Below, piece after piece: positions 1 to 64,000 of a stretch of DNA of 64,000 bases. Numbering within the stretch: the stretch's first letter is position 1; every line of letters starts with the position of its first letter. The position numbers were made by a program, and so were the translations under genes. Location of the stretch: positions 133,424,001 through 133,488,000 of the forward strand of contig NC_135888.1 of assembly GCF_964194155.1 (NCBI RefSeq). Reading direction: 5' to 3'. The notes under the pieces were generated by a model. It had not been told where the DNA came from and did no database searches. It worked only from the letters and a program-made list of their open reading frames with translations. Source of the DNA: Cetorhinus maximus. Its lineage: Eukaryota.

Positions 1-212
1 GTTTTGTGGTTAATAAATTTGCTCTTTCTTTAACTCAAGGAAACCTTGTTTGATTGGCTCCTTATTACTCACAGCCTAAATAGTTAAATACATTCTGATT
101 CGGGAAAGACCCACTCTCATGAAGGAGAAATTTAAAACATTTGTCATTAGCAACCGAGGAGGTTGAATAGAGAGGAGCCAGTTTATCCCTTCACATCCGG
201 CCGTTACAAAAT

Positions 213-232
213 TGGGGGCTCGTGTCCGGGAT
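213..232 (+). promoter_or_regulatory. Primer binding site, tRNA-Pro type
   Basis: TGGGGGCTCGTGTCCGGGAT, 4 nt after the LTR end; equals the canonical tRNA-Pro PBS TGGGGGCTCGTCCGGGAT with a 2-nt insertion. Confidence 0.85.
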
Positions 233-763
233 TTTTTCCCCACAGATTAATGAAAGAATTGGAGCGGGGAAAATAACATTCTATTGGAGGAACAATTTAA
301 AATCTGCAAAAGGTTTTCTTGAGTGTGTAATACTAAAGTGCTAAAATGTCCACATTCAATGTCAATGTTTCAGAGAACATGATGAGGTCACTGGCGAGAG
401 GTTAAGGGCAATGTCCTTGGAAGAATTAAAAGGTGTAGCTCAATACTTAGAGGAACAGCTCGACCTGAAAGCCAGAAAACCAAATTTTAAAATAGGTGGC
501 AAAGCATCTAGAGGTGGAAATTGATGACACTGAAATGGATAAATTAGCAGCAGAGAAATTAAGATTGGGGCAGTGGAAATTGGAAATAGAGTTTGAGGAA
601 AGGGTGAGGTGGGGGGCTTCCCAGAGAAGATGACAAGAAAGGGAGACTAGATTACCTGAACACTGTAGAAGATAGAGGCAGCTGAGGCAAGCTGGAGTAT
701 AGCAGCCCCGAAAAGTAAGGGACAGTCCAGAGAGTCTGAAAAGGCTAGAGAAAGCCAGCAGCC

Positions 764-1580
764 CATGTCCAAATGCAGCGAGACCTGGACAATATTCGGG
801 CTTGGGATGACAAGTGACAAGTAACATTCGTGCCACAAAGTGTCAGGCAATCACCATCTCCAACAAGAGAGAATCTAACCATCACCCCTTGACATTCAAT
901 GGCATTAGCATCACTGAATCCCCCGCTATCAACATCCTGGGGGTTTACCATTGACCAGAAACTGAACTGGACTAGTCATATAAATACTGTGGCTACAAGA
1001 GCAGGTCAGAGGCTAGGAATCATGCAGCGAGTGACTCACCCCCTGACTCCCCAAAGCCTGTCCAGATCTACAAGGCACAAGTCAGGAGTGTGATGGAATA
1101 CTCTCCACTTGCCTGGATGAGTGCAGCTCCAGCAACACTCAAGAAGCTTGACATCATCCAGGACAAAGCAACCCACTTGATTGGCACCACATCCACAAAC
1201 ATTCTCTCCCTCACGCACAGTGGCAGCGGTGTGTACCATCTACAAGATGCACTGCAGTAATTCGGCAAAGATCCTTCCAAACCCATGACCGCTCCCATCT
1301 AGAAGGACAAGGGCAGCAGATAGATGGGAACACCATCCACCTGGAAGTTCCCCTCCAGGCCACTCACTATCCTGACTTGGAAATATATCACCGTTCCTTC
1401 ACTCTCGCTGGGTCAAAATCCTGGAAATCCTTCCCTAACAGCACTGTGGGTGTACCTACACCACATGGACTGCAGCGGTTCAAGAAGGCAGCTCACCACC
1501 ACCTTCTCAAGGGCAACTAGGGATGGGCAATAAATGCTGGCCTAGCCAGCAACATCCCCATCCTGAAAATGTATTTTAAA
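764..1580 (+). mobile_element. 5'-truncated APE-RT LINE (family A, CR1/L2/Jockey group), 3' end of RT plus 3' UTR
   Basis: Encodes ..TIDQKLNWTSHINTVATRAGQRLG..; 3' tail gggatgggcaataaatgctggcctagccagc is shared with about 10 other copies in the window. Confidence 0.9.
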
Positions 1581-2859
1581 AAGCAGGAATCTGTAGGAGT
1601 ACAGGGAACCGAGGGAGGTTCGCAAGTCTTGCGGAGTCCGTTAGAACCCATGAAGGCTGGAGTAGCTAGCGAAGAGCTACTTGGGCTTAAAAGAGCCATG
1701 GGTAGGCCAGGGGAAGTAAAAAGGCTCAGGGCAAAATCCATGTGAGTTGAGGCGGCCAAGAAAGAGCCACTTGAATTTAAAAAGGCGGAAGGCAGGCCAG
1801 CAGGAGTAAAGCGGGTCAGGGTAGAGTCCCTAGGAGTTGTGGTAGCTAAGGAACAGCCATTTGAATTTAAAAAGACCGAAGCCAAGCCAGCAGGAGTGAA
1901 AGAGCTCCGTGAAGGGCCTGTAAAGGTTAGACAGGAGGAAGGAAGAGAACCTGGTGATCTGTTTAGCAGCCAGCTTCATGGCAGATTTAAATGGGGGCCA
2001 GGGATGTTCCCAAGTAGATCAAGAAAGAGTGAGGGTGATGCCCCACTCAGCTGAAGAGCCACAGTGGAGTAAGCAGGAGCTGAACACCCACATCGGGGGC
2101 AGTAGTGTTCCAGGGGAAATAGAACAGGTTAGGGGAATGCCCATTCCTGAACCAAAAGAGGAAGGGAGGAGAACCTACCTCCAAGAAAACAATACTTGTG
2201 GAGATGACAAGGAGAATAGCAGTGAAACTTTTGCAGGGTTAACCACTAATAAGCAAGATGAAACAGACCAAGTTTTAAACCTCAACCAGAACCGTGTTGA
2301 TGGAAAATCCACAAAAAGTGGAGCTCGGGAACGAAAACCAGAATTCCTACAGGAGAGAAAAGCCCAATTACGTTCCATTAACCTTCTAGAAGTCAGGTTT
2401 GTGAGAGTTCCTGGGTTTGAGCTCATAAATTCGCAGGTTGCAGAGGTGGACAGCGAGGGGTTAATGCCGATCTGAGCAAACCAGGCTAGCAATCCGAAAT
2501 ATTTGCAAGTTACAAGCCTCTGAGCTTAAACAGGATGAAGGCAGGGCCAGAAAGAAGCACAGAATAGCCCTACAGGTAACTGAGAGCAACTCGGCTCTTA
2601 CCGGCAATCTGGGAGATAACAGCCAGGTAAACCAACCAAACCCCTTGGGCAATACTTAATCCAGAGTTACAGCAAGGTACAGGATTACTGGCAAAATTAC
2701 CTGTCATGCTTACCACCAAAAAAATCTATTAAGCAACTTCAGAACCCTGATCCTTGCCTAATCTTTTCCACTGAAGACAGTTTTTGTTTGTAACACCTGC
2801 AAAGGAAAAACCAACATAAGAACATGTTATCCAGGACCTAACACAGTTTTGGGGTCTTT

Positions 2860-5525
2860 TTTTTTATTCATTCACGGGATCTGGGCTCTGCTGGCTAGGC
2901 CAGCACCAATTGCCCATCCCTAGTTGCCCTTGAGAAGGTGGTGGTGAGCTGCCTTCTTGAACCACTGCAGTCCATGTGGTGTAGCTACACCCACAGTGCT
3001 GTTAGGAAGGGAGTTCCAGGATTTTGACCCAGCGACAGTGAAGGAACAGCCGATATATTCCCAAGTCAGGATGGTGGGTGACTTGGAAGGGAACTTCCAG
3101 GTAGTGGTGTTCCCATGTACCTGCTGCCCTTGTCCTTCTAGATGGTAGTGGTCGTGGGTTTGGAAGATGCTGTCTAAAGAGCCTTGGTGAATTCCTGCTG
3201 TGCATCTTGTAGATGGTACACACTGCTGCTACTGTGTGTCGGTGGTGGAGGAAGTGAATGTTTGTGGATGTGGTGCCAATCAATTGGGCTGCTTTGTCCT
3301 GGATGGTGTCCAGTTTCTTCAGTGTTGTGGGAGCTGCACTCATCCAGGCAAATGGGCAACATTCCATCACACTCCTGCCTTGTGCCTTGTAGATGGTGAG
3401 CAAGCTTTGGAGAGTCAGCTGGTGAGTTACTCGTCGCAGGACTTCTAGCCTCTGTTACTTACCACTTGCCAGCCCAAGCCTGTGTATTGTCCAGGTCTTG
3501 CTGCATTTGGACATGGACTGCTTCAAGTATCTGAGGAGTCACGAATGGTGCTGAACATTGTGCAATCATCAGAGAACATCCCCACTTCTGACCTTATGAT
3601 GGAAGGAAGGTCATTGATGAAGCAGCTGAAGATAGTTGGGCCGAGGACACTACCCTGAGGGACTCCTGCAGTGAGGTCCTGGAGCTGAGATGACTGACCG
3701 CCGACAACTACAACCATCTTCCTTTGTGCTAGGTATGACTCCAATCAGCGGAGAGTTTTCCCCTAATTCCCATTGACTCCAGTTTTGCTGGGGCTCCTCA
3801 GTGTCACACTTGGTCAAATGCTGCCTTGATGTTAAGGGCAGTCACTCTCACCTCACCTCGGGAGTTCAGCTCTTTTGTCCATGTTTGAACCAAGGCTGTA
3901 ACGAGGTCAAGAGCTGAGTGACTCTGGCGGAACCCAAACTGGGCATCAGTGAACAGGTTATTGCTAAGCAAGTGCCGCTTGATAGCACTGTTGATGACCC
4001 CTCCAATGATTTTACTGATGATGGAGAGTAGACTGATGGGGTGGTAATTGGCTAGGTTAGATCTGTCCTGCTTTTTGTGTACAGGACATAACTGGGCAAT
4101 TTTCCACATAGCCGAGTAGATGCCAGTGTTGTAGCTGTACTGGAGCAGCTTGGCTAAGGGCGTGGAAGGTTCTGGAGCACAAGTCTTCAGTACTATTGCT
4201 GGAATATTGTCAGGGCCCATAGACTTTGCAGTATCCAGTGCCTTCAGCCGTTTCTTGATATCACATGGAGTGAATTGAATTGGCTGAAGACTGGCATCTG
4301 TGATGCTGGGGACCTCCGGAGGAGGTGAGATGGATCATCCACTCAGCACTTCTGGCTGAAGATTGTAGTAAATGCTTCAGGCTTATCTTTTGCACTGATG
4401 TGCTGGGCTCCTCCATCATTGAGGATGGGGATATTTGTGGAGCCTCCTCCTCCAGTGAGTTGTTTAATTGTCCATCACCATTCACGGCTGGATGTGGCAG
4501 GACTGCAGAGCTTAGATCTGATCTGTTGGTTGTGGGATCGCTTAGCCCTGTCTGTCACTTGCTGCTTATGTTGTTTGGCACACAAGTAATCCATGTTATA
4601 GCTTCACCAGGTTGACACCTCATTTTTAGGTATACCTGGTGCTGCTCTTGACATGCCCTCCTGCACTCTTCATTGAACCAGGGTTGATCCCCTGGCTTGA
4701 TGATAACAGTAGAGTGGGGGATATGCCAGGCCATGAGGTCACAGATTGTGTCGAGTACAATTCTGCTGCTGCTGATGGCCCACAGCGCCTCATGGATGCT
4801 CAGTCTTGAGTTGCTAGATCTATTCGAAATCTATCCCATTTAGCACAGTGGTAGTGCCACACAACACGATGGAGGGTATCCTCAATGTGAAGTTGGGACT
4901 TGGTCTCCACAGTGACTATGCGGTGGTCAATCCTACCGATACTGTTATGGACAGATGCATCTGCGGCAGGCAGGTTGGTGAGGATGAGGTCAAGTATGTT
5001 TTTCCCTCTTGTTGGTTCTCTCACCACCTGCCACAGACCCAGTCTAGCAGCTATGTCATTTAGGACACGGCCAGCTTGATCAGTAGTGGTGCTACCGAGC
5101 CACTCTTGGTGATGGACATTGAAGTCCCCCATCCAGAGTACATTCTGTGCCCTTGCCACCCTCAGTGATTCCTCCAAATGATGTTCAACATGGAGGAGCA
5201 CTGATTCATCAGCTGAGGGAGGGCGGTACGTGGTAATCAGCAGGAGGTTTCCTTGCCCATATTTGACCTGCTGCCATGAGACTTCATGGGGTCCGGAGTC
5301 GACATTGAGGACTCCCAGGGCAACTCACTCCTGACTGTATACCACTGTGCCGCCACCTCTGCTGGGTCTGTCCTGCTGGTGGGAGAGGACATTCCCAGGG
5401 ATGATGACAGTGGAATCTGGGACATGATCTGTAAGGGATGATTCCGTGAGGATGACTATGTCAGGCTATTGCTTGAATAGTCTGTGAAACAGCTCTCCCA
5501 ATTTTGGCACTCGCCCCTAGATGTT
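2860..5525 (-). mobile_element. Long family A LINE copy: APE endonuclease and RT, frameshifted, with an internal deletion near 3450
   Basis: ORF fragments MGDFNVHHQEWLGS..TRGKNILDLILTN (APE), GPDNIPAIVLKTCAPE..NYHPISLLS..QFGFR, GVPQGSVLGP..FSDDCT (RT). Confidence 0.95.
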
Positions 5526-5689
5526 ATCTGCAGATCAAAGTCACAGTACAGCAGAACAAATGCAATTATAGTAAGAGTATGAATGGATATGCTTGTGTTA
5601 TTTTTAATTCTCTTAATATTTGGACGTCTGTAATGAAACGTTTTTTGAAATTCATGTCTCATCCCTTGTGATAGGGAGGGGGCACAGTG

Positions 5690-6758
5690 ATGTGACTTGC
5701 TCATGTGCGATACCAATCTGTAATTTTACCAGTTGACCAAACCCATATTGAACTGTTTAAAAAGGACTTTTATAAAAGCAAGAAGAGATACAATTTCCAA
5801 TGCCTTTTTCTTTCTGTCTGGGTTTTAAGAAACTGTAACCCCATTAAGACAATGGAAAGACTGACAGCCAATAGCAAACACAACTTGCATTCCACGGCCC
5901 AAGTCGTGATGAAAGGGAACAGACTCTCAAACCCCCTGGGGAGTGTGAAAGACCCCATCCATTGTTGACTTTTACACTATTACTTTTCAAAAGTTTCTGA
6001 GGAGAGATATTAAAATGCAAAGTGCTGAAACAATGGCTGCGCCAGACAGACCCACCCAAAACCCCTTGGAAATACACAATGGGTGAAGTATTTCAAGGTG
6101 AGGCTGCAGCCACGGCAGAGAGATTGCAAGTGACACAGGTGGTGTCAAGAAAGTTTTTCAGCAGAGGAAACCGGCTGAAAACTGCACTCTGTCCCTCTCT
6201 CTCTCTTTTGGAAAAAGTGTATGTTGCCGGTTAGGGAACCAAGGTGTTGTATTAATTGCAACATTTCCTCCATCTGACCGCTTCCAAGAAACCAGTTAAC
6301 CTAAATCGGCCGCAACATTTAAAACCTACACCTCAAGGACAATCAAAGGACATTTAACCGTATATTCTTTTACCATTTTTTTATTGGACTCTAACTCCCC
6401 TTATATTTGATGTGTGAGTTTGTGTGCGTGTGTGTGAGATTGTGCACGTGTGTGTGTGTGTCTGCTTGAGCATGTCTGCATGTGTGTGCGTGTGCCTGTA
6501 TACATGTGGGCCTGCCTGAGGGCAGTCTCATGTTTATTATTTTTCTCGGGGTTAGTCATTAATAAATTTGCCCTTTCTTTAACTCAAGAAAACCTTGTTT
6601 GATTGGCTCCTTATTACACACAGATTAAATAGTTAAATATATTCATTATTTGGAAAAGGCATATCCCCATGCAGAAGAAACTTAAAACCTTTCTTGTGAC
6701 CAGCCGAGAAGGTTGAATGTAGGGGAGCCAGTTCATCCCTTCTCACCTGGTCATAACA
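5690..6758 (+). repeat. 3' LTR (~1.07 kb) with an internal (TG)n tract at ~6410-6500 and AATAAA
   Basis: Homologous to 1-208, follows the polypurine tract, ends ...cataaca. The 5' boundary is approximate. Confidence 0.75.
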
Positions 6759-7224
6759 GGCTCCGTGGGTACATTGAGTGTGCAATATGGCTACTGCTCT
6801 ATAACGAAGCCCATTTCTTTTACCGCACTTGGCTCCACATAGCTCCTTCCCTCCTGTTTCCTTTCCAGTGGGAGGAGATTAAATGGTGGGTAGAGATGTG
6901 ACGGGGAGATTGATGTCTCAGCACCTTTCAGAAAATGAATAGGAAAGAAAAGACAGGGGCAGAATTGACTTTTAATAAACTCTTGGTCAACTTCCTCTCT
7001 ACAGGGACAGTGTGACTCTAGTCTTCCTGGAAGAATTTCCTCAGAAAATGAGCATCATGTTGCCTTCTGGGCAAAATTACTTCAGTTTCTCCCTGGTTCT
7101 CCCCAGTGGGCTCTGACTCATTGCAAACATCTGGTGACATAGGCTGTGAACCCAGTCAGGCGAGGCTGACTGAGGGAGTGCCTCACAGCCCAACCTGATG
7201 ATCCACAGGACATGATACATGGCT

Positions 7225-7688
7225 CCAGGGACAAGGGACTTCAGTTACGTGGGTTAATCAGAGAAACTGGGACTGTTTTCCTTGGAGAAAAGAAGGTTGA
7301 GAGGAGATTTGGTTGAGGTGTTCAAAATCATGAGGGGGTCTGGATAGAGCAGATAGTGAGAAACAGTTCCTACCAGCAGAAGGATTGAGAACCAGAGGGC
7401 ACAGAAGTAAGGCGATTCACAAAGTAATCAAAGGCAACATGAGGAAAAACTTGTTTACACAGCAAGTGGTTAGTATCTGGGAATGCAGTGCTTGAGAGTG
7501 GGATTGAAGCAGATTCAATTGTGGCTTTCAAAATAGAATTGGATAATAATTTAAATAACAAAAATGTGCAGGGCTAGGTGAAAAAATATGGAGAAGTGGG
7601 ACTAGCTGAGTTGTTCTTGCAGAGTGCCAGTGCAAACACAATGGGCCGAATGGTCTCCTTTGTTAGATTCATTCTATGGTTTTATGGT
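7225..7688 (+). mobile_element. CR1 LINE 3' end
   Basis: LEKLGLFSLEKRRLRGDLxEVFKIM-type coding remnant, CR1 3' UTR and attctatg-like terminal repeat. Confidence 0.85.
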
Positions 7689-8569
7689 ACCCCACTCCTT
7701 ACGCTTCTGCATGGATCACCATCTTGACGTGGTAGAGAGGTTTGTGCGCGCCAATGATCCCTTAAACAATGCCATTGGCAGCTCCTTGCTCTTGGTAGGG
7801 TCACCCATGGCAGCAAGGTTAAAGGTGAAGCTGCCAAAGTGCAGTTCAAGAAGTCATCAAGGCAGAACAGGCAAAGGAAGACCGAGCCTCTCACCAGCTA
7901 CAAAGGTGGAAGAATGCTGCAGCAGCAAGGTGGCTTCGGTCATCATATTCTGGCATGTCACAAATCTGATCACCAACCGGCCAAGATCATGTGGACAATG
8001 ATGGCGCCCCAAGGTCCCCATGTTAAATAACGTCATGTGCTTGCTTCTACCAGGATCCATTCGTTAAGTCATGTGGTGATGGAGAATTGGCAATGGGGAC
8101 AGGGCTGTGAACCTGGGAATCCCTGGTCAAGAATCTACACATAGGTGAAAGATCCATGAAGGACATTGGACACCAGTCTGTACTTTTGTGTCTACACAGT
8201 TGGTTTTACATCCTGAATAGGACTTGGGATGCACTGCCAGAACTCTCCAATTGTATAAATGAAAGACTCAAGGCTCTTCACCTACAGGTCAGTCGTAGCC
8301 AATACGCTATTGACATCAGTGCTTATGACCAGACTCTTGACTCTGATGAAGATACTAAGGAACAGTTCTATTATGACCTTGATGAAGTCCTCACTGCCAT
8401 ACCAAAAGAAGAAAGGATCATCCTGTTGGGGTCTTTAATACTTGAGTCGGCCATGACTCCAATTGGGAAAAACGAAGTGGGAAAAGCCAATGCAAATGGC
8501 ATCCTCCTGCTGGACAAACACCCTCCACCAGAAGGACAAATTCAAAACCAAATGGAGGCAGCTTTATGG

Positions 8570-8932
8570 GGAAACGGTAGCGGAGTGGTAATGGCACTGG
8601 ACTAATGAGCCAGAGGCCCAGGCTAATGCCCTGGCAGCTGGTGGAATTTAAATTCAATTAATAAATCTGGAATATAAAGCTAGTCTCAGTAATAGTGACC
8701 ATGAACTTTGATTGTTGTAAAAACCCATCTGGTTCACTAATGCCCCTTAGAGAAGGAAACCTGCCATCCTTACCTGGTCCGGCCTTCACGTACCCCAAAT
8801 CCACAGCAAGGTGGTTGACTGTACTCTGAGATGGTCTAACAAGCCACTCAGTTCAAGGGCATTTAGGGATGGGCAACACATGTTGACCTTGCCAGCGATG
8901 CCCACATCCCATGAAAGAATAATGAAAAAAAA
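8570..8932 (+). mobile_element. tRNA-derived SINE sharing its 3' tail with LINE family A
   Basis: Head gtggtaatggcactggactaat..ccagaggcccagg, body aaacccatctggttcactaatg.., tail caagggcatttagggatgggcaac. It splits the RTE motif KTKWR|PRSK. Confidence 0.85.
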
Positions 8933-8992
8933 TCCTAGATCAAAGCCTTGGCACCTCCTGGGTGATCTCATTGTTAAGGTCAATGATCTCTC

Positions 8993-9170
8993 TCTTCTTC
9001 TTGTTCATCCTTCAAGGCAAAGATGACCTTGTTCATCATCTGGGGCATTTGGTTGGGTCCCAGTGGGCATGTAGGTGATTACCAAGGCCAACCTTGCCTG
9101 GAAGATTCTGCTGCAAATAGGTCATGGCACCGCAGATTATTGTGTTTTGGAGCTGCTGGCTTGGATCAAA
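8993..9170 (-). mobile_element. Inverted RTE-type 3' end with a C-terminal zinc-finger remnant
   Basis: Minus strand reads P*PICSRIFQAR/GLGNHLHAH (one frameshift), followed by a gaagaag tail. Confidence 0.65.
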
Positions 9171-10739
9171 GACCTAAGCGATGCCTGTATCACTCGATCC
9201 ATGCAGGGCACTCATGCCTGCTGGATACATCATCAACTTGTTCAATCAGTGATGAACATCTACCCAGCGCCAAGACACTGCAAGGCCCAAAAGTCCAAGA
9301 GGAAGAAAATCAATGTCTCAGCCCTAAAGCAGCCTGACCGAAGGGAGAAATTCCAAGTGCAGCTCACGACCAACCTTCACATATCCAACTCAATTCCAAA
9401 ACAGTGGGATCAAATAAAGTCAGCTGTACTAGACTCCTGTGCCCAGACCATTGGGTTCGAGCATCATCGCCACCAGGACTGGTTTGATGAAAACGATGCT
9501 GATGCATGTGACCTACTGGAACATAAACCAATGGCACTCATTGCCTGGCAGAACAACCCAAGGTCACAAGTCAAGAAGACAGCATTCCAACAGGTCAAGG
9601 CTGGCGCCCAAAGACAAATCCAGAAGATAAAGGGCATATGGTGGGAAGAGAGATCCAACAAAATGCTGACCATCATGGCATGCAGAGGTTTTGGAAGCCA
9701 CCAGGGCCGGTTATAGACCAAGGTCAAATGGACAAAATCCCCTTTGTTCACAGGACGGTGTTTTGCTTTGTAAGGATGACAATGCAATCTGTCAACACTG
9801 GAAAGTTCATATTGAATAATTCCTCAATCGTGAATTTGCAGAGAAGAACCTGACACGCATGCTCCTGAATCGCCTACTTCCTGTGGTAGAGGAAATCTTC
9901 CCAGAGACATAGTGCGGCCTTAAACCTTTCAGAGGAGCCTCTGACGTGGTCTTTGTTGCCAGAAAAATCCAAGAAAAATGTCAAGAACAATACCAGGAAC
10001 TTTCCATTTCAACCATTGACCTGACCAAAGAATTTGCCTCAGTAAATCGTGAGGCTCTGTGGATTATGCTCTAATGATTTGAATGCCCAAGAAACTTCAT
10101 CACAATCCTGTAACTGCATCATGATAGTATGACTGCAACTGTCCTGAGTGAGAGATCTGCAACAGATGCCTTCAAAACCTGGACCAGGGTCAAATACGGC
10201 TGTTTGATAACCCCCATACTATTTACAATCCTGACAGTGGATATTCACGTCATCAAAGACTGACTTCCCTCTGGTGTCAGTATTAAATACTGTCTAGATA
10301 GAGAACTGTTTAACCTCAGTCATTTCTGCATCAAATCTAAACTGACCACCATAGACATACACAATCTACAGTTTGCGGATGACTGCCCACTCTACACCAG
10401 ATTTGCAAGCCTCCCTCGGTCTCTTGAATTCTGCATACAAGGAACGCAGACTGTCCTTGAATTTTGCCAAAACAAAACTTGAATATCAACCCACACCTGG
10501 TTAGCCAAATATTCCACCTCCCATAAATGTTGAAGGAAGGGCTCCATACTTTGGCAGCCACCTGTCTCAAAAGGGTAGCGTTGATGAGGAGATCCAACGC
10601 TGGATTGGCTGCACTAGCTCAGCCTTCTACAAACTATGGTGGCAAGTGTTTGCTGACAAAGACCCCATGCAAAGTTTTCCTATTATTCATTAACTTTTGG
10701 GAATGACTTTCAATATAAAATTTCAACCTGTAAAGGAAG

Positions 10740-11251
10740 CAGCCACCCCAAAGAAATGTCTGGTTATTCCAGAAAGCAAAGTTTTGCTATAAGCTTTGGA
10801 TTTCCATTGTCTTCCTGCTTCTTTAAACCATACAGGGTGTTGATATCCACCCCAAAAACCTCACTCAGTTGTCTCACAGACGCACCATGGTCAAGCTTCC
10901 GAAACAATTTCTTGGCAATGGATAACGAATTATGCTTCTTCTTCCTTTTCTTATTGTTAGCCATGAGGGTATCCAATAGTCTTTTTGCCATGTTCACCAC
11001 AAAAATCGCGAGGTAAACAGTGCAGACAAACAACTAGATTTCCTGTGCCAAAGGTTGGCTGCAGTCAGCAAGGTTTGTGTCGACTTGGATCAGGGACTCC
11101 CTGTGCTAAAGGTCGGGTGCAGTCAGCAAGGTGCATGTCAGCTCGGGTCAGGGACTTCCTGCGTTAAATGTCGATGAGATTTTTTTTAAAAAGTGCGGTT
11201 TTTGGATGTGTTCAGTTTTGGGATTTACGGATAAAGGATACTCGATCTCTG
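10740..11251 (-). mobile_element. Tigger/pogo-family DNA transposon 5' remnant (TIR plus HTH_psq N-terminus)
   Basis: ORF KRKKKHNSLSIAKKLFRKLDHGASVRQLSEVFGVDINTLYGLKKQ resembles the CENP-B/Jerky/TIGD N-terminal HTH. 11195-11251 reverse-complements to cagagatcgagtatcctttatccgtaaatcc.., similar to Tigger4/MER46-type TIRs. Confidence 0.75.
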
Positions 11252-11257
11252 GGAAAG

Positions 11258-11600
11258 AGCAGCTTACATTCTTGTAGCATGACCTCACGATTTCCCAAAA
11301 CGTTTTACTGTTAAATCAAGTACTTTTTGAAGTGTAGTGGCTGTTGTAATATAGGAAACACAGCAGCCAATTTGCACACAGCAAGCTCCCACATACAGCA
11401 AAGTGATAATGACCAGATCATCTGTTTTTTTAACAAGATTGGTTGAGGGAGAAATATTGACCCAGGGGACAGGAGAGAAACCTCTTGCTCACCATAGAAA
11501 TAACAACTTGGGATTTTTTGCATCCACCTGAGTGGACTGTCCGGGCCTCGGTTTAAAATCTCCTCTGATAAAGGAGAGACGTCATCTTCCTGACAGCCAG
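11258..11600 (-). mobile_element. Deu-domain SINE (SacSINE1/AmnSINE1-like)
   Basis: Reverse complement of the Deu core ..gggagcttgctgtgtgcaaattggctgctgtgtttcctatattacaacag..cacttcaaaaagtac.. Confidence 0.8.
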
Positions 11601-11689
11601 CTGGTGATGGGAGACCAGAAGTCAATCTTTACTCAGTTTTAGGTGTATTCGCAATGTGAGACATTACAAATGTCTCGCTCTTAACTCTT

Positions 11690-12240
11690 CAACCCACCAC
11701 CGGTGTCAACAAGTGCCTCTTTATACTCTTTTAAGAAAACAATAATCAAATTAACTGATTAAAAACCCTTTGAAGGGGCACTGTCACAAAAGCAAAACTC
11801 TAAAGGAAACTAATTAAATTAAAATAATGTTGCTGGAGCTAAGAATGCACTGCAGCTCCTGCGGTGTCCATCGGTTACAAAAGGCCTCAGGAGCACTGGT
11901 GGGCATTGCGTGCTCCCTCTCCAGGGAGGCCCAGGTGTGGAATGTTTCCGTGGAAGAGAGGCAGACAATCTAGCCGTACGACCCCCCCTCAACCGCCCAC
12001 TTCCTGGACTTGTTAACGGCCAGGCCCAGGAGCAGGCTAACAAGGAGGCCCTCTGCCCTGCCTGCCCCTCTCCCCCAACTCCCCACACCCCAATCCACAC
12101 TGGGTGGCAAAGATCAGGTGTGTGGGACTGAAGTGCAAACAAAAGTTGATGAGTCGCCCCCTAGGCAGTGAAACAGGGGCTGCACTCGCACACATCCTCC
12201 ATATATATGGGACACAGGCTCCTCAAGGCCACAAACACTC
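11690..12240 (-). mobile_element. Tx1/L1-group LINE ORF2 C-terminus plus 3' UTR, copy 1
   Basis: Minus strand encodes CGLEEPV..CARVQPLF..LHFSPTHLIF..HPV, typical of the Tx1 C-terminal domain. Confidence 0.7.
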
Positions 12241-12299
12241 TTTTGAGTAAAATTAAATAAATGAAAGTACTAATTAACTAAAGAACCATCCCTTAAATG

Positions 12300-12850
12300 G
12301 GTACTAAATGTCTCTTATACTCCACTGAGCATAACCAATAAAACTAAATAACTACTTAACTAAAGAAACATGGAGAACCATCTCTTAAAGGGGCCACTGT
12401 AACCAAATCAAAACTTCAATGGCAATGTGTCAAGTCAAATTGAAATAATGTTACTGAGGAATGATGATGCACTGCAGCCCCTGCGGTGCTCAACAGTCAT
12501 GGAAGGCCTCAAATGTACCAGTGGACATCACATGCTTCCTTCCCAGGGACACCGACGTGTAAACGTAGCCACGTAAGAGAGGCTGACAGTTGGGCCCGAT
12601 GACCACCTCAAACGCCCACTGCCTGGGCCTGTTAATGGCCACCTTGGCCAGGCCTGGGAGCAGGCTTACAAGGAGTTCCTCCTCCCTGCCCACCCCCATT
12701 CCGCACCAGGTGGCCAAAGATCAGGAGATTGGGGGGGCTGAAGTGCAGCCAGAAATTGAGTAGTATCTCCCTCGGCCTTGAAACAGGGGCTGCAACCTCT
12801 CACATCCTGCATATACACGGGACACGGACTCCTCAATGCTGCAGGAATAA
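12300..12850 (-). mobile_element. Tx1/L1-group LINE ORF2 C-terminus plus 3' UTR, copy 2
   Basis: ORF GREEELLVSLLPGLAKVAINRPR..LLRGYV..VSLGRKH..GTFEAF; colinear with copy 1. Confidence 0.7.
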
Positions 12851-12975
12851 ATGTCTCTTTATATTTCACAAATAATTATCCAATGATTGCCCTCTACCAG
12901 TATAGATTTAACTTTATACAATTTAAAAGACAGAGACTGCAAAGATGGCCTCCCCTCCACCACCCTGCCCCAGCC

Positions 12976-14059
12976 TGTTATGACCTAATCACGTTATTTC
13001 TCTATAGTTCTTGTTATTATGGGGCTGGTGGTAATTGGCGGGCTGACCAAATCCCAAAGGGAAACTTGGTCAAGCTATGACAATGCTTTGTAATTTTTAT
13101 TTTTATTACGAGAATGTATGTGTAATGAAGTCACAAGCAAAGATTTCACAACTACTTTTGGAGATTTTAAATATTAAATTAAAACATTTATTAACAAGAG
13201 AAAAGAAAATTAAAACACACAAGATTACAGCTACACGGTTAAATTTAGTCTTACAACATTTCCCAAAAGATTTCTACTTAGTTAGACTCACAAATAAACA
13301 CCCTTTTCCAGGCTACAGTCCCTATAGATTCTTAATCTATAAAGCATCTAGTAATATTACTGCAAGGCACCCACTGTTGCCATGGGGGAGGTATCTCACA
13401 GGGTTTCTTTCTCCCTCTCACTCAACAATGGAAATCCAAGACTTTTAACAAAACCTTGCTTTCTGGAACAACCAGACATTTCTTTGGGTGACTAGAGGCT
13501 GCTTCCTTCACAGGTCTGTCTTCCCCCAGCACACTCTTCCATATCTCACCTGGCCACACCCCATACAGCTTTTAATCTTTCCTTAAATATATTTTACTCT
13601 TTTATCTTTAAACCCATTGTTCTTAAACTTCTTTTGAAAGTTACCTTTCCCAGAATCTAAAAATCTTACATGTTGTCTTTATGGCCACTACTTTTGGGAA
13701 AAATAAACTTAATGATTTTGCTTTATTCATTTATGATCTCTGCCTGTTGTAAAACTTCCTTTTTCTTTCTCTTCAAAATTCAGCAGCTAAAAATTCAACT
13801 CCTCGTTTATCTCCTAATGTAAATTCCTATTCATGTTGTATTTACTTGTATCCCATCTTAGTTTGTCCATCCCCACTTCAAAATGCTTGCTTTTACACCT
13901 AACCTTTTTTGATTTAAACCTTGCAGACTGACTGTCTTCAGTTTAATTAAATTAGTCTCTCACACACACACACACACACACACAACCCCCACAAGCTTAC
14001 TTCACAGATCCCACAGTAATATTGGAAAATATGACATTTTCTTTACATTCTTCATAACA
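12976..14059 (-). mobile_element. Probable solo LTR (~1.08 kb)
   Basis: Perfect terminal inverted 8-mer TGTTATGA...TCATAACA; AATAAA on the minus strand (~13187); internal (CA)n at ~13960. No TSD recognised. Confidence 0.6.
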
Positions 14060-15039
14060 ATTTGCATTTATATAGTGCCTTTAAACTAGTAAACACTCCA
14101 AAATGCTTTACAGGCCTGATTGTAGCACAAAAATTAACACTGAGCTAAAGAATGAGACATTAAGAATAATGAGGCAGGATTTAAGGAGGATCTTCTCCTG
14201 GTGCTATTCTAGTGAATCATGTGCTTGTTCAAGGCTTATGATGCAATTAACACCCAATGCTGATGTTTTAGATGCCCCCAGGCCCTTTAAGAATAGGTCA
14301 TATATGAGAAAGCCATTCCTTCCTATAGCCTTGAAGCTGTGTGGCTATTAACATCACCCACCCATTCCCTCCTACAGGCCTTGTTTTATTCCAAAAAACA
14401 CAACCTTGGAGTCAACTAACCACGTTGTCTTGAAGCCCCCTCCCACCCACCCCGTCTGCTACATCAAACACCCACCCACTCCTTCCTGCTCGTCTCAACT
14501 GCGCCCCCTCTCTTCAGCCTCGAAGGTGGCGGTGAGGCCAGGACTCTCTGAGTCTCGGCCCTCACCTAGTTTACGCAATACTAAAAATTCCCACTCGTGT
14601 GAAGCAGTGTCTAATCTAGAGGCTCACCCCTCGCCCCTTCCTCCATCTTCCCGTGCCTGACTCATCTCTGCAGGTCAAGGTTCAGTCTGGCACCCTGTCT
14701 GCACTTTTTCATGTGACACCTTGCCCTGGAAACCAGATGTTCAGAGTGTTTAAAAAAACAATCCACTGGCCCAGCCACTTCCTGTCAGTCTCCCTGCTTC
14801 CTCTCTTCGCACTTTCATTTGCAGCTTTTCTGTCTCACTGGCCTGTGATTGTTCAATCACTAACAAGGACAGTTCAGGGTCCAAATATCCCCATTGTGCT
14901 CCCCCGACAGATTCCCAGAGGGGCCATACCTGGAGTGAGACCTTCCCCCTGCCATTAACTCAGATCCTCTTTTCTTAATCTGCACTTCCTCTCTTTCAAG
15001 AAACTTCACCTTTCTGCTCCTCTCTGTGTTGCACCAACA

Positions 15040-15786
15040 ACGAGAACTTGCATTTATATAGCACCTTTATCGGAGTAAACGAACATCCCCATAGTACTTC
15101 ACAGGAGTGACTACCAGTGCAAAATTAGTTGCCAAGCCACATAAGGAGGCATCAGGCTAGGTGACTGAAAGCTTATTATAGAAGGACAGACAGGGGACAC
15201 AGTCTCAGAATAAGGGGGAAGGCCATTTAAGAATGAGATGAGGAGGGATTTCTTTAATCAGATGGTGGTGAATCTTTGGAATTCTCATTCATCCACTTAG
15301 GGCTGTGGAAGCTCAATCATTGAGCATGTTCAAGACAGATATCGATAGATTTCTGGATACTAATGACATCAAGGGATGGGGGGGGTGAAATGGCATAGAG
15401 ATAGATGATCAGCCATGTTCTGTTTGAATAGGGGAGCAGACTCGATGGGCCGAATGGCCTCCTCCTGCTCCTATGTTCCTATGAAATATAGAAAAGTACA
15501 GCACAGAAGGAGGCCAATTGGCCCATCAAGTCTGCACCAGCTTTTTTGAATCCAGTTGGTCCCATTCCCCTGCACCTTCCCCATGTCGTTGCAATTTTTT
15601 TCTGCTTGGAGTACTTATCCAATTCCCTTTTTGAAAGCTACGATTGAATCTGCTTCCACTGCCCTATCACTTCAAATGCATCCATGCCTAGTCCATTCCA
15701 AACCCTAACTACCTGCGGCATAAAGAAGTTTTGTAATTGTTCAAAGAGCTAGGTTTTGAAGAGTGTCTTAAAGAAGGAGAGAAAGG

Positions 15787-15826
<40 letters not shown>

Positions 15827-15960
15827 TCAAGAAACTGAAAGGTTTAGGGAGGGAATTCCAGACCTTAGGGCCCAGGCAGCTGAAGGCACGGCTGCCATTG
15901 GTAAGGGGGATGAAAATCAGGGATGCGCAAGAGGCCTGAATTGGAGGAGCACAGAGATTT
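15040..15960 (-). mobile_element. L2 LINE 3' end with two nested CR1 3' fragments (15185-15485 +, 15485-15740 -) and a (GA)n tract
   Basis: acttgcatttatatagcacc tail..gactgaaagctt | tcaaagagctaggtttt..gggagggaattccagacc is contiguous L2 sequence split by CR1 pieces with ctatgttcctatg-type tails. Confidence 0.7.
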
Positions 15961-17019
15961 ACCCTTTGCAAGAATGGCCACCAACTAGACATCAGGAATC
16001 CAGGCTGGACTGGGGTCATTCAGTTCAATTGGAATGGCCCAAATTGCAGCAGAGTTGGATTCTTCCTGGTCTTTGCAACCAGGGATGTTACATTTCAAGG
16101 ACTGGTTGCAAAGACTAGGATTGTATACCCTTGAATAAAGAGGGTTAAGGGGTGATCCGATCAAAATGATTGAGATGATGGAACAAGTCGATAGGTTAGA
16201 TAAAGAGGAACTATTTCCTCAGTGGAGGGAGACCAGAAGAAGGGGATCCAGAGCTTTATAATTATAGCTAGGCTGTTCAGGGGTGATTAAGGGACTCAGG
16301 GAGCGGGGTGGAGGAGCGGGAGCATGGTGTGGGGAGTATGATATGGGGAGAGTTCTGGGGGGAGTAGAGGGAGAGCAGAAGCACGGGGAGAAGGCACAGA
16401 GAGAGCACTTGGGGAACAGGGGGAGAGCCTTTGACCTCTGCTCATTAAATTACTCCCAACTCCGTTGCCCAGGGCTGCAAAACTGGTCCTATATCAAGGA
16501 CCCTCTTGATTTTTCTCAAGGTGGGTTCATAATTTTTAAAGGCTTATTCCACAATTCATCCCAGGTTTGCTCAGTGATTTTTCAGAAAATTGGCCCAAGA
16601 TTTTTCTTATATTTGGCCCATATTTTTCCCACATTCCTTCAATAATTTTTCTCATTTTGACCACAACTAATTCCTACCTTTGGACAAAGATTTCCCCCTG
16701 GGTTCCATCACAAATTCTCCATGCTGTTCTCCATTTTAGTTTCATGATTAACCACAAATTTGATTCTCGATTTTCTCCAAATGTAGTTCATGATCTTTTG
16801 AAATCTTTCCCAAATTTTTCCCAAGCTTGGTCTCAGATTTCCCCAAAACTTATTTTGCAATTTTTCCCCAATTTTGGTTCAGGTTTATTCAAAGGTTTCT
16901 TCCAGGAAGGTTCTCATGTTTTGTCGATGATGTTCCTTCTTTATATGCTATAGTTATTGCCAAATTTGGTCCAGAATTGACCTTGGTGATCGATTTGACC
17001 CTAAGCTGAGCAGCTGACC

Positions 17020-17690
17020 TCATATCATCTCCATTATCAAGATCGTCTATTTCCACCTTTGTAACCACCTCCTTACATAGTCTGACCTACATGTGACTCC
17101 AAACCCACAGCTATGTGGTTGACTCTTAAATGCCCTCTGCAATGGCCTAGCAAGCCACTCAGTTGTATCTCAAGGGCAATCAGGGGTGGGCAAATAAATG
17201 TTGGCTTTGCCAGCAATACCCATATCCCATTAATGAATTAACATCACTGGTCCCTTGATTTACTCTGCTGATACATTCATCCATTATCTCAAGACTTGAC
17301 TATTCCAATGCTCTGCCTGTCTCCCAACTTTCCCTCACCCTTCGTGTAAAATGTGCTGCCCACATCCTAACTCACGCCAAGTCCCATTTATCCCCTATGC
17401 TCATTGACCTACATTGGCACATTATCCAAAAACACCTTGATTTTAAAATTCTCATGTTTGTTTTCAAGTTCCTTCAAGGCTTCACCTTCCCTAACTCTGT
17501 GAGCTCCTCCAGTCCAACCATCCGAGATCTCTGCTCTCCTCCAAGTCTTGCAACCAATGCATCCTCCATTTTAATTGTTCCAACATTGGCGGCCATGCCT
17601 TCAGCTGCCTAGGCCCCAGCTCTGGAACACTCTCCCTGAACCTTTCCGCCTCTCTCTCCTCCTCTAATACTCTCCCTTACCTCTTCCCCT
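17020..17690 (+). mobile_element. L2 fragment with a nested 5'-truncated family A SINE (~17075-17240)
   Basis: ctcaagacttgactattccaatgc (SRLDYSN) and LIDLHW..DFKILMFVFK; SINE body gtgactcc..tggttgactctta. Confidence 0.75.
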
Positions 17691-17784
17691 GACACATCAG
17701 ATAACTGTAAGGATAAGTTAAGCAATGGATCTGTCTGGCATTGAAAGCAACATTTCAAATGCAGAGGCTATTGTGGTGATAAGA

Positions 17785-18345
17785 GAAGGTCAGAGGCTGG
17801 GAATCCTGTGGTGAGTAACTCACCTTCTTACTCCCTAAAGCCTGTCCACCATCTACAAGGCACAAGTCAGGAGTGTGATGGAATACTCCCCACTTGCCTG
17901 GATGAGTGCAGCTCCAACAACACTCAGGAAGGTCAACAGCATCCAGCGCTAACCAGCCTGCTTGGTTGGCACCCCATCCACCACCTTCAACATTCACTCC
18001 CTCCACCACCGATGCACAGTAGCAGCAGTGTATACCATCTACAAGATGGACTACAGCAACCCACCAAGCCTCCTTCAGCAGCACCTTCCAAACTCGTCAC
18101 CTCTACCACCTAGAAGGACAAGAACAGTAGACACTAGGGAACACTGCCAACTACAAGTTCCCTTCCAAGTCACATACCATCCTGACTTGGAAATATGTTC
18201 CTTCACTGCCGCTGGGTCAAAATCCTAGAACCCCCTCCCTAACAGCACTGTGCGTGTGCCCAAACCACATAGACTGCAGCGGGTCAAGAAGGCAGCTTAA
18301 CACCTCAGGGGCAATTAGGGATGGGCAACAAATGCTGGACCAAGG
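17785..18345 (+). mobile_element. Family A LINE 3' end
   Basis: Homologous to 1000-1550. Confidence 0.9.
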
Positions 18346-19387
18346 ACGTGTTTGAACATATAAAAAGACTCATATTTCGACCAGGCTGACTTTCTAACTG
18401 AGTCAAAGGGGCAAAAATAATATGTTTCAAAAAAGACATTTCACAGAAGACAAATCAAATAGCAATTGTTACAAACATAAGAGAATCCAAGGTCAGGTAA
18501 TATTGCTTAAACTGATACTGAAGTGCCAACTATTATTTGTAAAGTGTTTAAAACCACGAAACTCTCAACACCGAAAATGCCCGATTTCACTGGTGGAGCT
18601 TATTACGAGAGAGTCTAAATTTAAAACGTAAGCCTGTTTGGGATTCAGGGAGCTGGATAACTGAATTCCACAACACGAAAAAATAATTTGCAACTGCTTA
18701 AAAAAGATAGGAATATTTTTTTTACAAGGAGACTGGAGTCAATTTTAGTTCACTCCAAAAGCCACTCACTTACAGAAAGTTCAAATAAACCCCATAGTCA
18801 GCGTAGTTCAACCCCAGGGAAGCATCGATGTGGCAGAGTATATTGTAAATAATCTTTTGAAAAATGGAAACACTCACCAAAGCGACGTCTGCAGCAGCCG
18901 CAGCCGAACTAACTTGTGTTGCACTCTTAAACTCGGAGTTTCTGATGTCTCTGGCTGATGGGGAAATCCCGTTGCGTAAGGAAACCAGTCAATTCCTGAG
19001 ACTAGGAGCTCTGTCTGCATCTCAAACTGCCTGAACCAAGCACATTTGAACCACCGTTCAATTAATTATTTGTCCCCCCCACCGAATTCAGTTGTTGCCC
19101 ATTCGTTGGGCTGAATTTTCCCAGAACTGCACGAGTTGCGGTATCGGGTGGGTAAAATGGAGTCCTACCCGCCGATGAAAATGGCGGGGTTTTCCACGCC
19201 GTATCTTCCCGTGCCCACCTCATTATATATTCACTCCCGCGAAACACGCCGCTTCCATGGCGGGCGGGCTCTCATTCGCTCGCTCGCCATCACCCCCGCT
19301 GTTGCGTCACACCAGCCGCCATCTTTAAAAGGCAGCCGCCAGCAAAGCGCTCATCGCCACCAGCTCACCACCACTGCCCGGGAGACA

Positions 19388-20938
19388 TGGCCAGCAAAGG
19401 CAAAAAGACTGCGGCCCCCGCCCCCCCGCCCGCTTCAATGAAGGGTCCCTCGAGTGACTGCTGAATGCCGTGGAGGCCCCGCCGGGGTGTGCTCTACCCC
19501 CACAGGATGCGTAGCAATGTCACCAAATGGTTTGGGAGGCAGTGGTCAGCGGTGGTCAGCGGCAACGCCCTTCAGAGGAGGACAGCCACCCAGTGCCACA
19601 AAAAGATGAGTGATCCCCTCCGTACCGCCAGGGTAAGTCACTCTTCTCATCACTCCCAACTCACACACTCACAAACCCATCACACACCCACAGGGCCCTC
19701 ACTCACTGCCAGTTCAAGGGACATCACCATTCACTCTCTCACACTCACTGTCATTGTCCTCACCCTGTCCATGGGACCACTCATCACCCACACAGGCCAG
19801 GCATACTTATCACCCAGCCCGGCAGGCATCCTCACACACTCTCCCCATCTCTATCCATGCAGGACAAACTGGCTCACAACGGGAGGGAAAGGTCACAGAC
19901 AGGTGGAGGGATGCCGGAATTCAAAGTTCTGACAGAATTTGAAAACAGAGCCATCCAGCTGGCCGGCGATGACCGGGACCGGTCCTGTGCTGACGGTGAG
20001 GTCGGCGCTGCTCTACCAAGTGAGGATCCATCAGATAACCACGCTGTGAGTGATGTGTCCTCTTTCTGGAATCTGGAGGTACCCTCCCTGAAGTCCTGTC
20101 ACAGCGCCCACCCACACCCTCCACCAGCGCAGAGACACACACCTCGGTGGGACCGAGCTTTAGAGTAGCCTCGGGACCACAATCTGGTGAGCTCACCGCA
20201 CTGTCTGATCCACAGCAGGCGGAGGCTGGGACTTCCCAAGTCCCCAGCACTCAGAGGGCTGCTGGAGGCCAGAACATTGCTGAGTCTGAGTCAGATGATG
20301 AGTCTCTGGGCTTGGTCATGTCACAGTTGCTGGAGCTGCAAAGGCAAGCTTGGGAACATCAGGAAGGGATGTCCACTGCCGTCCTCAGATTGCAAGGCAG
20401 AATGGAGGAGTCCGTCCATCTTCAGGCTGAGGTGATAGCGCCGGCATTGCAACGCATCAAGGTCAACACTGGCAGGATGGTGGCCACCATGGAGACCTTG
20501 GTCCAAGACATCACTCCTGCACTGCTGCATGGGCTTAACTCCATCACTGATGCCATAGTTGGCCTCCAACAGTGTATGCCGAGGGGTGCTGGGCAGCTCG
20601 ATCTCACTACAGCTACCCCTTCCACTCATGGAGTCAGCCAGGGGCCCTCGGGCACCCACAGGGAGGAGGATCAGGAGGTGCACACTCCAGTGACCAGCCC
20701 ATCTGAATCCCCTCTTCCTGTGACCTCCACAGCTCCAGCTCCACAGGCCGAGGAGGGTGCCACACAGCAGGACCCTGGAAGCAGGCCGGGACCCTCCAAA
20801 TTTCGGCCCTTCAGAGGACGCCCACCAAAGTCATCACAGACAGGGTGTCACAGTCAGCAGGCTGCCTCCACCTCCACTGTGGATGTCCGGGGAGCACCAA
20901 GACGTAGCGGCAGGGTTAGGACAGTTAAGGAGAATTAG
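19388..20938 (+). pseudogene. Harbinger Myb/SANT-like DNA-binding protein (NAIF1/MSANTD type), intron 19633-19862, frameshifted
   Basis: MASKGKKTAAP/RFNEGSLE*LLNAVEARRGVLYP..AVVSGNALQRRTATQCHKKMSD..AR|gtaagt..atgcag|DKLAHNGRERSQTGGG..LTEFENRA; downstream coiled-coil-like ORF 20147-20938; AATAAA at ~20993. Confidence 0.85.
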
Positions 20939-21659
20939 CTGCACAGCCTGGGCACGGGTGTTAATCACTTTTACATAATGTTCACTATTGTCAATAAACT
21001 CTCAAGATTGTCTCCTGCCTATGGCTTCATGTTCTGATGAGCAGTGTACTTGTCTCTCACAAGTGAAACGTTTCTGCACAAAATAAAGGCAGGTGTCTCA
21101 GTCCAGGGTGTCGTCCCTGTGCTCGGTGCAGCTTTTAGACCACAGTGATGGACCAGCCTCACACTCCCTGCAAACATTACTGAGACCTGCACCTCGGCAG
21201 TGCTGGTCATTGCTGCCAGAATGTAGTGGGCAGGCGCCACAGAGTTCCATCATTCTCTCTGTGTGCTCTCGTACCTTTAAGGTGGGGCTGGCCCCCATCA
21301 CACCAGCATCTGTGACCAGTGATGCTGCGCACCAGCTCCTGAAGGGTTGAGGTGCTGAAGGTGGACACAGCATCAGATGCGTCTAAAGTTTCATGGCTTT
21401 GTCTCTGAGATGGCCCTGATCATGGAGCACAAGCGAGCTGCCCTCAGCCATACAGGAGTCAGACATTCTCAGAGTCTATGTGAAGATCTATGGATTGTCC
21501 TCACTGCATCTTGTCATCATCCTCCTGCGATCGAGCGACTATTAGGGCCTCCACTGCGTCTCCATGACAGGAGCATTCTCACAGATGGTATTCGCGCTGC
21601 CATAAGCCAGACTGGAGTCAAACGTTCATAACTGCGATGTGAGGATCTATGGGGACACC

Positions 21660-22520
21660 TCACTGCATCTCGTCATCATCCTCCACAAATCTGGCAGCTA
21701 TGAGGGCCTCCCGAGTGTGCCTGCCTCGTCTAGCCAGTGCGAGAGCCTCATCTCCGTCATCACCGCCGAGGACCCCCTCACCCTCACACCCGTCATCACC
21801 AACGAGGACCCCCTCACCCTCATACCCGTCATCACCACCAAGGACCCCCTCACCCTCATCCCCATCAGCCTCCTCCTCATCAGAGGAGACGCGCAGCTCC
21901 TCCATCTCCTCCTCAGCCAGCTCCTCTCCCCATTGCAGCGCCAGGTTGTAAAGGGTACAGCAGATGATGATGATGCGTGATGCCCTCTGTGGACTGTATT
22001 GCAGGGATCCACCAGACCAGTCCAAGCACTGGAACCGCATCTGCCCCACCAGGTTGTGAGCTGCAGCATGAACCTCATTATAGCGTCGCCCTGCTGCAGT
22101 CTGAGGCCACTGCATGGGTGTCATCATAGAAATTGAGCGTCATGGTCACTTTCACAGCCATTGGCAGTGGATGCCCTCCATGTCCCCTTGGCACCAAGTC
22201 CTGCAGTAAGTGGCAGATGTGAGCCCCCAGGTCCCTAGACATGTGCAGTCATCGGCGACACTGGTTCTCTGTCATCTGCAGGAATGGTAGGCGGTGTCTA
22301 TAGACCCTGGGTGCCACTAGGCACTGACCAGCCATAGCTCACTGTCACTCCTGGGCAGTGTGTGCGGGAGCTCCTGCTGCCCCTTCTTCATGAGGTTGCT
22401 GCTCCTGCCTCTGTGCAGCCAGGAGCCTCAGTCACTCTCTCCTCTGTCTTCTATGGTCTCTGTCGGCCATCAGATATACAGCCAGGTCACCAGGATTCAT
22501 GATCCTGACATGGTCCTCCT
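21660..22520 (-). pseudogene. Harbinger (HARBI1-like) transposase with the catalytic core deleted
   Basis: N-terminal RVYRHRLPFLQMTENQCRR*LHMSR..ICHLL..LPMAVKVTMTLNFY joins directly to C-terminal MTP..PQTAAGRRYNEVH..MRFQCLDWSGGSLQYSP..RIIIICCTLYNLA plus an acidic tail. Confidence 0.88.
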
Positions 22521-23689
22521 GCAGCATGAAAGAGAGAGAGACGTGGTTAGGATGGGTGTACTTAGCACCTTTCCTGGCCCTGTGTGACCGCCCCTTAACG
22601 CCTCGCAGAGAGCATCTATGGATGGCCAGAGATGAGTGCGCTGTATGGCTGTCCTGTCAACCTGCGACATGGGGGACACTGGTCCAAACTGAGATGCTGA
22701 GATTGCAGGGGGCTGTGAGCACCTCCAGCAGTGACTGAGACATGGCCAGTGTTGGCGAGGAGATTGTACAACCCGTGCAGTCCAACTGCTCTGCAGTCCA
22801 ATAAAGTGGTGGCAGACTCAAAGTCTGTGCTGGGAGGCTGGTCGGGGGGTGGGTGGGTGCGGGTGGGGTAAGGTAGGGAGCACTTGGTGGCCCTTTGGTG
22901 CCCCCGCGATGCTTATATGGGTGGGCAGGCTAGGAAACCGACCCCAATCATATCCCTGTGACTGGGCCTGATCTGACTCAGTTGCAGAAACATGGTCAGT
23001 ATATACGGGTGTCCCGAATGCGTGGCCATTTCCCTCGCTTACCCTGCCCCCCCACCTCGATTGCCTGTGCACGGGATGCAGCGCCAGGGCAGCACTTGAC
23101 CCCACCCCCCACAGTAGCCACCTCTGAGGCTGAACAGCACTTGCCCCCCAGACAACCCCCACCCCTCAGCAGTCGCCTGTGGGGCCGGGCATCAGTTGCC
23201 CCCCGGCCCCCTGGCCCCCCCCCGAGACCTCTAAACAACAGGCCAGCTGTGGAGAACGTTGCTGTTCACTTACCTCAGTTCCCCCAAAGCGAAGGCCGCT
23301 AAGTGCTGTTGCGAAACAGGTCGGCGCGCTTACCCGCCGATGTGGACGGACGCTACAGCGGGGTTCCAAGAGCCTGGCGGGATGGCCTTTTAATGATATG
23401 CTAATTTATTACAGTTAGCTCCCCACTGACCAATGGCGGGAAACACAGCCCGCTGTCGGCGGGCTGAGTGGAAGGTCGCGACCTGTCTTCACTCCGTCGC
23501 GATATGGGTCCCGCCATATTTTCTGCCCGCGCCCACCTGTCACGCCCGCCACCTGCAGGCTCCCAAAATCCCGCCCGTTGTTTAAAAACCGTGACAAGCC
23601 CTAAGTTGGTTCAGTCTCGTTTTTTGTATTAAATGGTGATTGTAAGTATTTTTTGTAAAGGATTTGATGCAAATTCTCGGGCCTTGCTG

Positions 23690-24140
23690 CTGGCACCAAG
23701 TCCCTCTTCTCCCCCTGTGCTCGCTGACCTATAATCGGCTCCCACTCTGGCAATTCCTCAATGTTGAAATTCTCACCCTTTATTTCTAAACCCCTCCATG
23801 GTCTCACCATCCTCCCGCACCATCTGCAAGCTCTCCCAGCTTTACAACCCTCCGAGATTCCTGCACTCCTCCAAAGCTGGCATCTCGTGCATGCCCCTAA
23901 ATTTTGCCACCCCTCCACCATTGGTGGCCGCGTCTTCAGCTGCCTGGAGCTCCCTTCCTCAAACTCTCTGCTTCTTAAACCCTCTCTCATCCTTTGAAAT
24001 TCTCCTTAGAAACCTGCCTCTTTGACCCCCAATGTCTCCTTATTTGACCCGTTGTAAAAAATTTTGTTTGGCGCCGCTCCTGCGATGAACTTTGGGAAAT
24101 TTTGCTACGTTTGTAGGCGCTATATAAACGCAGGTTCTTG
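23690..24140 (+). mobile_element. L2 LINE 3' end
   Basis: gtgctcgctgacctata..ccattggtggccgcgtcttcagctgcc..ggcgctatataaacgcag. Confidence 0.8.
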
Positions 24141-24499
24141 TGTTTCTTCTCACGTAGACATTACAGCCAAGGGTGTGGGTTCCTTTAGATGGATAGGAAC
24201 GTGCCTGTAATTCAGGATCAATCCTGATCTATGAGCTTCCGGCACCTGCTGTAAGGTAGGAAGCCAGTTTGCGCACAGCAAGATCCCACAAACAGCAATG
24301 TGATAACAGCCAGATAACTTGCTTCCGTGATGTGTTTTTCCTTTGGGGCTTATATCATAGAAATGTGCTTTTGAATAAAATGAACAGAATGGCTTTCTCC
24401 CCCGAACGGTAAATAGTGTTTGTGTGGATTCAAGAATTGATAATGCCTCAGAATGTCAGCAGCACTCAAAGCATTTCGGAGACCTTCGGAGAGCTGGAA

Positions 24500-24830
24500 G
24501 AACCTGCATTTATATAGCGCCCCTCATGACCTCAGAACATCCCAAATCATGTCACAGCCACTTTTGAAGACCAGACACTGGTGTAATGGAGGCAACATGG
24601 CAGCCAATTTGCACACAGCAAGATCCCACAACCGGCAGTATGATAATGATCAGATAATCTGTTTTTTAGTGATGGCTGAGAGATAAATATTGTCCAGAAC
24701 ATTAGGGAGAACTGCCTCACTCCTCTACAAGTCATGCCATTAAGTTAGAAGGTTAGCACTTCAACTCCAGAGGCTTAAGAACATAATCCAGGCTGATGTT
24801 CCTAGTGCAGTGCTGAGAGATAGTTTTTCT
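24500..24830 (-). mobile_element. Deu-domain SINE (further partial pieces at ~24260-24330 and ~25480-25640)
   Basis: gcagccaatttgcacacagcaagatcccaca..gatcagataatctg. Confidence 0.75.
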
Positions 24831-25734
24831 GTACTTTCAACAGCAGTGCCATTGTGTCACAGTAAAATATAACCAGATATTTAAATCTCAGTCCAAAACA
24901 TGACAGGGAAGTTTGCCAGCACATTTTTCTAAAGTTTTGAAGGCATTATGGCATTTTCTCCATTGGGAAAAGTACTGTAATGCATGTCAACACTTACATA
25001 GTGTTGGTCTATGTAATGGTCAGCTTATTTTTTGCAACAGAGCCCTGTGGTAAATCACTGCATTAAAAGCACATCTACTTTACAATGCAGCGTCTTATAA
25101 TGACATTTGAAGGTATCAAACCATTTAACACTTACCTGTCAGAATATTCCCGACTCCTCAGTCAGCTCGCCCCAGAGGTCACGATCTCTCAAACCTGGCA
25201 GGCTTTGGGCTTCCAAAACCCACACCAATGCATGAAGATAGTGTGGGGAAGGAAGTTCTAATTTCCTATCGTCATCAAAAATAACAACGCCAACCTCAAA
25301 AGAGGCGCGTGCAGGGTTCGCATTCGAGGCCTTCCCTTCCCGACCCTCGGAAAGGCCACACCAAAGTAGCAGGTGGCCAGGAAGGTGCCGCAAATTGGTA
25401 CTTGTAGCCAAAAATCCTAAATCTTTTACTTTGCCGACCCCATTCCCTCCTCCATTAGGAGGTGAAAAGCCGGTCCCTTTTCTGCCATCTCAGGCGAACG
25501 TAAACGATCCCATGGCACTATTCAAAGGAGAGCAGGGGCGTTCTCCCTAGCGTCCTGGCCTCAATCCATCTCAGTAAAAATAGATGACCCTGTTATGTAT
25601 CTTAGCGCTGCGTATGAGATCCTGATGTCTGCAAAATGGGCACAGACCCAACCTGTCCAACCTTTCCTCATAAGATAATACAATGGAGTTTAATAATTAC
25701 TCCTCAAAGCTTACACCTCTTACACTGCCAAAGT

Positions 25735-25995
25735 CATAAACACGCTGGGTTTAGGAGCAGGAACAAGCCATTCAGCCCTTCAAGTCTGCTCCGCCATTCA
25801 ATAAAATCATGGCTGATCTGGCTGTGGTCTCAACTCCACTTTCCTGTCTGCACCCCCCATAACACTATCAAAAATCTGCCTAACTCAGCCTTGAATAAGT
25901 TCAATGACTCTCAGCCTCCACTGCTTTCTGGGGAACAGGATTCCGGGTAATAATGACCCCTTGAGAGAGAAAACTTTCTCCTCAACTCCATCTTA
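25735..25995 (-). mobile_element. CR1 3' end
   Basis: ggagcagga..gccattcagcccttcaagtctgctccgccattcaat..catggctgatc. Confidence 0.75.
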
Positions 25996-26129
25996 AGTAC
26001 CTCAAGTACTAAATTTACCAAATAACTGATTGCAAGGTCCTTTGCTAGTATCTGGATTTCCACCAGACAGGTGGTAAAGAGCTGGAGCTGGGTCTGTTTC
26101 AGCATCTGAAACTGAGCTACAGGGAGACA

Positions 26130-26640
26130 TGGGGGAGTGAGTGGGGGGGCATGGGTAGCCATAGGGCTATTGGGGCCAATGGGTGGTTGGGGAGGCATGG
26201 GTTAGCATAGGGATTTTGAGGCCAGGAGGGCAGGGTAGGGGGCATGGGTTGACATGGGAGTGTGAGGGCCCAGGGTGGGTAGGGGGGCATGCATTGGCAT
26301 AGGGGCAGTGGGGCCATGGGTGGTGGATGGGGGGCATGAGTTGGCATAGGGATTTTGGGGCCGAGAGGGCAGAGTGGGGGGCGTGGGTTAGCAAGGAGGT
26401 GTGAGGACCCAGGGTGGGTGGGGGGCATGCATTGGCATAGGTGATGTGAGGGGCCATGGGGGTGGGTGGGAACATGCATTGGCACAGGGATAGGGAGCCT
26501 TGGGGGGGTGGGGGGGGGGGGCATGGGTTGGCAAAGGGATAGGGAGCCTTGGGGGGGGGGCATGGGTTGGCAAAGGTTGCTATGGATGGGGCATAGGTAG
26601 TGTGTATCATGGGGAGGGTGGATGAGGGCTGGAGGGATGT
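26130..26640. repeat. G-rich degenerate tandem repeat (ggcatgg/ttggcata motifs), probably internal to a non-autonomous DNA element spanning ~26040-27430
   Basis: Recurrent gggggcatgggttggcataggg units; a related tract lies at 49600-49880. Confidence 0.7.
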
Positions 26641-27432
26641 TTTTTGTTTTATTATTATTTTTTATTTATTACAAGACTGTGCCGGAGGACAGAGGCAGAC
26701 TTTGCAGCTGGCGTCTCCGGACCCGGCAGCTTCCGCATTCATTCCAGGGTCTTTCAACCTTCCCTCACCACCCCCCACCCCCCGAACCACCGACCAAAAG
26801 TCCCACCTGCAGGTGGCCATTTTTAAAAGTCGGGTGTGCCAAGGCAGGTAATCTCCTGACTCGGCGAGTCTAACTGGCATGAAGACGGGTTCCTATCCCA
26901 AGTAGAGCTGCTGAGGGCAGCAATGAAGGTGGGTTTCAGACACCCAAGGCAGCAATCGCCGAAGTTGCTGCTTGTCCCGTGGGAGGGAAAGGCCCAGGTT
27001 TTCATCCCGTGCTGGATTCGCGCAGTCCGGAGATTCGTGAGCGTGCGGCGTCCGTCTCCAGCTGCAGCCTTCCTGCCGCTCAAGTGAAGTCCAAACAACC
27101 GTGCCAACACCTTCGACGCTCACCTGATGCCAGGAGGCAACCCTCTGAACGGTCAACGTCCTTAATGTTGGCTCACCTGCGGGTCTGGGATGAGCTGCTA
27201 CAACTTCAACTTCAAAGAGGTAACTTTTTGAAGCTATGAAAAGCTTGAACGCTTAAAACCTTTCTCTCCTCCTCAACTCATCACTGACTTGGTCCTTGCC
27301 TGCCTTCCGCTGGCCTGAGTGGACAGCCACTGAATGCCAACCACCCCCAGGACGATTCTAAACAGTTGCAGATCTCCGCTTTCAACAAGCCCTTAATGAC
27401 ATCAATTGGCCTGTTTAGCAGTACAGCTGAGT

Positions 27433-28120
27433 TTGGCATTACCATCACTGAATCCCCCACTATCAACATCCTGGGGGTTGCCATTGATCAGAGACTGAAC
27501 TGGACTAGCCATATAAATACTGTGGCCACAAGAGCATCTCAGAGGCTGGGAATCCTGCAGCAAATAACTCACCTCCTCGCTCCCCAAAGCCTGTCCACTA
27601 TCTACAAGGCACAATCAGGAGTGTGATGGAATATTCCCCACTTGCCTGGATGAGTGCAGCTCCAACAACACTCAAGAAGCTAAACACCATCCAGGACAAA
27701 GCAGCCAGCTTGATTGGCATCCCTTCCACAAACATTCACTCCCTCACCACCGACACACAGTAGCGGCAGTGTGTACCACTTACAAGATGCACTGCAGGAA
27801 TTCATCAAGGCTCCTTAGATAGCACCTTCCAAACCCACAACCACTACCATCTAGAAGGACAAGGGCAGCAGACAGATGGGAACACCACCATCTGAAAGTT
27901 CCCCTCCAAGTCACTCACCATCCTGACTTGGAAATATATTGCCGTTCCTTCACTGTCACTGGGTTAAAATCCTGGGACTCCCTTCCTAACAGCACTGTGG
28001 GTGTACCTACACCACAGGGACTGCAGCGGTTGAAGAAGGCAGCTCACCACCAAATAAGGATGGGTAATAAATGATGGCCTAGCCAGTGACACTCACATCT
28101 CATGAGCAAATTTAAAAAAA
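27433..28120 (+). mobile_element. Family A LINE 3' end
   Basis: GITITESPTINILGVAIDQRLNWTSHIN; family tail. Confidence 0.9.
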
Positions 28121-28309
28121 TTATCAGGCTCAGCTCAGGTCTGGCCTAAACCCAGCCATCAATATCCAGCCCCTAGAGTCTTGCCAAGCCCTCCCGTGTA
28201 CTGTCGTGTCCAGTTTGCAGGTGAAATGAGCTGCAACTGTTCTCTGTAAGTGGACTGGTTATGTTTGCTGGGTTTGCTCCTGTCTGGTATAGTCCTCAAT
28301 GTTGGACAC

Positions 28310-28880
28310 ACCGACTAACATTGTTAGGACCTGAAATGCACTGCCTGAAAGGGTGGTGGAAGCAGATTCAATAGCAACTTTGAAAAGCACACTTGAAAAG
28401 GAGAAAAATGCAGGGCTATGGGGAAAGAAAGAACAGGTGTTACTGCAGGGGATGGGCAACGGAGTGGCTGGCTATAGTGGGGTCAATTGGGTAGCTCTTT
28501 CACAGAATGCTGGCAAAGCCACAATGGGCTGAATGGTCTCTTAGAAGCAGGAGGAGGCCATTCTGCCCCTCAACCTGTTCTGCCAGTCAGTCAATGAGGT
28601 CATGGCTGATCTGTATTCTAACTCTATTCTCCTGCCCTTGGTTTCATCTCCGTTCATACCCTTGGCTAGCAAAACTTTATTGATCTCGGATTTGAATTTA
28701 CCAATTGAGCTAGCATCTATCATTTTTTGGAGGGGAGAGTTCCACACTCTTACCACCCTTTGCAAGAAAAAGCATTTCCCAAATTCCCTCCTGACTGGCA
28801 CTGGCTCCGATTTTAAGGCTTTGTTTTAGACTTCAGCGCTAGCAGAAATAATTTATCCTTATCTATCGATTCCTTCCAAA
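28310..28880. mobile_element. Two tail-to-tail CR1 3' fragments (+ 28310-28540, - 28540-28880)
   Basis: FFLQRVVRVWNSPL motif; gggctgaatgg 3' UTR motif. Confidence 0.75.
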
Positions 28881-28924
28881 ATCTATGAACCTCCTTTCAT
28901 GTTGAACGATTCGATAAGCACTGT

Positions 28925-29190
28925 AAACATTTGTTAAAGAATGTCACTGACAGAGGGGGAAGGACCATTAGCAGTGAAGCTAGTGGAGTGTACTTACTCA
29001 TCTGCACAGGTAACAGAGTGAAACTCTGGAGAGAACAACACCTCTACCAATCAGAGTCCACTTGCCAACCAATCATCACCCTCTTCTCGTACAGTATAAA
29101 GTTATTGTTTCCCCTGACGTTGGTATTCTTGTGATTGTCCTGATGAGTGCAAGACAAAAAGCTTCAACAAAATGTCTCTTTTCAGCAAGA
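28925..29190 (+). mobile_element. Penelope-like pseudo-LTR with a decayed hammerhead ribozyme (29135-29170)
   Basis: Homologous to the 3' UTR of the GIY-YIG fragment at 44910-45470; CCAAT and gtataaa motifs; ttgtc-CTGATGA-gtgcaagac-AAAA-agct-tc-aacaa. Confidence 0.75.
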
Positions 29191-29514
29191 CATGAGAGCA
29201 ATCTATTGTAATTCAACCCATGACATAGTGCTTCCCACCAATGACACCCACAGTCATCCCAACAGGACTGGGAACTGGGCTCTTCAATTTCCTGAAAGGA
29301 TTTGTTCATCCCTGCCTAACCAACAGTATCAGATTGTGAATCATACCACTCAAAGCCCCACCTCTGTGCCGTTGCTCCACAGGTGATTGTGACTGAATCT
29401 AGGTGCTCGGAGTGAGGGAGGATCAGAGGCCGAGCCCCACACCCAATCATTCAAATGCAAACAAAGTTTTCTTGCGAGAGCCGTCAAATCCAGGGTGCAA
29501 AAAAGGAAAGCTTT

Positions 29515-29975
29515 TTTGTTATTCTTTCATGAGATGTGGACATTGCTGGCTAGGCCAGCATTTGTTGCCCATCCCTAATTGCCCTTGAGAAGGTGGTGGT
29601 GAGCTGCCTTCTTGAACCGCTGCAGTCCATGTGGTGTAGGTACACCCACAGTACTGTTAGGGAGGGAATTCCAGGATTTTGACCCAGCGACAGTGAAGGA
29701 ACGGCGATATATTTCCAAGTCAGGATGGTGAGTGACTTGGGGGGAACTTGCAGGTGGTGGTGTTCCCATGTATCTGCTGTCTTTGTCCGTCTAGATGGTA
29801 GAGGTCGCGGGTTTGGAAGATGCTTGCGAAGGAGCCTGGGCGAGTTGCTGCAGTGCAGCTTATAGATGGTACACGCTGCTGCTACAGTGTGTTGGCGGTG
29901 AAGAGACTGGACGGTGAAGATGGTGCATGGAGTCCTGAGAAAGTGGGCTGCTTTGTCCCAGATGGTGTCGAGCTG
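29515..29975 (-). mobile_element. Family A LINE 3' end
   Basis: Reverse complement of the family tail gctggctaggccagcattt.ttgcccatccc. Confidence 0.9.
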
Positions 29976-30074
29976 TTAAGGAATTAGGCCCCTTTCCCTT
30001 CATTTAACGACATTTCATCATCACTTTATATGTGGCAGCCCTGTAGTTACTAGGTTTATTAAACTCAATTTCAC

Positions 30075-30615
30075 AACAACAGCAAACACAATAGCTTACA
30101 TTTATATAGCACCATTGATGTAGTAAAACATCACACAAGGAGCTCCGTAGGAGTGTAAACTAGACATAATTCGAAGGAGGCTGCAGGACTGGTGACTAAA
30201 AGCTCGTCAAAAGAGGTAGGTTTTAAAGAGTGTCTGAAAGGAGGAGGAGGGGAGAGGTAGAGAGATAGAAAGGATTAGGGAGGGAGTACCGGAGTTTAGG
30301 GCCCAGGCAGCTGAAGTCATGGTTGCCAATGGTGGAGCGATTAAAATCAGGGCACACAAGCGAGAATGGGAGGAATGCAGAGGGGTCAGAGGTTTGTCAG
30401 ACTGGAGGAGGATACAGAGATAGGGAGGGGTGAGCTCATGGAGGGATTTGAACATGTGGGTGAGAATTTGAAAATTAAGATGTTGCCAGGCTGGGAGTCA
30501 ATGTAAGTCAATGAGCACAGGTGTGATAGGGGAAAAGGCAACAAAGTCTTGGATGAGCTCAAGTTTACAGAAGGTGAAGGATGCGAGTCTAGCCAGGAGA
30601 GTATTGGGATAGTCA
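30075..30615 (-). mobile_element. L2 LINE 3' end
   Basis: catttatatagcacc..gtcaaaagaggtaggttttaaa..gagtctagccaggagagtattggg. Confidence 0.8.
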
Positions 30616-31299
30616 CTGCTGTTGCCATGGTGGGACATGAAAGATGAACATTGCACTACTAAACCACTTTGTTTCAGGATTGATATTGAATTCAGGGAGG
30701 CAAAAGATCACTCATCTATCCCTTGCAGCTATTCAATAAGCAGGATGACTTCTCCAGCACAGCACTCCTGGACAAACACAGGCCCCCTGACAACACCTGA
30801 GCCTGAGGGAAGCCCAGTGTGATTAAAGTTTCCAGTTTTATTTTGAGTATTATTAATTTTAGTTACAACAGCACAAAAGAAGATAATCCCCAGCATTGGG
30901 TTTAAAAGGATAATCACCTAAAGATAATAACACAGGAGAAAGTCACAGAAACAATTCAAAGAAGCAATTCATATGTTTCCATTCCTCACTCATCCTTCCC
31001 CTTAATAACTTAGTCAAATTCTTTCAGCCTGACCATAGGCACACCCTTTCAGGAAATACAAATTATCACCAAATGACAGCAAGTTTTATATTTGCTCAGC
31101 CAGCGATGTTGACTTAGCTTCATTTAGCTAAGCATCAAAGTAGCTATGGGTTATTTATATGTTTAGTCGTTATGCGCTGTGCCTCAAGGGAAGGATTAAT
31201 CCAATTCACTGCCTGGTGATTTTCCACTTTATTCTAGCTGCCTGCACGAGAACCATATGAGCCAGCAGCACCCAGTTATACTGTCAGCAGTGGTCTCAA

Positions 31300-32460
31300 C
31301 CGTTCCATCACCTACAAGGCACAAGTCAGGGGTGTGATGGAATGCTCCCCACTTGCCTGGATGAGTGCAGCTCCAACAGCACTCAAGAAGCTTGACACCT
31401 TCCAGCCCGCTTGATTGGCCCATCCATCCACCACCTTAAATGTTCACTCCCTCCACCGCTGATGGACAGTGGCAGCAGTGTGTACCACCTACAAAATGCA
31501 CTGCAGCCACTCACCAAGGCTCTTTAGAGAGCACCTTCCATCTAGAAGGTCAAAGGCAGCCGATTCATGGGAACATCACCCTCTGCCATCTTGATTTGGA
31601 ACCGTATCGCCGTTACTTCATTGTTATTTGGTCAAAATCCTGGAACTCCCCGCCCCCCCCAACAGCACTGTGGGTGTGCCTACACCACATGGACTGCAGT
31701 GGTTCAAGAAGGCAGCTCACCAGCCACCTTCTCAAGGGCAATTAGGGATGGGCAATAAATTCGAGCGATTTTCACATCCTCATGGATAAATAAGTGAAAG
31801 AAAAACAATGACAAAGGACAACACTGCATGTTTCAAATATTAATCTGCAATATTGGTCTGGTCTGAACAGAGATAGGAACAGGAGCACACCTTTCAGCCC
31901 TTCCAACCAGTCCTGGTTAATTAGATCCTGGCTAATCTGTAGCCCGGTCCCATTTGCCTGCCTATGTTGTATATCTCTCTCTGCTTTACTCAGATGGAAA
32001 AGTGAGGTTTCTCACTGGGATCCCTACACTTTCACGTGGGTTCCAACATCATTTAAATTCATTTACGGGGTGTGGGCATCGCTGGCTAGGCCAGCATTTA
32101 TTACCCATCCCTAATTGCCCTTGAGAAGCTGGTGGTGAGCTGCCTTCTTGAACCGCTGCAGTCCATGTGGTGTAGGTACACCCACAGTGCTGTTAGGCAG
32201 GGAGTTCCAGGATTTTAACCCAGTGACAGTGAAGGAACTCAGGATGGTGAGTGGGCTTGGAGGGGAACTTCCAGGTGGTGGTGTTCCCATCTTTCTGCTG
32301 CCCTTGTCTTTCTAGATGGTAACGGTCATGGGCTTGGAAGGTGCTGCCTAAGGGAGCCTTGATGAGTTCCTGCAGTGCATCTTGTAAATGGTACAGGCTG
32401 CTGCTACTGTGCATCGGCGGTGGAGGGAGTGAATGTTTGTGGATGGGGTGCCAATCAATT
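31300..32460. mobile_element. Two family A LINE 3' ends in inverted orientation (+ 31300-31795, - 32055-32460)
   Basis: Both are homologous to 1070-1550. Confidence 0.85.
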
Positions 32461-32519
32461 GAGTTGTATGGTGTTGTCAAAGCTCTATAAATGATTCCAT
32501 CTTTCTAAAGAAAATGTGC

Positions 32520-32800
32520 CAGTGAATCAGTGTGTAGCATTTCCATACCTCTGAACCAGAAGGTTGCGCATTCAGAGACATGTATATAAGCTAGTCTGAG
32601 ACCCCCAGTGCAGTGCTGAGCGAGTGCTACACTGTCAGCGGTGCCCTCTTTTGGATGAAAGGTTAAACCCAGGCCCTTTTGGGCCTCACAGGTGGATATA
32701 AAAGATCCTGTGGTACTCTTTAGAAAGGAGTTTTCCCCTGTGCCCTGGCCAATATTTATCCCTCAACTACTATCACAAAAACAAACTATCTGGTCATTTT
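32520..32800 (+). mobile_element. Deu-domain SINE, 5' part
   Basis: tRNA-like head, then ccagtgcagtgctgag..aaaagatcctgtgg..ctggccaatatttatccctcaac. Confidence 0.75.
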
Positions 32801-32934
32801 GTACTCCTGCTCTTATTTCTGTTCAAGCTGAGACTGAAGGTTCAAAATGATCATTGGAGTACCTTTTGAAGTGTAATCACTGTGATAACGATGCGATATT
32901 TAGTGAATGTTAATTGAGGGATTGGCTGGGGCAC

Positions 32935-35900
32935 TGTTAAGTTCCAATGGTTGTTTAGAAATGAAGACTAAAATCAAGGCAGACTCCTTCTGACACAATT
33001 TCATTGCTCGTCGTAAAACTCTCCACAGACAGAACTAGTCGCAGCCTTTATCCTTTTTATACAACCAAATGGTTACTTCGTTAAGCAACCTAATAATTAA
33101 CAACTGAACTTCTTTTACTGTTTCCTTCCCTAACAGATTCCCGAAAGTAACCCTTAAGTTTATATAAATCACACACAAAAAATAATGGTAATAACAAACA
33201 TCAATATATATTTTTTCATTTAATAAATTGACCTTATTCCCCTCCTTAAAAAAAAAACACATGTATAGATATCTCCACTCAAAGGAATTATTTTTTCTTA
33301 AAGAAAAAGACTCTTTGGGGATCTCTAGTAACTTCTTGGAGCTCACTCTCCCTTTGGTGAAGCAGTCGAATAATTGGTATCTGCTATCAATCCATTTGAT
33401 CTGGGCAATCTCCTTATTCTCGAGTATCTGTTTTAAGCTTGCGATGTCAATTCGCAATCTCTTCTCATTAACGGCATTTCTTGGAGTGAACATTTTCCCC
33501 AAAGTGACTTATTAGCTGTAAGACATTCGATAGGTACTGAAATACCCTTTTCCATTTAACACTTCTGCCAGTTTCTTTGATATAAAGAATGCCATACCTA
33601 CCGCCACGACCAGGGCAAGAGTCTCCACTGCTAACGTACTTATTACAAATCTTCGTATCTTTTTAGGTTCCTATGCCAAAGGGCAGCATTTGCCTTCCCC
33701 CCCCATGAGAATTATTTTAAACCCTCACGTGCTCAAAAATCCATCACAAATTTGCATAAGACGCATCACTGAACAGTTTCTCTTTTTTAAAAACATCACC
33801 CAAACATGAGAATATCGAAACACATCGACAGAATTAAAAATGGATCAATGTTTGTTTGCCCGAATTATTTCTTCATCCTTGGGATCATTCATTCATTTTA
33901 GCGCTTAATTCCAAAATGTCAAAACTGATATCTGGCCTTGTTTGTTTGCTTAGCCAATTGAACTGCCCAATTAGACTCGCGTTTTCTGTTTCAGAAGCCG
34001 CAGTATCTTTCTGGGAGGCCCTACCATGACTAATTGCAATGTGATTGAGATTCTCTAAATAGGATTGTTGATGTAAAAGGACAAAGGACATCTTTCGATC
34101 GAATATACTTAAATGCACCAGAAGCCCAACTTCCAATTTTAAACTCCGTTCTGAGCCCATTAATGACAACTGTTTCAAATTCACTACTACCACCCCACAC
34201 AAAAAAATTCATCCAAATGCATCATAAAGATACCTGCAAGTTTCCCCTCCATGGTGCCAATAAAACTTTGCTTCCAACTGAAGACAGCCCAACTTTAACA
34301 AAACTGGCCTCTGAGAAATACCAAACTCTGGAGGCATAATTGATACCATATACGCATTTATTTGGCTTTCAGAGTGTCCCTTCTGCATTTGGCACCTCAT
34401 TTGGTGGATGGAGAAAACCTTCCCTTTGAAGTTGGTGTCCCTGCAAAAAAAAAACGCAGTTTTAATATCAATGGATTTACATTCCCAAGCATTTGTAGCG
34501 AATAGAGCCAAAAAGATCTTCAGTATAACTTTCCCTGCCGTAGGTGAATCTACTCTTATATCCCGGTCACCCAAATTTTCTTCAAACCCTTGTGCCAATA
34601 GCCTAGCTTTACAAGTTCCATCAGGAAGCACCTTTTCTGTGCATATCCATCTATGAGGCAGAGCTGGTTGTCCCCTCTCTGGCACCTCTGTGCATACCCC
34701 AAATTCTTTCCAACTACATAGTTCTTGCTGTTTGGCATCCTTTATTAATTTATCATCTACTTTGTTTGAAGCTACTAAGTCTTCACGATCACATGGGCTT
34801 CTGTTCCTTGTAGAGTTACAAGGCTATGCCATATTCCTTGACCTTGTTAAGCTACACCCTCTATCACGCTCTAGACTGTTACTGTTTGATCTCCCTCTCC
34901 CATTTATAGATGTTCTCTCAACAGTTCACGATCTCTTCTAAGGGGCATGTTCACTCCCAGACCCACTGCCGGAACTGATACTGCCTTTCCGTGGCTTCCA
35001 TTTTTGTACTTCATGTTTCCAATCCATAGGCCTAACCTCCTGTCCTTGATCTTGTACATTTAACCAGTTTTTATATTTTCTAGTGGCCTTCCCTGCTCTA
35101 CCTACAATCGTCACAACCCGCCATTGACCGACCCCTTCTGGCAATAGGTAACTTTAGTGCCGGCTTTCTGCAGTTGTCCTCTGGGACAAATCGCCTCATC
35201 TTCATCCGAATTGCTGTCTCCACCTTTAGCTATCCTGTCAACTTCAGCTACCTGGTCCTCCCAAATCATGCAACACATGGGTATGAGAAGCACATGGTTT
35301 CCCGTCCCTACCTACAACACTTTCTGAACCTGCAAATCTGTAGTCCACGCCAACTAACTTTGATGAGTGTACCTGAGTAGCCTGGTTCCCATGTTGCAAA
35401 ATGACTGTTTTACCATCTTTACCTATAACTTTTCCCAGGCCTTTACACTCATTAAGTCCTTCTCTTTTATAGTATACCATGTCTCCCGAATCAAAATAGT
35501 TTCCGATGGATGTACATGGTCTTAGAGCTCACCGAATTCTTTGAAACTTCAGCTTTAAGGAATGCTCTTCTACCTGCATGTAGTGCGTTTAAATGCACAG
35601 AAAAGGTGGAGCTAATCGTTGTTCCCTCCCAAGCTGGGGGCGTGATCACTTAGGGCTGAAGGAATTTTTGGGTTTCTCCCAAAAACCAACTGATATGAAC
35701 TATAGCCCCCAACCATCTGCAGTGAATTCTTGGCATGAACAGCCCATGCTAGAGCTGATATTAATTTACAGCTTGGTCTATCCGCCACTATTTTATGAAG
35801 CATCTCATCTATAACCACGTGATCCCTTTCATGCACTCTGTTCATAAAGGGGCTTTCAGCTGCGTTATTCATAACTATTATATTCATTTTTTAACACATA

Positions 35901-38045
35901 TCCTTGGAACTCATCATTAGCAAATTTCCCACCCACCCCCATTATCAGTGAGGAATTTCACTGGTGGTCCCAATCCGGTCCCTATCCACTTCTCCATTAC
36001 CTGATCCACAATTATTTTCTTTTCTATATATGATTGTCGACTGGCTAAACCTTGTTGCCAAATCTATGAAATGTAATATAAAAATGTTCTTTTCTTCATC
36101 CCACATCTTTAAATCCATCGCCATAACTTCACTGAAATCCCTCGCTAAAGGTAGACTCACTATTGGCCGTGACGGTGTCCTTCTGTATTTCTTACATAGA
36201 TCACATCGATTGTTTATCTCCTCTACAAGTTTCATGTACTCTCCATCCCTTAGCAACATTTTTAATCTTTGTGAAGGGTGGGAAAACTGCCAATGCAATT
36301 TTAAAACAATTTGCTTTTTGTCTTCCAAAATTCCTATCTCCTGATGCTAAAGACACTTCTTTAATCTCCTGAGTAGAAAAATTAGGTTTCATTAGAGGAA
36401 TGCAGTAGTGTCCAGATTGCGTAAATTGTTAATCCACAGGTTTTCCAAATACAATGGCCTCGTCATTTTCCATGTCCAGCTTCATTTGCGCTTTCTTCAT
36501 CGATGATCTGTCTGCTCAACAGTAACGGTATTTCACTAGACACTACATCTGTGCTGGAGTCAATCATTTCCTCAGACATCTCACAGGGAATCACTACCCT
36601 TTTTAAAGATTTTAGGGTATTATCATGTCCAATTCTAAAACGGGTGGAACTCTCAAATCCTTTAACTTTATTCCGGTCCTTGTCATATAAGGAGTCCAGG
36701 TGGCATTTTAGCCAGTCTATTCCACAGACTGTAAACATGCATCCGTTATCTAGCGCTGCACAGTCGAAGGACTCTGCCACCAAGACATTCATCACCGGGC
36801 TGAAACTTTTTCCAACTAATACAACGCCCTCTCTTTGGTCAATATCTCCATCTCCTGAGTCTTCTGTCTCATGTTTAACTTCGAACACATTATATCATTT
36901 AAGACAGTTCAGTGCATAATGGTATTTCGAATCGCATCTAAAACACCGATTGACCACACCCTGGGCGTTTCTGGGTTCATTCTTTTGCTGTAAATCCTTA
37001 ATTCTTTTCTCCTGTCATAACTGTCCAAGGTATTTCTGTCCCCATTGTTTCTAGTTACAAATCTCCTTTCGTACTGACGCCTGCGCCCTGTTTCTAAACG
37101 ATCTCGCTGTCCCGTTAACATTGTATCCTCCATTTTCTGTCTTACCACCAAATAGCTCATTTGCACCATGAACGCTGCCGGAAGGGAATGTTTTCCGAGG
37201 AATTTTTAAAAAAAAAATAGCTTCTGGCATTTGTTCTAGTGGCTTATGTCCTTCTGCAAACTTAACTCCCATCAGAACTAGAAGCTTGTCCATATTCGAC
37301 ACTTTGGCACAGTCTGGTAACTTGAACGCCAGCACCGATTGGGGAATTTCTAGACAGAACTTTTGCAATCTTGCTTATAGTTTACTGAATTCCATTATGT
37401 TATGTTCTATGGAACTTTCTAAGTTTGTCAAAATTAGGTCATGCTTTGTAAGCATAATACTCAATAAATCATCTTTTTGATAGATCTCATCCGTAAAACC
37501 TAATAACCATTCCAAACTTTCATCCATGTCCAAATGCTCAGGCTCCAACTCCAAAAATACTTTGCATCTTATTTTGCTTTTGTATGGTAACGGAAGTGCC
37601 AAGGCCATTCCCTGCTTTCTCTTTGGCAAGGATGTACCCGGTGTCCACATAGTTACTTCATTTCTCATTGGGTTCACTCTCAGAAAACATCAGTGGGTAA
37701 TCATACCCCGAAACTCTACATTTTCATTCAGCCATTCTCCTTTTTTTTGTTCCAAACCACTCTGCTCTTGAAATTAACTCCAAATACAAATTTTTGTCCA
37801 AAGAAAGCTTAGTTTCCAATCTTTTACTTACAAGCAGCAGCCATTCTCTGCTACCACTGATAAGGTCCAATGTTTGCTTAGAAATGAAGGACCAAAACAA
37901 AGACAGAGTTTTATGGCTCGTCAGAAAACTCTCCACCAACAGCACTAGTCTCAGTTGTTATCCCTTTTATACAATCAAATGGGTTCTTAGTTAAACAACC
38001 TAATAATTAGTAATTGAACTTCTTTAACTGTTTCCTTCCCTAACA
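32935..38045 (-). mobile_element. Copia-superfamily LTR retrotransposon, GalEa-like, near-complete but frameshifted
   Basis: LTRs 32935-33135 and 37858-38045 (TG..CA); PBS; order gag - Zn knuckle CFRCDSKYHYALNC - protease AALDNGC - integrase (KLHWQFSHP..CDLC..AMDL) - RT (KARLLAQGFEE, IDIKTAF, TRPDI) - RNase H (EKRLRIDIASLKQ, QLFDCFTK). Confidence 0.93.
37839..37856 (-). promoter_or_regulatory. Primer binding site, initiator tRNA-Met
   Basis: TGGTAGCAGAGAATGGCT versus the vertebrate tRNA-iMet complement TGGTAGCAGAGGATGGTT (16/18), 1 nt from the LTR. Confidence 0.9.
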
Positions 38046-38225
38046 CACTGCGGAGATCTCAACTGGTCTTCAAAATAGCACCTTCATGTCCATCTGAGAG
38101 GGCGATGGGTCTTGGCTAATGCTTCATCCGAAAGACACCACCTCTTACAGTGCAGAATTCCCTCAGGCTGGCACTGGGAGGGGCGGTAGGCCTGTATTAT
38201 GGGCTTCAGCATCTGGAGTTGAATC
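38046..38225 (-). mobile_element. 5' half of the Deu-domain SINE split by the Copia insertion (3' half at ~32855-32934)
   Basis: Joining the flanks gives ttggctggggcac+tgcggagatctc..cttcaaaatagc..gtccatctgagagggc, colinear with other SINE copies. Confidence 0.7.
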
Positions 38226-38974
38226 CACAGCATTACCTGCATCAAAACTAACATTACTTGCATCAGTAGCATCGGTCTACTGCATTTCTCCTCTAACTTT
38301 GTGAAACACACACAGGCGACCGTCAAAAATTTAAAACAGAAAAGAATATACAGCATTGAATTACATCAAAATGTTTCCCCTCTCCCTATCTGCTTCTGGG
38401 GTGCGAGAGCGCTGTCCATTGAGCCACGGGCATTAAGGAGATTGGGTAATGTTAGTCCAGGACCCAAAACAAGAGAATTTGTTTTCTGTTTGGAGAACTC
38501 GCTTGATTTACAGCCTGTGGATTTGTGCACAGGCCTCTACTCCATTAATCTTAATGCCTCTGTCTTTAAGTTTATCATCGCTGATCTCTCTGAACCAACT
38601 CACTTGGTGACAGGTTGCTATGTGCAATGCAAAGAACAGGAAGCTTAGTGCTTCTCAATACCTAGAAATTAAAGAAAGTTGGGGATTTCCAAACCAGTTT
38701 CTTTCTTCTCTCTCTGTGCGTGAAACTCTGTTGACCTCAAGAGCAGCTGAACCAGTTCCATGCAAGCAGGCGTCTGACAGAAAATTATTTCCCTAGCCCT
38801 TCAGCAGTCCTCAGAAGCTTTCCATGTAGCTGAGGCCACCCATTAAATGTCACAATGACTACAAGTATATTTACCCTGTGATAATTCTATTCATGGCTGT
38901 CATTAACCTTTTCTTTTCAATGAAAAGACCTGAGTGGAAAGCGCAGCCCCCAGAATGATAACATCAATCAAAGC

Positions 38975-40755
38975 ATAACGATAAACACAACCAGGTCCCA
39001 TCATGATAAACAAAACCAGGTCTCATAACGATAAACACAACCAGGCTCCAGAAACACAACCAGGCTCCAGAAACACAACCAGGCCTCATAAACACAACCA
39101 GGCTCCAGAAACACAACCAGGCTCCATAAACACAACCAGGCCTCATAAACACAACCAGGCCTCATAAACACAACCAGGCCTCATAAACACAACCAGGCTC
39201 CATAAACACAACCAGGCTCCATAAACACAACCAGGCCTCATAAACACAACCAGGCTCCAGAAACACAACCAGGCTCCAGAAACACAACCAGGCTCCATAA
39301 ACACAACCAGGCTCCAGAAACACAACCAGGCTCCAGAAACACAACCAGGCCTCATAAACACAACCAGGCTCCAGAAACACAACCAGGCTCCAGAAACACA
39401 ACCAGGCTCCAGAAACACAACCAGGCTCCATAAACACAACCAGGCTCCAGAAACACAACCAGGCTCCAGAAACACAACCAGGCTCCAGAAACACAACCAG
39501 GTCCCATAAACACAACCAGGCTCCATAAATACAACCAGGTCCCATAATGATAAACACAACCAGGTCTAATAACAATAAACACAACCAGGTCCCATAATGA
39601 TAAACACAACCAGGTCTAATAACAATAAACACAACCATGTCCCATAATGATAAACACAACCTCCCCATAAACACAACCAGGCTCCATAAACACAACCAGG
39701 CTCCAGAAACACAACCAGGCCTCATAAACACAACTAGGCTCCATAAACACAACCAGGCTCCATAAACACAACCAGGCCTCATAAACACAACTAGGCCTCA
39801 TAAACACAACCAGGCTCCATAAACACAACCAGGTCCCATAAACACAACCAGGTCCCATAAACACAACCAGGTCCCATAATGATAAACACAACCAGGTCTA
39901 ATAACAATAAACACAACCAGGTCCCATAATGATAAACACAACCTCCCCATAAACACAACCAGGCTCCATAAACACAACCAGGTCCCATAAACACAACCAG
40001 GTCCCATAATGATAAACACAACCAGGTCTAATAACAATAAACACAACCAGGTCCCATAATGATAAACACAACCTCCCCATAAACACAACCAGGCTCCATA
40101 AACACAACCAGGTCCCATAAACACAACCAGGTCCCATAATGATAAACACAACCAGGTCTAATAACAATAAACACAACTAGATCCTATAATGATAAACGTA
40201 ACCTCCCCATAAACACAACCAGGCTCCATGGCCCCTTAGACAGTACCTTCCAAACTCACCACCACTACCACCTAGACGGACAAGTGCAGCAGATAGATGG
40301 CAACACCGCCACCTGCAAGTTTCCCTCCAAGTCACTCACCATCCTGACTTGGAAATATATCCCCGTTCCTTCACTGTCACTGAGTCAAAATCCTGGAACT
40401 CCCTCCCTAACAGCACTGTGGGTGTACCTACACCACATGCAGCGGTTCAAGAAGGCAGCTCACCCCCACCCTCTCAAGGGCAGCTAGGGATGGGCATAAA
40501 TGCTGGTCCAACCAGCAAAGCCCGCATTCCATAAATGAATTTAAAAAAAGGATAACCACAACCAGGCCCCATAATGATAAACACAACCAGGCCCCATAAT
40601 GATAAACACAACCAGGCCCCATAATGATAAACACAACCAGGCCCCATAATGATAAACACAACCAGGTCCGATAAACACAGCCTGGCCACTTACAGATAAA
40701 CATAACCAGGCCCATAGTGACAAGCACAACCAGGCCCTATAATGATAAACACAAT
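38975..40755. repeat. Minisatellite with core AAACACAACCAGG plus variable 6- or 12-nt tails, interrupted by a LINE
   Basis: Dozens of 19-bp units (tails ctccag/ctccat/tcccat; cctcat) and 25-bp units (tcccataatgat, tctaataacaat, ccccataatgat); exact 130-bp period at 39901/40031/40161. Confidence 0.97.
40230..40550 (+). mobile_element. Family A LINE 3' end inserted in the minisatellite
   Basis: Family 3' UTR and A-rich tail, with satellite units on both sides. Confidence 0.9.
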
Positions 40756-41519
40756 CCCTACCAAAAGCTTTGACATTATTCTGCACGCAACAGTGTTCAT
40801 TTGCACTCATTTGCAATGATCTGTGTTCCAAAGCAATCTTTCAGTCATCATTTGACATCTAATAGTGAGCAAATGAAATCACTGACCTGAAATGAAATCA
40901 CTTAGTGCTCAAACCACATCAATTGTGGACATTTATTTGCCCTCAAAGTGGTCAGAAGTGTTCAGCTGATATCATTGGTGTTCAACTGACACTGTCTGAA
41001 GTTGAAATGACATCACTGTCATCGACAAAGGTATTTTGACAACTTAGAGCTTCAGTTGTGGGAAACCGTTAGCGATCACGATTAACATTTATCTGATTTT
41101 CCAAGGCTCCAGTGTGTAGAGTGTTTAACATCAGTGCACATTCACTGTAGTGATTATTATGGGGTGTGAAAACAAGTGCCTCCCAATTTTCGGGTTAATT
41201 CACCCTGAAGGGTGAAGTGAAGCCAAATCAGTCTCATCATAAGAAAGGTGCGCTGAATCAGGACACATTCACAGGTTTAAAAGCTAATTGGGACGTTAAC
41301 CCCACAGGTACCCCGGAAGATGCGCTGGGGTCACTCTGGAAGTTCACCAGGCAAGGACTGCGCGGGAATTGCCCGGGTTTTAACTTACAATGGGCAATTA
41401 CCCTGCACCTGGGGTACCCCCAAAACTCTGATTTAAATCGGAGACTTCAAATGGTTCCAATTCTCTGAGCAGAATATTCATGCAGGAAATGTTAGAATAT
41501 TTAAAATCACCTCTAACCC

Positions 41520-42300
41520 CTGGGTAAATATGGTACTGAACCACCCCCCAAATCTGTCACCCCATTGGACCCCCAACCACCCACCCAATTACCCCTCAGC
41601 GAGAACTCCCCCAACCCCTCAACTTCCCCCACTACACCCCACCCACCCCAACTAGACCCACCATCCCCGACTACCCCCCATTGACCTCCCAAACCCCCCA
41701 AACCCCTGTTACCCCCGACCCCCACAACCCCTTCCTTCCCCACCTGACCCCCCTCCAAACCCTCCTGACCATCCCCCAACACCCCCAACCACTCCTGGCC
41801 TCCAAGATCCTGCCCGAACCCCCAACGCTTCCTGACCCCCATCCCTCCTGACCCCTCCAACCCCGACCCCCCCATCCCTTCCTGAACAGGAACTGGAGCT
41901 AAGGCCTGCCCTGTGACTGTCCAGCTTATATGGGACCAGTGAATGCGGTGAGTGAAAGCTCGAGGCTTGAGGATGGTGGGGGCAGTCGAGGCTTGTGAAG
42001 GGGGAGGGGGGATCTGAGGCTTGAGGAGGAGTGAGGAGGCCTGAGGCTTGAGAACGGGGGGGGGGGAAGTTCCGAGACTTGGGGTGAGGGGGAGGCCCGA
42101 GACTTGTCAGGGGGAAAGGACCGAGACTTTGAGGGTGAGGATGGGCAGAGGGTAGGCTCTGAGGCTGGGATGGGGGTCCATGCAAGTACATTTGTGGCAG
42201 GCCTGAGGGGGAGGGGAAGGGTCCAGGCCAGCCTGAGTGTTGGGTGTTGTGAAATTCCGGCAGGGGAAGGGAGATCAGGAAAGAATTGGAAGGCGGGGGT
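41520..42300. repeat. C-rich low-complexity tract (41540-41880) followed by a G-rich gaggcttg/gagacttg tract (41960-42300)
   Basis: Strand composition visibly switches around 41900. Confidence 0.7.
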
Positions 42301-42398
42301 GAACCACAAGATTGTGGCTTTGAGCCATGCATTAGGCAGTATATTTTTTAAAAATTTTTATTCACAGTGCACTTTTACCTTTTTCCCATCTTTCCCCT

Positions 42399-42640
42399 TT
42401 AGGCATAAACCTTCCTGGGATGTCCGGTTTTCTTCGGCACTAGCATGGCATAGGTGTTGGATAGCAACCCAGCCTGGGCTACGGTGACTCCTCCCAGCAG
42501 CTTGTTGAGCTCCCCGACGTTGTGGATGGGCGAGCTACAGATGGCGGTGGGTGATGCAGGTCATCTTGTTGTCCCAGGCCATGTTGCCTGCCCGCTCTTG
42601 GATCTCGGTGATCAGGTACTCGAGAAGCCGGCAGATGAGG
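42399..42640 (-). pseudogene. H2A: Histone H2A pseudogene fragment (C-terminal ~80 codons; one nonsense codon, one +1 frameshift)
   Basis: Reads [74 protein letters not shown] versus canonical [67 protein letters not shown]. Confidence 0.93.
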
Positions 42641-42641
42641 G

Positions 42642-42830
42642 CTGTTAGGAAGGGAGTTCCAGGATTTTGACCTAGCGAGAGTGAAGGAATGGCAATATAA
42701 TTCCAAGTCAGGGTGGTGAGTGGATTGGAGGGGAACTTGCAGGCGGTGGTGTTCCCATGCATCTGATGCCCTTGTCCTTCTAGATGGTAGAGGTCATGGG
42801 TTTGGAAGGTGCTGTCGAAGAGTCTTGGTT
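42642..42830 (-). mobile_element. Family A LINE fragment abutting the truncated 5' end of the H2A piece
   Basis: tgttaggaagggagttccaggattttgacc.. is homologous to 3000-3190. Confidence 0.85.
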
Positions 42831-43589
42831 AATTGGTGAGTTGCTAGCTTCTAATTTCATTATGTACTTTTAAATTTAATTCCACGACTCTCTTATTTCT
42901 CAATGGTGCAACATTTACTTTGTTACTTTTGCTGTTGACCATTTCCTTACCCCTCCTCCTTGTTTATCCCTTGAGTTGGTGACCCTGGTGGAGTTGGCAC
43001 AGCAGAGACACCGGACGATGATCAGGAGGAAGAGATAAGGTGCCAGCTGAAATGGAAAGGTTCAGGGAAGTTATTGGGAGAAGCTTCGAAAATAAGTGGT
43101 AATATTTGTTTATTTTTTCCATCGTAACATGTAGGAAGCTGCAGTGATATTCTTCTGATCACTTTGATGTCTAATGATTGCATTTGATGCCTGTGATGCC
43201 TAATGATCACTTTCGATCGTGAATGATCAACTCCACAAATTTAACAAACTGCGATGGCTTTTGAGCGCTTTTAAGTGCATTAATGACTCCTGGAGTAGGA
43301 GGATCTGGATGTTAATTGAGCCATTAGCTCATGACCATAGGCCCCATTGTGATAGACTCAAACCAAGCCCAATGGTGACAGATACCAAAAAAGGTTATGG
43401 ATACCAATCAATGCTTATAGGTCACAGACATTGCCAGACACTTGTTATAAGAGAAAAGGGAATTTCATTTATATAGCACCTTTCTCAATCTCGGGAGATG
43501 CTTGCTCTTGTTGGAGTAGTGTCATGGTGCCCTTTACCCCCACTTGGAGAGCAGGCAGGACCTCTGTTTAACCTCATCTCTGAATGACA

Positions 43590-44460
43590 GCAACATCAAC
43601 AACAACAACAACTTATATTTATATAGCGCCTCTAACTTACTGAACCTGCAGGGTGCTCACAGGAGCCTTATCAAACAAAGTGTGACATAAGCCACTAAGG
43701 AGCTATATCCCTAATATAACATATATTAGGTCAGATGACCAAAAGCTTGGTCAAAGAGGTAGGTTTCAAGAAGTGTCCCAAAGGAGGAAAGTGAAGTCGG
43801 TCGAGGCGGAGGGGTGATGGGAGGACATCTCAGAGTTTGGGGCCATGGCAACTGATGGCATGGCCAGCAATGGCAGTGCAACTTAAACTGGCAACACACA
43901 AGAGGTAAGGCTTAGAGGAATGCTGATATCTCCGAAGATTGTGGAGGAGACTACAGAGATAGGGGGGATGAGGCCATGGAGGGATTTGAAAATGAGGACA
44001 AGAAGTTTAAAATCAAGACACTGCTTGGCTGGGAGCCAATCCAGGTCAGCGAGCACGGGGGTGGTAGGGGAATGGGGCTTGCTGTGAGTTAAGGCGCATG
44101 CAGGCAGCTTGGCTGTAAGTTTATGGAGGGTAGAATGTGGGAGACCAGGAGCGTGTTGAAATAGTCAAGTCTGGAGGTGACAAGACATGGATGAGTTTCA
44201 GGAGCAGATGAGCTGAGATAGGTGTGGAGTCAGGCGATGTTACAGAGGTGGAAAGAGGCGGTCTTCATGGTAATGTGAATATGAGGTCGGAACCTCATCT
44301 CAGGGTGAAACGTCACACCAAGTTTGTGAACAGGCTGGCTTAATCTCAGACTGTTGCCAAGGAGAGGGATGGAGTCGGTAAGTAGGTAATGAGGTTTGGG
44401 ATGAGTCCAATAAACAATGGCTTCAATCTTACCAATATTTAATTGGAAGAAATTTCTGCT
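43590..44460 (-). mobile_element. L2 LINE 3' portion with an (aac)n tail
   Basis: aacaacaacttatatttatatagcgcc..atagtcaagtctggaggtgac (VTSRLDY)..aattggaagaaatt. Confidence 0.85.
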
Positions 44461-44909
44461 TTGTGACTTTGATAAGAGCTGCTTTGTTTCTTTGGCAGGG
44501 ACAGATTGGAGGGATTTAGGCGTAATATCTCAGCACCCTCTCAGTACCATTAGCAGAAGAAACATCAGGAAAGAACAGACGAGGTGGAATGGATGGGCGG
44601 ACAGTATCAGAAAGAGGGAGGAATAGCAGCTGTGTGCAGAATTGCAGTGAATAGACAGATGTCAAAGGCCCCTGGGGCTGATTATGGATAGATGGGTCGA
44701 GGTCATAAATATAAGTTTTTCACTAATGAGTTAAACAAGGAATTCAGAGCCTTCTTAGCCAAGAGAGAGGTGAAATGTGGGACTTGAGTTATAACAATCA
44801 GGAAAGATTGAACAGGCTGGACCTCTTTCCTCTAGAAAGGGGAAGGATGAGAGGTAACCTGATAGAGGAACTCAGGAATTAAGAAACATCTTTAGTAGTA
44901 CAGAACTTG

Positions 44910-45470
44910 AGTATTGCTGAAAAAAGAGACATACCTAAGCCTTTCGTCTTGCATTCATCAGGACACTTGCAAGAAAACCAATATAAGGGTGAAAACAACA
45001 ATTTATACTGCATGTAAGAGAGTGCTGATTGGTTGGCAAGTGGCATTGCCATGGCAAATGCACCACTGATGGTAACTGACAGTTAACTGCCAAGAATTGT
45101 TTGAATTTTAAACCAGGCAGCTTGACCCCCTGACTGGTCAAGACATTTCCCTGAGGAATGAGTCAGCAAATGGCTGTCACTTGTTTTGTTTAGCTGAAAC
45201 AGGTGCAATGTGTGTACATGTTCTTTCTGTCTGCAAAGAACAGGGCCCCGTGTAATAATATATGTAGCTTCCAGTACACACAAATGTGCCACACTACGAG
45301 CCCGAATGACAGCCTTAAATTGGTTGTCAGCGTAATTCTTAGCACACTGAGGATTATTTAGCAAACGTTGTCCAATCGCGGAATCACATCTAATGTTGGA
45401 CACTGTGTTTTGAGTTTTGCAAGCAGGGGCTGGTTGGGTTCGGTCTGTACCCTGCCCGTTGCGAACAGCA
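44910..45470 (-). mobile_element. Penelope-like element 3' end (GIY-YIG C-terminus plus pseudo-LTR with hammerhead), nested in a CR1 fragment
   Basis: ORF DSAIGQRLLNNPQCAKNY..FKAVIRARSVAHLCVLEATYI...PVLCRQKE is the typical Penelope endonuclease tail; minus strand gtc-CTGATGA-atgcaagac-GAAA-ggct-ta at 44933-44966. Confidence 0.88.
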
Positions 45471-46259
45471 GCAAAGTGTCTTTACCCAGAGGCTGATGAG
45501 AGTCGGGAACTCGCTACCCCGCAGCGTGGCTAAGGTGAGTAACATAGATACATATGAGGGGAATCGGGATAAACATAGTAGGGAGAACAGAATAGAAGTA
45601 TATGCAAACAGTGTGGGATAACATCAGTTGGTAGGATCGAGGTTTGTATGGAGCTTAAACTACAGGCCTGGATCCATTGGGTTGATTGCCTGTTTCTCCA
45701 CTTTAAATACAGTGTATTTCAATGAAAAACCTTCTCTTTGGCTCCACTCTTTCTGGATGTGCTTCAATCTTTTGTTCCCCGTGGTTTCCAGCCTGTTTTT
45801 TTCCACCTCAAGAGATGGCTTAATTTCAAATTCTGTCACCAGTACTCTCCTCAATCTTGTAATCCCTCTGGTGCCTTTACTGTGCTGCAATATATAATCC
45901 ACTTTAAATCAGAGATCGTCCTGTTAATTCCTTTTTTCCTGTTTACCTGGCTCAGGTACCAGCCATTGCTGAATTAGGGACAGCTAAATGTTATTTGCTA
46001 AAAATTTGATCCAGACAGGATTTAGAAGTTGTTCCCATGTGTTAAAAGGCCTGTGTATTATCCGCTCTACTGCCAACTCCCTCAGACTTATAATGTAAAA
46101 AATGTACAACAATAAAGACGGAACATAGGAACAGCAGTAGGCCATTCTGTCCCTCAAACCTGTTCTGCCATTCAGTTAGTTCAATGGCGATTTGTATCTT
46201 AACTCTATCGACCCGCCTGGGCTCCGTAGTTGGTGATTCACATGCCATGATGATTAAGG

Positions 46260-46955
46260 AAAGACATACATTTATATAGCACCTTTCACCACTGCAGGAG
46301 AACCCAAAGTGCTTTTAACAAATGTGGAAATTCTTTTGCTGTTGTAATTTAAGAACCAGAGCAGCGCAGTCACACACAGCGAGAGCCCATGAATAGCGAT
46401 GTGATAATAACAAGATAATCTGTTTTAGGATAATCTGTCCCAGGATACAGGGTGAACGCCACCCCCCCACTCCCGTGCCCCCTGCTCTTTGACAAGTCAA
46501 TGCAGTGGATCTTGCACATTCACCTGAGAGGGCAGATGAGGGCTTTGGTTTACTGTCTCACCTCAACATCTGGAACAGCTCCGACAGTGCAGCAATCCCT
46601 CAACCAGAACAGAAAATGCTGGAAAAAACTCAGCAGGCCTGACAGCATCTGTGGAGAGAGAAGCAGAGATAACGTTTCGAGTCCGTATGACCCTCCTTTC
46701 GAGCTCTGAAGAAGAGACATGTGGACTCGGAATGTTAACTCTGTTTCTCTCTCCACAGTTGATGTCAGACCTGCTGAGTTTTTCCCAGCATTTTCTGTTT
46801 TGTTTCAGATTTCCAGCATCTGCAGCATTTTGCTTTTATCTCGGCAGTCCCTCAGCGTTGGCACTGGGAGTGTCAGCCTGGATGATATGCTCAATTCCCA
46901 GCAGTAGGGGCTTGAACCCATGACCTTCTGAGTCAGAGACCAGAGCCATAGCCGA
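46260..46955 (-). mobile_element. Deu-domain SINE split by a palindromic insertion
   Basis: Tail catttatatagcacctttcac, core and tRNA head cttgaacccatgaccttctga are all present. Confidence 0.8.
46603..46843. mobile_element. Palindromic Penelope-derived element (inverted pseudo-LTRs, one degenerate hammerhead per arm)
   Basis: aacagaaaatgctggaaaaactcagcagg..aacgtttcgagtc..gagctc..gactcggaatgtt..cctgctgagttttcccagcattttctgtt; TSD gcaatccctca (46592-46602) / gcagtccctca (46844-46854). Confidence 0.8.
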
Positions 46956-47412
46956 CATTGTGAACAAGTACATTCTGTCCCCTTACCCAATCAGCACAAG
47001 AACAGATTTCAATCAACAGTGTTGATTAATCAGCTTTTCTGGAAATCCCCTTTTTAAATACTGTAACAGGATAGGAATTCAGGAATAGAGTAGGAAGTTA
47101 CTGGCCAGCTTAACTGCTTACAACTTAACCGTTTACAATATTCCTCACAACCGATACGTAAGCCAATAAACAAAACGTTTTCCTCATTAAGAAATAAAAG
47201 CAAAGGGCCAGAGTTTACAGAGTTGAACATAAACAGGATTGAAAAGAGTGAGACGATAGGAAAATGGGAACGGGAGGATGTCGTTTAACTCTTAACTCCA
47301 TTTACCCACCCTAGTTCCAAAATTCTTACTATCCATGCCCAAGAAAATCCTATTAATCTCAGATTTGAGATTAATTGAACCCCAGCCTCAACAACCTTTT
47401 GGGGGAGAGAGA

Positions 47413-48727
47413 GGGCGGAATTTTCCCGTGCCCGCTGGTGTCGAGCATCATGGCGGGGGCGTGAGTGGGGACAATATGGCAGGAAGGCCGAAAATCGGTT
47501 TCACGCCATCGTGAAACCAGTTTGTGGTCATCCGCTCTGCCCATCGATGGCAGGCCTTGTTTCCTGCTGCCAGACATTATGACCTTAATTTTAACACATC
47601 TGCATATCATTATAAGCCCTGCTAACCAGGATCAGACCCCCCCACGCTGGATCATCCGATCACATCGGTGTGACTGCACGCCAACGTGTTTCACAACTGC
47701 GCAGAAGCAACATGCACCTGGTGAGCTGCACTTCGCTTGGGACTTTGAGGTTTGTTTGCCAACCTTGCTTCGGTCAGCACTTGCGGCCATCAGCGCCAGG
47801 CTTCACATAAAGCACCACTTCCCTTTGAGGAGGGCTCTCGGGCAGGTCTCTACCCACAAGACCAGCCGTACGGCGGGGGTGGCTTTTCAATGGTTGTAAG
47901 GCTAGGGCTTGTTTGGGAAAAAGGGGAGAACTGGCAACAGGCAGAGGAAGAGGCTGCAGGGCGAGGGCTACACTGGGGAAGGGGGGGTATCCCAGGGTGT
48001 GTGTGGGGGGCACATGTTGACCTGTGTGAGTGGCCTCAAGATGGTGAGGACTGAGGAGGGAATCTCCAGCGGAGATGAAGCCAGATGGAGATGTGAGGGT
48101 GTGTGTGAGAGAGTGAGTGGTGATGTCCCTTGAGCTGGCAGTGAATGAGATGCCAGTGAATGTGTGATGGGCTTGTGAGTGGGTGAGTTTAGAGTGATGA
48201 GATGGTTGCCTTACCCTGGCTGCACGGCTGAGATCATTCGCCCTCTTTCTGCACTGGATGGCCGACCTCTTCTGTGCAGCGTTGGCACCGACCACCAGTG
48301 CCACCGCCTCCCAAGCCGGCATGGTGAGATTGCTGGACCTCTTATGGCCAGAGTGGGGCGTAGGGGACATCACGGCGGCCCCTCCGAAAGGCATTCCAGT
48401 GACGGGTCACTGAACTCTTCTTGGTTTTCAGGGCCGTGTCTTCAGTGGAGCAGTCCTGGGCTGCAAGCATTGAGAACCGTGTGTGCGGCTGGAGTTCAGA
48501 TCTGGCCCCCGGAGTGAGGAAATGGCGAGGTAACGGTGTGGGGGGGGTGGGGGGGGGGCGATACAGAGGCTGCCAGCCAGCGAGTCGGCGTGTTTCCTGT
48601 GGCTGCATAATTAATGAGGCAGGAAGCAGACGACACAGCGTGAAAAGCCGCCATTGCAGCTGGCGCATAAAGCGTCCTTTTTCCCGCCCACTATCGCACT
48701 TAGTGCAAACCTGGGATGATTCCACCC
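47413..48727 (-). mobile_element. Non-autonomous Harbinger element retaining Myb exon 1 and its intron, nested in a minus-strand CR1 (~47300-49085)
   Basis: TIRs GGGCGGAATTTTCCC / GGGATGATTCCACCC; AWEAVALVVGANAAQKRSAIQCRKRANDLSRAAR|gtaagg; the intron is homologous to 19633-19860. Confidence 0.88.
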
Positions 48728-49085
48728 AAAGTTCCAAGCTTCCACTGCCCTTTGTGTGAAGAGGTCTTCCTGACAACACCCCTGAATGGCCTGGTTCTAA
48801 TTTTAAGGTGAAACCCTCTTGCTCTGGACTCCCTCATAGAGGAATTAGTTTCTCTCTATCTGCCCTCTCAAATCATTTAATCACCTTAAACGCAAATTCC
48901 TTAATTTTCAACGCTCAGTGGAACACAAGCCTAGTTTAGACAACTTGCTCTCATAATTTAACCTCTTAGTTCTGATATCATTCTGGTGAATCTGCTTTGC
49001 ACACCCTCCATGGCCAGTATATCCTCGCTGAGGTGTGGACACCAGAACTGAACACAGTTACTCCAGGTGTGCTCTAACCAGGCCT

Positions 49086-49439
49086 TAGGGTTCTCAACCC
49101 TCCAGGATTGGCCTGGAGTCTCCAGCAATTGAAGATCAATCTCCAGGAGACTGCTGTGTGCAACCCTGGAGAAAAATCATCGGGACATTACAAAGGATTG
49201 TTTCATTTGTCATTTTCTTTGAACATTTCCCTTTACCAGGTATAAAACATTGAAAATGGGATATTAGGCTGTTTGACTGACAGTCAACATCATCCAGTTG
49301 GGTAACTCTGCTTTCCAATTGGTGTAGGAAGGCAGTGCGTCACAAGGATGGACGTGTTGGTCGACTAATGGCTGGAGCGTGGCGGCAAGTCATGTGATGA
49401 AACCTCCAGGAATATATTTAATCACAGTTGGCAACCCTA
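49086..49439. mobile_element. MITE with hAT-like TIRs (TAGGGTTGCCAAC type)
   Basis: tagggttctcaac ... gttggcaacccta. No 8-bp TSD recognisable. Confidence 0.65.
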
Positions 49440-50594
49440 GCAGAACTTTATAAAACTGTAACATAACTTTCATCCTTTGGGGTGTAAGGGATTATGTAGT
49501 TGAAGGAATGTAAATGTAGTGATGGGTTCTTATGAATGAGAGTGTTTTTTAATAAAAAATAAAGTCTGTAAGAGACATTAGAACTTTGTTTCATTTCATG
49601 GGTCCTAAGGTCTGCCCATGGTGGATACTGGGTGAGTTGGCACGGAGAGCGTGAGGTAAAAGGATGGTGGATGGGGGCATGGGTTGGCATGAGTTGGCAC
49701 TAAGTTGGAAAAAAGGCTATAGAGGACCGGGAGTTGGGTAGTGGGGCAAATGTTGACATAGGGACTATAAAAGAGTCATGGGATGCGTAGAGAGGCATAG
49801 GTTGGCTGGAAGGTATGGATTCCATGGGTAGCGGGTGGAGGACATATGTTGGCATAGGGGCTATAAAGGGCTGCGGGTGGATAAACAAAAGCTACATCAC
49901 CGTGATGTCACTCACTGAGTGAGGATTCTGAGTACCACCTCAGAGGACAGCTCTAGCTGCATGTTAGTCCAACTGAAGCTTTGCAAATAGTTAGCATGTA
50001 AATAAATGTTTTTGAACAACGACCTGCGCCTCCAGCGAGATCCCTTATAGAATAAGAGGCTAATGGATCCCAGGGCAAAAAACCCACGGTAACAGATGGT
50101 GGCAGCGATAACAACACCCACAGCAAAATGGTAGAAAGTGGCGGGAAAAGCCTCAAGGGAAGCTCAGTGGGTGAAGGATTTTGAGGCCAACTCAGCAACC
50201 ACACCAGAGACGGCCCAGTAGTGGCGGCAGACCAGTACAGGATAAGCAGCGCAGGAAAAGACATCTCCGGTTCTAGGTGAGCAATGGCAACTACTTTGCC
50301 CCAACCAGAATCCTTTCATTCTGAGGGCCCCAGACACGCTGAGCAATGGCAAAATTGGCGAAAATGTTTTACCTGATACCGCAATGCTTCGGGCCTCACA
50401 GCCAAAGAAAACAAAGGTAGAGTTAGCTCTTTGTTATATACTGTTGGGAGCATAGTGGACAACGTGCTCACCAGACAAGGGGTGAACAAAAGAGACAGCC
50501 TCCTGTGACCATGTCATCGGAGCTCTAGACTCATACTTCAGTCTTCATAAAAATATTGTTCTTGAGAGGGCAAAGTTTAACTCGTGCAGTCATG

Positions 50595-50951
50595 AAGGAG
50601 CTGGTGGTATAGCTTTAATGTCACTGGACTAGTAATCCAGAGGCTCAGGCTAATGCTCTGGGGACATGGGTTCAAATCCCACCACAGCAACTAGTGAAGC
50701 TTTAATTCAACTAATAAACATGAAATAGAAAGCTAGTCTTGGTAATGGTGAACATGATAACTATCGTCAATTTTTACAAAAACCTACCTGGTTCCCCAAT
50801 GTCCTTTCGGGGAGGAAATCTGCTGCCCTTACCTGGTCTGGCCTACAGGTGACTCCAGACCCACAGCAATGTGGTTGACTGTTAACTGCCCTCTGAAATG
50901 GTGGAACAAGCCACTCAGTTCAAAGGCAATTAATGATGGGCAACAAATGCT
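50595..50951 (+). mobile_element. Family A partner SINE, fused to the downstream LINE
   Basis: B-box ggttcaaatccc; homologous to 8570-8932. Confidence 0.88.
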
Positions 50952-52900
50952 AGGAGCAGCACCAGGCATACCTAAAAATGAGGTGTCAACCTGGCGAAGC
51001 AGTAACACGGGATTACTTGCATGCCAAACAGCATAAGCAGTGATAGACAGAGCTAAGCAATCCTGCAACCAACAGATCAGATCTAAGCTCTGCAGTCCTG
51101 CCACATCCAGTTGTGAATGGTGATGGACAATTAAACAACTCACTGGACGAGGAGGCTCCACAAATATCCCCATCCTCAATGATGGAGGAGCCCAGCACAG
51201 CAGTGCAAAAGATAAGCCTGAAGCATTTACTACAATCTTCAGCCAGAAATGCCAAGTAGATGATCCATCTCAGCCTCCTCCGGAGGTTCCCAGCATCACA
51301 GATGCCAGTCTTCAGCCAATTCAATTCACTCCACGTGATATCAAGAAACGGCTGAAGGCACTGGATACTGCAAAGTCTATGGGCCCTGACAATATTCCGG
51401 CAATAATACTGAAGACTTGTGCTCCAGAACTTCCCACGCCCTTAGCCAAGCGGTTTCAGTACAGCTCCAACACTGACATCTACCCGGCTATGTGGAAAAT
51501 TGCCCAGTTATGTCATGTACACAAAAAGCAGGACAAATCCAACACAGCCAATTACCGCCCCATCAATCTACTCTCCATCATCAGTAAAGTAATGGAAGGG
51601 GTCATCAACAGTGCTATCAAGCGGCACTTGCTCGGCAATAATCTGCTCACTGATGCCTAGTTTGGGTTCCGCCAGGGTCACTCAGCTCCTGACCTCATTA
51701 CAGCCTTGGCTCAAACATGGACAAAAGAGTTGAACTCCCGGGGTGAGGTGAGAGTGACTGCCCTCGACACCAAGGCTGCATTTGACCGAGTGTGACATCA
51801 AGGAGTCCTAGCAAAACTGGATTCAATGGGAATCAGGGGGAAAACTCTCCAGTGGTTGGCGTCATACCTAGCACAAAGGAAGATGGTTGTGGTTGTTGGA
51901 GGTCAGTCATCTCAGCTCCAGGACATCACTGCAGGAGTTCCTCAGGGTAGTGTCCTCGGCCCAACCATCTTCAGCTGCTTCATCAATGATCTTCCTTCCA
52001 TCATAAGATCAGAAGTGGGGATGTTCTCTGATGATTGCACAATGTTCAGCACCATTCACAACTCCTCAGATACTGAATCAGTCCATGTCCAAATGCAGCA
52101 AGACCTGGACAATATCTAGGCTTGGGCTGACAAGTGGCAAGTAACATTTGCGCCACACAAGTGTCAGGCAATGACCATCTCCAACAAGAGAGGATCCAAC
52201 CATCGTTTCTGGATGTTCAATGGCATTACCATCACTGAATCCTCCACTATCAACATCCTGGGGGTTACCATTGACCAGAAACTGAACTGGACTAGACATA
52301 TAAATACTGTAGCTACAAGAGCAGGTCAGAGGCTAGGAATTGTGCGACAAGTAACTCACCTCCTGACTCCCCAAAGCCTGTCCACCATCTACAAGGTACA
52401 AGTCAGGAGTGTGATGGAATACTCCCCACTTGCCTGGATGAATGCAGCTCAACAACACTCAGGAAGCTTGACACCATCCAGGACAAAGCAGCCCACTTGA
52501 TTGGCACCACACCTGCAAATATTCACTCCCTCCACCACCGACGTACAATAACAGCAGCGTTTACCATCTACAAGACGCACTGCATGAATTCACCAAGGCT
52601 CCTTAGACAGCACCTTCCAAACCCAAAACCACTACCATCTAGAAGGACAAGGGCAGCAGATAAATGGGAACACCACCACCTGGAAGTTCCTCTCCAAGTC
52701 ACTCACCATCCTGACTTGGAAATATATCGCCGTTCCTTCACTGTCGCTGAGTCAAAATTCTGGAACTCCCTCCCTAACAGCACTGTGGGTGTAGCTACAC
52801 CACATGGACTACAGTGGCTCACCACCACCTTCTCAAGGGCAGTTAAATGCTGGCCCAGCCAGCGAAGCCCACATCCCATGAATGAATTTTTTTAAAAATT
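50952..52900 (+). mobile_element. Family A LINE, RT domain to 3' end
   Basis: GPDNIPAIILKTCAPEL, NYRPINLLS, GVPQGSVLGP, FSDDCT. Confidence 0.95.
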
Positions 52901-53120
52901 ATACAAAGCAGTACAACTGGCCAAACAGGCAAACAGCTGAGGCAGAATAAGGCTGTTGTTCGAGATGCAAGGGAAGGTTCCCAGGAACAGTCGGATAAAG
53001 TTGTTCAATTTGTGGGTTCCAGGACCTTAGGTGTAGCGAGACAACAGGCTGGGTAATGCCCTTGAAAGATGCCAACCGTCATTTTCCAACGTCTCCAATG
53101 TGACAGGAAGAAGGTTCACA

Positions 53121-53293
53121 CCAGCTTATATTTCACCCCTCTCCTATTTTTACTTAGTTCTGTTGAAGGGTCATGAGGACTCAAAACGTCAACTGTGCTC
53201 TTCTCCGCCGATGCTGCCAGACCTGCTGAGTTTTTCCAGGTATTTTTTATTTTTTGTTTTGGATTTCCAGCATCCGCAGTTTTTTGTTTTTAT
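53121..53293 (+). mobile_element. Penelope pseudo-LTR fragment with a hammerhead fold (53156-53194)
   Basis: AGTT-CTGTTGA-A-GGGTC-atgag-GACTC-AAAA-cg-TC-AACT; tail homologous to 46740-46840. Confidence 0.78.
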
Positions 53294-54086
53294 CACAGGT
53301 GGGAAGAATGTCCCGCCCAACTTGTGCAATTTTAAAGTGATCTATTATTCCAAGAAATCTGCGTGCGCAAGGGAGAAATGGAACTCTGCCAAAGGAGCCT
53401 CCATCCAAGAAATTCAAGACTCTGGCGACCTGGAAAGCACTTTCCTAGGAGAAATAACAGAAATCACGGATTATGAAAACCAGCTTTGAAGTGCTGACAT
53501 TAAAGTAAATGGGCATCTCACTGAATTCAAACTAGACACAGGAGCGGATGTCTCAGTGTTATCTGAATAAGTTTCATGGCTGAATGATGTAAATCTGCAA
53601 CCTCCCTCTAACTTCAAGGTGCAGGAGGTGTCACAATAAGAGCATTAGGGCAGATGCAAGCTTTCCTTCACTATCATGGGAGTGAGATCATTGATACCCT
53701 GTATGTCCTTCCAAATCAGCAGTGTTCTTTATTAAACAGACATGCTTGTGCGGCTTTGAATCTCCTCTACTCCCCAGCTGCGGCCGAAACTGAAGTCAAC
53801 TCATTACGTAGTGAGCCAGTCTTTATTGAAGAAACATCATCCACTAGACCGCCGGAAGGAGATTGCAGATCTTTCACTTCTCTTTGAGGACAGGACAGGA
53901 GAGGTGGAAACAGAATGCGCCAACAATGACGGTGATCAGCCGCTCGAGGAACTTCTGGGCCTGGGTTTGCTCTTTCGAGAAAGAGTTCAAGAGAATGAAG
54001 CCACCGCAGAGGCAGATCTGTTGGAAGAAGAGGTCATGGACCTTACTACACTCCTTGACTCCACTGCCAATGATCGTGAAGCCTTT

Positions 54087-54284
54087 AATAAAAACAGAAA
54101 ATGCTGGAAAAACTCAGCAGGTCTGACAGCATCTGTGGAGAGAGAAACAGAGTTAACGTTTCGAGTCTGTAATTCCCTTCTTCAGAGCTCGAAAGGTTAA
54201 CTCTGTTTCTCTCTCCACAGATGCTGTCAGCATTTTCTGTTTTTATTTCAGATTTCCAGCATCCGCAGTATTTTGCTTTTATAC
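54087..54284. mobile_element. Palindromic Penelope-derived element with an intact-core hammerhead on the minus strand
   Basis: Exact 12-bp TSD CGTGAAGCCTTT (54075-54086, 54285-54296); inverted arms centred on gagctc; minus strand gagct-CTGAAGA-a-gggaattacagactc-GAAA-cg-TT-aactc. Confidence 0.88.
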
Positions 54285-55019
54285 CGTGAAGCCTTTGTTG
54301 CCTCTTTTGAGGTGAATTGTCCTTTGGTTGAAGATGGTAACAAAGAGATGAATTTGCCTGCTTATTCCACTGAACCCACTGCTGACATGCATCAACAATT
54401 ACAAGCAGCCGGCAAAAAGCTACGAGGCTCTTAACTCCAAATTGAATCAAACCAATAGCGAATGTTCAGAATGGCAATTAGACCTTCTGGGGCACTTTCT
54501 CCTGAGTTGAGTTTGTAGAGCCGGGTATTTTCCCGAACCTGTCCTCCCGACTCAGGAGCAAAAAATTCAGGCCTAAGTGTGAGTTTTAAAAGCCCTAGAG
54601 TAGGCCAAGGATGTGCCTCATGGAGATGAAGATGCTCCATAGTGATGAGCACTTGGAGAGTGAGCTTGGGGGTGAAATTCAAATTTGGCAGCTGAAAGTT
54701 CAGAATGAGTGATAGTGGATTCCCCGCCCATCATACAAGCTACATGTGTGTCCTGAGAGACTCAGTTCTATTGTTCAGGAGGGAAGGCGGGGATGAGATA
54801 CCTCAGGAATTGGTGGCAAGCTGATGCCAAATTTTGTTTGAAAGTGCGACATTAGAAGGAGGAAGCAAGGAGCTCCCTAGCGTCAAGTTACATTTGCTTC
54901 CTTCCATTATGTCTTGGGCCAGTTTATACCTCTTACCCCCTGGAGCCAATAGTCCCAACAGGAGACGAATCCCAACAGGAGATCGATCCCAACCGAAGAT
55001 CAATTCAAACAGAAGGTCA

Positions 55020-56262
55020 ATTCCAACAGAGGATATTGGGCCAGGTGAAGAAGTTTTAAGGACAATTCTAAAGGAGGAGAGAGCAGTAGAGGGGGGGAGA
55101 GGCTTAAGAAGGTAATTGTAGAGCTTAGAGCTGGTAAGGTTGCCAGCTCTAGCTGGACATATTCCAGAAGGTGTCAACGGGAAGCGATGTCATGGAAAGC
55201 CAGTGGTGTAGTGCAAGCGGGAGAAACTAGCTCCTCTGTGGGGGAAAATCAAGGAAGGAGACAATAATCGTAAAGTTAGAGCTGTACCCAACAAACAGGC
55301 ACTCCACTCGTCAACCTGCTAGTTTCTGATGGTCAGCTCTTACACCGAGCAGCTGACAAATAGGGCTTCTTGAAGCCAATGTTCCCATTAAGCTGACCCT
55401 GTGTGTGAGGGCACAGTGACCTGCACAGGTCTTGCTCTGCGTTAAATGCAGAGCGTGAGCAGCCGGGCAAAAACATGAGAAGATATCACACCTTGAAGGT
55501 ATTGGGCATTGGGTGCCCATGTCAACAACATTTAGGGGTGCAAACAGGCTGGCTTCATGAAAAATAATTTTTCGAAAGAAAACCTGATTACCTTTTCCTG
55601 AACCGCCTCCAACAACCCCTTTAAGAACGGTAAGCAACACACTGAGGGTGCAGGCCCCGCACTTGCAGTGTCAGCTGCCTGCATTGAGGATGGCACAGAC
55701 CAAACAAACACAGAAGAGAACTTATCGCGCCCCCCCCAACCCCTGCCCCCCAACGCCCCCCACTGGCCCCCCTGCCCCCTTCACCAGCAGTGCCACTCAA
55801 TGACATCATCAGGCACGTGCGCAGGATGGATACTAGCAAACAAGGAAGCAGGTGCGTTCCGATCTCCCGGTAAGCTTTCTTTGGCCAGCGGGAGATGGGT
55901 GCCGATTCCCATTAGGCTCTTGGCCTTTCTTGGGAGGGTTAGCAACCCTGAAAGCGGAAAGCATGCCCGCCAGTTGGGATGAGTAAAATTTGGGATATGC
56001 AAGAGGCCAGATCTGGAGGTACGCATGTTTCTCGCAGGGTTGTAAGGCGGGGGCAGGTTACAGAGATAGTTGGGGTGGGGTGGGGGGAAAAGCCATGAAA
56101 GGGTTTGAAAACATGGAAGAGAATTTTAAAGTTGAGCTGCCGCTCAGCCGGAAGCCAATGTAGGCCAGCGAACACGGGGGAGGTGGCTGAACGGGATCTG
56201 GTGCAAGTTGAGTTACGGACAGCAGCGTTTTGAATGAGCTCAAGTTTTATGAAGGGTAGAGT
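55020..56262 (-). mobile_element. L2 fragment interrupted by an hAT-like MITE (~55135-55950)
   Basis: L2 motif FAGLHWLP..NFKIL; insert bounded by aaggttgccagc / gttagcaaccct. Confidence 0.65.
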
Positions 56263-56619
56263 TTATTCTTGGATCAGTTCAAACCATATTTGCAGATTCA
56301 GAGCAATTCAAGTCGCAAATACTTTCTCAAATTTTTGAAACCCAACCTTTTTTTAAACTCTTTTATAAATAGGGAGTGTTTTAATCCTTTGTTTAGAAGC
56401 TGGTACTGGGTATCTTGGATTTCATCAGTTTTGGTTCCTTTTTTGCCGATGACGCAGATCAGAGGTTTTACAAACTTAACTTATTTAAAGACACGATCCT
56501 GAAGGGTCATCACTCTTCCCCATTTAGTAAGAGTTAATTCCCAGGATCGCACACACGAGAGATGCTTCTTACCAGGGGCAGGGCAGGCTTCACTGTTTTT
56601 TGATGGAGTAAATAAAGGG

Positions 56620-56920
56620 AAACTGGCAGCAGGGTTACTGACCAGGGGACACAAATTTAAGACAATTAGAGAACCAGAGGTGACATGAGGAAACATTTCT
56701 TTTACATAGCCAGTTGTTGTGGCCTGGAAGGCATTGCCTGAAAGGATGATAGAAGCAGATTCAATAGTAACTTTCAAAAGGCAATTGGATAAATACTTGA
56801 TTTAAGAAAAAATCACAGGGCTAAGAGGAAGGGGACTAATTGGATAGTACCACCAAAGAACAAACATTGGTATGGTTGGCTGAATGGCCTCCTTCTGTGC
56901 TGTAAGATTCTATGATTCCA
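56620..56920 (+). mobile_element. CR1 3' end
   Basis: accaggggacacaaatttaag..tgaatggcctccttctgtgctg..attctatgattc. Confidence 0.85.
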
Positions 56921-57299
56921 TAATTTGCTGGAGAAACAAACATTTAATTTGGGTTTAAGAGCTGTAAAAGCAGAAGCAGGGAGAGGCCATTCAGCCCCTT
57001 AAGCCATTCCGCCATTCCATTCCATCATGACTAATCTGTTTCTCAACTCCTTTGACCTTTAGTCTTTGATCCATATTCAAAATCATTAAATAAAAGAAAC
57101 TTTCTCCCCTGGCTGAAGGGTCAGTATCCAGAGGTCACAAGGGTAAGGTGAAAGTAGGAACAGAGGTTAAATGAGGAAAATCCTTTTTACACAGCGAGTT
57201 CAAGCTATTCTAGAATGTTGATCAGAAATGAAAGGAAGTTCGAGAAGCCGCTGTCTTTTCCCACTGACTTTCTGATTTTCTATGGTTTGCAGGTCCATT

Positions 57300-57690
57300 C
57301 CAGGACTTTAGCCTGTAACCTAGGTTGACACTCCCAGTGTCAGTCCTGAGAGGGTGCTGCACTGTTACAGGTGTTGTCTTTGGATGAGATGTCAAAGCAA
57401 GGCTCGGTCTGCCCTTTCAGGTGAACACGAAAGATCCCAAGTCCACTCTTTCAAAGAAGATCAGGAGAGTTCTGCCCAATTTCCAGGGAGCATATTTATC
57501 CTTCAACCATCATCACTGAAAACAAATTATTTGGTGGTTACCTCATTGCCGTGTGTGGGAGCTTGCTTTTTGCAACTTGGCTGCCATATTTCTCACAACA
57601 GTAACTAGACTTCACACATACTTCATTGACTGTGAAGCGCTTTGGGATGTCCTGAGGTTATAGAAGATGCTATACAAATGCAAGTCCTTT
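57300..57690 (+). mobile_element. Deu-domain SINE
   Basis: Core plus tail gcgctttgggatgtcctgagg..gctatacaaatgcaag. Confidence 0.8.
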
Positions 57691-57964
57691 CTCACTGTAT
57701 CTCTCTGCCTAGATTGGGCCAATGGCATGTCTCATCGCTAACCATCTTGTGATCATAAGTGACATCTTGCTGCTGCAGAATGGCTGTTGTTGGTTGTCTA
57801 TTTAACAGAAGTAGGTGAGGTTGTTTTTGACGCAATTTGGGACATTTCTGACAGGGAAAAAGACACAGTAGGACGTGTGACCTCTAACCACTGACCCCAG
57901 GGCTTCTCATTCAGTTTCCTTGTATTTTTGCTTTCAAAACCCCTCATAATTTTGTACTATTGCT

Positions 57965-58610
57965 CATAACTATAAGATGGTCACAAATAAATCCAGTATT
58001 GAATTTGGAAGAAACTCCTTGACCAGAGTGGTGAGAACATGGAACTCACGTACTGAAACATATAAGATCCTGAGGGGACTTGACAGGGTGGATGCTGAAA
58101 GGGTGTTTCCCTTTGCGGGAGAAACTACAACTAGGGACCACAACTTAAAATAAGGGGTTTCCCATTTAAGATGGGGATGAGGAGAAATTTTTCTCTCAGA
58201 GGGTCATGAGTCTCTGGAACACTCTCCTCCACAGAGCGGTAGAGGCAGGGTCATTGAATATTTTTAAGACAGAGTTAGATAGATTCTAAACTTGACTAAC
58301 AAGGAAGTCAAGGGTTATCGGGGGAAAAGCGGGAATGTGGAGTTGAGGCCACAATCAGATCAGGCCAGCCATGAGCTTATCAACTGGTGGAGCCGCCCCG
58401 AGGGGCTGAATGGCCTACTCCTGCTTCTAATTCGTACATTTGTATATATACTCACTACCACAGGGAGTGGCTGAGGTGAATAGCATGGATACATTTAAGG
58501 GGAAGATAGATAAACACATGAGGGAGGAAGGAATAGAAGGATATGTTGAAGGGGTGAAATGAAGTGGAGTGGGAGGAGTCCTGTATGGAGTCGAATGGTC
58601 TGTTTCTTGT
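57965..58610 (+). mobile_element. CR1 (58050-58449) nested in another CR1
   Basis: TSD ACTCAC at 58044-58049 and 58450-58455; the outer element rejoins as tggaactcac+taccacagggagtgg. Confidence 0.8.
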
Positions 58611-58659
58611 ACATTTACACAATCCCCCTACGATCTTAAATTGAGAATCAAAGGAGAGA

Positions 58660-59470
58660 GTTCAAACCACAAATCAGGGAGTGTAATGGAATACAATCCA
58701 CATGTCAGGAAGTTCAACAGTATCCAGGATTAAGTAGCCTCCTCAAACATCCAGTCCCTCCACCACCAACACACTGTGGCTCCAGTCTGTACCATCAGGC
58801 TACCTAAGAGAACAGATAAGGTAAGTTGAGAGAACCTGTTTCGGGAAGCTAACTCGATTGTGCATTGTCTAAAAATTAGAGTCAGTCCTTTCAGGAGTGA
58901 ATTGAGAGAACACTTCTACACACACAGGGTGGTAGAAGTTTAGAATTCTCTCCCACATATAATAAATGTTGGATCAATTGTTAATTTTAAAACTGAGATT
59001 GATAGATCTTTATTAACCAGTGGCATGCAGGGATATGAGGCAAAGACAGCTATAAATGGAGTTAGGTCACAGATCAGCCATGATCTCATTGAATAGCGGA
59101 ACAAGCTTGGGGAGTTATATGTTCTCCTCTTTTTCCCATGTTCCTGTCTACAGGATGCACTGTAGTAATTCGCCAAGGCTCCTTCCCGCTTCCAAACCCA
59201 CGATCCCTAGAAAGACAAGGGCAGAAGCTAGATGGGAACACCACCACCTGGAAGTTCCCCTCCAAGCCACTCACCATCCTGACTTGGAAATATATCAGCC
59301 GCTCCTTCACTGTCGCTGGGTCAAAATCCTGGAACTAACAGCACTGTGGGTGTACCTACACCACATGGACTGCAACGGTTCAAGAAGGCAGCTCACCACC
59401 ACCTTCTCAAGGGGCAATCAGGGATGGGCAATAAATGTTGGCTTTGCCAGCGATGTTTTCAGCCTGAGAG
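58660..59470 (+). mobile_element. Family A LINE 3' end with a nested CR1 (~58800-59145)
   Basis: tgtaccatc | tacaggatgcactg rejoin across the insert. Confidence 0.8.
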
Positions 59471-59639
59471 TTAATTTTATAGAAGTAACCAAAGAAGCTT
59501 TGGTTAGATGACATCAGATTTGGGTTTTAGAATCCAGTAAGTTTTTGTTCCCATCGTGACACAAAGCACTTAATGGGAACACTTAACCATTTCACATGGC
59601 TGGAGATTATTAAAGCCCAAACATTTTGGGGAAGTTTTG

Positions 59640-60075
59640 AACAGTGTCAGCTGTGTCTCAGTGGGTAGTTCTCTCTCTCTCTCACACACCTCTGAGTCAG
59701 AAGATTGTGTATTAAGTCTCCAGAGGCTTGGTTTCATAAACTCAGCTGACACTCCAGTGCTGTGCTGAGAGAGTGCTTCACAGTCTTTGAATGAGATGCT
59801 AAACTTTGGCTCTCTCAGGTGAATATAAAGGATGCAAAGGTACAAATTGAAGAGTTCTCCCTGGTGTCCAGGCCAATATTTATCCCTTGACCAACATGAC
59901 AGAAAACAGATGATCTGGTCATTGCCCCATTGTGGTTTGTGGGAGTTTGCTGCGTGCAAATTGGTTACCGTCTTTCCTACATTACAATTGTGACCATACT
60001 TCAAAAAGGTTTGAATTGGATGCAAAGCATTTTGGGGCATTGTGAAAGCCATTATTAAAGATACAAGTTCGTTGT
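59640..60075 (+). mobile_element. Deu-domain SINE, near full length
   Basis: tRNA head, core gggagtttgctgcgtgcaaattgg, L2-like tail. Confidence 0.82.
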
Positions 60076-61699
60076 TCATAATTAGGCAACAGAAATTTTA
60101 CATTTTCTTTCCCCACTTTTCATCTCCTCTCTTTAGCAGCCACCTGGCATAGACCGAGCCCAGAATATGGACTGAGATCTGTCCCTGCTCATCCATCACA
60201 GCTTCATCAGGTGTGCAGCAGATACCCTGTATAATTGGGGTTTCCGATGCTCTTCAGAAGGGACCATCTTGGGGCAAACACTGGGCCCGAGTCCTGAAGT
60301 AGGGGCCTTTTTGCCTAAACAGAATGGCCCTCATTCCTGCCTTCTGACTCCCCTTTCCCATCCTGCCTTGTGACACAGTCAGACAGAACATTCAATTAAG
60401 AACCATGACCTGAATATCTTCAATCACAAAATGTTCTGAAAGGCATGTCCCATTCACTCATTACCCTCGCTGACCTACATTGGCTTCCAGTTCACCGACA
60501 CCTTGATGTTTTTAAAGTTCTTACTCTCACGTTCAAATCCTCCCATGGCCTCGCCTACCCCTCCTCCCACCACCCTATCGCTGTAACTTCCTCCAGGTCT
60601 ACAACCCTCCAAAATCTCCAAATCTAGCCTTTTGTCTATCCCCCAATTCCTTTGCACCCTACCCTCAGCTGCCCAGGCCCTAAGCTCCCGAATGAGCGCC
60701 CTAAACTTCCCAGCCTCTCCAGCTCGCCCCTATCCATGAAGGAAAAAAAAACAGTTCAGACCAGTTCAAGATTGAACTGACCTGCAGTAGTAGGAGCTGG
60801 CTTTGAACTGGTGATTGCTGGATTCTACTGGAGGCAGCCGCTTAACTGGTGATTCTGCTGGTCTCATCTGAAATCCAGTCGACACTCCCAATTGCTGAAT
60901 TGGCACCAGTATTTTTCAGCCCACTTCAGCAGGATTCAGTTCACCTTTTGCCAATTTTACTAAAACTAGTTCAGCAGTGAAAAGCTCGTTCTCATCCCTC
61001 TCTGTCCCCTCCGGCTGTCTTCCTCTCTCTCTCTCTCTGCCAACCCCTCACCACCATCGCCACCACACCCGCTCCCCCCCGGCCAGGACCAACCCCAGCC
61101 CGTTCTCCCTCTCAATGTCCCTCCTCCCCAGTCACCACCCTCCCAGCTCCTGCACCCGCTAACCTTTAATTTTATATTGTCTCTTCTCGCGATTGGATGT
61201 TTTCTCTTCGTAGGAACCTATTGGAGGGGCATGTTCATTGTCTTATTTTGACATTTGTTTTTTTGTGGAGGGATAAGGTTGCAAGAATTATATAAGTTGC
61301 GATTTCAAAGGGGCTTCACACATGTTGAAATCTATGCCTAATCTTAAACGACTGTTGAGAATAAGCTGGGCATTTGCGTAAACGAATACATATTGCAGGA
61401 CACAAAAACAATATAAAGATTTGTTCATGATCTTAATCATGGACCTTATTTTTTTTATCCCATTATTATTCATGAGGATTGGATTTACCCTGGACCCAGC
61501 AGGCGCTTGACAAATGTCTCTGGGTCGTACAGCCTGGCCAATTAAATGCATCAATTCCCCTGTTCCCACTGCCCCCTCCCCAACACTCCTTCCCCCACAA
61601 TTGCAGCACCTCCCCCCTTCCCCCTCCCCCCTCGTCATCCCCCCCCTCAACCACTCCAAACTCCTCCTACCTCCCACCCCCCCACCCCCAGAACACAGC

Positions 61700-62000
61700 A
61701 TCCTTTTCCCGCCAGTGAGCTGCTGTCCGGGGGCGGGGCTGGAACCGTAAGTAATGGCGGAAGGCCGGGGTGAACTGCGTGGCCGTTGTGGGAGAACCGT
61801 TAACCGGCGGGAGACAGAGGCGGAGGAGTGATGGGGCTGAGGGAGTCCAGGGTGGGGGGGGAAGAGGGGCGAGTCCGACTCTCTCTGGGGGGGGTGGGGT
61901 GAGCCTGCAGCATCATCCTGTTCCGACTTGGAGAGGGTGGGGTGGGATGGGGAGGGGGGGTGCGGTGAGGGATTTGCTCCGATGTCAGGTTCGGCACGAT
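61700..62000. promoter_or_regulatory. GC/CpG-rich promoter-like island with a GC box and a candidate + strand splice donor
   Basis: GGGGCGGGGC at ~61730, acc|GTAAGT at 61747, and locally frequent CpG in an otherwise CpG-poor window. Confidence 0.35.
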
Positions 62001-63274
62001 GGACATGCAGATAGGCCCAAGGCTTGGGGGGGAGTGGGAGTTAGGTCAGGGACACAGGCCCAGGTATGTTTCCAGCAGGCCTGAAGGGGGAGGGGCAGGG
62101 AGGAGTCCCAAATCCCAGCGGGGGGAGGGCAGTCGGGGAGAATTGGAAGTTTGGTGGGGGTTGGGGGTTGGTGGTGAAACACAGACCACTCCACTGATCG
62201 CATCAGCAGCACCCCACCCAACAGCAAAGCATCCCTTATTTTTGTTTCCCAGAGTTGGTCACCCTGGCAAATTTGGCAATAGCAAGGCAGGCAGCGGCAA
62301 CAGTGGCAGAGTAGGTGGTGGCACCAGTAAGAGACCAGGAACAGCAACAAAATCGCCCTCACTCTGAGGCTCAGGGCAAGGTGGTGACCATGAGTGGATA
62401 TTTGGACCCGTGCCATCCCCGGGAGCTCCCTGTGTAGCTCCAAGCCAGCGGTGTACACCAGGCCGCACAGCTCCCGCCCGATCGGTGCTGCAGTCGCTGG
62501 AGGCCGACTCTGGCTCCAGCCCAGGCCCACCCCAACTGGCATTCCTGAGGACGGGTGATGGAACCCGCCCAGTACCAGGAAGAGCTGCCTGGGAAGGGTT
62601 AGATCGGGAGGTTGGAAGCAGAGGGGGCTGTGCTGAAGGAAAAGTGGCGGCTATTTCTGGGCTTAGTGGCTGCCTCCAAGAACAAATTCTTGCAGCCTTC
62701 GGACAGGGCATACATTTGTTTATATAACTGCAGTTTAAAGTAATCTGCCACATGTCTTTGAAGGCTGACTAAGGCAGCGTCCCTGCAGTGAGAAAAAGAT
62801 GATGGGTGTATTGGGGTAGTGCCGATGTCTCCCCAGCCTCTGATTTAACATACTTTCTTCCCGCCCAGCGGCAGCCAGAGGAATGCACCAGCCTCTCAAG
62901 GTGTTGCAGCCCAGGACCGCACCCCTTGGCACGGCAACACCACCCCTGCACACACAGAGTGCAGCCCCTGCAATGATTGTCACCGTTGGAGAGGAAGGTG
63001 TGCGTGTGGAGCAGCTGGACAACTGGGAAGGTATTCATTCTCACACCAAAGAAAAAAAAAATTGCACAGCTTTTACTCAAACTTTTAATCTGTTCAAACT
63101 AGTATTACTGGTTTATATGACCAGTTTTACAGGCTCAGAACTGGCCTTCAGCTTTAAGTTCAGAACTGGATCTACTGGTACCAGTTTTACTGGAACTTCC
63201 AACCGAATTAGGTGTGACCCAGTTCAGGTGTTAAAGATAATTGCAGGTTTTGACAGAAACGCAGAGACATTGAA

Positions 63275-63970
63275 AATAGGAGCAGGAGTAGGTCATTTGG
63301 CACTTTGAGCCTGCTCCACCATTCATGGCTGATCCTCAATCTCAACGTCATACTCCCGCTGTCTCCCCACACTCCTTGACCCTTTTAGAGTTTAGAAATC
63401 TATTTCCTCCTTAAATATATTCAGTGACTTGGCCTCCACAGCCCACTGTGGTAGAGAGTTCCACAGGTTCACCACCTTCTGAGTGAAGAAGTTTCTCCTC
63501 TTCTCAGTCCTAAATGGTCTACCCTGTATCCTGAGACTGTGACCCCCTGGTTCTAGACCCCCCCAGCCAGAGGAAACATCATCCCTGCATCCAGTCTGTC
63601 AGTCCTGTCAGGATTTTATACGTTTCAATGATATCCACCCTCATTCTTCTAAATCCAGTGAACAACAGGCCTAGTCAACCCAGTTTCTCCTCATATGAAA
63701 ATCCTGCCATCCCAGGAATCAGTCTGGTGAACTTTCACTGCACTCCCTCTATGGAAAGTATATCCTTTCTTAGGTAAGGAGACCAACCTTGCACACAATA
63801 CTCCAGGTGTGGTCTCACCAGGGCCTTGTACAGCTGCCATAAGACATCTTTGCTCCTGTACTCAAGTCCTCTCACAATGAAGGCCAACATACCATTTGCC
63901 GCCTTAACTGCTTGCTGCACCTGCATACTTGCTTTCAGTGATTGGTGTACAAGGACACCTAGGTCCCTTT
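63275..63970 (-). mobile_element. CR1 LINE 3' portion
   Basis: QVQQAVKAANGMLAFIVRG..LYKALVRPHLEYCVQ.WSP. Confidence 0.92.
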
Positions 63971-64000
63971 ATAGACGGTAGATAGGGAGAAACTCTGTCC

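What the first reader, a model, noticed from the sequence alone, without database searches (positions are those of the whole stretch)
54075..54296. Mobile ~200-bp palindromic hammerhead-ribozyme element with a perfect 12-bp TSD
Seen: a 198-bp fold-back insert flanked by CGTGAAGCCTTT twice. The minus strand (54150-54190) keeps the hammerhead core CUGAAGA..GAAA..GUU with a 2-nt CG loop III; the other arm lost its core by a deletion at ctc microhomology. Known: Penelope-like elements carry minimal type I hammerheads in their pseudo-LTRs, often make inverted 5' copies, and are proposed to cleave as dimers via palindromic loop III. Inference: the palindrome is itself a unit of retrotransposition (a retrozyme/SINE-like non-autonomous family) that places a ribozyme on each strand.
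Basis: partly seen in the sequence, partly recalled or inferred. Interest (0 to 1): 0.7.

Follow-up and report, generated by a model that had tools for sequence, protein, structure and literature searches.

The report
Back-to-back Penelope retroelement end, not unit
This 198-base mirror-image insert is real but is two back-to-back ends of a very abundant, known kind of jumping gene (Penelope-like), likely built at landing when both cut DNA strands copy the front of the same RNA; its self-cutting RNA motif is worn and predicted to be inactive, so it is not a new ribozyme element.

Summary
Insert, TSD and one hammerhead core are real; 37 of 39 paralogs of the host repeat are empty at the site. 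The 'fixed palindromic unit' is not supported. Both arms are the pseudo-LTR of an EN+ Penelope-like element with a Neptune-type linker. Among 90 copies sampled without regard to their centre, 28 are short head-to-head pairs of 141-270 bp and none has this centre. It occurs 10 times genome-wide against 18,940 uninverted, with either tail polarity and 11 haplotypes. Mechanistic clues: the 35-nt tail sits on exactly one arm in 28 of 28 pairs, the arms share source variants, and 5' ends pile up where the hammerhead begins, 31 nt after TATAAA. This fits two-strand priming on one RNA (inferred). The hammerhead here has a decayed stem II and lies inside a hairpin. The layout is published, and this scan noted it before on other DNA (158 notes). 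Extra: three independent insertions hit this same target site among 40 host paralogs.

The parts
54075..54086 (+). Left target-site duplication (12 bp perfect; 54073-54086 if read as 14 bp with one mismatch)
54087..54189 (-). Tail-less pseudo-LTR arm, element positions +103 back to +1 (+1 = A of AGCT at 54189)
54151..54189 (-). Minimal type I hammerhead motif: stem I 5' 54189-54186, CUGAAGA 54185-54179, stem II 54177-54163 (3 of 5 pairs left), GAAA 54162-54159, palindromic CG, predicted cut after GUU between 54155 and 54154
   Evidence: sequence; layout per PMC4209133
54188..54190 (.). Head-to-head junction; 2-3 nt microhomology (CT or CTC) between +1 of one arm and +25 of the other
54188..54282 (+). 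Tailed pseudo-LTR arm, +25 to +138, lacking the 5' half of the hammerhead, with a 19-nt CAG..CAG deletion at about 54228-54230
54248..54282 (+). 35-nt Penelope 'tail' (+104 to +138), on one arm only
   Evidence: PMC8557442, PMC11167929
54285..54296 (+). Right target-site duplication (54283-54296 if 14 bp)
53860..54400 (+). Host repeat interrupted by the insert (at least 40 paralogs at about 80% identity; probably an LTR-retrotransposon relic, weak gag zinc-knuckle hit only; right edge not mapped); the site is an insertion hotspot

Best explanation
The insert is two head-to-head copies of the hammerhead-bearing end (pseudo-LTR) of an abundant endonuclease-bearing Penelope-like retrotransposon, likely assembled anew at this site rather than copied as a ready-made palindrome. 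Shown: the arm is the end of long copies that encode RT plus GIY-YIG; centres are heterogeneous; one arm ends near +103 and the other near +138-143; both arms share source variants; TSDs are mostly 14-15 bp; 5' ends cluster at +1/+2. Inferred: the element's protein (predicted dimer in PMC11167929) nicks both strands about 14 bp apart, and each 3'-OH primes reverse transcription on the same RNA, one at each of the two internal start sites that bound the tail. Both cDNAs run toward the RNA 5' end (probably a transcription start 31 nt after TATAAA, where the hammerhead begins) and anneal by 2-6 nt of microhomology. The template was uncleaved RNA. This copy's ribozyme is a decayed passenger that would be buried in the hairpin if transcribed.
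For: Arm continues upstream into RT and GIY-YIG frames in L131 (Pfam RVT_1 E 0.0016, GIY-YIG E 0.0008, both below cut-off). A sister subfamily, 87% identical over 2 kb, has 924-925-aa open frames (11 of 150 scored) flanked by the same arm (RVT_1 at cut-off). Tail on exactly one arm: 28 of 28 unselected pairs, 22 of 22 same-centre pairs, 14 of 15 perfect palindromes, versus 30 of 62 unpaired copies tailed; also 7 of 7 full-length elements with an inverted 5' arm. Arm-to-arm agreement at four variable sites 110 of 134 versus shuffle mean 0.57, maximum 0.71 of 2000; 30 of 35 in perfect palindromes. Tailed arm is the 5'-shorter one in 16, longer in 4, equal in 8 of 28. 31 of 57 arms that reach +6 end within -5..+6 (0.049 per nt versus 0.005-0.010 in flanking bins); only 3 of 81 end at +33..+36, the predicted cut. 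Target flanks are roughly mirror-symmetric, T-poor before and A-poor after the TSD. In vitro, a related element extends both strands from two adjacent internal sites and does not need hammerhead cleavage (PMC11167929).
Against: No biochemical test; the in vitro data are for a Poseidon-clade element, not this clade. Same-source arms could also come from two RNAs of one highly expressed locus. Site +14 agrees in only 8 of 14 pairs. Four of 28 pairs have the longer 5' reach on the tailed arm, and clips arms at +1. Centres may have been reshaped after insertion (arms differ by 9-11%). TATAAA is exact in only 8 of 14 long copies shown, the +1 site also looks like a splice acceptor, and no extra cap-derived G was evident. 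The 5'-end caller misplaces some long copies with indels (vs 47). The sample is the first 91 of 1,372 exact matches, all on one contig.
Confidence: 0.72

Rival explanations
1. One reading: the ~200-bp palindrome is a non-autonomous unit (retrozyme/SINE-like) that retrotransposes whole.
For: The same centre recurs in at least 22 other copies; a perfect-palindrome centre stands at 369 loci; outer ends are fairly constant and TSD-flanked.
Against: 0 of 28 unselected pairs have this centre; 10 exact junctions versus 18,940 uninverted (the control also counts a sister subfamily and allows three degenerate bases); both tail polarities and 11 haplotypes among same-centre copies; lengths form a continuum; constant outer ends are the two RT start sites seen in single arms too.
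Confidence: 0.04
2. For the centre of this copy only: it landed as the common perfect palindrome (both arms to +1, overlapping at AGCT) and later lost 22 nt between two CTC repeats by slippage in the hairpin.
For: The perfect centre is about 37 times commoner (369 vs 10 exact 22-mers); the same arm has a second microhomology deletion; deletion predicts both tail polarities, as seen.
Against: Direct annealing of a +1 cDNA end to +25 gives the same letters; many other centres hold filler or unequal ends that no single deletion explains.
Confidence: 0.4
3. The mirror half arises by fold-back self-priming (of the cDNA, or on an antisense template as proposed in PMC3846280), not by priming from both target strands.
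For: Explains same-source arms and one-sided tails; the junction often sits on the palindromic AGCT.
Against: Fold-back of a tail-primed cDNA needs the tailed arm to reach furthest 5'; it is the shorter arm in 16 of 28 and in this copy. The tail-less arm stops at the same +100-107 site used by single arms.
Confidence: 0.14
4. Two RNAs held together through the palindromic hammerhead stem III each template one arm.
For: Co-folding predicts a dimer through AACGUU; minimal hammerheads are proposed to act as dimers (PMC4209133).
Against: Independent RNAs would not by themselves force one tail per insertion (28 of 28) or shared variants.
Confidence: 0.12

Closest known systems
EN+ Penelope-like element insertions with inverted pLTR, one-sided 30-40-bp tail and TSD (Adineta vaga Pen2a_Av, PMC3846280; general scheme, PMC8557442 Fig. 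2 legend)
   Same: Head-to-head inverted pLTR, tail on one end, TSD, overlap or palindrome at the inverted junction, TATA-like box in the pLTR.
   Different: Here the coding body is absent: only the first 100-140 nt of each arm remain. Tail coupling, 5'-end clustering and site reuse are counted here.
Neptune (or Nematis) clade PLEs, CX2-5CxxC linker before GIY-YIG (PMC8557442)
   Same: C-terminal GIY-YIG with CxxC between its motifs, DKG motif, CX4CxxC linker.
   Different: No tree was built; the microsatellite targeting described for the clade is not seen in these TSDs.
Minimal type I hammerheads of metazoan PLEs (PMC4209133)
   Same: Core boxes, extra base after A9, G10.1-C11.1 pair, palindromic CG in place of stem III, short stem I. 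That paper also notes paired motifs 100-700 bp apart on opposite strands.
   Different: This subfamily has a C-A mismatch in stem I and a GUU triplet; this copy has lost two stem II pairs.
PAc (Anolis Poseidon) in vitro mechanism (PMC11167929)
   Same: Two adjacent internal RT start sites bounding the tail, both strands extended, uncleaved RNA as template.
   Different: That paper reports no difference in start site between strands and does not test coupling within one insertion; different clade.
Non-LTR retrozymes (bioRxiv 10.64898/2026.07.22.740005; PMC7229834 seen as a listing only)
   Same: Non-coding, type I hammerhead, derived from PLE pLTRs.
   Different: Retrozymes are head-to-tail tandem units with a hammerhead per unit; this is a single head-to-head pair with one worn core.

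Membership tests
EN+ Penelope-like element (pLTR fragment) | Sequence is the pLTR of an element encoding RT with C-terminal GIY-YIG | tested here: met
   L131 and other long copies; intact sister ORFs flanked by the arm. GIY-YIG Pfam scores are below the curated cut-off; the motif is visible.
EN+ Penelope-like element (pLTR fragment) | Direct and inverted pLTR layout with optional 30-40-nt tail and TSD | tested here: met
Neptune/Nematis clade | CX2-5CxxC linker upstream of GIY-YIG | tested here: met
   CX4CxxC in 3 of 3 intact ORFs checked and in L131/L113 frames
Neptune clade | RT phylogeny with reference Neptune elements | not tested
   No reference sequences were fetched.
Penelope/Poseidon clade | Absence of the CX2-5CxxC linker | tested here: not met
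   Linker present; my early 'Poseidon' label in the notebook was wrong.
Minimal type I hammerhead | Core boxes CUGANGA / GAAA / NUH with palindromic 15.2-16.2 | tested here: met
   Sequence; family census
Minimal type I hammerhead | Stem II and stem I able to pair | tested here: inconclusive
   Family: 5-bp stem II with both-side changes (GAGUC/GACUC 12, GGGUC/GACUC 18, GGGCC/GGCUC 18, GGGUC/GACCC 3 of 61 descriptor hits; the descriptor demands pairing). This copy: 3 pairs, misfolds as monomer. No Rfam hit.
Minimal type I hammerhead | Self-cleavage | not testable with these tools
   Needs an assay; no excess of 5' ends at the predicted cut (3 of 81).
Non-LTR retrozyme | Head-to-tail tandem units, each with a hammerhead | tested here: not met
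   Single head-to-head pair, one core
Fixed non-autonomous unit (SINE-like) | Shared internal junction, polarity and lineage across copies | tested here: not met

The most novel reading that the evidence does not exclude
Penelope-like elements integrate by coupled two-site twin priming: one protein dimer makes a sequence-preferring cut with about 14 bp stagger and primes each strand at a different one of two fixed sites on one RNA. The short palindromes are then double 'strong-stop' copies of the transcript's 5' end, which begins at the hammerhead. This would explain the inverted pLTR and the one-sided tail of the whole class, and the thrice-used site here offers a natural substrate to test it.
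Probability: 0.55. Interest if true: 0.5.

Novelty: new member of a known kind. Interest (0 to 1): 0.22.

Why it matters
As an object it is ordinary: one of roughly several hundred thousand insertions of related families (about 43 in 464 kb sampled; rough extrapolation). It is not a new mobile ribozyme. Its value is as a footprint. How PLEs make inverted ends and one-sided tails is stated to be undefined (PMC8557442 passages), and the copy census gives sharp predictions (one tail per pair, same-template arms, about 14-bp stagger, a reused target) that the existing in vitro PLE system could test directly.

Tried and rejected
Rfam scan: no hammerhead family; only sub-threshold miRNA hairpin matches. 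Public runs were assembled contigs only, so laying them gave no transcript start, splice joint or empty allele. Cap-G test: of 37 truncated copies 27 have G directly before CTCTG (14 AG, 8 TG, 5 GG), so no clear extra G. Spliced template: letters between TSD and +2 differ from copy to copy, no shared upstream exon seen; splicing is not excluded. Cleaved RNA as template: no pile-up at +36. A permuted hammerhead cutting just before +1 was considered by eye and dropped because stem III does not pair. BLAST hits to the query were not used for frequencies because they favour its centre. Rows dropped before the pair count: L117 (single arm with its own TSD inside another element), one of the two L137 rows (same insertion), six copies whose inverted arm lies far off or on a long copy (L080, L086, L111, L139, L146, L164). 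Host repeat: Pfam gave only zf-CCHC_5 at E 0.011 for 1 of 2 frames. Look-up of earlier findings by sequence was blank.

Full report
Observation. The 12-mer CGTGAAGCCTTT flanks a 198-bp insert at 54087-54284. The insert folds back on itself (z = -13.8, 0 of 200 shuffles). The flank belongs to a dispersed host repeat (40 best hits of 245 candidates). Of the 39 other paralogs, 37 have no insert at the site and 33 of these show the 12-mer once in exact register, so the TSD is genuine. With one mismatch it is 14 bp, the family mode (lengths 9-16; 14 in 16 and 15 in 11 of 51 pairs with a TSD, out of 64 pairs found; this set mixes selected and unselected loci). Rfam gave no hammerhead match.

What the arm is. 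The genome is 4.0 Gb; that it is a shark is my recall of this repeat plus earlier notes, not a call result. A profile of the arm finds 57 arm hits in 464 kb (about 43 insertions by my count, the window included), in several subfamilies. A 48-mer of this subfamily occurs 1,372 times exactly. I examined the first 91 matches (90 insertions, all on contig C1). About a quarter run upstream past -120, several for 1-1.6 kb, into broken RT and GIY-YIG frames. A sister subfamily, 87% identical over 2 kb, has intact 924-925-aa frames (11 of 150 scored hits). Among 20 of these fetched, the arm forms the direct pseudo-LTRs and, in 7, an inverted 5' copy. The ORF has RVT_1 at the cut-off, a GIY-YIG match below it, DKG and a CX4CxxC linker. 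That linker marks Neptune or Nematis and excludes Penelope/Poseidon (PMC8557442).

Is the palindrome a unit? No. Of the 90 insertions 28 are short head-to-head pairs (rows dropped are listed under Tried and rejected). Those with a TSD measure 141-270 bp; none has this copy's centre and two share the perfect-palindrome centre. Genome-wide exact 22-mers: this centre 10, perfect centre 369 loci, uninverted continuation 18,940 (degenerate at three places and including a sister subfamily). The 22 same-centre copies gathered carry the tail on the core-bearing arm in 8 and on the other arm in 14, and show 11 haplotypes among 18 fully scorable rows. Fifteen of the 369 perfect palindromes were examined and are mixed in length and haplotype as well. 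Recurrent centres are therefore best read as recurrent microhomology joins, or later deletions, near a common 5' end.

How it likely forms. Numbering +1 at the A of AGCT: 3' ends are bimodal, +100-107 or +138-143, the two ends of the known PLE tail, which in vitro are the two RT start sites (PMC11167929). Unpaired copies are tailed in 30 of 62 cases, yet pairs have exactly one tail in 28 of 28, 22 of 22 and 14 of 15 (chance about 0.5 per pair, my arithmetic). The two arms share variants at 110 of 134 comparisons against a shuffle maximum of 0.71, although site +14 agrees in only 8 of 14. The tailed arm is 5'-shorter in 16, longer in 4 and equal in 8, which argues against fold-back of a tail-primed cDNA. 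5' ends cluster: 31 of 57 arms reaching +6 stop within -5..+6, five to ten times the rate in flanking bins, and only 3 of 81 stop at the predicted ribozyme cut (this caller misplaces some long copies, compare). TATAAA lies at -31 in the majority sequence (exact in 8 of 14 long copies shown). Target flanks are roughly mirror-symmetric. Inference: a dimer nicks both strands about 14 bp apart, each strand primes at one of the two sites on one uncleaved RNA, both cDNAs run to near the RNA 5' end and anneal. A transcription start at +1/+2 is the likeliest cause of the cluster, but the site also resembles a splice acceptor (in D. virilis an intron ends at helix I, PMC4209133), no cap-derived G was evident, and the public RNA runs were contigs that could not decide.

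The ribozyme. Across subfamilies stem II varies with both-side changes, and intact copies fold a 5-bp stem II and co-fold through AACGUU. This copy keeps 3 pairs and misfolds as a monomer. In a transcript of the whole insert, imposing the hammerhead geometry costs 30.6 kcal/mol against the hairpin. It is probably inactive; untested.

Hotspot. Two of the 39 other host paralogs hold independent insertions of other subfamilies starting at the same target base: L227, a 332-bp head-to-head pair with the same TSD and polarity, and L253, a single arm. At about one insertion per 11 kb, two such hits within one base either way are expected with P near 1e-4 or less (my arithmetic). This points to sequence preference of the endonuclease.

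Prior knowledge. Inverted pLTR, one-sided tail and TSD are published (PMC3846280 and PMC8557442, passages only; PMC8969392, passages). I read parts 1-2 of 4 of PMC4209133 and of PMC11167929, passages of PMC2377424, and part 1 of 5 plus passages of the retrozyme preprint; no supplements were seen, and they may hold such copies. Searches for a twin-priming account of PLE inversions and for Neptune target preference listed nothing on point, judged from listings; Arkhipova 2006 and Evgen'ev and Arkhipova 2005 were seen only as citations and may cover it. My two-cDNA reading was written before the look-up. The scan holds 158 notes matching these words in at least 16 genomes and 46 in this genome, several with the same reading; they are not counted as support.

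Verdict. Interest 0.22; the mechanism reading would deserve about 0.5 if shown.

Noticed in passing
window 54073-54086; L227 (C27) and L253 (C3): Three independent Penelope-like insertions of different subfamily or structure start at the same base in 40 paralogs of one host repeat; suggests an endonuclease target preference.
   Followed up: partly
window 46602-46838: Second head-to-head pair of the same subfamily with a different centre, tail on one arm and an 11-bp TSD with one mismatch.
   Followed up: partly
window 53157-53292 (+): Single tailed arm of a sister subfamily whose core reads CUGUUGA.
   Followed up: no
L191-L210, e.g. L194:6658-6761: The youngest subfamily, with intact 924-925-aa ORFs, has the core CUGCCGA (position 6 C instead of A); others read CUGUUGA or CUGCUGA. 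Already noted by the scan.
   Followed up: partly
369 loci genome-wide; L211-L225: Perfect-palindrome centre where both arms reach +1 and overlap on AGCT, giving a full core on each strand; the commonest single centre found.
   Followed up: partly
G000:C10:133511134-133511414 (in L043): Head-to-head pair whose two arms belong to different subfamilies with 43 nt between them; perhaps a second insertion into an older arm.
   Followed up: no
window 51124-52895 (+): Broken frames resembling a LINE reverse transcriptase (label recalled, not searched).
   Followed up: no
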